From Camelus dromedarius (taxonomy: Eukaryota): a DNA stretch of 64,000 nt. Each line of letters begins with the position of its first letter. Position 1 is the first letter of the stretch. The stretch covers positions 20,586,001 to 20,650,000 of the forward strand of contig NC_087436.1 of NCBI RefSeq assembly GCF_036321535.1, given 5' to 3'. This document shows, in pieces, positions 1 through 64,000 of this stretch. The notes under the pieces were generated by a model. That model ran no database searches. It had not been told where the DNA came from and saw nothing but the letters and a program-made list of their open reading frames with translations. Both the position numbers and the translations under genes were made by a program.

Positions 1-310
1 GACAAGGAAAACAATAACAAAACCAAACAAAGACAGTGCACATCAGTTCTGCCTTAGTTCAGGCTGCTATCACCGAGATATCACAGACTGGGTGGCTTCT
101 AAACAACAGACATTTTTCTCTCTGTTCTAGACAGTTCTGAAGTCAAGGCTGTTCTCCAGATAGTTCTGGAGGCTAGAAGTCCAAGATCGAGGTGCCAGAA
201 GGGGTGGGTTTTGGTAAGAGCTCTCTCTAGGGTTACGGACTGGCTGACTTCTTGTACCTTCACACGGTGGAGAGCAGAGAGGAGGAAAACTCTCTTGAGA
301 TGCTGCTGCT

Positions 311-683
311 TATTTTTTTAGTTGAAGTACAGTCAGTTATGTGTCAATTTATGGTGTACAGCACAATGTCCCAATTATGCATATTCATACATATATTTAT
401 TTTCATAGTCTTTTTTTATTAAAGGTTATTATAAGATACTGAACATAGTTCCCTGTGCTATACAGGAGAAACTTTTTAAAATCTATTTTTATATATAGTG
501 TCTGCAAATCTCAAACTCCCAAATTTATCCCTTCCCACCCCCTTTCCCTGGTAACCATAAGATTGTTTACTGTGTCTGCAAGTCTGTTTCTGTTTTATGG
601 ATGAGTTCATAGTGTCCTGTCTTGTCTTTCTTTTTCTTTCTTTCCTCTTTTTCTTTTCTTTTCTTTTCTTTCCTTTTCTTTTT

Positions 684-775
<92 letters not shown>

Positions 776-1192
776 TTTCTTTCCTTCCTTCCTTCCTTCC
801 TTCCTTCCTTCCTTCCTTCCTTCCTTCCTTCCTTCCTTCCTTTCTTTTTAGATTCTACATATGAGTGATTATCATATTGTATTTTTCTTTCTCTTTCTGT
901 ATTACTTCACTTAGAATAATGATCTCTAGATCCATCCATGTTGTTGCAAATGGCATTGTTTTATTCTTTTTATGGCTGAGTAGTATTCCATTGTATAAAT
1001 ATACCACAACTTATTTACCTAGTCATCTGTTGATGGACATTTCGGTTGTTTCCATGTCTTGGCTATTGTATATAGTGCTGCTAAGAACATTGGGGTGCAT
1101 GTATCTTTTTGAATTAGAGGTCCCTCTGAGTATATACCCAGAAGTGGGATTGCTGGAACATATGGTAAATCTATTTTTAGTTTTTTGAGGAA
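311..1192 (-). mobile_element. 5'-truncated young L1 (3'UTR plus ORF2 C-terminus)
   Basis: T-tail, then ttgaagtacagtcagtt. ORF 1019-1231(-) reads ..LKKLKIDLPYVPAIPLLGIY..CTPMFLAALYTIAKTWKQPKCPS, the L1 ORF2p C-terminus. TSD ctcttgagatgct at 292-304 and 1193-1205. Confidence 0.93.
625..849 (+). repeat. Compound microsatellite (TTTC)n(TTCC)n inside the L1 3'UTR
   Basis: Tandem repeat directly visible in the sequence. Confidence 0.97.
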
Positions 1193-4100
1193 CTCTTGAG
1201 ATGCTTCTAAGAGCACTAAAATCCCATTCATGGAGGCTTTACCCTCATGAATTCATCTAATCCTAATTACATTTTAAAGGCCCGACCTCCTAATACTATC
1301 ACATTGGGAGGCAGAGTTATAACATATGTTTGGGTGAGGGGGGTGCAGAGACAAACATTCAGTCTATAACAAACTCCATGTAAAATTTTTTTTAACTAAT
1401 TAAAGTGATTTGAACCAATTTTTTCTCTGCACCCCATCAATAATTTGGCCTTGAGAGAAATGGAACTATGAGTTCTCTCATTCTGACACCAATGGTAATA
1501 GCACCTACATCAATCTGACATGTCTCTACCATGCAGAGCTTGGCCAGCCTAGTATGAGAGCATCAGACCCTTTTCCCTCTCCACAAGAAGAGCACCGTGT
1601 CTATCTTGCTCACACCCCAGCCTCCAGGGTGATGCTGAGCATGTGGTGGGCCCTCAATAAGTACATACTGAGGGGATGATGGAACCAAGATGGATTTGCA
1701 CTGGGTGTGTCTTTTCCGGCTGGCTCCTAGTTACCAAATGGTTGACGGCTCAGTCGATTTCTAGTCTACTGCCCACTTTATATTTTGTGGTAGAATTTTA
1801 GTCATAACCACCATTGGTCATGAAAAATGCAATCTTGGCACTCCTCTGAGATCCTAAGAAAACTTTCAATTGCATATTAGAGATTCCATGCTGGATAACA
1901 GTGGCTTTCTTAGGCTGAATTATTCATATGGTTAGTTGGAAAGGTCTGCACACTAAACCTGGGTGATTTTCATCTTCTGATTTAGGGGTGGGATTTGTAG
2001 GAGACTAATTTTATTCCTTAACTTAAACTGAGAAAACTTTTGGGTTTTTGTAATATCCATTTCTGACAGACCTGTGTCAATGGATGGAGTTTCTCTCTTT
2101 TTTTCATGTCACATAAGCAACTGTTCCATTCAGACACCACTTGTGAATGTAATACATTTTCAAGTTATTTGTTCCAGTTCAAAATGGTTTCACATATATT
2201 GGAAGGTCAAGAAACAATGTCCTCTCTTTTATATTTTAGCATGTGCAAAACTCATCATGGTATTATCATGTGATTCATTATTTTGTTTTTATTTAAAAGG
2301 AAAACAACAACTAAAGCAGCATTCATTTGGCAGGCAGGTCCCTGGCTTTCTGGTTCTGATTCCATGCTTCACTGTGCCAAATCCAATCAGCAGAGGAGGA
2401 AAGGTTTGCAGGTGGCATGCAATTCCAGTGTTTCACTCGCATTGGGGAACCCTAGAAAGGAGAATTTCTGACATGAAACCAATGTTGATTTGTCCAAAGA
2501 AAGCATCCTTGCGTCTCAGACTGAAAATAAGGTATTTGGTTATAGGAGAGGAAGCATGCGCCCAGCAGTTGGTAACCCAGCAGATTTCTTCCCTGAAAAA
2601 ATTGTGATTATTTTCACACGTAAGGAAAGAGGCAAATGACTATCATTTTCAAACCTCTGTCTGACTAAACACACCAATCAGAAATGCATCTACCTACATC
2701 ATTTTAAAAGAAATCCAGTGGGGCTTTGACAGCATGTGAGCTGTTTCCATTGACCTTCTTTCCTTGAGTGTTTCTCACACTTATTTGCTCTTTATTTTCA
2801 TGTTTATAAAATGTGTTCCCAAGCCCTTTAGGATAAAATCAACAATAGTGCCCAGGGCTTCAGCTAAAGATTCCCAGTGGGAGGGTCTGAGCCTTTTGTT
2901 CCAGAGGATCTAATAGAGTGCGAAGCTGACACAGAAATGGAAGGACCATTCAGCTAAAATTAAAGTCTTTGTCCCTTCATTAGCTGAACTTGAACTTCAC
3001 ATTTCTGAAGTTTGGCTAAGCTACTTTTTCCTAAAATTCTGATTTAATCAAGGTGAACAGGGAAGCTCGTTAAAATCTCTCGCTCTTACTTTTAAAAAGA
3101 TAATACCAAAAATCCCATTTGTTTGGTTACAGCTAATATTCCTGATTCTTTTTTTTTAATGAAATTTTGGAAAAATTGATTTGAATCTCAAGGATACATT
3201 ATTCTTAATTGTTAAAAGTTTTTTTTTTTCTTAATTCTGACAGAGACTTCATTTTATTTTATTAGTTTATTGACTTTCTCAGCCCCATTGGGAAAAGGTG
3301 AGGGGTCAACAGCCAGGTCTTTATGTGATTAATGAGCTAATGTGATTGAATAAAATTTTTTTTTTATTATTTTCGGTTTGGGGGAAACTATTGAAAGTTA
3401 GAGGAAACTTTCAACTGTCAACATTATTATTGGTCTTCCAACTTTCAGATCAGACTTGCTGTATCTTATCTCTAATATGCACTCATTTCTTCCTTTCTTC
3501 AGTTAGCAGAAAAAAAGATGAGAAATTTAAAAGACAGTGATTGAGGACATGCAGATAAGTGACTCGGGCATTTCTATCATCCTGTTATACAATTCTTTCA
3601 TATTTCCAAATTGCAATAAGAACTTATTGCCAAAGCCTGTGAAACTTTGTCAGATTCTGATATAACAGATTTTACAAGAGCAGTTTTCCTTCTCTTTGAG
3701 AATGGAAATTTCTCCTCTTTCTTCCTCCCTAACTGCTCCATTCATCAAAACATAGGGTCTGAGTCCTTCTCTATTATCTTTCCAAGTGAAGGCTGGTTTA
3801 GGGAAAATTAAAGAAAAGCCCAATCAACTGAGAAAGACATTTACTTTCATATTTTTTTGAGGTTTTGTTTTAGTCTTTGCATGACACAGAACCCCCTCTA
3901 TTACTTAACTCTGGGTGTGCAAATTCTTGCTGCTCACAGCAGGAGGTAATAAAGATACCATAAGACCTTCCAATTTTAAGTGAATTAGACATGTAATAGG
4001 CTGTTACTGTTTTATTACTCTGATCAGAGCAGATGTTTAAGGTGATGACAGTGAATGAGGGAATGAACTTTGAACATGCCATTGGATAAATGAACATACA

Positions 4101-4589
4101 AATTCAGGCTTTAAAAAGTGCAATTATATACAAACATATAAACACTGACTTATCTGAAGCCAAAAAAAAAAAAAAAATTCAAAGTAACAAAAAACCCAAA
4201 CAAACAAACAAAAAAACTTTAGAAAATGCTTCGGGGACACCCATTATGTGCAGAGCCCAGGGAAGAATACTGTGAGAATAAAAAGTTGAATGAAGCTCTA
4301 ATTAGTAAGGAAAAGATACTGGCTTACAAGCAGCTGTAGCAGGAGGCAAATTCCTTTTCTTAGACCTCTTCTCCGATTCTACCCAGAGGGTCATAAATTC
4401 AGATGCCTACAAGAAGCAGGCAGGTGAATAAAATTAGTGAAACCACTGAGAGCAGTGACTAACTGCAGGACACATGGTCATTGTAAAGTTAGCCATTGCT
4501 TCTCGGTTCCCTCTAATTATTGCCACTGTGGTGAGATCTAATTTTTCAAGAGAAGCTGGAAATTGATACTGTTGGATTAAATCTCCCAA

Positions 4590-4795
4590 TTTTTTTCTAT
4601 TTTTTAAAATTGAAGTATAGTTGATTTATAATGTTGTGTTAGTTTCTGGTGTATGGCATAGAGATTCAGTTATACACATATGTAATTCTTTTTCATATTC
4701 CTTTTCATTACAGGTTATTACAAGCTATTGAATATAGTTCCCTGTGCTGTACAGTAGCACCTTGTCATTTATCTGTTTTATATACAGTAGTTTGC
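4590..4795 (-). mobile_element. L1 3' tip, probably inserted in an old hAT/Charlie element (~4385-4880)
   Basis: ttgaagtatagttgatttataatgttgtgttagtttctggtgta...gaatatagttccctgtgctgtacagtag. Confidence 0.85.
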
Positions 4796-6199
4796 AGATA
4801 ACACTGTTTTAAAAATCATTGTGCAGAGCAAATAAAACTCATTTATTCACTCAGCCAAAACCAGGCTGACACTTGTGACCTCTGCTTTTCTCCCTGTCTT
4901 CGGGTTGACCTCATCCATTCCTATAACTTACAAATTAGATGTGTCTTGAGAGCCAATGGTGCTAGCTTATCCTGCCTGGGTAGCTTTTGAGGGTATCTCT
5001 TAGTCTCTCTGCTGTTTTCTTTCCTGCTTTGGGGAGGTATTGATTCAAGTAGCATTGATCTGTGTGGAACTAGTCTGCAAGAAGCATGTGCAGGATGCTG
5101 ACGGCCTGGTATGGAGACTCAACTTACATTTGCAGTCCCAGCGGCAGAGGACTGACCTCAGCCCCAGCTTCGGCTCCCAGGACTTGGCTGGCAAGGACAC
5201 CACTCTTGCTCCAGGTACTGAGAAAAGGCTGGAGATTCTTCCAAAACTCTTTGACCAAGGTGTGCATTCTTAAGATGACCTCAACATTTTCATGATTCGA
5301 ACATAAGTATAACCCTCACTGTTCTCTTATGTGCTGCACTTCCTCCATAGACTCCTCAAATTCCTCGGAAGTTATAGTCACTAAATTCCAAACCTTCACC
5401 ATTTTTGTAAGTTCTGGGCACAATAAAATTTCTCTAAATGTGAGTAGCTTCCCTATGAATGGTGGAGCAAATACGTTTGTGCTACCTCAGTAACCTCATC
5501 TCAGAAAACTTGTAAAACATTCCAGTCAGACTAGCGGCTCCATCAGTTGATACATTCACACAATTTTCTCTTAAAATGTTTTTGCTAAATTTACTATTGA
5601 CACTAATGAAAACTCTGTGAGTGTTAAGAGAGGGTACTTAATAAATACTGGTTGAATGACTGCTGAGAATATACATTCCCTAGCACTGATGCACAATTCA
5701 TACACACAGATTTAATCATTGTATTAACTATTTATTGTATTGTATTGTGTTTAACTGTTGAAAAAGGATCTAGCAAGTACCGTAAGCTGAGATATGTAGA
5801 AACACCTGCACTTTGATTTGTCTGTAAATCAAGGTCCAACATTCCATAACACACTTTATTCTTATTTCTTAAAACTTCAGCATTTTTCTATGTGACAAAG
5901 GAATATACCTTTATATGTTGTCAGATTATTTACCAGAAAATACGTAAATTATGTTGCCACTTAGTATAGGGGAAAGAAAAAATGAGAAGAACCCAGTTGT
6001 ATGTGGCTTTTTGTATTTTGTTATTAAATCAGAAATCTCAAAAGCGGCTTCTAAACATCTCCCAACAAGGTTAATCAATTTTTCAAAATAATAGATTGGG
6101 TATAGCATGACTTTAAACTGCACATGAAATTATACAAGCTTATCTACACTTTATTTTATAGTTGCTTAAATATTTTGCTAATTGTGATATGTTTACATT

Positions 6200-6316
6200 C
6201 TTTTTTGGGGGCGAGGTAATAAGGTTTATTTACTTTTAGAGGAGGTGCTGGGGATTGAACCCAGAACCTTGTGTATGCTAGACATGCATCGCTACCATTT
6301 GAGCTATATCCTCCTA
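6200..6316 (-). mobile_element. tRNA-Ala-derived SINE (camelid Vic-1-like, long form)
   Basis: Reverse complement reads ggatatagctcaaatggtagcgatgcatgtctagcat..ttcaatccccagcacctcc, followed by a 3' extension. Short flanking direct repeat acattctt. Confidence 0.88.
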
Positions 6317-6799
6317 CCACATTCTTATTAGCAATGTTATATACACGTATGTATAATGTGTATATATAAAAATATGTATAGTGAGATTTGTTATTATAAA
6401 AGGGGATGTAAATATGCATTTCAAATAAACTTAATTTCTTTGAAAAAAATTTTATTTGCTTCTCTTCAGAAGTAATTTAATAGTTTTTTTTTTTTGTTTT
6501 TTTTTTTTAAACTCAGGCTATGGCTGACAAAGAGATAAAAACATAAGAGGTTTCAGCTCTGACCTTTGTTACTGGCTTGTGCTTGGGTTATTAGTCTTAA
6601 CTTCCATTTGTGACTTTTTGATAGAAATATGTTTAAGCCACCTGCTCATTTTATGAGATAAAATTTCACTAAAACGGTTAATCATTGTAAGGAAAACATG
6701 TAGACTGTGACGTATTAAAATACACTGAGTAGATGAGGGCATCTGTGGTAGAGGCTGCGAGCTCTTCGCCAGGATTCCCTCTTCCTCTTCTTGGGCCCA

Positions 6800-7140
6800 T
6801 AAACGGGCGCATTTCCCCACCTCCCCTGTGGTAGGCGTGGCTATAAGACTAAGTTCTAGCCAATGGCAGATGAGCTGAAACAGTGCGGGCCTCTTCTAGG
6901 CTCCGCCCATAAAGAAACTCCTAGGTCTGATTCTCCAAGTCCTGTCCTTCTTCCGGCTGAAAGAGATGCAGGTAGCTATGCTGACCTTGGGCAGGAGCTG
7001 GCGAAGCTTCATTATCCTGACTGCCTGAATGACTGGAGCTGTTCTGCTGATCTGATTACCAAAAGGGCTACCTGAGCTAGAAATAAACTTCTGTTGTGCT
7101 GAGCCATTATATGTTGGGTCTATTACTACTGCAGTCTCGC
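6800..7140 (+). mobile_element. Old ERVL/MaLR-class LTR fragment
   Basis: catttcccc..actaagttctagccaatgg..agaaataaacttctgttgtgctgagccatt, typical of LTR16/MLT1-type LTRs. Confidence 0.55.
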
Positions 7141-7707
7141 TGAACTGAGGCAGCCTTGTCATGCCCTCAGCACTGCTGAGCTCCAAGCCTTCCTCCAGGA
7201 AGACTCACAGCGCGTGGGGGTATGGGACCGTCTGTCTCTGCACCAACTGATGATACTCGGTGCCATTGTTGTTTAAACTGTGAGTGAGGCTTACTTTCTT
7301 ACTGTCTAGATAAAAAGTCAATAGAAGTCCTAATATTTTTCCCTGCATTCTGGGGTGTGTTGCCTTCACTTAGCAAACTATTACATTAAGAAACTTGACT
7401 CTCCGGGTTTCACATTTCTTCACAGGGTCGACGTTGTAATTACTATAAAATGACAATGTAAGTAAGAATTTGGCATTGTTTGGAATGTATTATTCTGTAA
7501 GAAGAGGGAAGAGATCTGATTCTCGTTCTATTGTCCTGGCAATAAAAAAAGAGCGACATGAAATGTAACTTTCATTTATTTTTTACCGTTTATGTGCCTT
7601 AAATGGGATTCCTTACTGACCCTTCTTATTCCATAGGGCCATCGGTTGTTAATTTGCCATGTGCAAAGAGTTTCAATGTTGCTACCATTTCCTTCCTTCC
7701 TCCCTCC

Positions 7708-7740
<33 letters not shown>

Positions 7741-9032
7741 TTCTCGCGAGTGGTGGGAAATAGAGCTACACTTGAGTTCCAATCCCATTTGGTGTGAGAC
7801 TGGGCAAACTGATCCAACCCAGATCTGACTCTCTCTCACTGGGGTTAGTTTTTCCTTGTGAAAGAATGTTCTTCAGTGAGCCCTATCTCCTGCCCTCCCA
7901 CCCGTGGAATAAATCACAAACGCAGAACAGAGCTGCAATCCAGTTGATTCCCTGCCACTAAATAGCTTCATCCTATTTTCCTGGCCCCTTCCCCACCTGC
8001 CCATCTTCATTTTCTATGAATCAATATGAAGCAAATCTTCATAAATCTTCACCCAAAGTAGACGGCACTTTTAAAATGAGTAGGGCAGGCTGAGTCTCTA
8101 TGCCCTGGTTGACAGAATTAAAACTGATGAGAAAGTAAAACATTACTTCAAATGTTTTCTTTAGGATGGCGCAGTTGGGCCAACCCCTTTGTATTGCCAG
8201 ATGTTACATGCAGCATCGTAAAATCAAATTCTCACATCTTCTTGTCCTCCCATTAGATCACATTAAACTCTGGCAGCGAGGCCAGCCCGCCTTGGTGGTT
8301 TTCTGATTTGTGGTTTGCACTTGGCTCTCTCCTCGCAGGCTTTAAAAATGATTTTATTTTGTGAACAGTCAGTGATAGTCAGGCTCTAGAGTAAACTTGC
8401 CTGGGCCAACATTTGCAGTAATAACATTTCACATTATCAAGAGTTTCCTGAAGGACTGCAAAGAATGAAAATAAAGAAGAGCTTTTCTGGTAGTGGTTGT
8501 TTTTCTTCAGATGCTGGTAACCTCCTGCACGGAGAGGCTGTGGATTTAGACTTTGAAGAGACATTCACAAGCATCTCCAGTGCTGAGCCTTTAAGGTGAA
8601 ACTGGAGAACTAGAACAGATTTGCGTTTTCTTGTTCCCTGCCTTATTGAATATGTAACTGATTCTCCCTTCTTCTTTCCTTGGGTGGTTTTTCTGATTAT
8701 CTCGTTCAGTCTTCTTCTGGCTGGGAGGTGGATGGTGCTGAGCTGGGGAGAGGTTTCACCTGGGGGCAAGGGAGGGAATCTGCAGTTTAGGTAAGTCCAT
8801 TTCAGGATTCTGATTACGGACTTTCTCAATGCTCTTCTTAGTGTTTTTCACCAAAAATATTTATGCTGCTTGTGTGACGAAATGAGAAACTATCTTTAGA
8901 ATAAAGCATAGAACTGGTTTCCTGGTCAGTCTGATGATGATAATAATAATGAAAATGATGATTATGATTATGATTAATTCGTTAATTTAAAATAACAAAT
9001 AAATGAGCTTAAGAAATTTAAAATGAATGTCA

Positions 9033-9448
9033 ACATTTGCAGCAACATGTATGCTCCTGGAGAATGTCATTCTAAGTGAAGTAAGCCAGAAAGAGAAAGA
9101 AAAATACCGTATGAGATCGCTCATATGTGGAATCTAAAACAAAAACAAAAACAAAAACAAAAGCATAAATACAATAGAGAAATAGACTCATAGACATAGA
9201 ATACAGACTTGTGGTTACCAAGGGGGCGGAGGGTGGGAAGGGATAGACGGGATTTCAAAATTGTAGAATATATAAGCAAGATTATACTGTATAGCACAGG
9301 GAAATATACACAAGATCTTATGGTAGCTCACAGAGAAAAAAATGTGACAATGAATATATATATGTTCAAGTATAACTGAAAAATAGTGTTCTATACTGGA
9401 ATTTGACACACCATTGTAAAATGATTATAAATCAATAAAAAATTTTAA
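9033..9448 (+). mobile_element. Young L1 3' end
   Basis: catttgcagcaacat..ctaagtgaagtaagccagaaagagaaag..aataaaaa. TSD aaaatgaatg(t/a)ca at 9020-9032 and 9449-9461. Confidence 0.93.
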
Positions 9449-9544
9449 AAAATGAATGACAGATAGATACACACTAACTTAAAGGGCTTGGCGTTTCAAT
9501 TTCTTTAATATTTAGTTTTCAAAATTATTTATTTACTTATAATT

Positions 9545-10138
9545 TTGTTTTTTTTATTGAAGTGTAGTTGATTTACAATGTTAATTGTGGTAAAATACAC
9601 ATAACATTACAATTTTCCATTTTACCTTTGTTGTTGTTGTTCATTGTTAATGGAGGTACTGGGGATTAAATCCAGAACCTTGTGCATGCTAAGCATGTGC
9701 TCTGCCACTGAGCTGTACCCACACCCATTCCGTGTTACCATTTTACAGTGTACAGTTCAGTAGGATTAAGTACATTTACATGGTAGTGCAACCATCACCA
9801 TCATCCATCTCCAGAGCTTTTTTCCATCTTGCAAAACTGAGACTCTGTACTGACTAAACAATTCCTCCTCATTCCTCCTTCTCCTCGGCCCTCGGCAACC
9901 ACCATTCTGCTTTCTGTCTTTATGAATTTGACTGCTCTAAGGACATCATATGAGTGGAATCATACAGTATTTGTCCTTTTGTATCTGGCTCATTTCACTT
10001 AGCATCATATCTTCAAGGCTCATCCATGTTGTAACATGTGTCAGAATTTCGTTCCTTTTAAAGACCGAGTAATACATCATTATATAGAAATACGATGTTT
10101 TATTTATCTATTCATCCCCTGATAGACACTTAGGTTTG
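9545..10138 (-). mobile_element. Older L1 (L1MA/MB-like) 3' end, with a young L1 tip and a nested SINE
   Basis: gtacagttcagtaggattaagtacatttaca..ggcaaccaccattctgctttctgtct..gtggaatcatacagtatttgtcc. Confidence 0.85.
9650..9725 (-). mobile_element. tRNA-Ala-derived SINE (short form)
   Basis: tggaggtactggggattaaatccagaaccttgtgcatgctaagcatgtgctctgccactgagctgtaccc. Confidence 0.88.
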
Positions 10139-10799
10139 CAGACTCAACTTTTTCAATGGGGATTGAGCGTCACGGACTGATGTTTTGAAGGGAACTGGAT
10201 AGTCATCCAAATTGTCTTGGTTTGAAATTCTTATAAGCCAAGCTAAATAGATAAAACTATTATCAGTCAATCCACCAACATGTTATTTACCAAATGTCAT
10301 AAGTGATCGCTTTCCCTCTTTAAAAAATAGTTATAGTCCTTTTTTTATTACAAAGATATGTCATTGTAAAAATATTAGACATAAAGAAAAGCATGAAGAC
10401 AAATATAAAGGACACTTGTAAAATTGGAGCCTGTTAGCGCTCTGAATATTTTGGGTTACATTATATCTAAAATAATATAAATCTAAACATAAACAATGTA
10501 GACATAAATATGGATAGGGATTTTTGTATTTTTACAGAACTGGGAACATGTTCACATGCTTGAACTGCTTTTCTCAATTAGCAATATACTGGGACAAAAA
10601 ATAAATATATTTATTTTGGTAGCTTTTAAATATTTTGAAGTGGTGGACTCTTCCTTCATAGGAACTCTCAGAATATGAATTTATAAAAACTGACAATTTT
10701 CTAGTTGAAGTAGGCAAAAGAATCCCAGAATTCACCAGCTCAGGACCAACAGTAGCTCTGTAGTAGTTTTTGAGGCACTCCTTAGAAACCCTAAGACTC

Positions 10800-11244
10800 T
10801 GTTGTGGGTTGAACTGTATCCCCCCAAAATGTGTAAGTCCTAACCCCCAGTACCTGTGCATGTGGCCTCATCTGAAAATAGACTTTGCAGATGCTCAAGT
10901 TAAGATGAGGTCGTCAGGGTGGGCGCTAATCCAACATGACAAGTGTCCTTGTGAAAAAGGTAAATATGGACACAAATACAGACACACAGAACACCATGTG
11001 GAGATGAAAGCAGAGATCAGGGTGATGAATCTGTAAGCCAGGGAACCCCACGCATGGCCAACAAAACAAGACACAAGGAGAGAAGCATGGGAGAGAGTCT
11101 CCCTCCCAACCTCAGAGGGAACTCACCCTGCAGACACCTTGGTCTAAGATTTCTACTACAGAGCTGTGAGGCAGTAAATTTCTGATGCTCTAAAGGCACC
11201 CAGTTTTTGGTACTTTGCTATGACAGCCCTGAGACACTAACATA
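10800..11244 (+). mobile_element. MaLR solo LTR (MLT1B/C-like)
   Basis: Starts tgttgtgggttgaactg and ends cagccctgagacactaacata. 5-bp TSD gactc at 10795-10799 and 11245-11249. Confidence 0.88.
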
Positions 11245-11289
11245 GACTCCCAAAAGCATGATTTGAAAACCACTACTTTATACTATTAT

Positions 11290-13560
11290 TTTAAAAGCCT
11301 GCAGGTAGATCCCATTGTATGGAAGAACAGAATCTGCTCAGTCATTCCCATATTAATGTACATAAATAGTCAGAGTGTTCCAATATTCTAAAGAACGATG
11401 ATGTGAACATCCTTTTAGGGAAAACTTTGCATAACTGCCCTGTTGTTTTCCTCAAAATAATTTCTCAAAGGAGGAATTGTTGGGCTAAGTGACAGGAGCA
11501 TTTGAAAATTTCGTGCTTAGTGCCAACATGCTCTCCAGAAAGTTCATAATAATTTATCCTCTCACTATAGTGGCAGAGTGTATGCTGACAGACTGTACAC
11601 AATATACATTTCTCCACATCATTACTGGGTATTGTCATTCTTTTTTTTTTAATCTGAATTTATTTTTTATGTTCTTTATGTTTCACCTAAGGTGTCATGT
11701 AGGTTCCTGGTAGTATATTCTATCAAGTTGCTGAAAACTTTTCTTGTCTGGAGTAATTGCTAATTTTAGCAAATGCCTTTTCATATGTACTGAGATCATG
11801 ATACAATTTTTCTCTTTTAAGCTCTTAGCATAGTGAATGACATTAAAATGCAGACTAATGTTAAACTATCCTAGCATTTCTGTGAAAAAGACTACGAGTT
11901 CATGATGTAATTCTCTGTATGTAGTCTTGAGTTAAATTTCCTAATATTCTGTTTGGGATTTTTGCCTCTATTTGTCTTTGGGTTTCTTGTTTTGACTGTG
12001 GGTGATTTCTTCCCCTCTATTTTTATCTGCTTATGATTCGGTGTTATGCTATATTTGTAGGATGAACTGAAAACTTTCCATCTTTTATTATGTTCTTTAA
12101 CAATGTAAATAATACAGGAATTATGTGTTCTTTGCTGGTTTAATACAATGTGCCCAGAAGATTTTCTGGGCATTGTGCCCTTTTTAGGGTTTTTATTTCC
12201 CCTAAATTTCTTTTATTGGTCTTTTTAGGATTTCAGTTCCTTTTTGACTCAATTTTGGCTATTCAGTCTTGCCTATAGAATAATCTATTTCAACTAATTC
12301 TCAGATTTGTTTGGTATTACTTTGTATTTGATTTGCTTAGAATTAATGTTTTTTCCACATCTTTTCTTTCTCAATCCTAATGTTGATTATATTATCTTCC
12401 TTCCTTTATCATGATCACATTTGAAAAGTCTGTTTATTCAACTGCTCTTTTTAAAGAACACTTATCAAAAAATACTAGGTTTTCATTTGATTAATCATCT
12501 ACTTATTTTTGTTTTCTACTTTCATGTTTATTAATTTATTTTTTTAACTTATTCAGGTATTCTTCCTCCCCCTCTCTCGGTCTTTCTCTCTCTCTTTAGC
12601 TTCTTGAGTTGATTCTTAGCTCATTTAGTCTCAGGATCCTCCCCCCAAAATGTAGATTTTTTTTCCCTTGTTTGCATTATTAGTAGATTCTGCAAGTGTG
12701 TCAATATAATTTATGCCAATATCAATATAAATGTTCTTCTTAATTCTTTTCGTCTTATTCCTGGTTTTGATATTGATATTAATACTGCATAATTATTTTT
12801 CCAGTATGTCTTTCTAGTTCTTTGCAGTGTATCTTTCTGTGTCATTTTATTGTATAAATATCTCTTATAATCATGGTTCCTGCCTTCTGTCTGTGCAACC
12901 TGAGCTTTGCTATCTTTTTTATGTTATGATTAATAATATATTTGGATTTATTGTTTCTATTATATTTACTATGCATTTTTCCTTTTTCTTTCTAATTTCC
13001 TGCTGTTGTCTTCCAGGATCTAGTGTTGGTGATAAGAAAATGAATACCAATCTGATTCTTATTTCTTTGTGAACAACTCCTTATTCTTCTCGGAACATTT
13101 CTAGGATTTGTTCTTCATGCTTGGAGATCTGAAATTTCACCAGAATGTATTTAAGGTATATTTCTTCATTACTTCTAAAACTTTGAAATCTGTGAATTCA
13201 TTACTTTGGGTAGTTTTCTTCTTTTATTTTTAATAACTTAACTATTTCCATTCTCTATTTCTTCTGGAATTCTATTTGACATGTGTTGGAACTCCTACAT
13301 CTATTTTCCATGTCTCCATTTTTTCTACTCACATACAGTACAGTGCTATAGTACTGTGTTTTGGGTTAATCTTTCGTTTCAATCTTTCAGCTAAAATATT
13401 TGATTTGATGTTCCTCTATGTCCGTTCTCCTATTCAGCCTATATATTGAATTATTAAAATCAATAGTTATATCTTAAATTTCTAATTATTTCTAAAATGT
13501 CATATTATTTTTCATACATACATGTTTTATTTTATGGAGGAAATATTTTCAGATCTCTTT
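11290..13560 (-). mobile_element. Ancient degraded L1 (L1ME-like) fragments
   Basis: T-rich tract with antisense L1-type phrases such as gaacatcc, ttgctgggc-like, gagatcatgatac and gatctgaaatttcaccagaatgt. Confidence 0.6.
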
Positions 13561-14571
13561 GAGTTTATACATATTCTCATATACATGTATCTACATATAC
13601 ACATATATGCATTAAAAAAAAGTTTTCTGGTTTCCCTGAGGCAAGCAGGCATTCAGCAGTAGCATTTTCTGCTCCTGAGAGAGAAAGTCCACATTGCTGA
13701 GCTCTGCATCGCTTTCGTCTCTGCTGTCAGGGCTGGTGAAGCTCTAGGGGAGCAGGGAAAGAGGCTGACTGAAGTTCACAGAACAGGTTTCGTCTTCTTG
13801 ACTAGGCAGGCTTCTCCTGGGTGAGTCCTGTATGCTAGATGAATTAACGCTTCTGCCCATGTTCCATTCTGGGATCCAAACGTGTGTGGAAGCCAACTTT
13901 CACCTACCTTGTTGGGAACATAAAGTTTCTGTCTTAGTGAACATTCAGTGGAACACATTCTTTCATTCGCTGCCATTTTGAGGAGTCCATCCACAGGCCT
14001 TGCCTCCAGATCTGCTCATAACCAGTTGCCTAATTTTGCTCCTCTTCCATCCATGACCATCTGGCCTAACTATATTCCATTGCCTATGAACAGATGCAGC
14101 GTCCACACCTCTCTCTGTCTTTCCTATCAAACAAAGTGAAAACCTAGGTACACAGCTTCAAAGGTTTGCCTGTTAAGATCCTGTTGATCTGTCAGTGCTG
14201 CCTCAAACACTGTTGCCTCTAGTTAGGCTTCATACATACCTCCAGAAGGAGGTGCTTCCTCCCTCCTTCAAAGTTCCGTCACATTTTGTGCTTCTCTCAC
14301 GGGAATCCTCATACTTCACCTGGCATTCCTGTGATATTTGTCCATCACTAATTACCTTCTTCTACAGTACAAAGGTCTTGGGAATAGGGGTCATTTCTTA
14401 GTCACCATTATATCTCATGTAATACTAATGAAGTATTTTAGACAACATGTATTACTCAAATATTTGTTGACCAGTTGAAATACATTCACAAACACTCTGG
14501 TAGATACTGTGCTAAATATCAAGATGAAGATGGTTGCTACATTTCAAGGAAAGTGTAGACTACTCAAATTG

Positions 14572-14705
14572 GTTTTTGTGGGGGAAGGAGGAGGGAAGCA
14601 ATTGGGGTTTGTTTGTTTGTTTGTTTTAATGGAGGTACTGGGGGTTGAACCCAGGACCTTGTGCATGCTAAGCATGCACTCTACCACTGAGCTATACCCT
14701 CCTCC
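14572..14705 (-). mobile_element. tRNA-Ala-derived SINE (long form)
   Basis: Near-intact tRNA-Ala(AGC) head. TSD tagact(a/g)ctcaaa(t/c)tg at 14556-14571 and 14706-14721. Confidence 0.93.
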
Positions 14706-16689
14706 TAGACTGCTCAAACTGAATGATATCTCAGATCTGTACTTTCAAAGAGGACAAAGTTTATAAGAACTTAAATGGGGCTACAATCAGTGGGTTGGAT
14801 TCTCTCACAACTTACTGGGGTAAGATCAACAGGAGACACGTGGGGCTGAGTAAGGGACCTATTCCCTTAGAGTTTATTTTTTAAGAATAAGGCTTTGCTA
14901 TAGGAAATACTTGAAGCTTAAGAAAAAGTTAATAAAAGAGTCACAAATTTGCTTTACTTTCTAGCTAGTCCTAGCTTAAATAAGGTGAAAAAGAAGCTTT
15001 TTGCCTATATTAGTTATGATAGAATGTACCCCATCTTCTCAGTTCCTGCAGTCCCTGCAACTTCCTGGTGTGTGTTATTCTCAAGCTCCGTGACGAGTCA
15101 CTGGTGACATCCCCCCCAGCTCCCCGTCCTCCTTCTGATGGAAGAGACTCCTGATTGATTTTGATGCCACTTGGGCCGTCTTCAATTGAGTTAGCTGTTG
15201 ACTTGACAGTCACAGGGTTTTTCTTCTGCCATGTCCTATTAATAGGGGAAAATGGGTGGAGAAGAAACCTCTTGTGCCATATTCTACTCGGCTGCTGCTT
15301 GTGCTTTGGGAAGTGGAGGAAGCCAAGAAGGAAAGGGAGAGGCGCAGTCTGTGATGACTAGGAATCCGCCAGACTGCGGGTATATAAATCTCTCTAGCCT
15401 CTGCCTGAGGGAGGCGGATGTTTTGCAGGCTCACAGAAGATGATCTCTGTACGAAAACATGGATGTCAAGAATTATATTCAGATATGAGCGATGACTGCC
15501 CTCTGTTGTTCTCGAACCAGGAAAATGGGTGCCCGTGGAAAAATCAACAAGTAGAGCTGTCACTGACGAAAGGGGTTCAGCTAGATTTGGTTTTACCGTC
15601 TGCCAACCTCAACTCACCAAACGTGCAGTCTGCATATGTTTAGAATTAGCAAGTAGTGTTTTATCCTTCATTACCCCATTTCCCATCCTCCACTCTTGAG
15701 GTTGTGGGTCCAAAATGGAACTAAGCTTCCAGGCTCCTTGGAGGTCACCCATCTCTCAATACAGGTGCAGTGGAAACAGCCACCCTCCCAGCTTAGCTCT
15801 TCCAACTGACTGCCTTGCTTACTGAGTTCTCATTAAGTCTGGAGCTGTTTTATTTTCATGGCTCTCTGGAGGGCTAACTAGCTTTTAAGAAACACCTGCA
15901 GTAAGTCCAGATTCTACACAGCCACCTAAGTTTTCAGAGAATGTTTTCAAGAGCACTGGGGTGGGTGGGGGGAAGAGGGTGAATTTCTTGCCCAGATAAA
16001 TGGAATTGTGACTATGAGAGAAGTTAATCCAACATCCACATTCACTTTCTTTTTTTTCCTTTAACTGATATACCCAAGCCCTAATGCCTTCATTTCCCTT
16101 TCATTTGCAACAGCAAAGCCTCCTTGACCAGAAAAATAAATGTGCAGTTGGCAAGAGCTGAATAGAGGTCTGCTTAAATGATTTTTAATTTATGTTAAAA
16201 TGCTAAGAGCAGTTTTCCAGGTCCCCATTGAATACCTCACAAAATGAAGTTTTTCAAAGCCTACCTTTAAAAAAGGAACTGAAGATTTTAAAATGTTCCC
16301 TTTAATTTTAGCTGCCCCAACTCTACCTTTTATTCCTGCCCTACTGGGATCCAGCAGCTGGTTAGGAGTTTATACTTAGTTGATCTTAGAGCTCTGGTCT
16401 GGAAGTCAGAGACTTGTCTTCTATTCTTGCCTCCAAAATAAAAAACAGCGTTAGTTTGAGCTTAGCCAACTGCACCTTCGCTTGTCTTCTTATAAACAGG
16501 GCAATGACTTGATGTAAAGTACATAAAGAATCATAATCACGTCTTTAGAAAATACTTAGCATTTCTTGGTGTTTTGATATTTGTGACTTTTTTTTTTTTT
16601 TTTTTGACTGGTGTCTTCTTGGAAAGAAACCATGGAAATAACTGACTATCTAAACTGTGAATGCTGTGTTCTTGATTGTTACAGCCTAA

Positions 16690-17056
16690 CTTTTATTATT
16701 GTAGTTGTACAATATTATGTAAGTTACACGTGTACAGTGTACTGATTCATGGTTTTTAAGGATTATACTCCATTTATAGCAATTATAGAATATTGGCTCT
16801 ATTCCCCATGTCGTACAGCACATCCTTGTAGCTTATTTTATACCTAATTGTTTGTACCTCTTAATCCCCTACCTCTGTATTGGCCCCCTTCCCTCTCCCA
16901 ACTGGTAACCACTAGTTTGTTCTCTATCTCTGTGAGTCTGCTTCTTTTTTTAATTATATTCACTAGTTTTTTGTATTTTTTAGATTCCACACATAAGTGA
17001 TGTCCTATAGAATTTGTCTTTTTCTGACTTATTTCACTTAGCATAATATCCTCCAA
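16690..17056 (-). mobile_element. L1 3' end
   Basis: tagttgtacaatattatgtaagttac..ggtaaccactagtttgttctctat..tttagattccacacataagtga..atttcacttagcataat. Confidence 0.88.
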
Positions 17057-18453
17057 TTTTTAATGGCCTAATTTTTAAGCCAATTTGACGTTCATCTGCC
17101 AGCTTAAAATGTTAAAGATGTTTATTGAACAAAGATACAGTCTTGATGATATACACCAATAGATAAGTGCTTAAACAATAAGAATTATCTTAAATGTTGA
17201 AAAGGTAAAAAAAAAAAAGTTCTATTTTAAAGAAAATTTATAAGATGCACTCTCCAAATAAATAGAAATTCCTTTACTAAATGATTTTTACATGATGCCC
17301 CTTCATTACTTAGGATAATAGTCATTAATTATTATTCTTCACTGAGGTGGTTAATCATCCGATGCATTTTTAGTTCTTTTTTTTTTAACTCATTTTTAAC
17401 TTTTTAAATTTAAGTTTCTGCCTATCAGTACGCTAAGTTCCATAGGAGATATTAAAGACATACAAGGTCTTGTCCTCATGCAATTTAGAATTTAGCGTAG
17501 GGCACAAGATTAATGTGTGTGTCGGGGAGGGGAGTGCGGATAACAGAAATGATGATGTTAAATGAGGTATGCTAATTCTAAATGCCTGCAGCTCAGGGAA
17601 GAAAGGCAACATGGAAATGTAAATGATCATGAAAATGTAAGACTTAGGCGAGGTTAGGGAGGAGAGATGGGGCGGTTCCAGATGTGAAAACAATGTAAAA
17701 GACACAAAGGAGGAGATTTATAGCTTGATATTCAGTTCTCTACTAGGCATGTCTGCCTAGATGGCTCCAGCTAAAAACCAAACCATCTTTCTGAAACTCT
17801 CTTTCCTTTTGTGTTCCAGAATCAAGCAGATAACAGCAGTCTCCACCCAGTGTCTTAGACTAGAAAAACCAAGGGTGGTCGTAAATTCTCCCCTCTCTCT
17901 TTCCTCTTACTTCAGTTCTGTCATTCTTTCTCTGTTCTGGGGCTGCCCTTTGAGAGCTCCCAGGATGCTCACTGCCAGGGACCTGAGCTCCATATTGTCG
18001 CTGCCCTTGAACCCTCCCCCTCATTTCAAGTCTTCTCTTTCATTAACTCCCTTTGAGAGATTTGTCCTTGAATTTCTAATCTTGGCCTAATGTTTTCAAA
18101 TCAGTGAATTGATTTTGACTGACTATGCAGCTCTGTCAGGCACTTTCCTGAGTTAAAGTTTCTGGCTTAGTTTCTTAGTGTCCCCCCATGGCAGTCCCGC
18201 TCCGCCCAGCCCGACTGGCTGGGACACCAGACTCTGGCTACGGGCCCGGCTCTCCTGATCCCCTCTTGTCCAGTCCAGTCCAGACAGACAGTCCAGTCTG
18301 TCTCCCTCACATTAGGCATTGATGGGCTTTAGCCTGATATGGTAGATTGAGTTCATATGTTCAGCAAATATTTACTCTCCCTTTCCTTGCCCCATGGGTA
18401 GAGAATCCCACTGTGCCCCACGGACACTGAGCTTGGCTCTGCAACTTTGGCCA

Positions 18454-18965
18454 TGTTGGCTGAAATAAAATCACACCATGTGAGAGTTGTGCGTGAAGTT
18501 TTATTTGGGGCAAAATGAGGACTATAGCCCAGGAGACAGCATCCCAGAAAGCTCTGAGAAACTGCTCCAAAGAGGCAGGGGGAGAACTCAGTATTATATA
18601 TGATTTCAGTGAAGGGGGGTATGTGCTTGAGTGAAGCGCATGTTTGGGCAGAGGCTTGCTGCTAGTCACGAGGAGCAGATGTCACCCTTAATGATTTAAT
18701 GCTTTCCTAGATATGAGGAGATGCAAGAATTGGGGTCATAAAATCTTCTTGTGAAAATCTCTAACTATCTGAAGGCCTGTTCAGCTTGTTTTCCCAGAAC
18801 ACAGAGCACCTCATTCCTGACCTCTGTCCTGAACTCCTTTCAGAGTGTGTTGGAGGTCAGTGGCTGCAGCAGCTCATGATTTAATCCAAGCAGAGTTACA
18901 TGGCAAGTACCAACGTGATCCAGTCCTTGTAGAGGCAGATGGCAAGTGCCAGTTTTTAGTTAGCA
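18454..18965 (-). mobile_element. ERV1 solo LTR, MER41-like (resembles artiodactyl MER41_BT), nested in an older MaLR/ERVL LTR (~18400-19335)
   Basis: TG...CA ends with a 4-bp TSD gcca (18450-18453 and 18966-18969). Antisense poly(A)-signal-like ttttatt. MER41-type core ctctgagaaactgctccaaagagg. Confidence 0.8.
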
Positions 18966-20029
18966 GCCAGGTGACTTTGGCTAGTGTGATGTGGGCAGAA
19001 GGGATGGTGTGCTAGCTCTGAGCAGAGGCTTCAGGAGACATTGCATGTTCTGCCAACCTCCGCTGCCCTCCTGCCATCCACCAACAGAAGAGCATGGCAC
19101 AGAGATGCCATTGCTCCTTCATCCTGGGTCCCGAAATGAAAGACCCATGGAGCACACAAGAATCCACCTAGAGTCTGGAGCCAAGCCCAGCGCAGCCTTG
19201 CTCAGCCCAGCTGAGTTAAAACCAACCCACAGACCCATGAGAAAAAAAAATAAATGTTTGTTGTTGTAAGACACCAAAGTTTTGGAGGAATTGAATATTT
19301 GTTGTTTTAAGCCACTAAGATTAGAGACTGTTTATTCCTGTGGTAAAACCTGACACATATATCTGAATTTCTGCAAAACCTCCTACCTAATCTTCCAGTC
19401 TCTGCTCATACCTTCCTCCCATCTATCCTTCACATTGGATTAAAGATAAATTCTTCAATAGCTCCCATGTCCCACAGGATAAAAATCCAAGATGGAATAA
19501 GACTTACCTGCCCAGCCTTACCTCCCACTGTTCTCGCTCTTACATTTTAAGCTCTTGCCATACCTAACTACCTAATGTTCCTGTGAGTCACAGCATTTGA
19601 ATTGTATTTGTCTCTCTGTGTTCTCTTTTGCAAATGCTGCCAATTCTAAGCCAAATACCTCTCCCTGACCACCTCCCCACCCCGTCCAGCTCTTTTACCT
19701 GCAAAATCCTTATAAGATTTCAGTGTTGCTACCTCTGGAAATTTTGCCGACTTGCCTAAGTCCTCAAAATGATTTGTACAGTTCCATGATAGCATATTTT
19801 TTTTTTTGGAAATAGATTATTTTTATACTTCCCTTTCAGTTAGATTGTGAACAATTTGCTGACAGGAAGTCTCTCTTTCCACCTTTTGAGACTCAATAAA
19901 TGAAGCAATGAACGTTTAGCTGATTTTGAAGTTGAATCTGCGTAATGTCTCATCTGGCTGAACCACTTCCTCTCAACGTGTAACATGAATTTGGATTACC
20001 CCGTCTCTCTCACCAGGATGCTACTTCTT

Positions 20030-20970
20030 GAACTGTACTTGAAACATCAAATGAGCACTCTCCTGTCCCCAATGACCAGAACAAGAAAGCAAGCGTTCCT
20101 GGCACCCTCCTTCTGCTCTCACCAGTCACTACAGCCTCTTGGCAGAGAGAAGCACCATTTGGACTTCTATCACCATAGATTTGTTTTGCCTGTTTTAAAA
20201 CAACATATGAGTGGAATCATATGTGCACTTCCACTCAGTATACTTTGTGAGATTCATTCAAGCCATTGTGAACAGCAGTAGTTCATTTTCACTGCTGTCT
20301 AGCACTCCATGGCCTAAATATAACACAGTTTATTTATCCATTCCACCATTAATATTTAGGTTGTTTCCAGTTTTTGATTCTGATAAATAAGGGTATTATA
20401 AACATTTTTATTTGTGTCTTTTTGGTGTTCATCTATGAACTTCTGTTAAGTATAAACCTAAGAGTGGAATTTCAGGGCCGCAGAGTTCACTTTTGGCAAA
20501 TATGCCTAGACTCTTCGTCAAAGCGATCTTACCAATTGTGTCCCCATCAGTGGTGCATGAGAGTTCTTATTTTACATCCTCACCAACTCCTGATATTGTC
20601 AGTCTTATTAATTTTAGTAATTCTGGTGGACATGCTATGGCTTTAAGTTGCCTTTTCCTGATGACTAATGCCCTTGAACACTTAAAAAAATGTTTATTTA
20701 CCATTTGGATATCTTTTGTGAAATCCCATTTTTCTACCAGATTGCCTTTTCCTTATCTATTTATAAGAATTCTCTGAAATCAATTTGCTAAGTTTGTATA
20801 CTGTATTTTGCTTTTATCTTCTCAAGAGAAATTTGCATGTACTTTTCTTTTTTGTTATATCTTTGTCAAATTTTGAGTCAAGGTTATTCTGGTCTCATAA
20901 AATGAGTTGAAAAGTATTGTTTCTCTATTCTCTGGAAAATTGTAATGTAAGACTGGTGTTATTTCTAATG
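20030..20970 (-). mobile_element. Old L1 fragments
   Basis: atgagtggaatcatat..gagattcattc..tttatccattccacc..ttcctgatgactaatg..ggtctcataaaatgagttg. Confidence 0.75.
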
Positions 20971-20989
20971 TTTTCTCTGAGTCAATATA

Positions 20990-21240
20990 CATAGTGCTTA
21001 AGTTTATGGGCCCTGGAATCAGATTGCTGAGATTGACTCTTGGCTTTGCCACTTTCTAATCTTGTTAACCTTGGGGAAGTTATATAACCTCTTTGTTCCT
21101 TAGCTTTCCCATCTATAAAATGGGGATAATAAAAGTACAACTTTATAAAGTTATTGTCAGGACCTTATGAGTTTTACATATAAAATTCTTAGCACTGTGC
21201 TTGGCACATAGTAGTTTAATAGTTATTAGCTATTATTATT
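20990..21240 (+). mobile_element. MIR SINE
   Basis: ccttggggaagttatataacctctttgttccttagctttcccatctataaaatggggataata..ttagcactgtgcttggcacatagtag. Confidence 0.85.
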
Positions 21241-22559
21241 TGTCCATCACATCAGTGCTTTTGCTTATGGCCTAGTCTTGCATAGACGCTGAAGCTGTGT
21301 TCTCTTTATGGTGTTGGTTTAACAATAAACCTTACTTGGTTTGAGAATGTAAGTAGAACCTTTTCACTGGGATGCCAAAAATCAAATTCTTCCTCACACT
21401 TGGCTTTTTCTCAGGCATACTTTTCCTCTCCTTTTCCTCTATTTTGTGCAATGTCAGGGAAGAGACATCAGAAGCCTTCTGTAGAAATAGTACCCAGAGA
21501 AAGACACACGTCTTCATCATGGTACTTTCGCAGTGTCGTAGTGGGGTGTGGCTCCGCACGGCAAATATGCCAGTGGTTAGAGGGGAGTCAGGACTTTTGA
21601 TTTTCACTGCCTGGGTGACTGACCTCAGAGATCCTCAGTTTTTCTTTTTAACAAAAGGAAGCCCCGCCTTCCCAGGGTGTGGCTTGAATTCCTGGTTTGG
21701 TGGTTGTTAGGGGCCCTGAAAATACCATGAAGCTTTAAAGCAATGGTAGAGTCATTACTATGCAAATTTTTTTTTCCCTTTTAGCCTTTGTGCCACTAAA
21801 ACACCACTTAAGTGGGATGTCTGTTTTCATCTGGCTTATAGCTGAGATGTAAGATGCATGGCTGTCTCATTAACACCACATCTTCATCAGAAAAATCACA
21901 AAAAATTACGGTTAAATGGGTTCCCCTGTGATTTTTCTCTTATCTTTTCCCCGCTTTACTGGTTTCTCTCTGCTCCCACCATGTCTTCTCTCTGTCTGCT
22001 TTCTACTTTGGAATAAATGATCTATTCCAGACCCCCACCCCGACACACGTACCCTTCCTTTTGCAGAGCCCCTGACCTACAGGAAGCACTTCATGTAGGC
22101 AGGGTTCCTCCCATCGTTTCCTTCTGAGGAACGGAAAAAACAGAAAGATAACAGCAAAAATTGCTGTGAAATTCCTCTGGTTTACAGGTGTCTGGTCTGC
22201 TGAAGAGAATTGCTCCCCTCTAGCACTCAAGCAGCTACAGAAATATCTGCCGTTGCAAAAAAAATGTATAATTTTTACGATTTTGTGCTTTTCCTTAGCC
22301 TTAGTGGTTTAAAATTCTACTCATCTTTTACGGCACAGATTAAATTTTACCTCATTTGTGATGTGATTCTGATGTCAGAATGAGATGATGGATTTCCTTT
22401 GTATTTTGTGTCTCTTCCTACTGTAATATTTCTATCATAGATATGACTCTCAATTCAAAATCCTAGATGTGTAAGCAATGTGATGTTATTTTTATCACTG
22501 TGTTTTATCTTTTTGAAATCAAATCATTGTTTTCTTCCCCTTTCCTCTAAGATTGGAAG

Positions 22560-22980
22560 TGACAGAGACAGAATTGGTGGCCCTCATTCTTCACTTTTCC
22601 CTTGTCATGTAACTTTGTGTGACCCTCCCACTGTGGACAAGGTTATCCACAGCCATTGACTCTGGGACTTGCTTCAGTCAGTGGGATATTAGCAAGCATG
22701 ATGTGATCAAAGGCTTGAAACATCTAGGTAGGGTTAAGTTTGCTTATTCTTGGGTCTTCACTGTCACCTTGAAAAGGAAAAGCTTGAACTAGCCTGCTAG
22801 TCCCAGGAAAATGGCGAGAGACATATACAGCAGAATTTACCCCTAGTCACACCAGCCTGGCTCAGCAAACTCCCAGCTAACCTGCAAACACGTAAGTGAA
22901 ATCAGTGATTATTGTTCTAAGCTACTGAGTTTTGGGATGCTTTGTTATGCAGCATTTTTCCAGCAGAGCCAACTGATATA
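22560..22980 (+). mobile_element. Old MaLR LTR (MLT1H/I-like)
   Basis: 3' end tattgttctaagctactgagttttgggatgctttgttatgcagcat..actgata. Confidence 0.6.
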
Positions 22981-24059
22981 TTATGTAAATTATGATCATG
23001 AGAGTGGCATTTTTCTAAGATTCTTTAACGGATTCTTGTTCCCATCTGCTCCTTCATCATCAATCTATTGAAATCATTGGTCATGTTTTCCTCATATTGA
23101 CCAAATGATCCCTGGAATCCAGCTCTCCTGTCTCTCAACAACTTCTGTGATTTTCTCATACACAGTTGTATGAGGCAGGTCTACTTAGTTACTCTGTGCT
23201 ATGTTGAGGCAACTCTGAAAGACATGTTACCTCCCTGAGCTCCGCACAAGAACTGCAGCATAGTTTCCTCTGGCATTTCACCCCCCAGCCTATCTGAAGT
23301 TTCTGTTATTTCCTCTTCCTTCCCCAAGTCTCAGCCCAGCGCTGGTTAGGTGGAGAGTGAGGAATAAGGCTCCTTATCAGAGAAACAGCCTAAGTCTAAA
23401 GTCTGTCACTTCAGCTCCTTTCTATGTCCTTCATCTCTCAAACCTTTTCTCTTTCCGGGGGCAGAAAAACAAATTCTGACTGATGATGCATTCTTCTAAC
23501 TCTGTTGTTTCTGATGTAAATTTTAGGACTTTGGTTCTTAAAAGCTTTCACTTAGAAACCTAGAAATTTGCCTTTTTTGTTTTCTTCGTGCAATGAATGT
23601 CTTATGATAAAGTCTTATTCCTGGAATGGCAGAGGGTTACAGGGTAAAAGGAAAAATAAATGTATGTTAATATAGCAAAATATTATCCTGCCACACATTC
23701 TCTTATCAATAAAAAGTAGGCTTGCTAAATGACCCATATCTCCAGTTCAGGCCTCTCTCCTGGATTTCAGATCTATATATCCCACCTCCTCTTGGATGTC
23801 CTGCAGAAATCTCAAGCTCAACACGTCCAGAAATGATCATATCTTCCTGCCTTGATCTAATCATTATCTAGGCTTTTTTAAAAAAAAATTTTAATGACTG
23901 GCATTGTTATCCACCCAACTGTCTGGAAAGATCCCTGGGAAAACTTTCTGCCTGTGTCTTTCTTTCACATCTTACATCCAATCATTAATGTACATCCTAC
24001 ATTTCTTTCTCTGTATTCCTTCTATGTAGGCTAACAGAACCCACTGTTACCTGTCTCCC

Positions 24060-24322
24060 TTTTTTGTTTTTTTTAATTGAGGTATAGTCAGTTTAGAATA
24101 TTTTATTAATGTCTGGTGTACAGCACAATGCTTCAGTCATACAAGAACATACATATATTCATTTTCATATTCTTTTTCATTGTGAGCTACTACAAGATAT
24201 TGAATATATTTCCCTGTGCTATACAGTAAAAACTTGCTCATCTATTTTATATATACCAGTCAGTATCTGCAAATCACGAACTCCCAGTTTATCCCTTCCC
24301 ACCCTCCTCCCCCTGGCAACCA
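24060..24322 (-). mobile_element. Young L1 3' tip
   Basis: ttgaggtatagtcagttt..atttccctgtgctatacagta..cccctggcaacca. Flanking repeat tctccct. Confidence 0.88.
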
Positions 24323-24349
24323 CTCTCCCTTTTTAAAAATCTTAAAAAA

Positions 24350-24472
24350 TTTTTTTTTTTTTAATTTTATGGAGGGGGAGGTAACTAGCTTTATTTATTT
24401 ATTTACTTAATGGAGATACTGGGGATTGAACCCAGGACCTTGTGCATGCTAGGCATGTGCTCTATCCTCCCT
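24350..24472 (-). mobile_element. tRNA-Ala-derived SINE (long form, internal deletion)
   Basis: gggggaggtaact..tggagatactggggattgaacccaggaccttgtgcatgctaggcatgtgctcta. Confidence 0.88.
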
Positions 24473-27400
24473 TCATTATCATCTCTTAACGTGAGTTACT
24501 GCAACGGCCTCCTAAATAGTCTCTCCACCTCCAGTCTTCCTTCTCTAGCAATTCTCCACACTGTAGCTATCTTCTAGTAATAAAAAACAAGTCCTGTCAT
24601 TCTCGTGCTAAGTCCGTCTCTGCATTTCCATGGCTTTTAAGATGAAATTCAAAATTCTTCCCATCGCCTGGAAGGCCTCGCCTGATGTGGACTCCAGCCT
24701 CACTTCTTGCCACTTCTGCTCTAGGTCTCTTTACTCCTGACAGTCTTCCCTCTAAACACTGGAAGGAGCTATGCTCTCCCATGCGTCCAGACTCTTGCTC
24801 AAACTCTTCCTTCCTTGGAGGAGCCTCCTCACTTCAGTCCCCTGCACATCACCCACACACTTTCCCCTGGCTGACTCCTATAGCTCAGTTTAAATGTTAT
24901 GTCCTTGAGGATGCCCACCCTGCATTTGTCTGTTCTCCGCGGTGTACTTGTATATTATCTTGCTGATTTCTAAGGCTCTCATCAGACTTCCAATGACTGA
25001 TTTTTCCTTTTTTTTAGGTAAACTTTTAATTGAAGTATAGCATCACAGAAAAATGGTACAAATCATGAATATGTATCTTGATGAATTTTCACAAAATGAA
25101 CACACCCATTGAGATCAAGAAATAGAACATCACCAGCGCCCCAGAAACCCACTTGTGTCCCCTTACACTTTCTTTTTTTCACTTTTTTAACTTTAATTTT
25201 TTTGAATTACAATGTGTCAGTTTCTGGTGTACAGCACAATGTCCCAGTGACGCATACACATACATATATTTGTTTTCATATTCTTTTTCATTAAAGGTTG
25301 TTACAAGATATTGAATGCAGTTCCCTGTGCTACACAGAAGAAACTTGGTTTTTTAAAAAATCTATTTTTATATATAGTGGCTGACATTAGTTTTATACTT
25401 TCTTACCTTACATAAATAGAGTCACACAGTACGTATTCTTTTGGGTCTTCTTTTACTCAATATTGCATTTGTGAAATTCATAGTGTATCGAGCAATAATC
25501 TTTCTTTCCCAATCCTCTGAATGAATACACCACAATTTTTGTATCCATTCTCCGGTTGATTGACATTTGGGTGTTTCCAGTTTCTGGTTATTGTGAATGC
25601 TGCTTATGTGATGAGCATTCTTGTATCCTTGTATCTGTTCTTTTTTTTTCCAGAACAATTTGTGCATTTCTATTTTGCATACATTTAGGAGTGAACCTAT
25701 TGCAGGGTCATAGGGTGAACATATGTTCAGCTTTAGCAACAGTTTTTCAAAGAGGTTGTACCAATTTAAACTTTCATGAGAAATGTGGCTTTAAACTCTT
25801 GTTGCCATTTGGTAATGTACTTTTTATTTAGCCATTCTGGTAGGTTCATAGTGGTACCTTTATTTTCTTTTTTATTTTGTGATTTGCATCTTTCTGAAGA
25901 TGACTAATGAAGTTCAATATCCTTTTTATTGGCCATTTGTATATCCTCTTTTGTGAAATTCTTGTTCAAATCCTTAAGACTTTGTCGCTGAGCTTTTTCT
26001 TCTCATCGATATATTAGTGTTTTTGTGTGTTCTGTGGTAATGTATTTTGTATACTTCTCTGCTGTTGGGTGTATATGTATTGCAAATATCTTCTTCTAGT
26101 CTTCGACCTGTTGTTTACACTTTTGAGGATGTCTTCTGAAGAAAATACATTCTTGATTTTAATGAAGTCTAATTTATCAATATTGTTCTTTGTGGATTTT
26201 TGTATCTTATTAAGAAATTATTGCCTACCCTAAAGTCATAACTATATTCTGTTTTTCTTATTTTAAGAAGGTTATTGTTTTGCATTTAGGTCTACCATGT
26301 AAAAGTGATTTTTATGTGTGATATGAAATATGATGTTCTATTCATTATATAATGGAGAGACCGAATGTGCAGATTGTCTAGATTTAAAGACAATCTCTGC
26401 CACCTTGTATGACCTTGGGAAAATTACTTAACCATTGTGTGCTTCAGTTTCCGCATCTATAAAAAGGACATTATAGTTCTTGTATCGTTGTTACTATATG
26501 TGAGCCATAAATGATAAAGAAATGAAAAAATCAAGCAAAATGTCTTTCATGTTTACCTATTCACTATTTCTGATGCTAATTACTCCATTGTTTACAGTTA
26601 CAATTTTTTTTAGGTATCACTTTTTTCCTGTTTGAAGAATAACTTTTCTTCTAGTGCAAGTGTGCTGATAATGTATTTTCTAAGCTGTTGTTTGTCTGAA
26701 AAGTCTTTATTTTGCCTTCATTTTTGAAGTATATTTTTGCTAGGTGTAGAATTTTAGATTGACATTTTTGTTTCTTACATATATACTTTGTAGATGCCAC
26801 TTCACTCTTTTCTAGCTTTATAGTTCCTGGCAGGAAGTTTGTTAAGATTTTTATCTTACTACCTTTGTATAGTCTTTTTTTCTGGCTTCATTTCAGATTT
26901 TCTCTGTTACTATTTTTTTTTTTTTAAGGATACTATTGTAGTGGGGTTTGGTGTGGTTTTCTTCATGTTATTTTATTTGATGTTTGTTGAGCTTCTTGGA
27001 TGTTTGTGTTTATAATTTTCATCAAAGTTGGAAAATATTCATCCAATAGTTCTTCAAATATTTTCTCTGCCTTTCCATGCCTTCACATCCTCTCCTACTA
27101 AAACTATAGTTATTTGTATGTTAGTCTGCTCGATTCTGTCCTACCAGTTACTAAGCGTCTATTGGTTTAAATTTTTTTTTTCTTTGTGCATTATTTTGGG
27201 TGGTTTCTCTTGCTTTGCTAGCTAATTTTTTTCTTTTGTTAACCTCATTCTTTGTGTGTTTTTTTTTTTTCAATCTCTAACAGTTCCATCTGGGTCATTT
27301 TTATATCTTTCACTCTTCTCATTAAGTTCATTTTTTTCCCTTAAATCTTTGAGTTTGTTTATAATACTAATAGCTGGTGTTTTAAAGTCAGTGCCTGATA

Positions 27401-30337
27401 ACTGTGTCATAGTCATCGGTTCTTATTCTATTTTTACCTATGGCTTTTTCTCCTGGATACACAGTGACATTTTCATGCTTCTCTGCATGCCTGATCATTT
27501 TCTTATTGCATTCCACACACTAAATTTTACATTGTTGATCTCCTGATTCTGTCATCTTCCTTTAAGACCTGTTGTTTTGGCAAACAATTAGTTATGCAGT
27601 TCTGTTTGTTCTTTTGGATTGGTTTTGTTTTGCTGGGGTGGTTTTTAGAACAGTCTTTAGTGCAAGTTTAACCCCAGTATTAAGTCAGATCTTTCTGAGG
27701 TCTCTACTGAATGCTGTTTAATTATGAAGTGTCTCTGCTCTGGCTGTTAAATTATTTCTAGCTCCATTCTGGGAATCCTTCAGTCTATTTGCTTTCCTAC
27801 TTCCAGTCTCAAGGTATTTTACTCCTTGGATGTGGAGGTCAGTATCCTGCCAAACACTCCAGAGGGCTCCTTTGCAGACCTTTAGAACTATCTCTTCACA
27901 GTTTACTCATCTCTGGTACTCTGCTCCAGTAATTCCAGTCACCTTGACCTCCCTGAACTCTAATCTCTTAACTATTGAAGGTACTGGAGTGTGTATAATT
28001 CCCTCCTTGAGTTGCCTAGAAACTGCCACCTGGCAGAAAGCCAAGAGAATCATAGCGCTTATCTTGTTTGCTTTCCTCTTCCCAAGGATCACAGGCCACT
28101 GTTGCTTGTTGTGCAATGTCTGAAAAGCATTGTTCCATATACTTTGTACAGTTTTTTTGTTGTTGTTATTTTCAGTGGGAGGGTAATTGTCAGACCCCTT
28201 CCATGATATTTTTGTTTCTATTAACCACATTTAAAAATTATTTCTTCTTCCCTTCTTTTGAAGCAATTAAGTTTTCTTTGTTCCATAATTGTATTATATT
28301 GGTTTTAGAAAATGTCCTGTTCTTCTAAAGATTACCCTTGAATTTAGGGTTCTTTCAACAAGGATCCTGAATCAGGGTTACCACACACACTGCACAGACT
28401 GAGAACTGAGTGACTCTAGAGAAAACCATTTACATGCACTTGGAGTTGTAAAACATTACAGCTGGTATACATTAGGATCAGTCGATCTATCTATCTAATA
28501 TATGATCATATATTTATATATTTCTTTATTTTTGAAAGATAGTTTGTCTGGACAGAGAATTTTATGTTCAAAGTTATTTCCCTTTAGATATTTAAAGATA
28601 TCATGCCTTTAAAAATAGTCACCTATGTTACTTTTGAGACGTTGGCTATAAGTCTGATTCTCCTTCCATTTTAGATGATCTGTCTTTATGGTAGCTTTTA
28701 GGATTTTCTATTTATCCTTGATGTTCTGGAATTTCAGTGCCAGTACTCAAAGTATAGATTTTAAAACGCTTGTTTCTGCTTGGCAATCTATTAGTTTTTT
28801 TCTATTTGAGGACTCATGATGTTCTTAAGTTCTGAGAAAAAAAATTGCCATTATTATTTTAGTTATTGCCTGCCTTATAATCTCTCTAGTGTTTCCTTTT
28901 AAAAGTACTAGTAAACAAATGTTGGTACTTTTGTATCTATTCTTGTCAAACTTTTTTCATTAAAAAACTATTTTTAAATTAATTAATTAACTAATTAATT
29001 AATGCTGTATGCTAGAACTCCTCAGTCAAATTTACCAGTTCGGTATCTCTTTAACTTTGTCCTGTTGGGAATTATTCCACCTATAGATTTTTAAAAAAAT
29101 ATTTTTATTTTGAAATAATTTTAGGCTTATAAAAGTATTGTAAAAATAGAGTTCTCATACACTTTGACTCAGCTTCCCTTAGTGTTAGCATCTTAAATAA
29201 TCATAGTACAACTATTCAAACTGAGACATTAACATTGGTACAGCAGGATTGATTAAATCTAGACTTTATGTGAACTTTATGAGTTTTTCCACTAATGTCC
29301 TTTTTTGTGCTGTGTTTCAGGATCCAATCCAGGAGCCCACATCGCATTGGTTGTCATGTCTGTCTTCCAAACTGTGACAGGTCTTCAGTCTTCCCTCATC
29401 TTTCATGACCTTGGCACCTTTAAAATTAGCTTTGTTGATATACAATAAATTGACATATTTAAAGTGGACAATTTGGTATTTTGGCATATGAATACTCCCA
29501 TGAAACCAGTGCACAATCAAAATAATGAACCCGTCCATTATTTTTGAATTCCAAAATTTCCCTGTGCCCCATTCGAATTCCTCCCTGTTGCCCCTCCCCA
29601 CTTCCTGCGACCTGGCAACCACCAATCAGCTTTCTGTCACTTTAAATTAGTTTTAATTTTATAGAAATTTATATAAATGAAATAATATAGTATGAGTATG
29701 TACTCTCTTTTTCTTTTTGTCTAACCTCTTTCTTTCAGCATAATTATTTGGAAGTTCATGTTGAAGTGTCTTGTTAGAAGTTCATTCCTTTTCATTGCTA
29801 AAGAATATTTCCTTGCAGTGATAGACCAGTTAGATATTCACCTGTAGATGGACATTTGGGGTTGCTTCCCATTTTTGGTTATCAAAAATAAAGTTACTGT
29901 GGAAATTCCTGTACAAATTTTTGTATGGGCATATGACTCAATAGATAGGAGTAGAATAGCTTGATTGTGTGATAGACGTGTGTCTAACTATTTAAGAAAA
30001 CTTGCCAAATGGTTTTCAAAGTGGTTGTACCATGTTAGATTCCCTGCAGCAGTTTATGAGAGTTCTCCTTGTCCCACATCTTCACCAACAGTTGGCATGA
30101 TTGGTTGTTTAAATTTTAGCCCTTATAGTAGATGTACAGTGGTATATTATTGTAGTTTTAATTTACATTTTCCAAATGACTAATGATGCTTTTAAGGTGC
30201 TTATTTGCCATCTGCAAAATGTCTTTGGTGAAGTGTTTGTTCAAATATTTTGTCCATTAAAAAAATTTTTTTAAATCATTCTTTTTTTTTTCCTTCCAGT
30301 TTTACTGAGATATAATTGACATACAGCACTGTATACT

Positions 30338-30478
30338 TTTTAGGGGGTGTGGGAGGTAATTAAGTTTTATTGATATTTATTTATTTATTTATTTATTTTA
30401 ATGGAGGTACAGGGGATTGAATCATGGACCTTATGCATTCTAGGCACGTGCCTAGCTACAGAGCTATATCCTCCTCCC
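30338..30478 (-). mobile_element. tRNA-Ala-derived SINE (long form)
   Basis: gggaggtaattaag..atggaggtacaggggattgaatc..gagctatatcctcctccc. Confidence 0.87.
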
Positions 30479-33068
30479 TGTCCATTTTTGTTGATTTTGC
30501 TGTTTTTGTGTTGTGTTTGTTTTTCTATTATTGAGTTTTGACAGTTCTTTATTTATTCTGTATTCAAGTCCATTCTTGGTTTTATATTTTGTAAATATTT
30601 TATCCCAGTCTCTGGCTTGTTTTTTCACTCTTAACAGTGTTTTTCAAAGAGCAAATTTTAAATTGTGATGAAATCTAACTTATCAATTTATTTATTGATG
30701 GATCATGCTTTTGGTGTCACATTTAAAAAAAAAACCTTTACCTAAACTAAGGTTGCAGAATTTCTCCTATGATTTTGTCAAGAAGTTTTATAGTTTTGGG
30801 TTTTATCTTTGGGTTATCATCCATTTTGACTTAATTTTTGTATGAGGTTCGAGGTATAGATCAAAGTTCATTTTTTTTTCCTTTTTTTTTTTTTTTGCAT
30901 CTGGATGTCTAATTGTTTCACCATTATTTATCAAGAGGACTATCTTTTCTCCAGTCAATGGCCTCTGTTTTTTTGAAGCATCAGTTGTCCATATGTGTAG
31001 GGGCATTTACAGGGATTTTTATTTTTAAAATTATGTATGTAATTCCCAAGATTTCTAAATGTTTTACGTCTGCCTTGTATTCTGTATCTGCACATTACTT
31101 TTTCAAATCTTTTTCCCATTTGTAAGCATTTCTATCAAAACTGTACACTTACGAAGTTTCAAGAATCAAATAATTCTATAAAGTTGGTTACAGAAAAACA
31201 AGAGCAGATATGGCCTTCTGGTTCACATTTCTCCTACCCAAAGGAAACTAATTTCTTCTAGCTACTTGTTTTGTTATTTAATTTGTATGTGTCTAAATAA
31301 CATGCTGTACTGAGTGAGACCTCTTGATCTTCAGTTGTAGACATCACTACTCACTTTCCTTACTGGAGGACAAGGCTTCGACTATCTTTTCCCTGTGTCA
31401 AACATACATGCGTACTTTCCAGCCTCAGCCTAGTTTCTCAGACTAGTTATTTTGTTGAGAGAAATATTTATTGCTTTTCTCATTATGAATTTATAAAGAC
31501 TAAGCAGTAAACTATGACAACTGCTCATGTCCCGTGTTCCCTGGAGGTAATAATTTTCTTTTTTGGGGGGGTGGGAGGATCATTTGCTTAGTTTTCTAGG
31601 TATATTTCTAGCTCCAAACACTGCCAACTAAACGTCTCCCAACATTCAGAATAACAGGTACTTATGGTACAATATCACCTTTTTGAAGGAATTTCTCTCA
31701 GTCTTTTTACGGGTTCTAATATGGACAGGTTATACTCTGTTACTACTGAAGAGAGGTCATTCTAGGATCACCAGCATCATTAGTTCAAAATATCTTTTCG
31801 TTCTGAACTTCCTGTTTTCAGAACCCTATATATTACTCTTTCTTAATTTACTCCCTCAGTTTGGTGCAATTAGCCTCTAATAACTTCCTGAGAAGGGATC
31901 TGTAGGAGATAGATTTATGAGATCCTGCATGTCTAAAATAGTCTTTCTTCTATGCTCACACTTCATTGATGGTTTATTTGGATTTATATGCCTATGTTGT
32001 AAATCCTTTTCTTAATGATTTTGGAAAGCATTTCTCAATTCTCCTCTAGATTCCAGTGTTGCTTAGTAAAACTTAGAGGGCATTCTGATTCCTGAATTTT
32101 TATATTTGGCCTTCTCCTTCTCTGTGATCTGTCTTTTCACTCTCCTATTGATGTCTTTTGATGAACATAAATGCTTAAGATTAATTAAATCCAATTTAAA
32201 AATTTTTTTCTTTTATTGTTAGTACCTTTTGCATCTTGCTCAAGAAATCTTTGCTTACTCCAAGGCCATGAAGTTATCCTCCTATATTTTCTCAAAAAAA
32301 ATTTTATGCTTTTACCATATATAGTTTTGTCTATGAAGAAATCTAACTTTTGTATATGATATGAAGTAGGCACCAACGTTCACTTTTTTTCCACATGGGT
32401 ATGTAATTGCTCAAGCATTATTTACTAAAATTGTCATCTTTTCCCTACAGAATTTCTCTGGCATTTTTTCGGTAAATCATTTGATTGTATATGGGTAGGT
32501 TTAAATATAATTCTGTTTACTGCTCCATCGATCCAATGTTGCACTGTCTCACTTACTGTAGCTTTATAATAGGTTGTACAATCTAGTATTATTCCTCCAA
32601 ATTTGCTCTACTTCAAGATTGTCTTCTAAGTCTTTTAAATTTCCATATAAATTTTAGATTCATTTGTCAATTTCTGAAAGGAAAAAAGATCCCTGATGGG
32701 ATTTGGTTTTGGACTTCACTGAATCTATGGGTAAATTGGGAGAAAATTGAAATCTCAATGATTTTGAATTCTTCCGATCTATTGACATATTGTGGCTCTC
32801 AATTTATTTAGGTCTTTAATTTCTCTTTAATATTTTATAATTTTCAGTGTAGTGGTCATACACATCTTTTGGGAAATTCATTTCTAGTTATTTGATATTT
32901 TAATAGAATTGTAGGTAGTATTTTTGTTAATTTCATTTACTAGTTGTTTTTTGTTAGGTCATAAAAATACAATTAGTTTTTGTATCTTGATTATATTTTT
33001 AGTGACACTTTAAATTCACTTATTAATTCATTTTGTTTTTAGTGACACTTTAAATTCACTTATAAATT

Positions 33069-33633
33069 CACTATTTACAATAGCCAAGACATGGAAACAG
33101 ACTAAATGTCCATCAACAGATGACTGGATAAAGAAGATGTGGTATATTTAAACAATGGAATACTATTCAGCCATAAAAACAACAACTTAACGCCATTTGC
33201 AGCAACATGGATGTTCCCTGGAGAGTGTCATTCTAAGTAAAGTAAGCCAGAAAGAGAAAGAAAAATACCATATGAGATCGCTTATATGTGGAATCTAAAA
33301 AAAAAAAAAAAAAAAGAACATAAATACAAAACAGAAACAGACTCATAGACATATAATACAAACTTGTGGTTGCCAGGGGGGAGAGGGGTGGGAAGGGACA
33401 GACTGGGAGTTCAAAATTTATAGATACTGACAGGCATATGTAGAATAGATAAACAAGATTATACTGTATAGCACAGGGAAATATATACAAGATCTTGTGG
33501 TAGCTCACAGTGAAAAAAAAAAGTGACAATGAATATATGTATGTTCATATATAACTGAAAAATTGTGCTCTACCCTGGAATTTGACACAACATTGTAAAA
33601 TGAGTATAACTCAATAAAAAATGTTTAAAAAAA
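33069..33633 (+). mobile_element. Young 5'-truncated L1 with a complex 5' junction
   Basis: cactatttacaatagccaagacatggaaac..aataaaaa. TSD taaattcacttattaattc at 33011-33029 and 33634-33652. Confidence 0.94.
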
Positions 33634-33849
33634 TAAATTCACTTATTAATTCTAGTAGTTTGCAAATTATTTTGGATTTTCCGTGTATACAGTCATGTCT
33701 GTTTTTCTGCAAATACAGTTTTTTTTTCTTCTTTTCCAGTCCGTATACCTTTTCATTCCTTTCCTTTCCTATTGTGCTTGACTGGGGCCTCCAGAACAGT
33801 GTTGAAATATTTGATGGTGGTGCACGTTCTCATCCTCAGGAGGTTATTG

Positions 33850-33996
33850 GTTTTTACCACTGAGGGGGTGGTGCTAAGGCATCTAGCGGGTAGAGGCCAG
33901 AGATGTTACTAACCATCCCAGAATGCACAGGCCATACTCCCACAACAAAGGATTATCCAGCCCCAGTGTCAGCAACACCGAGCTGAGAAACCCTGG
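33850..33996 (+). mobile_element. MER20 (hAT-Charlie) fragment
   Basis: ggcatctagcgggtagaggccagagatgttact..cccacaacaaaggattatccagcccc..gctgagaaaccctg. Confidence 0.8.
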
Positions 33997-35805
33997 TGTC
34001 AGGGAAAGGAGACTAACATCTCATAAACCTTAGGGTATGGCTGCTGGTATTCACAACCCTGACCTTGAATCAGTAAGAAAACATTAGATAATGAGATCAG
34101 CGCACTCTAAAATGTCATGCATTCTAGGAAGATTTATGTAAAAATTGTTAAGATTTGCAATGATTTGGGGCTTAAAGTCATGTTTCAATTGTCTAAGAAA
34201 TTAATTTACGTGAAAGATCTCATTTCCAAATAGTGCCAAATGCAAGAAGTGTTACAGAAAGGCAAGACCTCTTTACAATTTTTATATTGTTCGATGATAA
34301 TTTAAAAAATATTGCCTGCTTACATTTCTGGTTTGATATTTGCACAAAGAGAGGTTTTTTTTTTAAGTTTCTAAAACAAACTGTGGTTTGGACTTCAGGG
34401 CCCCGCTGAATATTCTTCCTCTCTATAGAGACCTTTACACAATAGTGGGCCTGGACCTCACCAGCATCTGGCTGTCAGCTGGGAGCTCACTCAGAAGGGG
34501 CTTCTCCTGCAGACCCGTCATCCCTCTCACCTTCAGGGCTGGGGCACCCTCAGACAGGGCGTGGAAGAGCCAACTAAACTGGGTTACATGCAGCAGGTTT
34601 CTGGAATTCATCTGGGTGGGGTGGAGGAGGGGAGGGAAGATGGCATGGAAGGAACTTATGCAAAAGTTCGGGAAAGGATAAACTGTGCTGAAAATAAAAC
34701 GAATAAGCAACAACATCTGGAAACTGATTGAAAAAAGACGCTAACTGAAAGTGCATCTGGGGAAGAGGAAACTGGACCCGGATTGCCACGGATCTGGAAA
34801 GATCAGGAGGCTAGAGAAAGTCCTATTTAAAAAAAAAAAAAAGGCCCTGTGGGCATTCATCAGCAAACAAACTTGACTTGTCTTCCTGACCAAGAAATCT
34901 CTGTCTGTATTTCGGCATGCTCTCTGGGTTATGAAATATGTGCAGGAAGGAAGCCCAGAAGAGCCAGAAATTCCAGTGGTAAGGGAAGATGGCACTGCTG
35001 TGGCAGGATACAAAAGGTGCAGCGTTGAGTAGAGATCAGCTCTGTAGCTAACAGGTCATCCGTTAGGCAGAAATAAGCCAATTTCATTGCCTCTTTAATC
35101 ACTGCATTCCACTCATCTCCTCAATGAAATATTGGCTCAAGTCTTGGATCACAATATCACCAAATGGCTCAGATGATACTGACTTGTGATATGGCCTAAG
35201 TGTATTTCTCTGCGTGTTTATAACACTGGATAATAGCCACATCAACGCGGTGGATCATAAATCACGCTCTCATCACAGTCTCCAACCATGCAGAGCCAAC
35301 CACAGTTCTCCCTGTCCGTCTGAAGAGGGAGGAGAGCCTAGCTTTGTTCACTGGATCTCAGTGTCCTCCTTGAAGTCACGGAGGAATGAACATGTGATGC
35401 AATCTTAAGACACAAAGTGAGTCTGTTGTATCAAATCTCCAGGGGCGATGAGGTGATGACCACCAGAGCTGCTGGCTGATGTGCCTTGGGGGACCTCAAA
35501 ACTAAGACAGAATACCCTCCTCTGTTAGGGCTGTGGTAGGATTATTTGTCAAGAACATGGTCATGTTCCTCAGGAAGCTCACAGATTTCTTCCTGTTAGA
35601 GTAACCTCATTCTTTGTTTTCAACCTCTTTCCTTTAGTTCTTTTGGAAGAGGAATATTGGCCCACTCTATACTGCCAAGCTTTGAAGTTTAAAGAAGACG
35701 CTATCTTGTGGTCCCTATTATGCTAATCTGTGGAGGGCAGGGAACTCCTATTCATAAGGCATTTTGCCTCTAAAGACAAGAATGACACAGTATACACACA
35801 CCCAC

Positions 35806-36157
35806 TGTTACAGGTTGAATCCCTCCACTCCAAATTCATAGTTCACAGGACCTCAGAATGTGTCTGTATTTGGAGTAGGACCTTTAAAGAAGTAATTAAG
35901 TTAAAATGAGGTCACTAAGGTGGGTCCTAATACAACATGACTGGTGTCTTTATAAGAAGAGATTAGGACAAAGAGGGACGGTCATGTGAAGATATACAGA
36001 GACAGCCATGTGCAAGCCAAGGAGAAGGGCCTCAGAAGAAACCAATGCTGCTGACACCTTGATCTCAGATCTCTGGCCCCCAGAGCTGTGAGATAACACA
36101 TTTCTGTTGTTTAACCCACCCAGTTCTTGGACATGGCAGCCCTAGCAAACTAACACA
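35806..36157 (+). mobile_element. MaLR solo LTR (MLT1A-like)
   Basis: tgttacaggttgaat...gcagccctagcaaactaacaca. TSD-like cccac/cccaa. Confidence 0.88.
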
Positions 36158-36329
36158 CCCAAACACACCTTGAGGTATTTTTCTGGATAAGTACGTATTT
36201 TCTCCAAGTTTAAGTGGATTTTAGAAAAATACTGACTTGTAAAGAAAACAGAGATAATACCAAACATCCCCCACAAAATTTCTTCACATAAAATGCACAG
36301 ACAACAGTGTGAATTCACCCACCATGGTA

Positions 36330-36790
36330 TACACTCTTAATTTGGGTTCCCATCAAATCAGACCCACAGATAGGAGTCAGAGTGTATGTAGGTGATTTGG
36401 GAAGTGACTCCAGAAAATTGTGGCAGGGGAGTAGAGAAATGAAAGAGAAAATTGGGGTTAGGTAAGAAGCAGGCTGCCGTTGTAGGTAACTGGGTCTCCA
36501 TCCCAGTGGAGAGCCCTGGGAGAGGGAACAGGAAAGGCCTCACAGGCTTCACTCTTGATGAGGAGGCAGGTGGAACATTCCCCCTTCAAGTCTACTGGTC
36601 ATTGATTGAAAACTGCACTTGTGGATTCCACCTTCCTCATAGCCCCACTTACCCTGCTTTGTAGCCAGAGAGCATCCTAACGCAGGGAAATTCAACTGCT
36701 TATGGAACATACCCAGGTTTGCATCGAACAATGAGGGCTGAGAGGATGTGGCAGGACACTGACGCGACATTATACACAGTCTTTCTGTCT
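36330..36790 (-). mobile_element. Old ERVL LTR (LTR16/LTR33-like)
   Basis: ttgggttccc..cagaccc..atttgggaagtgactccag..ggggagtagagaaatg. Confidence 0.55.
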
Positions 36791-36974
36791 GCTGGTGTCT
36801 ATCTCCTTGGGGGGAGACTTCCCCCCTTCTTAGTCCATGTGACTCTGGGGGTGTAGTTTCCCCCCATAGCTCTCGGAGTAGGCGCATGGCTTAGACCTAC
36901 CGAGTTGGCCTGTGTTAGCCAATCAGGTGTGTCATCCTCACACAGTGTTGTTTTTTTTTTAAATACAGTATTTA

Positions 36975-37232
36975 AAAAATTTTTCCATTGAAGTGTAGTT
37001 GATTTACAATGTTGTATTAGTTTCAGGTGTACAGCAAAGTGATTTAGTTATATATATATATTCTTTTCCATTATGGTTTATTACAGGATATTGAATATAG
37101 TTCCCTGTGCTCTATGGCAGGACCTTGTTGTTTATCTGTTTTATACACAGTAGTCTGTGTCTGCTAATCCCAAACTCTTAATTTATCCCTCCCCCACTTC
37201 CTTTCCCCTTTGGTAACCATAAGTGTGTTGTC
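36975..37232 (-). mobile_element. L1 3' tip inserted in an old LTR
   Basis: ttgaagtgtagttgatttacaatgttgtattagtttcaggtgtacagcaaagtga..tttggtaaccataag. Confidence 0.9.
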
Positions 37233-37667
37233 TGTGGTCCCAAGCTGGACCAGTAGAACTCTTTCTAGGACTTTTGTTAGAAAAGAGGCCCCCTCTTTAC
37301 ACTGAGATTTCCAGCTGCAAAGCTGATGAAGGTGGGGGCTGCCAGGGGCTATCTGGAGCCCCAGGTGAGGGGAGCTGGCCTGAGGCTACAGTAATCACAC
37401 AGGAAAGCTGGACAGGAGAAGATGGCACAGCCCCAGGATCCAGGCTTCAGTTTGGGCTCCACAGTTACCCGAGTCCATCAATTCCCTTTGTTGGCTTAAA
37501 TTGTTTGATTGGGTTTCTGTTACTTCTAACCGGAAGAGGCTCAACTTCTTATCAGTATAAATATTTGTAAATCATATGTCACTTTCACTTTTCTTCCTCA
37601 GATTTGAACATTTTAGAATACTATTTTTTTAAGTTGTAGTCACATATATATAACAAAACTTACTTTT

Positions 37668-38018
37668 TGTCTTAGCTCAGGCTACTGTAACAGAATAGCA
37701 TAGACTGGGTGACTTAAGGGAAATTTATTTCTATAGTGCGGGAGACTGGGAAGTTTGTGATCAGGGTGCCAGCATGGAAGGTTCTGGGGAGCGCCTTCTT
37801 CCTGGCCTGTAGCCAGCTGCCTTCTTGCTGTGTCCTCTCATGGGCAAGAGAGAGCAAGAGATCTCTCTTGTGTCTCTTCTTATAAGGGCACTAATCTGTG
37901 CATGAAGGCTCTACTCTCATGGTCTAACAGATCCCCAAATGCCACACCACCAAATACCATCACACTGGGGATTAGGGTCTCCCACACAAATTTTGGAAAG
38001 ACACATTCATTCCATTGC
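37668..38018 (-). mobile_element. MaLR LTR (MLT1A-like)
   Basis: tgtcttagctcaggctactgtaacagaatagcatagactgggtgactta..cttcttataagggcactaat..aataccatcacactggggattaggg. Confidence 0.88.
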
Positions 38019-38019
38019 A

Positions 38020-38472
38020 CTATTTTATCCATTTTTTAACGTACAGTTCAGCGTCATTAAGTGCATTCTCATTATTGTGCAACCATCACCACTGTCCTCC
38101 AGAAATTCTTCATCACCCCAACCAGAAAACGTGTACCTATTAAATAATAACTCCACATTACTCCTTTTCCCAGGCCTTGGTAACCACTGTTCTACTTTCT
38201 ATCTCAATGAATTTGCCTCTTCTATGTACCCCATATAAATAGAATCATACAAATATTTGTCCTTTGGCATATGGCTTATCTCACTTGGTGTAATGTTTTT
38301 GAGGGTCCTCCATGTTGTAGCATGTGTCTGAATTGTATTCCTTTTTCAGGCTGAATAATATTCCATCGTAGGTATATGCCGCATTTTGTTTATTCATTTG
38401 TCTGCTGATGGACAGTTCGGTGTTTCCACCTTTTGGCTACTGTGAGTAATGGTGCTGTGAACATTGGTATGC
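38020..38472 (-). mobile_element. L1MA/MB-like 3' end; its extreme tail at ~37625-37667 is separated by the MaLR LTR
   Basis: gtacagttcagcgtcattaagtgcattc..ggtaaccactgttctactttct..ggctgaataatattccatcgta. Confidence 0.85.
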
Positions 38473-39422
38473 TAATGTGAACAAGCATACTGATTCTTAA
38501 TCTAAGTAGCAGAAATTGCCCGCCGTGGGAGCTCAGATGAATCCTGAGTCTTCCACAGCAGAGTGAGGTTCTGGGCTCTGTGGACAGAGCCTTTCCACAG
38601 TCTCAGCACTGGCTGAGAACCCTGCATCCTCACCCTCCCTTATTCCTGCCCCTGCCTTATCCCCTTCGACGTGAATCACATACATCAGTCCTGAATCCCA
38701 TGTGTGATTACCACCTCTTGCAAAGCTTTCGACCTTTGGCTAGTTAATTAACAATAATAATTATATCTATTAACAATACTTATATCTACTGATGGGATAG
38801 CCATGAATAAGAATCCTCAACTGTGAGACTAAAACATTAGAATTGTATGTAGATTCAGGCCAAGCGTTAGTGTATTAAAGGCTGATGTGTCAATTAGGAT
38901 TCTTTGTAAGCATCAAATTCCACGTCTGACTAATGTAAACACGTAAGATAAAAGGACACTTACTGGAAAGCTGTCTGGAGCTCACCAAACTGGTGGGGAA
39001 CCAAGTGTGGAGAAAGGAATACACAGCCATTAAGGAGCTGCCGCTGGAATGACAGAACCCCAACTATAACACCTCTTCTTGAGTCACTCCACTCAAGATT
39101 CCAAGTTTCAGGAGAGAGAGTCTGACAGTCAGAACTGATCCTATGCTGACCCATCCCTTGGCTGGCAGAGGGTGGAGGTGACTGAGGAAAGGACTGAGCA
39201 GGAAGGAGGGAGGGGCCAGCAGTAAGGGAAAGGCTGCTCTGGGATCCCTTTGACCTCTGGAGCCAGTCAGGGCACCTGAATTTACCATCCCACTTAGATG
39301 GTGGGGGAGGCGTAGTGCCCCCAGGGGACGTTAGAGCGTTGTTAGGAAGGAGGCTCCTGGACTTACCACTTAATTTTTTTCACACACACACCCTAAAATG
39401 GGAGCACGAAAACTTGCATTAG

Positions 39423-39597
39423 AGCAGTGCTTCTTCAAATTCTAATGTGTATTTGAATCACCTGAAATCTCGTTAAAATACTGATTCTGATTCATAGATC
39501 TGGGACAAACCTGAGATTTTGCATTAAACAAACATTAAACAAACTCCTGGGTGGTGCTTTTGCTGCTAACCTATGAACCACACTGTGAACAAGGCAT
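39423..39597. mobile_element. MER5A-like hAT MITE
   Basis: agcagtgcttcttcaaa..gaatcacctg..ctgagattttgcatt..accacactgtga. Confidence 0.7.
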
Positions 39598-39684
39598 TAG
39601 AAAATTATGTGTGTGAGCTATGGTTTGATGCTTATGATCATATTTCCATTTTTTAATGTTAAAGCGAATTTAAATTGTAAAATT

Positions 39685-41780
39685 TCTTTTATTGAGATCT
39701 AATTCACATGCTACAAAACTCACCCATTTAAAGCATACAGTTCAGTGGCTTATAGTATTTTCACAAGGTTGGGCAAACCTCACCACCCTCTTATTTCAGA
39801 ACCTTTTCATTATTCTGAAAAGAATCCCCATAGCCATTAGAGTCATTCACCATTTCTTCTTTCTTCAGCTCCTGGCATCCACCAAACTATCCCGTCTCTA
39901 TGGAATTGCCTGTTCTGGACATTTCTTGTAAACGAAATCATACAATAATGTTGATGAGGATATGGAGTATTGGAACCCTCAAATTTTGCTAGTGGGTGTT
40001 TAAAATGATGCAGCCTTGGTGGAAAATAGTTTGGCACATCCTCAAAATAGTTTGGCTGCCTTAACTGAGTATAAGAATGTTTTCTAGGTTCATCCATTCA
40101 CAGCAAACCTAAGACTTCATAACTTTTATGGCTGAATAATATTCCATTGTATGAAGATACCACATTTATCCTCTTGTTAATCAAAGGGCATTTTGGGTTG
40201 TTTCCATGTTTTTGGCTAATAGTGGTGCTATAAACATTGCTGTACACGTTTTTGTGTGAACATATTTTATATTTTGGGGGCATATATCTAAGAGTAGAAT
40301 TGCTGGATCACATGTTAACTCTTCATTTAACATTTTGAGGACGTGCCGAACTATTTTCCACAGAGGCTGTATCATTTTAAATACCTCACTAGCAATATTT
40401 GAAGGTTTTAGTACTCCACATCCTTATCAACATTTGCTATTATCAATCTTTTCATTATAGTCATCCTAGTGGTTGTAAAGTGGTATCTTCCGGTTTTCAT
40501 TTTCATTTCTCTAATGACTAATGATGTTGAGCATCTCTTCATGTTCCTATTGTACATTTGTATATTTTCTTTGGAGAAATATCTATTCAGATCCTTTATT
40601 CATTTTTAATGGGGTTGTCTTTTTATTGTTTAATTGTAAGAATCCTTTAAGTGTTCTGGATACTGTTTGTTGAAAAGACTATTCTTTCCCTTTTCCCCAT
40701 TGAATGGTCTTGGTACTCTTGTCTAAATCAACTGACCATAGAGTTTATTTCTGGACTCTCAATTCTATACCATTGATCTATATGTCTATCCTATGCAAGC
40801 ACCACACAGTCTTCATTACTGTAGTTCTATAGTAAGCTTGAAATTTGGAAGCATTACTCTTCCAACTTTGTTCTTTTAATGAGATTATTTTGTCTATTTT
40901 GAGTTCCTTGCATTTCCCTATGAGTTTTAGTTCAGCTTGTTAAGTTCATCAGAAGGAAAACCTTCTTTGCATTTAGTTTGCTCCTCTGAAGATGGAAGGA
41001 TAGGTAATTAATCTGAGATCTTTCTTTTTTCTTAATACAATCACTTACAGCTATAAATTTCCCTCTAACAACTATTTTAACTGCATCCATAAGTTCTGGT
41101 ATGTTGTGTTTTAGTTCATTCATCTCAAAGCATTTTCTGATTTCCCTGTGATTTCTTCTTTGAAACATTGTTTTTTTAAAGGATGTTTAATTTTCACATT
41201 TGTGAATTTTTCAAATTTTCTTATTGATTTCTTATTTCATTCTGTTGTGATCAGAGAAAAACATACTTTGTATGATTTCAATCCTTTTAAGTTTATTGAT
41301 ACTTACTTTATGTCCTAAAGTTTGATCTCACCTGGAGAACGTTTCATGTACAATTGGAAAGAATGTGCCTTGTGTACTATTGTTGGGTGGAATGTTCTGT
41401 AGATCTCTGTTAGGTGTAGTTGGCTTATAATACTCTTCAGCTCTTCTATTTACTTGTTGATCTTTTGTCTAGTTGTTCCATTTATTATTGAAAGTGGAGT
41501 TTTGAAGTCCTAAACTGTTGTTGAATTGTCTGTCTCACTTCAGTCTTGCCAGTTGTTGCTTCCTGTATTTTGGTGTGCCATTGTTAGTTGCAGTCATCTT
41601 TTAAATCAGATAGGAGGGAAAAAATGAGTTATAAACACAATTTTATTTGTTCTGTCTTTTATTCTTACCTGTGTTGTTACCTTTACTGGCACTTATTTAT
41701 TCTCATATAGACTTGCATTACTGTCTAGTGTCCTTTAATTTCACTTCAGTATATTCTCTTTAGTATTTCTTTTAGGGCAG
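39685..41780 (-). mobile_element. Old L1 (L1MB-like), 3'UTR into ORF2, containing an internal inverted duplication
   Basis: ORF 40181-40375(-) ..PLWKIVRHVLKMLNEELTCDPAILLL.. and ORF 40932-41168(-) ..LMDAVKIVVRGKFIAVSDCIKKKERSQIN.. are ORF2p-like. Confidence 0.88.
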
Positions 41781-42772
41781 GGCTCAGGTTCATTTATTGG
41801 TTTCTCATCTATTTCTTTCAGAAAGAAAACCATGTAACCACATGAGTGGCTATGAAAATCATCAGAAATGACTGGTAAATTGATAAAACAATAATTTATT
41901 TTTTTATTACAAAATATTTTGTGTTCTTTGGAGATACTGTAGGTCTTTTACTTTAAACCAGTTTTAAAAGTTCTCCTGTTCCTAAAACTGAAAAAAAATT
42001 TTTTTCTGTAAGAGCAGTGGAAAAATCCTTCCTGAATATAGCAATACTAATAATTAAATTATGAAAAGCACTTCAGTTTAAATTATGAAATACATTCTTT
42101 GTGAAATCAAATCTGGGTCTGTAAACAATGGTGTTTGTTTAAAAAACTGAACAAATAATGCAAAGTTTGGGTAAAGGCACAGACCGTAATTCTTGAATAT
42201 TTAGTGGTAGGATTATCTTTCATAACTCCTTTCAAAGTGTTTTATACATATTAATTTAAACCTCACAAGTGTGCACTGGTAGATCATTTATCCACAAGAA
42301 TTTGCCAGTGAATTTTTTATCCCAGAGATGGGAGATGGAATTGGAGATACATCTAATGGAGTCTGGAGTCATAATTTTCTTACCAGAAGCAAATATTGTT
42401 TCCCTCTAAATAGCCCTGGACTTTTTAGAAAGAACTAGTAGGCATTTTCCTAATAGCATTTGCATTTACTCATGGGCAGATTGAATCTAAAATAGCCTTG
42501 GCACATGGAGAGTGTGTTTAGTGGTCTTACGTCATAGAAACATGTTCACTTGCAGTGGGCAGTAATCACATGCTATTTCTGATCTTGTCGATCACAGACT
42601 CTCATGTTTCCTTGGCCAGTTAGGCAGAAGGCAAGTTCACTTCTTCAAGTCACTGAGGAATTGATTGCTGTCATGACACATCTGTTGCTATCACTGGGGC
42701 CAAGCATGTATTGTAGATCTTACCTGCGAATTGTACTTTGCTCAAAGCCTTTCTGGAGAGCTCCTTCTCAGC

Positions 42773-42858
42773 ATGACTCATCAGGAAGTTTTCTCAGAAA
42801 CTTAGGGGCTATCTGGGAGGTCCAGCCGCTAATGATCTACCTTCCTGTTCAGATAAGA
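42773..42858. promoter_or_regulatory. Candidate enhancer: AP-1, ETS, GAS, ETS and GATA motifs
   Basis: ATGACTCAT 42773-42781, CAGGAAGT 42782-42789, TTCTCAGAA 42791-42799, CTTCCTGT 42841-42848, AGATAAGA 42851-42858. Confidence 0.45.
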
Positions 42859-45344
42859 TATTTTCCCTTAGCCAACTAAAGAAATCCCCTTTATAAAGAG
42901 TCCTCCTGCTGAGCTTTTGCAGGATGAAGTGCCTACTTGAGTGCCCTCTACCAGGGAAATCTGGAATGGATTTGGTTTATTTCTTAGCTCTGTGGAATCC
43001 ATTTTGAAAACTGTCAACCAAAGCAGATTAACAGTGTGATTACCATAAGCTATTTTGTGGATTTCACCTATAGTTCTGAGGGCTTGAACTCAGGTCTTTC
43101 TCACTGAATGTCATGCATTTGAACAGGGAGGAATAAAATGACCCATTTTGCTGAATCTTGACACTTTATTAAAATCAGGTCTAAGGCTAACTCAGCATGA
43201 TTTTTTTCAAGGGAAGTCCTATTGATAGAGGAGTTATTTTCCCTAAGGTCTCTCCATCCACCAGGTTACCCGAGGTCTAGTTTGTTTACTTCTTCCACTA
43301 AATGGGAGGACTTTAAAGCAATGTTGCAAATGTGTCTCAGAATGTTCTCTTGGAACAGAGAACTTAAAATTGTCAACATTCGATGCAGGTCAAGGAGTTT
43401 AACTGGATTATGCCTCTGGGCTTCTATGATTACCTTGCTCTACATTCCTTCCTGCAAGGCAGTTTATTTTTCCAGGCAAACAATGCATTAAGAATGTGTT
43501 TTTCCTTTTGGCATCATGTCTCAATTGAAGAAATGATTTTAGTCACAGATCTTTGACTGAAACATCTGTGGTTTCTTGTTTTGGGGAAGTAAGAGGCGTG
43601 CACTCTGCACTTCGAAATGACGAAGGATAGAATCTTTCATTTCCATCTAAAATGGCAAAGGAGAAGGATGGAGTGTTGGTGCTGGTGGAAGAAAGTTGGA
43701 GTGTTTGAGTCTGAATAGAATGAAAATGCTTGAAAAGAAATAAAAGGAATGATATTAGGATGTGGCAAACACTATAGCTGTGAGAGAAAGTCCATTTCTT
43801 CTATGAATTCGGATCTTGTGGATTATTGGGTTCAGATTATGTTTTGCTTCAATGTTATCACTGAATAGGGAGACTATGGGGGCCCATGATTTAATATAAG
43901 TGGCATTTGGGGTAATCTTGGCTAATTGAGAAATTAGTCAAGATGCTTTAGAAATCATGTCATCAAATAGAAGTGGAAAATATTTTCCCAGCTATCTGAG
44001 AAATAAACTGGTGAAAAAAATGAAAAGGCCAAATTTCTAGAAACCCTTTGGCTTTTGTTATGGGCAGTTGCAAATAGCATCAGTCAGTCTCAGATAACGG
44101 GAGCTTGAGTTACATGAAATAAGCCTTTGGAATTAAATTGATGGGTGGTCTTCATTTTAGTTTGTTACTCTGGCACTTGGGTACCAATACTTAATATTCA
44201 GGAGTAAATCCAAAGAGAAAAATTCTTGAAATTATAACCTCCTGTTGTGTTTGGAGAAGAATCTAGTTTCAGCCAAACTCTTCATTTAACCAACGTGTTT
44301 TAACCTTCCTTAGCAGGGAATGGGTAGCGTTCCAAGTACTATTAGATGTTTACCTTCGGTTCACTTGCCGTAGAATGTGGCAGGTTTGCAGATGTGTTTT
44401 TAATACAAAGATAAGGAACCTGTTTCTCTCTTTCTCTTGCCACACAAAACCTCACAAAAGCCTATATAGTGCAGATACAGCTGTTGGGAACATTCAGGCA
44501 TAGAAACTCCCCAAACATGTCATCAGTTGTCCTCTTGGTGCTTCTACAAATGTCTGGCTTTCACAGGCAGGTGCCCTTATTTGTAAACACCTCCCATGAA
44601 GACAGCCAAAGGTGAGAGATGTGCTTTTCAGGACAAGTGATGGGTGCAGTATGGAGGAGTACATGGGTGGGACAGCCCTGAGTTGAAACCCGAGCACTTT
44701 TAATCCCTCAGGGCAGGACACCTGGAAGCTCCTCCCGCCGGGTCCCCCTAACAGCCTCTGGATTTGTCACATTCTAGGGCTTGGGGGTGGGGGGTGAGAA
44801 GTAAACAAATAGAGTGTGTATATGGAGGGAGGATGGGATGAAGGGTGTTTGGGGAGTTTAAACTCATCCAGGGAACTTCAAAATGCCTCTCATGACTGAA
44901 AACATAGCTCTCGGGGGATGGTCCTTGGATTTTCACTCTGGTGGCCCTTCTACATTATAAGGCACACCTTTGACCCACTGCCTTACCAGTGGTCGGGGGG
45001 AGGTAGAGAATGACTTGAAAAGAATGACCAGTGTGAAGTCTTCTCAGTCTACTGGGTAATCAATCCCTTTGGTGGCTTTTGAAATATTGGTTGGATCTTT
45101 CATGAGGGCGATAGATTACACATTGGTTTTTGCACTTGTAAGACACAAAACACTCTTTTCTCCTTTGTTTTGAATTTATGTTAGTACTCATCAAATCTAG
45201 GAGCTGGTGCCTGATGGTTTAAAGAAAGCATTATAATGACATGACCCTGTATGCAGTTTGTCTTAGGAAACTTAACTTAGGTACTATTAAAAAGCTTATC
45301 TTTTTCTAAGTGACGAAGCACTGCGTAAACAAGCTCATACATTG

Positions 45345-45490
45345 TAGAGGAAAGGTTCTGTAATCAGACGCATTTGGTTTAAATTTCTTTTCCAACGTCT
45401 GTTACATATACATGACCGTGGACAAGTTATTATACTTCTTTGTGCCTTAGTTTCCTATCCCTATCAATGGAGTATTACTATCTCTATTTC
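45345..45490 (+). mobile_element. MIR fragment
   Basis: tgaccgtggacaagttattatacttctttgtgccttagtttcct. Confidence 0.7.
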
Positions 45491-46834
45491 AGTGCTCTTT
45501 TGGGTGATGAGTCAACAAGGGTTAAACATGGGAGTGTTCATTCTGAAGCAAAGTGTGCCTCAGTGCAGGCTAGCTCCTCGCTTTGACAATTCGTGAAGGA
45601 ACCTGTTTTAAAACGAGGATTAACCATGAAGCAATGACTCCAAAGTGTTATCTTCTTGGTTGATTTTTAATCAGTGTAGAAAAAGTTTCCCTGGATGCAT
45701 TTGTGTTTTCCACTGTCTTCAGTCTCTCCCGGGAGAAAAGCTGGGTCCCAAAATCACTGTTAAACGACAATGTTTGGTGGTTGTGAAATTAATAGAAACA
45801 TGACCTGTGTCCTAATCAGGAAGACTTTTTTTTTTTTCTGTTCATAGAACTTTGCTCTTCCCTCATAAGTACCCATCTCTAGAGACAGAAGCATGACCTT
45901 TCTCCACCCACATGACAGCCATTTTTGAAGATATTGATGCCTGTTTGATAGAAATCTAATTTCAGGGATAATGAAATGAGAGTATTAGAGCTGGAAGAAA
46001 TTATCCCTGTTATAAAAACAGATTATTGGAGGACTGAGAGGGAGTTTGAGAACCTATCAAAGCCACACAAGTGAGTTTATGGCAGAGAAAGGATTAAAAT
46101 ACAGATTACTGGATTTTTAATCCAAAGCCCTATGTTTCAGAAAGGGTGTTTCAATGTTAAGTGTTTGTTTTTTTCCCTCAGTTGGCTGCTGTCGGTTAAC
46201 TAGAAAGAAGCAAGCCCGCATTAAGAAGGGGGACGTTTTTGTACTCGTCTTCAAATGATCCACTTCTGATTTGAAAAAGAAGAAGCAGGTGAATTCCAGT
46301 TGGAAAAAGAGGAAGGAATCAAGAATAGCCTTTCCGGCTTGGAATCCCCACAGCAGCTTCTGTTTGGGGCAAATATTGAACCTTGAGCTTATCATTTATT
46401 CTACCAATTAAAAATAAGCACATACTCACTGATTTGAGAAGCCATTAATTAATATGACTCATGGGAAATCAGAAGGTGTATTTCTTAAAACTATGTAAGG
46501 AACTATCTCTTATATGGATTTGTTTTGATTAGTGTATGAAGCTAAATCATAGTGAGATTTCTCAGACTTTACAACTGTGAATTAAAAATTAACAACCAGT
46601 CTCTGGCCAAAATCTTCTCCCTAACCTGCGTTCTGCATCTTGTTCCAAGAGCAGCACACCCTGCCAAGCATACCGGATGGCGCATCTGCAGCAAGGATTG
46701 GAAAGGAGAATTTTGCTCTGAATTTAAAGGTGTTATTTTTCCCATGGTTTGATTTGCCTGGCATTCTTTGCCTGGCATTTTTTTTTTTCCCCTCTTCCTT
46801 GCAAAGGAAGAGGGGGAGAAATGAGCGTTAGTTG

Positions 46835-46962
46835 CTGACGAAGTCAAGAGGGCGCTGAGGCTGGCTGGGTTTATTACTTTTGGCAGACGAACGGTGTGAT
46901 GTGGTTTCACTTCCTATTTGCAGAGCCTTTCTAGAAACCTGGGCTCTGTTCTCCAGTGAGTC
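46835..46962. promoter_or_regulatory. Candidate enhancer with overlapping RUNX and PU.1-IRF (EICE) motifs
   Basis: TGTGGTTT 46900-46907 overlaps GTTTCACTTCCT 46904-46915 (reverse complement AGGAAGTGAAAC). Unique sequence that retains several CpGs. Confidence 0.45.
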
Positions 46963-47048
46963 CTCCTTGTCGGCTTATATATATTAAAAAAAAAGAGAGA
47001 GAGAATAAAAATCCAAAAGGAGGAAAGGAATTTTAAAAAGCAGATTCT

Positions 47049-47167
47049 GTTATTATTATTATTACTTTAATTGACGTGTAGTTGATTTACAGTGTTAGTT
47101 TCAGGTGTGCAGCAAAGTGATTAAGTTATACATATACATACATACATATATATATTTTCAATTTCAG
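47049..47167 (-). mobile_element. Very short L1 3' tip
   Basis: ttgacgtgtagttgatttacagtgttagtttcaggtgtgcagcaaagtga. TSD aaagcagattct at 47037-47048 and 47168-47179. Confidence 0.88.
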
Positions 47168-48609
47168 AAAGCAGATTCTTAAAGAGAACAGGGGACCCCT
47201 TGGGAAAGCAGTGGCATCAGAAGGGAGGGAACAGAAGATGATCGTCCGCACGAAAAACCTGCCTTTCTTTCCAGCACAGAATTTGTAGAATTTGCAGGCA
47301 TCCAGTCTCTCTCGAAGCCGGTTGTAAATAATAATAATGACAGTAACAACAGCGTCAGTGACAAATGACAGGTGTGGGGTACGTCCCAGCTTACAAATGA
47401 CTTTTGTGCACCTTGTTGCAGTTAAACAAAGAAAGTGCGGACCACAAAACAAACTTCTTGAGACTTCGTAGTAAACCCCCCAGAGCTTGGCCCCCAACTT
47501 GAAGGGCCAGCGCAGCACAGAGAAGGCGGCAGTGGGCCTGGCCTCCAGGGGGATGGTTTTGGCTCAGCTCAGTCATTAAAGCCTTAGCTAAGGCACAAGC
47601 CCTGAGGCCTGTTTTTCTCATCTTCAAGACGATAAAATTATATTAGATGATCTCTAGGAATCCTCCCAGCACTAATACCCTAATTCTATGATCCATTTCT
47701 CTGGATGGGGAGAAATTTTCACCTTAAACAAGGCACCATTTGAATGTTGCAAGACTCACTCAGCTCTCTGAGGAAGTCCCTTACTGCAGCCAGCAGTTTA
47801 TCCAGAGGTTTACACTTGGTTTACAAAACCATTATCTTTTCAAGCGTGCAGCTAGTTAAAAAAAAAAAAAAAATTAGTGCTTTCATCGCCACCGTTTTTA
47901 TTCTGAAATGAAAAATTCTCCCTGAAAAGATTTAAATGGGGGTGTGTTCTACACAGATGGTGTAACTGCCCCACAAGTCTAACAAAAACAAGAACCCCTG
48001 ACTGGATGCTATAAGCCACCTCCTCTTGAATGTAATTCTAAGTCAGGAAGATCTTCCATCTGCGCACATCGATACTTGTTGTGCTACTTAGAAATAAGTT
48101 TCTACACAGCCAGGCTAGTACAGGGCAATGAAGAGTGTGTGTGCAGACCAGGAAAGGGAAGGACAAAGTAGCTGTGTTTCAGCAGTGATCTGGGATGTGA
48201 GTGTGTATGTGTGTGAACTGGGGAAGGTGCCAATGATGAGAGAATGAGTGTTGTAGATTCAGAGAGTGAAAGAAATAAAATGATAGAAATCTCGCTTCTT
48301 TCACTTGGGACATACGATTCTTCTGCTCAATTGTTTCTTTTACATACACCTTAAAAGGAGTTCTTAAAACCAGTGAGAGCAAACTCACTGTAGTATGAGT
48401 GACAGAAGGGAAAATTTAATGAGAATATTGTCTTTAGTAGAATCTCAGTTCCTGGGTTTTGGGTTTCTAGATATATTTCTCCTTAGTTTCGAGAAAAATG
48501 TGTAACTTTGCCTTGGGAGCTGTATCTTTTCCATGCCTACTATGTTCTTTTTCAAAAGTAGCTTTTTATTATTCACCTTAAGGATTCTGTTTCATAAGCA
48601 AACGTCTTT

Positions 48610-48870
48610 CAAGTAAACTTTTCTATTTTGGAATAGTTTTAGAATTATAGAGAAGTTGCTTAGATAGTACAAAGAGTTCCTAAACACTCCTCGCCCTGTT
48701 TCCCTGGCGTTAATGTCTACATTGCCACAGCACATTAGACAAAATGAAGAAATCGGTATTGGCATATTGCTGTGAACTAAACTCCAGGCTGTACAGATTT
48801 CACCTGTTTTTCCACTCATGTTCTTTTTCTGTTTCAGAATCCATTCCAGAATCCCACACGGCATTTAGCC
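48610..48870 (-). mobile_element. L1MC/MD-type 3' end
   Basis: ttttggaatagttttagaattatagagaagttgc..atagtacaaagagttcc..ttctgtttcagaatccattccagaatcccacacggcatttag. Confidence 0.75.
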
Positions 48871-49570
48871 CATTTACAGGCAAACAGAAGGGTCTGGGGG
48901 GAGACTGACTCTGCCTTTAAGAGGTACTGCCTTTTATCTGGATTTTCTCTGCTGTTCTAGAGGTGGTGTTCCACAGTGATTAGCTTGACTGCACTTTTTT
49001 GACCAAGCACTGATTGCCCCCAAGGTGACTTTGGGCTAGTCCTCTTTGATGGTGCCATTTGCAAATCTCTATCCCAGCACTCATCAGGCTGTACTGCAAT
49101 CTCACTCACAGACAACGGGAGTTGTTTAGCATCAAAGCTACCTGTGGGGCTGAGAAGAAATGCTGCACATTCAGGCAATGCAGTTTGTGGCTTTGGTGGC
49201 ACTGAATAAAAGAATCTTGAGCCTTTGCCTATGGCTAGACCCGAAAACTATAAGCTCCATGAAGCGAGGGATTGTTTCTGTTTTGGTTACTACGGGCTTT
49301 CCATGTCCACCTGGTGCCTGAACCAAAGTAGGCGCTTAATAAATATTTGCTGAATGAACAAATGCTTGAAAAGGTGAGAAGCTGCAGGGCTGTAGGAACA
49401 CCAGCAGAGACAGGGAACACCACAGTTGGCAAAGGAAGGGCATTTGGCCCTCTCGGTCCCCACCCAGGCGGCCTTGGCAGTGAGGAGGAAGGAATCCTTC
49501 CCAGTGGGGGGCAGCTCCGAGTTCTTCAGCTGTTCTGGGTTGGAAGGTTCACTTCACTACATCACACCTG

Positions 49571-50012
49571 GCTGTATTTCAAAGATTAATGAACAGCGTC
49601 TTGTCAGGTTTAATATATTGCACTTGGGGAGTTTACTTTGACGATGTAATCATAAATTCCCTGAGCTGCGAATTACACCTTAAGGACTTAGATGAAGTTC
49701 TAGTGAGAACCAAAGAAACAGGAATCACCGTAAAATGTAAAAAGTGCCAGTTTTGAGAGAAAACTGTAAATTTTCTAGGACATTAGGTTTCAAAAGAAGG
49801 ATTACACACAGACTAAACAAAGTAGAAGTCATAAAAATTTAAAGACACCACAAAACATAACAAAAATAAGATCGTTTTTAGTTATGACAGAATTCTAAAA
49901 GGAAACTTACACCAAATTATGCCACCCAAGCAGAGCCATTAATTAACCTAATGAGAAAATATGTTCCATTTCCATGGCCAAAGCATGTCAGGAAGGCTTT
50001 GACATTTTAAAA
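49571..50012 (+). mobile_element. Fossil Ty3/Gypsy pol fragment (RT core plus connection), non-coding
   Basis: Manual translation from 49571: AVFQRLMNSVLSGLIYCTWGVYFDDVIINSLSCELHLKDLDEVLVRTKETGITVKCKKCQF*EKTVNFLGH*VSKEG. After frameshifts: KVEVIK / KTPQNITKIRSFLVMTEF* / PNYATQAEPLINLMRKYVPFPW / ACQEGFDILK. YFDD is at 49634-49645. Confidence 0.9.
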
Positions 50013-51694
50013 TAGGAAAGAAAAAAGAAAGACAGAAAGAGAGGGAAAAAAAGAGGAAAAGAAAGGGAGGCAATTGCACTATTCTAAAAAGTTTTAAATA
50101 CTCACTTATCAGTTCAGGAAATCTGAGGTATTTTGATAATATCCTCAATGAGCCCTTTGGGAAATTTCTGCAATTGTTGTGTAAATAAAATGTGGATTAC
50201 AAAAACAGTATTGGCAAAAGAAGCTGGAGTCGAGGGAACAATCAGGAAAGTACGGATCAATGTCTTAAGTCACTGATGTTTGGGCAGAAGTTCAGGAGAT
50301 GAACTTGAGCCATGCAGAGAGATAAGGCAAGGACCTCCCTTCAACCCTCTTCCCCCAAACCTACACGGACCCAAAGAAGGACTCAAGCAAAGCATGGAGG
50401 TAAAAAAAAAATGTCTCCTGAAATAAAACAGTGACAACAAACATTCTCAAAGCCAACCCCCCTTTCTGTTTCTTAGTAACTCTACTGGTTCTATGATTAA
50501 TGTTGCCCACATTACAGCCAAAGTTGTTTTCTGTCCGGATTGCCGTATTTCACCCGCCCTCTTCCTGAGCCCCTTCAATGCCCCAAATCTCTCCACCCGC
50601 GCTCAGCCTTGAGCCCAGTTACAAGCTCAGAGTGCGATCTGGGTAATTCACTGACGCTTTTTTTTCCTGCCTGAGAAATGGTGATAATAATATTTCCCAT
50701 GTATTTCGCAGAAGCTGTTCTAAGGCTTAGTGAGGTCGTGTGGGTAGAGCTTTTGAGGTCTTCAGATGAAAAGTGCTAAAGGAGGCCAACATATTATTAG
50801 TCAGCATTATTCAGTTGCTGCTATGCTAGTCTCGGACCAGCATAGTTACGGTTGAGAAGGTATTAGGCAGGGGTTTATGTATTTCTCCCCAAGATTACTC
50901 TTAAAACTGAAATTGCAAAGCAGTCCCAGTTGTGAAAGTTGAAACCACAGTAAATAACGAAGGCTCTAAGCCTGATTCCCAGGCGTTCCGGGGGGTGTTA
51001 CGTGGTCTGGACGGGCTCCAGGTTCTACCTGCTCCAGTGACCTGGGGAGGGATCTGCTCTTTTGCCCTCTCAGAGGTGATGGACAGCTAACATAGTCCTG
51101 GCAGCCCTGGGAATTTTGCCTCCAGGTCTGAGGTCAGAGCTGTTTTTCCAGCCTGTGCTGGGAGGGAAGTCTAATTCTCACTGGCCTGTTGATCCTGCCA
51201 ATCATTTCAGGAGGGCCTCCAATTGGCTTACTCCATTTGAGCAGAGGAAATGACTCTTGAGTCCACCCTTTTTCAGCCTGAGATAGCAACCAGTTATCTG
51301 TCTGCCTCCCTTCATGGATAACCACAAGGCCACTGGGAGTGTTCAAAGACGTGCCTGGACTTCAGGAACTCCGATGCCCCTTGGCCTGGTGTCCATACCA
51401 GGGTTCGAAGAGCCTGGCTTTCAGGATTTTGGACTTGTCCAAAGATCTTATTATTGAACCAGAGGACCTTTAAATGAAGATTGAAGTGATTCTTTTTTAC
51501 ATGTGAAAAAGTAACCAAGGATTTTTATCTGGCAGTTGCAACTTGGTGATGAGAGTGAAACATTTTTTAAATAAATTTAAACTCTAAACCCTAGATTTGA
51601 GTTCCACACATTAAATTTATTGATTCTAAAGTTGTTGATTATTTGATCCAAACTTGAAGACCGTGGTTAAAATTCTTTAGTTCACCTGAGTGAA

Positions 51695-51864
51695 TTTTTT
51701 TTTAATTGAAGTATAGTCAGTTTAAATGTTGTGTTAATTTCTAGTGTACAATATAGTGGTTCAGTGATACATATATATTTTCCTTTTCATATTCTTTTCC
51801 ATTACAGGTTATTGCAAGGTACTGAATACAGTTCCCTGTGCTGTACGGTAGGCCCTTGTTGTTT
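51695..51864 (-). mobile_element. L1 3' tip
   Basis: ttgaagtatagtcagttt..acagttccctgtgctgtacggtagg. TSD cac(c/t)tgagtgaat. Confidence 0.9.
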
Positions 51865-51884
51865 CACTTGAGTGAATCTTGATG

Positions 51885-52275
51885 ACCTTCCTTCTTAAAC
51901 TTCAGGACGCATCAGCATTCCCTGCAGGGCCTCTTAAGACACTGAGTGCTGAGCATCACCGCGGAAATTTCTGATTAGCAGGTCCGGGATGGGAGCTGAG
52001 AACTTGCATTTTTCACAAGTTCCCAGGTAGTGCTAGAGGATAGTGGTCTAATGCTTTGAGAACCACAATTCTAAGGGCATGGACTGTAGAATCCGGAGTC
52101 TAGACTAGACACTTACTACACTACTTATGGTCCTGGACCAGGGCATGAACATCACACAGAAGCTTGTTAGAGATGCAGAGTCTTAGACCCTACTCTAGAC
52201 CTACTATATCTAAATCTGCATTTTATATGATGTCCAGGTAATTAGTATGGACACGAAAGTTTGAGAGTGCCACTC
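51885..52275. mobile_element. Two MER5A/B-like hAT MITEs
   Basis: ctgagaacttgcatttttcacaagttcccaggt..tttgagaacca; cttgttagagatgcagagtc..aaagtttgaga. Confidence 0.7.
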
Positions 52276-52947
52276 TCGAACTTCCTGTGTATTTGTTATT
52301 ATCCAGTAACCTATGAATTGTTCCAGATTCTCAGGACAGAAAGCTCTCCGAGTCATGTAACTTCCAATCTGAATGTAGCTCAGATTGAATGCAACCACGG
52401 ACTCCGGGAAAATCAGCCTAGCACAATACCGTCTAGGGCTTTACTCATCTCTCACATCTCACCAAAGAGTGAACTGAGATCCACGAAAATGGCCAATGAA
52501 CAAATTCAAATGGCTTCAGTACACAGACAAGCTTGCTTCTTCCATAGAAACCAAAAGCCCAAGGAGAAACTCCAGGTACATTTGAATGGTCAATGGGGCC
52601 AATGACTCCTTTTGAGCCAAAATCCCACAAACCAGACGGGAGCTCCTGGGTGTCCACCTTTTAGCTCTGTCGTACAATTGTATAGAGCAGAAATGTCAAC
52701 GCTTCTCTTGACAGTGCTAGCGGCAGCTTTCCCTGTGGGAAGGCAGGTGTTCAACATCAAATAACACTGCCCGGGACCTGAGCAACCCAGAGAAAAATGT
52801 AAATGAAACTAAACAGTTATGATAAGAACCAGTCGACCACCCGGTCCACCCTGCCCCAACTCCTCCCATCCCCCCTCTGCTTCCCTTCTTTGCTCACAAA
52901 GCTGAAATGTCAGGGAGTGTCTTTAGAATTTCACATGCTGTACAAGT

Positions 52948-53110
52948 TCATACAGTATAGCACAGGGAACTATTCTCAATATCTTGTAGCAGCTTATGGT
53001 GAAAAAGAATATGAAAAAAAATATATGTATGTTCATGTATGACTGAGGCATTGTGCTGTACACCAGCAATTGACACAACACTGTAAACTGACTATACTTC
53101 AATAAAATTT
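52948..53110 (+). mobile_element. L1 3' tip
   Basis: atacagtatagcacagggaactattctcaatatcttgta..ctgactatacttcaataaaa. Confidence 0.9.
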
Positions 53111-53571
53111 TTTTTTTTAAAAACCAGACTCCACAAACCTCAGAAATCAGGGCAGATTTATTGAAGGCCTTGGGCACAATAGACTTCACCCAGAAGAGCC
53201 CATCAAGATATCCATTTCAGGACACAGTTGGGAGATTACAATTTACTAAATGTGTTGATTTGGCTACTAAATGAAACATTTGTTGTGTCTTTCATGGCTG
53301 TTCATTGTTCTAGCAAGTCATTCATTCAGCAGGTATGTGCTCAGTGGTAGGGTCTTGGGGAAATACAAAAATGAAGCTCCTTGTGGGGGAAATAAATATG
53401 GAGATAAAAAAACTAGAGTGCAAGGTTGAGAGACTTAGGACTAGAAGTCTCAGTCTCAGAAAATCCTGTAGAGGAGAAGGTGTGGATCTCTGAAATGAAA
53501 GAGATGTGGGTCATGTAATATGAGCGGAAACTGGAGACTGGGGTTGTGGATTACTGTCCTTTTAAAAGAAA

Positions 53572-54181
53572 TTTTTTTATATTAAAGTATAGTTGATTTA
53601 CAATGTTGTGTTAGTTTCTGGTTCATAGCATAGTGATTCAGTTATACATATATATATATTCTTTTTCTTTATAGATTATTACAAGATATTGAATATATTT
53701 CCCTGTGCTATACAGTAGGACCTTGTTGTTTTTCTATTTCATATATAATAGTTTGTAGCTGCTAATCCCAAACTGCTAATTTGTCCTTCTGCCCCTTTCC
53801 CTTTTGGTAACCATAAGTTTGTTTTCTGTCTGTGAGTCTGTTTCTGTTTTGTAAATAAATTCTTGATCTAGCTATTCCACTCCTGGGCATATATCCAGAG
53901 AAAACTCTAACTGGGAAAGATACATGCACCCAAATGTTCATAGCAGCACTATTCACAGTAGCCATGCAAGCAACCTAAATGTCCATCAACAGGTGATTGG
54001 ATAAAGAAGATGTGGTGTGTATATACAAGGGAATACTACTAAGTCATAAAGAGAATGGAATGATACCATTTGCAGCAACATGGATGGACCTAGAGATGAT
54101 CACACTAAGTGAAGTCAGTCATAGAAAGATAAATATCATATGGTATCACTTATATGTGGAATCTCAAAAATGATACAGATG
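53572..54181 (-). mobile_element. 5'-inverted (twin-primed) L1
   Basis: Antisense 3' end at 53572-53862, joined to a sense segment at 53863-54181 (gatctagctattccactcctggg..tgatacagatg). Confidence 0.9.
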
Positions 54182-55240
54182 TACTGCCTCTTGATGTCAC
54201 TTGATTTTGGTTTCCAATGGATGCAGAAGCCTGTTATTTGGATTTAATAATCATACATGAGGGGAGTTGTAGCTTGTGGAGGGAGAGCCTTGGAGCCAAG
54301 GTAGCTGGAGTAATGGGTATGGACTGGTATTAGCCAGTGGCTGTAAGTCACCCAAGGGTTTTCCAACACACTTAAAATAAAACCCAAACTCCTCATAAGT
54401 GCCTACAATACCTTGCATAACTGTCTCCTGCCTACATCTCCATCCTCGTTCTTCACCTTGCTTCCAATATTCCAGCCCATCTGGCCTCCATGACCAGTCC
54501 TTACCCATCGTCTTCAGGTCTTGGTTTTTTCTTTTATCTGGGATGCCCTTTTCCAGACTGTACACATCCTTTTCTTGAGATGGGGTTTCAGTGGCCTCCC
54601 TGTTTAAACTAGCCCTCATTCTTGGTTACTCTCTGTGCCCCAACCTGTTCATTTCCTTCTTAACTGTTCTGTTCAACAGCTATGATGCAAGAAATTACTC
54701 CAAAACTTAGCAGTTTATGGCAAAAGAAGTCATTTTATTATATATCTAAGTTTCTTTGGGACAAGAATTGAGGAGAGGCTTGGCTGGGTGTCTTCTTCTC
54801 GGAGGCTGTCATGCAATTGCGGTCAGGAGGTGACTGGAGCTGCCACAGAAGGCCTGGCTAGACATCACTCCCATTTGTATAGTTTCATGGGCTCTCCATG
54901 TAGGCTAGTTTTAGCTTTTTTCACAGCATAGTGGCCTCCAACTTCTTACATGATGGCTGGAAATTCGATTTCCATTGAAAACCAAGATCAAGTGATCTCA
55001 AGGTTCTGCTCATACTGCCTCGGCCCACAGCTCCTTTATCTCAGATGTTCATGCCCTCTTCTCTGTGGGGTTTCCTGGTGACTAAGACTCCTGGTCTTGA
55101 GCTGTCTCAACCTTGCACTCTAGTTTTTTGTCTTCACATTTATTTTGAAGGCTTCAACAGCTAAGTGTTCCTATAGCAGAGTGGAAGTTGCATAACATTT
55201 TCTGACACAGTGACACTGCAAATCACTCAGCATCCTTCCT

Positions 55241-55313
55241 GTTTTTCTTTCTTTCCTTCCTTCCTTCTTTCCTTGTCTTTCCTTCCTTCTTTCCTTGTCT
55301 TTCTGTCTTTCTG

Positions 55314-55395
<82 letters not shown>

Positions 55396-55450
55396 TTCTT
55401 TCCTTCTTTCCTTCTTTCTCTCTCTTTCCTTCCATCCTTCCTTCCTTCAT
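55241..55450 (+). repeat. (TTTC)n/(TTCC)n microsatellite, the expanded tail of the adjacent SINE
   Basis: Tandem repeat directly visible, abutting the SINE 3' end. Confidence 0.95.
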
Positions 55451-55533
55451 TTTTTAAATGGAGGTGCTGGGGATTGAATCCAAGACCTCGTGCATGCTAA
55501 GCATGTGCACTACCACTGAGCTATACCCTCCTC
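55451..55533 (-). mobile_element. tRNA-Ala-derived SINE (short form)
   Basis: tggaggtgctggggattgaatccaagacctcgtgcatgctaagcatgtgcactaccactgagctataccctcc. TSD catcctt(c/t)ct. Confidence 0.92.
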
Positions 55534-57842
55534 CATCCTTTCTACTTTTTATTTGCCCAGATTCAAGGGTGGGGGGAATAAGTCTCCATATCTTGTTAAA
55601 GGATGACTCCAGGAAAGCATGTGGGATGGGAGCTCTTTTTGTGTGCAACCTGGGAAAAATACAATCTGCCACAATACCAGTTATTGCTGGATGTAATTAC
55701 AGTGTTCATCATTAATTTCTCTATCATGTCTCCCTCGTTAGAATGAATGTTCTCTGAGAGTCAGAGCCTTGTCTGTCTGGGTTATTCCTGTACCATTAGC
55801 TCAAAGTGGGTGCATTTGTTGTTTAGCTGAATGTTGAATGAATACCCAAATATCAGGATAAACTGATGATTCAGTTCAATTCTTTCATGAAACTAAAACA
55901 CATCACTTGTGACATGGTCTTTGACCCACCCACTTTCTAAAGAATGTAGCAAGAATTGCACAGCAGCAGTTAAGACGTCCCCCTTACCCACTTCTTCCTT
56001 TTACGCTGACGTTTCTCCAGTGCATTTTAGTTCTCACTTGAAAGACACAGACATCCTGAGCTCTTCCTGTGTCCCTTGGCCTTCTTGCCTCAGGAGCCTG
56101 TGACCTGGACCCACTTCCTAGTGATGTAACCTCTGCAAATCATGTACCTTTCTCTCCTCTAGTCTTCTCTCCATCTTGTTTCCCCAATGCAAAGCAGTGG
56201 GTGTGTCAAGGGGATTCTCTGCTGCAGATACCTAATTGGGTTGATTATTGGGTCAAATTTCACGTAGCCAGGTAGTGAGATACTCAGCCACTGACTAATT
56301 TTCCATATAAATGTCCACATTTAAGTAAGGAACTATTTGCTAAGCCCTTTTTGTTTTTTCCCCTTAATTAGCTCAACTGTCTACTACCAATGCCTTAAGG
56401 GTTTTGTTAAATTGCTTGGAAAGGCATTTGGGGACCAGTGGCATTGAGGCTGAATAGGTCCAGTCAAAGTTTTCCAAGGAGAATTTTTTGGGGGGGAATT
56501 CCGTGAGCTGCTTTCTAGGGATGCCATCGATGAAATGCACTTTATCTCCCAAAGGAAGAATAATGAATGGATCTTCACGTGGTAATTTTCAGATGAGGAT
56601 TCCTTACAAATACTAGCATTGCTGTTTTTCGCCCATAATGAGGATAGAAGCAAACTGGATGATACAGTGAGACTGGTAGTAGGAAATTCTTACCTTGAGA
56701 AACTCCATATTCTCGTTTTGCTTCTGTGGCAATATTCAGGTTGTATCTTTTCATTAGGGAATTTATAGAACATTAACTGAACAGGTTATGTTTGGAGCAG
56801 CATGACAATGCCACAGTGTTACTGGCCCAGGCTTCCTGCCTACAGATAAACTTTTCTGAGTCTGGACATGTACTTTCTTGTGGTTGCTTCTGCTTCTACT
56901 GAAGTAGCTCATACACAGAATGATGAAAAGAAGAGCAGAAATCTTGAACTGGAGGTGGAAAGACAGCCATGTGGGTCAAAGCGGTTGAAAGCTGGAGCTT
57001 GTGAAACTAATGGTTATGGTAGGAAGATGTGGCTGGCCCAGGAGTCTAGTAGACCTGGGTAAGGATATGAGACTAGTAGAAAATCTTAACAATGCCCAGG
57101 GTGCCAAATGGTGATGGGTTCATTTAATGAACTAAATGAAAACCTCGCCCCGAATCTTAATTGTGACACAAGATCTCTTCCTTCTGTCTTGACCCAGGTG
57201 TTAGGTAAAATAACCAATGTAGATGGGATTTAAACCAAAGAACTTGCTTTGCTAGGTAAGTACTTTTAGTCAAGAATAACACTATTATAACACTATAACA
57301 TCTTTTATGCCTCGATATTATTTCTTCTCCCCCATTCTCAGCATTTTGAGAATGAAGAACCTGCCTTATACACCTTTATCTTCCCAGTAGGGCCTGGACT
57401 AGTCTTCAGTAATTATTTATCAGTCAACTGGTGGATTGTTGTAAATGTTCTTAACATTACCCTTGATAAATCAGTGTTCCCTGGTCCTAATGTCAGGCTT
57501 TCTTGTGCAAATGAAAAGAGAGAAAGTATATAGGAAGGAAACCTCGCAATTTGTCCAGCCTCCCTCCCTCCCTTCCGCCCCCCATCTTCATTCTTTGATT
57601 TTTCTCTCATTATAGAAATGTAGGGCTGGGTTTATTTTGGTTTTTTGTTTTTCAAACTCTGGTAGTCAAACTTCCCTTTTTGCCTTTACATTTGTAGTCA
57701 GTAGAGAGCATTGGTACGAACCTTTTTTTAAATCTAATAGTGTTGAGGGGATTAATTAGAGGAAGCACAGCACTGTGAGCTCCTAAGTCAGAACAGGCTG
57801 AGTGAAATACTACTTTAAAACAAATTTCTAATGAACAAATCA

Positions 57843-58085
57843 GGGGGAAGGGCTAAATTAGGAGTTTGGGATTAACATATACACACTACTATACATAAGG
57901 TAAATAAACAACAAGGACCTACTATACAGCCAGGGAACTATGTTCAATGTCTTGTAGTAACCTATAACAGAAAATAATCTGAAAAAGAATATTTATATAC
58001 GTGTATATAAAATTGAATCACTTTTCTGTACACCTGAAACTAACACATTGTAAATCAACTATACGTCAGTAAGAATTTTTTTAAA
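57843..58085 (+). mobile_element. L1 3' tip
   Basis: ggagtttgggattaacatatacacactact..acattgtaaatcaactatac. Flanking repeat aaacaaatt. Confidence 0.88.
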
Positions 58086-58806
58086 ATAGAAACAAATTAA
58101 ATGATTTCTCACGATGGAACAAAGGAGTATAGAGGCCAATCTTCACGTATATCCATGGTGGGAGGAGGGTAGAAAGTAAGTAAGACATGTGAGTTCATGT
58201 TCAGAATAATATCACAATGCTTTGTGAGATAAATGGACAGACCCTCCACCGTTCCTGTGTTTGATAGTCAGCATGCCTTTGAAAAACCTCGTGAACTTTC
58301 TTTTTACCAAAGTTGGTAACGCAGTGAGTCCAGCTAGATAACGTGCAAACTTACCAACAAAGCAGGATTGCATTGTAATGTATTAAACTCATCATCAGAA
58401 ATAAATGTTTGAAAACAAGATGAGAATAAATATTATCACTAACTTGGGAGTCATGTTGTGGGAGGCAACCCAAATACCTAGAAATTTGGAGTGATTAAGT
58501 CATTGTAATCTTAAGCAGTTAAAAAAAATGGATAGACAAATTTCCATAAACTCCACGTCTGTCTTCCCTTTTTCTCTTCAGCAGTAACGACCAGTACCGT
58601 CTATTATGCCGAAGAGACGCTGGGCCAGTTTGTCCATCGGACTGCTAATGAGTTGGACTTACATTCCATGAGACACTATTTTCAAAGCACTTTCACTGTT
58701 GTATCTCATTTGACATTTGCAAAAAGGGGACAGTTATTGTTATGTACATTTTATCAAGTGCAAAATATGTATAGATGATGACTTTTTCCATATGTTAGAT
58801 TTCCAA

Positions 58807-58910
58807 TTTTTTTTTTTTTTTTTTTTTTTTTAGTGGAGGTGCTGGGGATTGAACCCAGGACCTCATGTGTGCTAAGCCCATGGTCTACCACTGAGCTATT
58901 ACCCTCCCCA
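58807..58910 (-). mobile_element. tRNA-Ala-derived SINE (short form, pure poly-A tail)
   Basis: A run of about 26 T, then gtggaggtgctggggattgaacccaggacctc..actgagcta. Flanking repeat ttccaat. Confidence 0.92.
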
Positions 58911-60199
58911 CTACCTTCCAATGTCCCTTGAATGTGACATTGGAAAGACCACTGGTCAGTGACTGCTGAGATTCTGACTCAGTTTTCACTGCTGGCCCCA
59001 CCACCATGCCAACTCTAGTCCAGATTGTCTTGGGTCTCAAAGTATGAACACAGATTAATGTACACAGTCATCATTAATTCATAGATATCTACTTAGACTA
59101 GCATATGATCTTGAATTACATTCTGAGGTCAAACGGCAAGTAAGAATGGCCATATTGGCCAGCACACCCCATATTCTCTTGCTGAGACACTCTTCCTGGA
59201 GGAATGCAGTTGCTCTCTTTGGGGCCATCCTTCAAATTCAGGTGTATTTCAACTTCAGTACCCATATAGGGCTTTTCCTCTAGCTCAGGTCCACAGGGAA
59301 AAGAAGACAACATTTAGCTTAATCATGTAATTCCTTATTCGAACAATTTGGAGATTACTTGTGAAGGAGTTGGAATGATAAATAGAATTTTGCTACTCAA
59401 AGAGGGGTCAGTGGGGCAGGCACATTGGGATGGCCTGGAAGCTGATTAGAAATGCAAACTCTTAGGCTCCGCTTCATACGTAGTGAATCATAAAATGATT
59501 TTCCCTAGATCCCCAGGTAACTGGTAAAAAAAAGACATGTTTGAGAAGCACTGGCCTGAAAGGGCACTACTTTCAGGGCTGGGGATTGGCGATCTGGGTC
59601 AGTCAGAGCATCTGGGGTTGAGGAAGTGAGCACACCCTTTCAGAGGACTGGTGTTCTGGTGGTTTGGTTGGTGATGCCTGCCATTTGAGGTTTTTGGCAC
59701 TAGAGGGTGACATTGGGCTGCCCAGCTAAGCGACCGGGGCCTCTCTTCAGGAGGCAAATGGGTATCTTAAAATGATGTACAATTAAACTTTTTTTTTTTT
59801 GGTCTCATGTATTAAATTTAGTCCAGTTACCAAGTTAGGACTGACATTTGTTTAGCGTGAACTATGTGCCAAGGCTGGGTCAGACCCTCGGCATGGCCTC
59901 ATTTAATCCTCAGGGGTCTTATTATTGCCCTCCTTTAAAGGTGAAGAAGCTGTGGTTTCAGGAGGTTAAGAAATCATGTCTATTGTAGCACAGCTGAGAA
60001 GTGACACAAAGAAGTGATGGAGCACAGATCAGACCGGGTCTGTCCGTCTGACTGTGAGCTCTGAGCTTCCATACTGCCCACCCTTCGCTACCTCTCTCAA
60101 CAACCCTCCAGGGCAGGCCTCATAAAGTAACCAACTGTGATCCCTCTAAACAATGAGAATGAAGAGCTGAGTGAAAAGAGGTCCTTGTACAGGCTCTAA

Positions 60200-61040
60200 A
60201 GGTATTCTGTCCAATAAGGAGCCACAGGCCAGGGATGGTTATTGAGTACTTGAAATGTGGCTACGTGACTGAGGAATGGAATGTGTAATTTGCTTAATAC
60301 TAATTAATTTGCCTTTAAGGCTGATACTTGATTCAGTTACTGGAAAACTTTTAAGTGTGTTTGGAACAGCTCAGGTGTGTGAATCTACCTTTTCAACTGT
60401 CACGTATTTTTGATAAAAATTTTGTGTCTGGATGAGGATGTGCTCTAAGTGGAGCATATACGTTGGTTTTCAAAGACAGTATCAAGTGAAGAATATAAAT
60501 ATTTCATGAATAATTTATATGTTGATTATATGTTGAAATGATCATATTCTGAGTACATGGAGTTATATAAAATATATTATTAAAATCAGTTTCACCTGTT
60601 TACTTTTTTAAGGTGGCTACTAGAAAAAATTTTTTTTATTGAAGTACAGTCAGTTACAATGTGTCAGTTTCTGGTGTACAGCACAATGTCCCAGTCATGC
60701 ATATACATACATATATTCATTTTCATTAAAGGCTATTACAAGATATTGAATATAGTTCTCTGTGGTGTATAGAAGAATTTTTTTTTTCTATTTTTATATA
60801 TAGTGGCTAATATTTGCAAGTCCCAAACTCCCAAATTTATCCCTTCCCACCCCCTTTCTCTGGGTAACCATTCTATGTCTGTGAGTCTCTTTCTGTTCAT
60901 AGATGAGTTTGTGGTGTCCTTTTTTTTCCTTTTTTTTTTTTTTTTTTAGATTCCACATATGAGTGATAGCATGTGGTATTTTTATTTCTCTTAGAGAATT
61001 TTAAATGTGGCTGACATAAGATTTCTGTTGGACACTGCTG
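60200..61040. mobile_element. MER33/Charlie1-like hAT element interrupted by an L1 3' end (~60630-60992, minus strand)
   Basis: ctgtccaata..attgagtacttgaaatgtggct..aaaatcagtttcacctgtt..gtggctactagaaaa | resumes tttaaat..atttctgttggacactgctg. Confidence 0.75.
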
Positions 61041-61194
61041 CTTCAGAAACACATCACTGGGTTCAAGCCCTCAGTCTCCCACTTAATAGCTATGGGGACC
61101 CTATGGCCTTCCATTTTGTTTGTAAAGTGTTGTCAAAGTACCTACTGCACATGGTTGTTGAGAAGGTTAAAGGAGTTAATATATGTCAGGCGCT

Positions 61195-61639
61195 CATTGG
61201 GTGACAATCTCCCATGGGCCTTTTGTGTTTCTGCACTGCTGGTGAGCAGAAGCACTGAATGCTTTTGTTCTAAACTATCTTATCCAGGATTATTGCAGAG
61301 CAAACAGCCTGGGACAGTAGTGGTAACTTCTCCCTCTAATGCAAAGATCAGGTGGGTTTGACTACCATCTGTTATAAAAAGATTTGGTATCCCTCAGCTC
61401 AAAGTTCCTCTTCTGAAACTCAGCCCACCGCATGTGCAAGTATCATCTGGCCCTTTCTGTAAGGATTAGGGCTCAGAGGACCAGTTATTAATCATGGCTA
61501 TTGCTGTGAGTGCTAAAGTGTCATTTGTCTCTAACCCAGGGGTCTCCTGTCATCTACCAGCATCCATGAAGTCATGGTAGGCTAACTTGTCTACCTCACT
61601 AAGTAGAGTGAAGTCGCAGACACTTCACAGTTTTTGACA
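61195..61639 (+). mobile_element. ERVL solo LTR (LTR40-like) inserted in a MIR (~61050-61700)
   Basis: gacaatctcccatggg..tttctgcac..gagcagaagcactga..cagcatccatgaa..cttcacagtttttgaca. MIR halves lie on both sides. Confidence 0.75.
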
Positions 61640-62479
61640 GTACTTAGAATAGGTGCCTGGCGCACAGCACTGTGTAAGTGTATTGTTACTGTTATCCCCA
61701 CTTACTTCCATCTCATTTAGCTGAATCACTGCTGTCTTATGCCTTCTGTGTCCACTTCAGTTTCGGGAGCAATCTTTTCTTCACTCTCTGTTTGGACCTC
61801 TACAGTTCCTGTTGGCGGGAACTTACTGCTCACCCATGATGGTGACCTCAGGTTGCATACAGTGATGTTTTTAGAGCTGAATCTTAGAGATCAGCCAAAT
61901 GGACTTGATTTCTCTCTCTCTAATTATTGCTTCTTATTGTGCCCAAATTCTTCTTTTTCAGGAGAATTTTCTAGAACTAAATATTAAGGCACATAGTGGC
62001 ACTTTATGCTCCTGGTTCCTCTGACTGTACTTCCTCTAGCACAGAGGACAGTTTGGCACAGGACAAGGTTCAGCCACCATCACTGCTCTCCACCCACAGT
62101 TCTGTGTGTTTAGTGCTACTTCTTCATTTGTTTACACTCAGAGACGTGCATACACATGACCACAGCACAGTGTTTCCACATACGCATAATAGATTTTGAC
62201 TGTACTGTAAAACCATACCTAGAATTATGAATTTTATTGGTTTTGGTCAAAGGCCAATGTAAAAAATTTCAGAAGAAAGAGTCGGTACGATATACCTTTT
62301 GGAGTAAGCTACGGGATCAAAACAGAACAAAGTTAAAGGGAAAGTGAAACCTTCCAGTGTGAATTATATATAAGGGATTATCACCAAAACAGTGTAACTG
62401 AACTCTCTAAACTGCCTTTCGCTCTGGTTTTTAAAGAGGCCAATAGAAAAAGACACCTTATTTTTCTATTGGCAACTTA

Positions 62480-62642
62480 AACTTAAATTTAAATTTAACT
62501 ACAATTAAACATTCAGTTCTTCAGTCACACTAGCCACATTTCAAGTGCGTGATAGTCATATATGGCTAGTGGTACCATATTGGGCAGTGAAGATATAGTT
62601 CATTTCCATCATCACAGAAATTTCCATTGAGGGGCTCTGCTC
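62480..62642. mobile_element. MER3/MER33-like hAT fragment
   Basis: attcagttcttcagtcacactagccacatttcaagtg..catttccatcatcacagaaa. Confidence 0.75.
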
Positions 62643-63369
62643 TCAAAATTACAATAAATGTCTGACTCAGATAGTAAGTTTTGTTCTTTAGCACACAGCA
62701 CTAAAAGTTGCTTCCGAGACATTTTTGACATAATTCTAGACATGTTTACAACTCAAAGTAATATGAGTAAGTAATATATCCTGGTTTTAAGATAAAGGCA
62801 TAAAACTTTATATTCAATTCAACTCCACGCAGAATGCATTGTCTACTTTGTCAAGGATTATAGCTTCATTCAAATATATTTGCTCATAGTGATATTTTCC
62901 TGTTTAAGTTTTTTTCTCTTGACAGAAATCTTCTATAGCTTTGTTATTAGGGCTACATACCATCTTGACACAGTTGACACAGTTTAAAGCTACCATGTAT
63001 TTTATTTATGGTGCACATTGCTTTGGCAATGCAATTTAAGTTTATTTAGAACAGATAGATGAATTGCAACATACTTAACAAATACTGTACTTGTTGGTGT
63101 GATCACGATGTGATTGCTGAAAACAGCAGCAGCTGTAGTAGCAACAGCTAGCAGCTCCAGCAGCGTGCAGATAACTGACTTCCACGTACAAATACTTCCC
63201 TGTGATCTTGCACCTTCTGCTCAACTAAGTGCAAGCCTGGAACTGACATATATACATAGGATGTGTTCGTTTCCTTCTTAGTGTCAGAAAGCCATGTTCC
63301 CATCCAGTCTTTTCCAGTATGACTATTCTGTCCTCAAAGTAAAAACAGCCAATAAATCATCCTTTAGAT

Positions 63370-63530
63370 CCTTGCTTTTCAAAATGAAGCCCAAGGACCA
63401 GCATGAGCATCACTTGGGAGTTTATTAGAGCTGTGGAATCACAGGCACCCCCAGACCTACTGAATCAGATTCTGAATTTTAGCAAAGTCCCCAGGTGACT
63501 GGAGACACACTGAAATTTGAGAAGCACTGA
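63370..63530. mobile_element. MER5A-like MITE
   Basis: gcatcacttgggagtttattag..ccccagacctactgaatcaga..ccccaggtga..tttgagaagcactg. Confidence 0.8.
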
Positions 63531-63578
63531 CACTGAAAATGAGACCTCAGTACGTCTGATGCCATTTCTGGGGCATGG

Positions 63579-63990
63579 TGTTATGGGTTGAATTGTGGCT
63601 CCCCTCAAAATCCCTGTGTTGGAGTCCTAACCCCCAGGACCTCAGAATGTGTTATTTGGAGACAAGGTCTTTATGAATCTGACCCAGTTAAAATGAGGTC
63701 ATTAGGGTAAGCCCTAACCCAATATGACTGGTGTCCTTATAAAAAGGGGAAACTTAGACACAGAAATATGGATTAAAAAGAACACTATGTGAAGACACAG
63801 GAAAAGGACAGCCACCTGCGAGCCAAGGAAGAGAAGCCTGGAACAGATCCTCCCCTCGTAGCCCTCAGAAGGAACCAACTCTGCCAACACCTTGATTTCA
63901 AACTTCCAGCCTCCAGAATTATGAGACAATACATTTCTGTTGTTTAAGCCACCCAGGCTGTAACAATTTGTAAGGGCAACCCAGTGCATG
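63579..63990 (+). mobile_element. MaLR solo LTR (MLT1A/B-like)
   Basis: tgttatgggttgaattgtg..catttctgttgtttaagccaccca. Flanking catgg repeat. Confidence 0.88.
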
Positions 63991-64000
63991 CATGGTTATG

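Follow-up and report, generated by a model that had tools for sequence, protein, structure and literature searches.

At positions 49571-50012 of the window, by which we mean the whole 64-kb stretch of DNA analysed, the forward strand carries a sequence which, judging from its similarity to known elements, is almost certainly a Ty3/Gypsy reverse transcriptase (RT). A frameshift-aware alignment followed it over 148 profile positions with 172 bits, and the parts recognised in and around it are collected in Table 1. The window as a whole is mammalian non-coding DNA with a G+C content of 32-45%, and its repeats are, as we take them, three tRNA-like SINE heads and L1-like 3' ends. The tRNA-like matches were observed on the reverse strand at 9651-9722, 14630-14701, 55459-55530 and 58833-58906; the pair at 55450 and 58825 is 80% alike and each member follows a T run, so that tRNA-derived SINE heads fit better than tRNA genes. 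Two inverted repeats, one at 40000-40380 (arms of 49 bases, 90%, separated by 283 bases) and the other at 53407-55129 (perfect 25-base arms, 1,673 bases apart), are possibly repeat remnants.

Table 1. Features of the Gypsy-derived fragment and its upstream flank (ORF, open reading frame)
Feature	Position	Strand	Observation
Host flank, orthology anchor and rate control	49230..49540	.	Matched alone by 11 ORFs
5' edge of relic, ten codons	49541..49570	+	Common to the look-alike loci, without Gypsy profile match
Gypsy RT, C-terminal polymerase domain	49571..49813	+	123.3 bits against 22.5 best elsewhere
Predicted hairpin, long, across the YxDD codons	49603..49688	+	-27.3 kcal/mol, z -4.4 (stretch picked after the hairpin was seen)
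YxDD	49634-49645	+	Within the polymerase part
Candidate functional core, among the most conserved	49637..49676	+	Differing residues 11/94 and 13/171, against 32/124 just upstream
RT thumb start, two pieces	49816..49895	+	28.1 bits against 17.8 best elsewhere, 424 blocks
RT thumb/connection	49900..50012	+	49900-49977: 31.2 bits against 15.5 elsewhere
Purine-rich interruption, 86 bases	50013..50098	.	Below-zero profile scores in every register just past 50012
Likely 14-codon continuation towards RNase H	50099..50140	+	Next profile positions after the insert

Identity and extent of the fossil

The initial annotation of this DNA had regarded the fragment as Ty3/Gypsy RT, and not as L1 or ERV, and had proposed a Pfam RVT_1 search. 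With a 94-residue reading of 49541-49822 as the query (X at stops), RVT_1, and not RVT_2, was matched: the alignment covers positions 128-204 of the 205 in the profile and scores 47.2 bits (E 2.8e-12), where the cut-off is 29.6. Among PDB entries, Ty3 RT (4ol8) ranked first with E 1.7e-8, followed by an 'enzymatic polyprotein' (8r0s, 2.3e-5), presumably that of a caulimovirus, and by foamy-virus-type Pol at 4e-5 and weaker, beyond which the PDB gave no match at E <= 1. An L1 or ERV origin is ruled out by the Pfam and PDB results, in agreement with that annotation, and the RT stands nearer to Gypsy than to the RTs of retroviruses, caulimoviruses, Copia or LINEs.

A homologue search over 1.84 billion representatives gave 20,644 matches, of which the best 150 were used, and 142 of these 150 are at most 53% identical to the fossil. 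The set of relatives comprised 144 sequences (142 and two from another search), and the profile was built from the 90 having full context. Among the top relatives scanned, the RT is followed by Gypsy-type RNase H domains in 11/12 and by integrase in 10/12. Over 148 residues, with X at the breaks, the fossil displays 41-47% identity to 19 of the best 20 relatives and 39.9% to the remaining one, and 57/144 relatives align gap-free along the whole length. A quick tree gave no lineage placement within Gypsy, the terminal branch of the fossil being 1.16 against a median of 0.54. At its C-terminal end, a tilapia protein annotated as butyrophilin-like (P0074, XP_039457446.1) has a stretch of Gypsy RT that shares about 50% identity with the fossil; here the gene model has likely been extended into a retroelement. 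Elsewhere in the window, 18368-18577 on the reverse strand weakly matched one of the 144 relatives (E 7e-4, 26%) and did not match the profile, which is probably due to chance.

The reading frame is open from 49571 up to the stop at 49754, giving the 61 codons first described, and the disablements in the window consist of two stops (49754-49756 and 49784-49786) and four one-base frameshifts near 49814, 49834, 49896 and 49978. All the peptides quoted in the initial annotation occur at their places, with the correction that the window reads RSFLV and PNYA where the motifs had been given as RSFLG and PNFA; the small frameshifts that it mentioned are present, and the piece between the shifts at 49814 and 49834 (49816-49833) was missing from it. 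The part past the first frameshift, which lay almost wholly outside the query of the homologue search, scored 56.7 bits with the 90-relative profile, the best value elsewhere in 424 window blocks being 18.8. Thumb and connection pieces were placed at 49848-49880, 49912-49977 and 49983-50012, and the final 12 profile positions alone recorded 13.4 bits against 13.1 elsewhere. Upstream extension of the RT match beyond 49571 was tried and rejected, as the profile scores were negative in each of 11 registers; the ten codons at 49541-49570 display 60-100% identity in the 16 ORFs covering them.

The purine-rich stretch just past the thumb/connection is, from its sequence, probably a later insertion. 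It is bracketed by near-direct 9-10 base repeats at 50005-50014 and 50092-50100, which are possibly the target-site duplication of that insertion. The continuation behind it, which had been suggested as possible at about 50093-50137, ranks second of 127,906 positions for profile positions 352-367 (2 of 328 blocks) and fifth for 354-367; since this was one of eight blocks tested, we consider 50099-50140 a likely, and not a proven, continuation of the RT. The RNase H blocks of the profile had no significant match in the window, where the RNase H catalytic motif was not found either, and no homologous ORF shared three words with 50093-50302. Gag, protease, integrase, LTRs and a second Gypsy copy were likewise not found within the 64-kb window, and the sole direct repeat in the 12 kb flanks is an L1-like 3' end of 84 bases. 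As there are no flanking LTRs, which had also been the first impression, the locus is filed as a Gypsy-derived fragment and not as a complete element.

Orthologous loci and coding status

Protein searches returned 19 machine-called ORFs that look like the fossil, with 53-94% identity to it. For 16 of them the upstream part was searched alone against the whole window, the other three beginning inside the RT. The unique upstream flank was matched alone by 11 of the 16 (E <= 1.2e-10), and these 11 ORFs are therefore regarded as orthologues of this locus. As for the other five, P0018 gave a match that falls in part within the RT, the short length of P0019 and P0020 leaves them unconfirmed, and for P0070 and P0079 10 and 90 of 210 background blocks, respectively, scored as well, so that these two failed. 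The first portion of the flank, 49230-49365, has the look of what we assume to be an L2 3' end.

We infer that the genomes carrying the orthologues are those of other mammals, and the insertion is older than the split of the sampled genomes. The earlier impression of an old insertion that has remained unusually legible is supported. Recent horizontal transfer was also considered, and is rejected because the orthologues share flanks. Metagenome DNA scans for orthologues yielded 0/337 candidates in one case and 7/219 in another, all seven being distant Gypsy elements at 38-49%, and a viral scan for DNA orthologues yielded 1/19, which was only a 17-residue match. Six RNA runs (lung, gut and unlabelled metagenomes) contained 5-9% of the words of 48800-50800, a figure from unaligned reads that is not evidence on expression.

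Eight ORFs were not confirmed through the flank, and P0070 and P0079, having failed the test, could be paralogues, as would be expected if the fossil were a copy of a low-copy mammalian Gypsy family of the MamGyp-int or X_LR type in Repbase or Dfam. Gypsy internal relics of this kind, MamGyp-int and X1-X4_LR, are recorded for human in Repbase (PMC5753468), and such an identity would be compatible with the explanation we favour while making the locus less novel. However, the unconfirmed ORFs have the stops or the shifted frames of the window, which is simpler under orthology, no second copy occurs in the window, and all the other matches among the best 150 of 20,644 are at most 53% identical. 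We therefore consider membership of such a family unlikely.

The initial annotation had proposed looking for shared stops, and they were detected: 7/19 ORFs end exactly at the second stop of the window and 6/19 at the first. In-frame passage of the stop at 49784 was observed in none of the 19 ORFs, and none has the intact reading frame of a domesticated gene. P0017, P0019 and P0022 continue across 49787-49853 in the shifted frames of the window (17/17, 19/20 and 16/17 identical, respectively), which indicates that these loci have the first two frameshifts in common with it. Inside the open 61 codons (49571-49753), additional frameshifts occur in 7/19 ORFs, including the flank-confirmed P0016 and P0021, and P0006 has a 5-codon deletion. 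Five ORFs have sufficient out-of-frame overlap, and in them 200/250 residues are identical in frame against 91/117 out of frame; the variation among the ORFs does not track how conserved the Gypsy columns are (rho -0.18, p 0.17).

A domesticated exon, in which the open 61 codons are translated, now or until recently, in a host protein as in the RT-bearing RTL1, would agree with the YxDD motif being kept in 14/19 ORFs, with the absence of any in-frame indel from 148 codons compared with 57 intact relatives, and with the little decay since coding was lost. It is contradicted by the Asp pair being changed in 3/19 ORFs and by there being no longer, intact homologue among the best 150 of 20,644 matches. 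Moreover, the lack of read-through of the second stop, the frameshifts in the open part and the frame-independent identity mean that this is not a maintained exon, so we hold the exon reading to be highly improbable. By the same sequence comparison, the fossil is very probably non-coding in the sampled mammals, and the suggestion of a domesticated exon kept as a protein there is not supported, given the shared stops and frameshifts, the further frameshifts and the frame-independent conservation. It is also improbable that the fossil is the remnant of a domesticated Gypsy RT gene that was coding in early mammals or amniotes, died before the sampled split and then became a non-coding element. 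On that reading marsupials, monotremes or reptiles might still carry an orthologue that is intact, and in one branch a small RNA may also be yielded by a hairpin over the former active-site codons.

Rate of change and the predicted hairpin

Rates were obtained from the translations of machine-called ORFs and not from DNA alignments, with 49571-49753 as the RT span and 49230-49540, a single upstream flank of about 300 bases, as the control. Residue identity was higher in the RT than in the flank in all 11 flank-confirmed orthologues, as in 57/61 against 74/100 (without indels) or 57/61 against 38/56; the difference has a Fisher p < 0.05 in 7/11 and a simulated P < 0.05 in 10/11. The RT/flank ratio of substitution rates ranges from 0.15 to 0.73 across the 11 and is nearly unchanged under four CpG/G+C models. 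A hand calculation gives a median of 0.30, which rises to 0.39 if four near-identical ORFs, forming one 90% cluster, are counted once. P0070 and P0079 were part of the first 13-ORF rate tables and were left out of the 11 after failing the flank test. A slower RT was also noticed in 20/22 comparisons of one orthologue with another (pairs that are non-independent, four of them involving P0070 or P0079), the opposite direction being displayed by P0005-P0021 and P0006-P0013. P0021 shows little or no slowing (29/36 against 57/74, p 0.44).

Within the flank there is a gradient, in which the near flank at 49365-49540 is intermediate and the L2-like part is fastest. Since 49365-49570 is slower than the L2-like part, the constrained element may extend slightly past the TE-derived part into this G+C-rich stretch. 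Inside the RT, conservation similar to that of the candidate core in Table 1 was found at 49736-49781, where 7/82 and 3/63 residues of the look-alike ORFs differ from the window.

The apparent conservation would have another origin if this were an ordinary dead Gypsy fragment evolving neutrally, seen through RT-based selection of the ORFs and against a faster, G+C-rich flank. The ORFs were indeed found through the RT part, which favours RT identity and is partly offset by matches down to 53%; the G+C content is 45-59% in the flank against 36% in the RT part; several lineages tolerate frameshifts and the 5-codon deletion, and in P0021 there is no slowing. Nevertheless, the median ratio stays at 0.37-0.39 (13 ORFs) under four mutation models, close orthologues would be found even at 70-75% identity, and the slowing holds between orthologues without the window being involved. 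The fossil also scores 47.6 bits with an independent Pfam model, against 53.8-68.2 in seven intact relatives, which on a decay-simulation scale corresponds to about 0.1 substitutions per site, a rough value with 3/7 loci in register and a profile biased towards the fossil. A neutral relic is thus a rather unlikely account, and the sequences point to real purifying selection on the fragment as probable. The fossil combines the features of an exapted TE, namely an orthologous position, a rate well below neutral (from translations and one flank) and no protein-coding constraint, and the translated rate of about 0.3-0.4 of the flank favours the exapted cis-element that the initial annotation had put forward.

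The predicted hairpin over the YxDD codons has about 29 stem pairs and a loop spanning the active-site codons of the RT. If the hairpin were released by processing of a host intron or a non-coding transcript, as a structured RNA or one like a microRNA, selection on RNA could explain the conservation, and this would fit the stem and its z score, a 3' arm that is among the most conserved stretches (13/171 residues differ) and the absence of the hairpin from seven intact relatives (z -1.2 to 0.9). The 5' arm, which starts like what we take to be the miR-92-family seed, is on the contrary the most variable stretch, with 32/124 residues differing, 3/17 ORFs identical and most of it deleted in P0006, and the conserved region reaches well past the hairpin. 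Folding to -27 or lower was also recorded in 9/1,699 GC-matched windows, and the 320-base region folds with a z of only -1.36. Rfam provided no family for the hairpin, giving only tRNA-like matches and a chance match at E 4.3, and the letters of the hairpin are absent from the main text of the searched literature. We judge a selected RNA to be very unlikely and the hairpin to be probably incidental.

Proposed explanation and comparison with known systems

The explanation we lean towards is that this Gypsy relic persists as a conserved element with a non-coding, probably cis-regulatory, function, which is inferred. A Ty3/Gypsy LTR retrotransposon inserted before the sampled mammals split, as the orthologous flanks show, and in this window it has lost all but about 0.5 kb of pol. 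It was dead as a protein gene already in the common ancestor of the sampled mammals, as the shared stops and frameshifts show. By the translations of the orthologues, the RT-derived DNA then changed at about one third of the flank rate, whatever the frame. Selection would act on the DNA itself, as an enhancer or silencer, with transcription factors on the A+T-rich core at about 49637-49790. Given selection, an enhancer-type mechanism is likely by analogy, and the transcription-factor sites would most likely lie within 49637-49676 and 49736-49781, where conservation is highest. One candidate homeobox-type 8-mer occurs three times in the window against 5.4 expected, and being not enriched it gives no support.

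Gypsy protein fossils that are conserved in mammals have already been described as a class (PMC9004415, PMC3428314). In the first of these studies, human is credited with 83 pre-amniote Gypsy protein fossils and four pre-tetrapod ones, 80 of the 83 being missed by RepeatMasker, and conservation of Gypsy fossils is read as exaptation (Frith 2022, PMC9004415). The present locus is possibly already catalogued in that set through its human orthologue. A literature search without coordinates, which could not have recognised the locus, found no paper on it. The fossil represents a clean, long case in which the interior of a retroelement polymerase, and not an LTR, is apparently preserved as non-coding DNA. 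The Gypsy lineage that it records is as distant from the listed intact elements as those are from each other, or more so, and the locus offers an enhancer candidate open to testing and a further marker of how diverse Gypsy elements were in the ancestors of mammals. The general picture is unchanged, as dozens to thousands of comparable elements have been catalogued.

With the fish and invertebrate Ty3/Gypsy pol sequences (P0088, P0090, P0103, tilapia XP_039457446.1 and rohu KAI2647570.1), the fossil shares a collinear RT palm, thumb and connection; the relatives display the order RT-RNase H-integrase, whereas the fossil retains only the second half of the RT. Like MamGyp-int and X1-X4_LR, the Gypsy internal relics in Repbase, it is Gypsy internal sequence in a mammalian genome, but those are multi-copy consensus families and here one locus is evidenced (PMC5753468). 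RTL1, PEG10 and PNMA resemble it in their Gypsy origin, lack of LTRs and purifying selection. However, domesticated Metaviridae capsid genes keep open frames and are capsid-centred, while the fossil has shared disablements, frame-independent conservation and no capsid part (PMC11011659).

Close in kind are the fossils of Frith, which are likewise single-locus, frameshifted pieces of Gypsy protein that are non-coding, slow-evolving and free of LTRs. Compared with the four Gypsy fossils tabled there (159-328 bases), the present one is longer, at 442 bases, and its age is shown within mammals only (PMC9004415). Lowe and Haussler (2012) count 1,815 conserved non-exonic elements of Gypsy origin and give 0.30 of the neutral rate as the average for exapted elements (PMC3428314). 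The fossil is like these in its TE origin, which for them includes Gypsy, and in a rate near 0.30 of neutral, and differs in length, as those elements average 25 bases and at least 200-290 bases appear to be slowed here.
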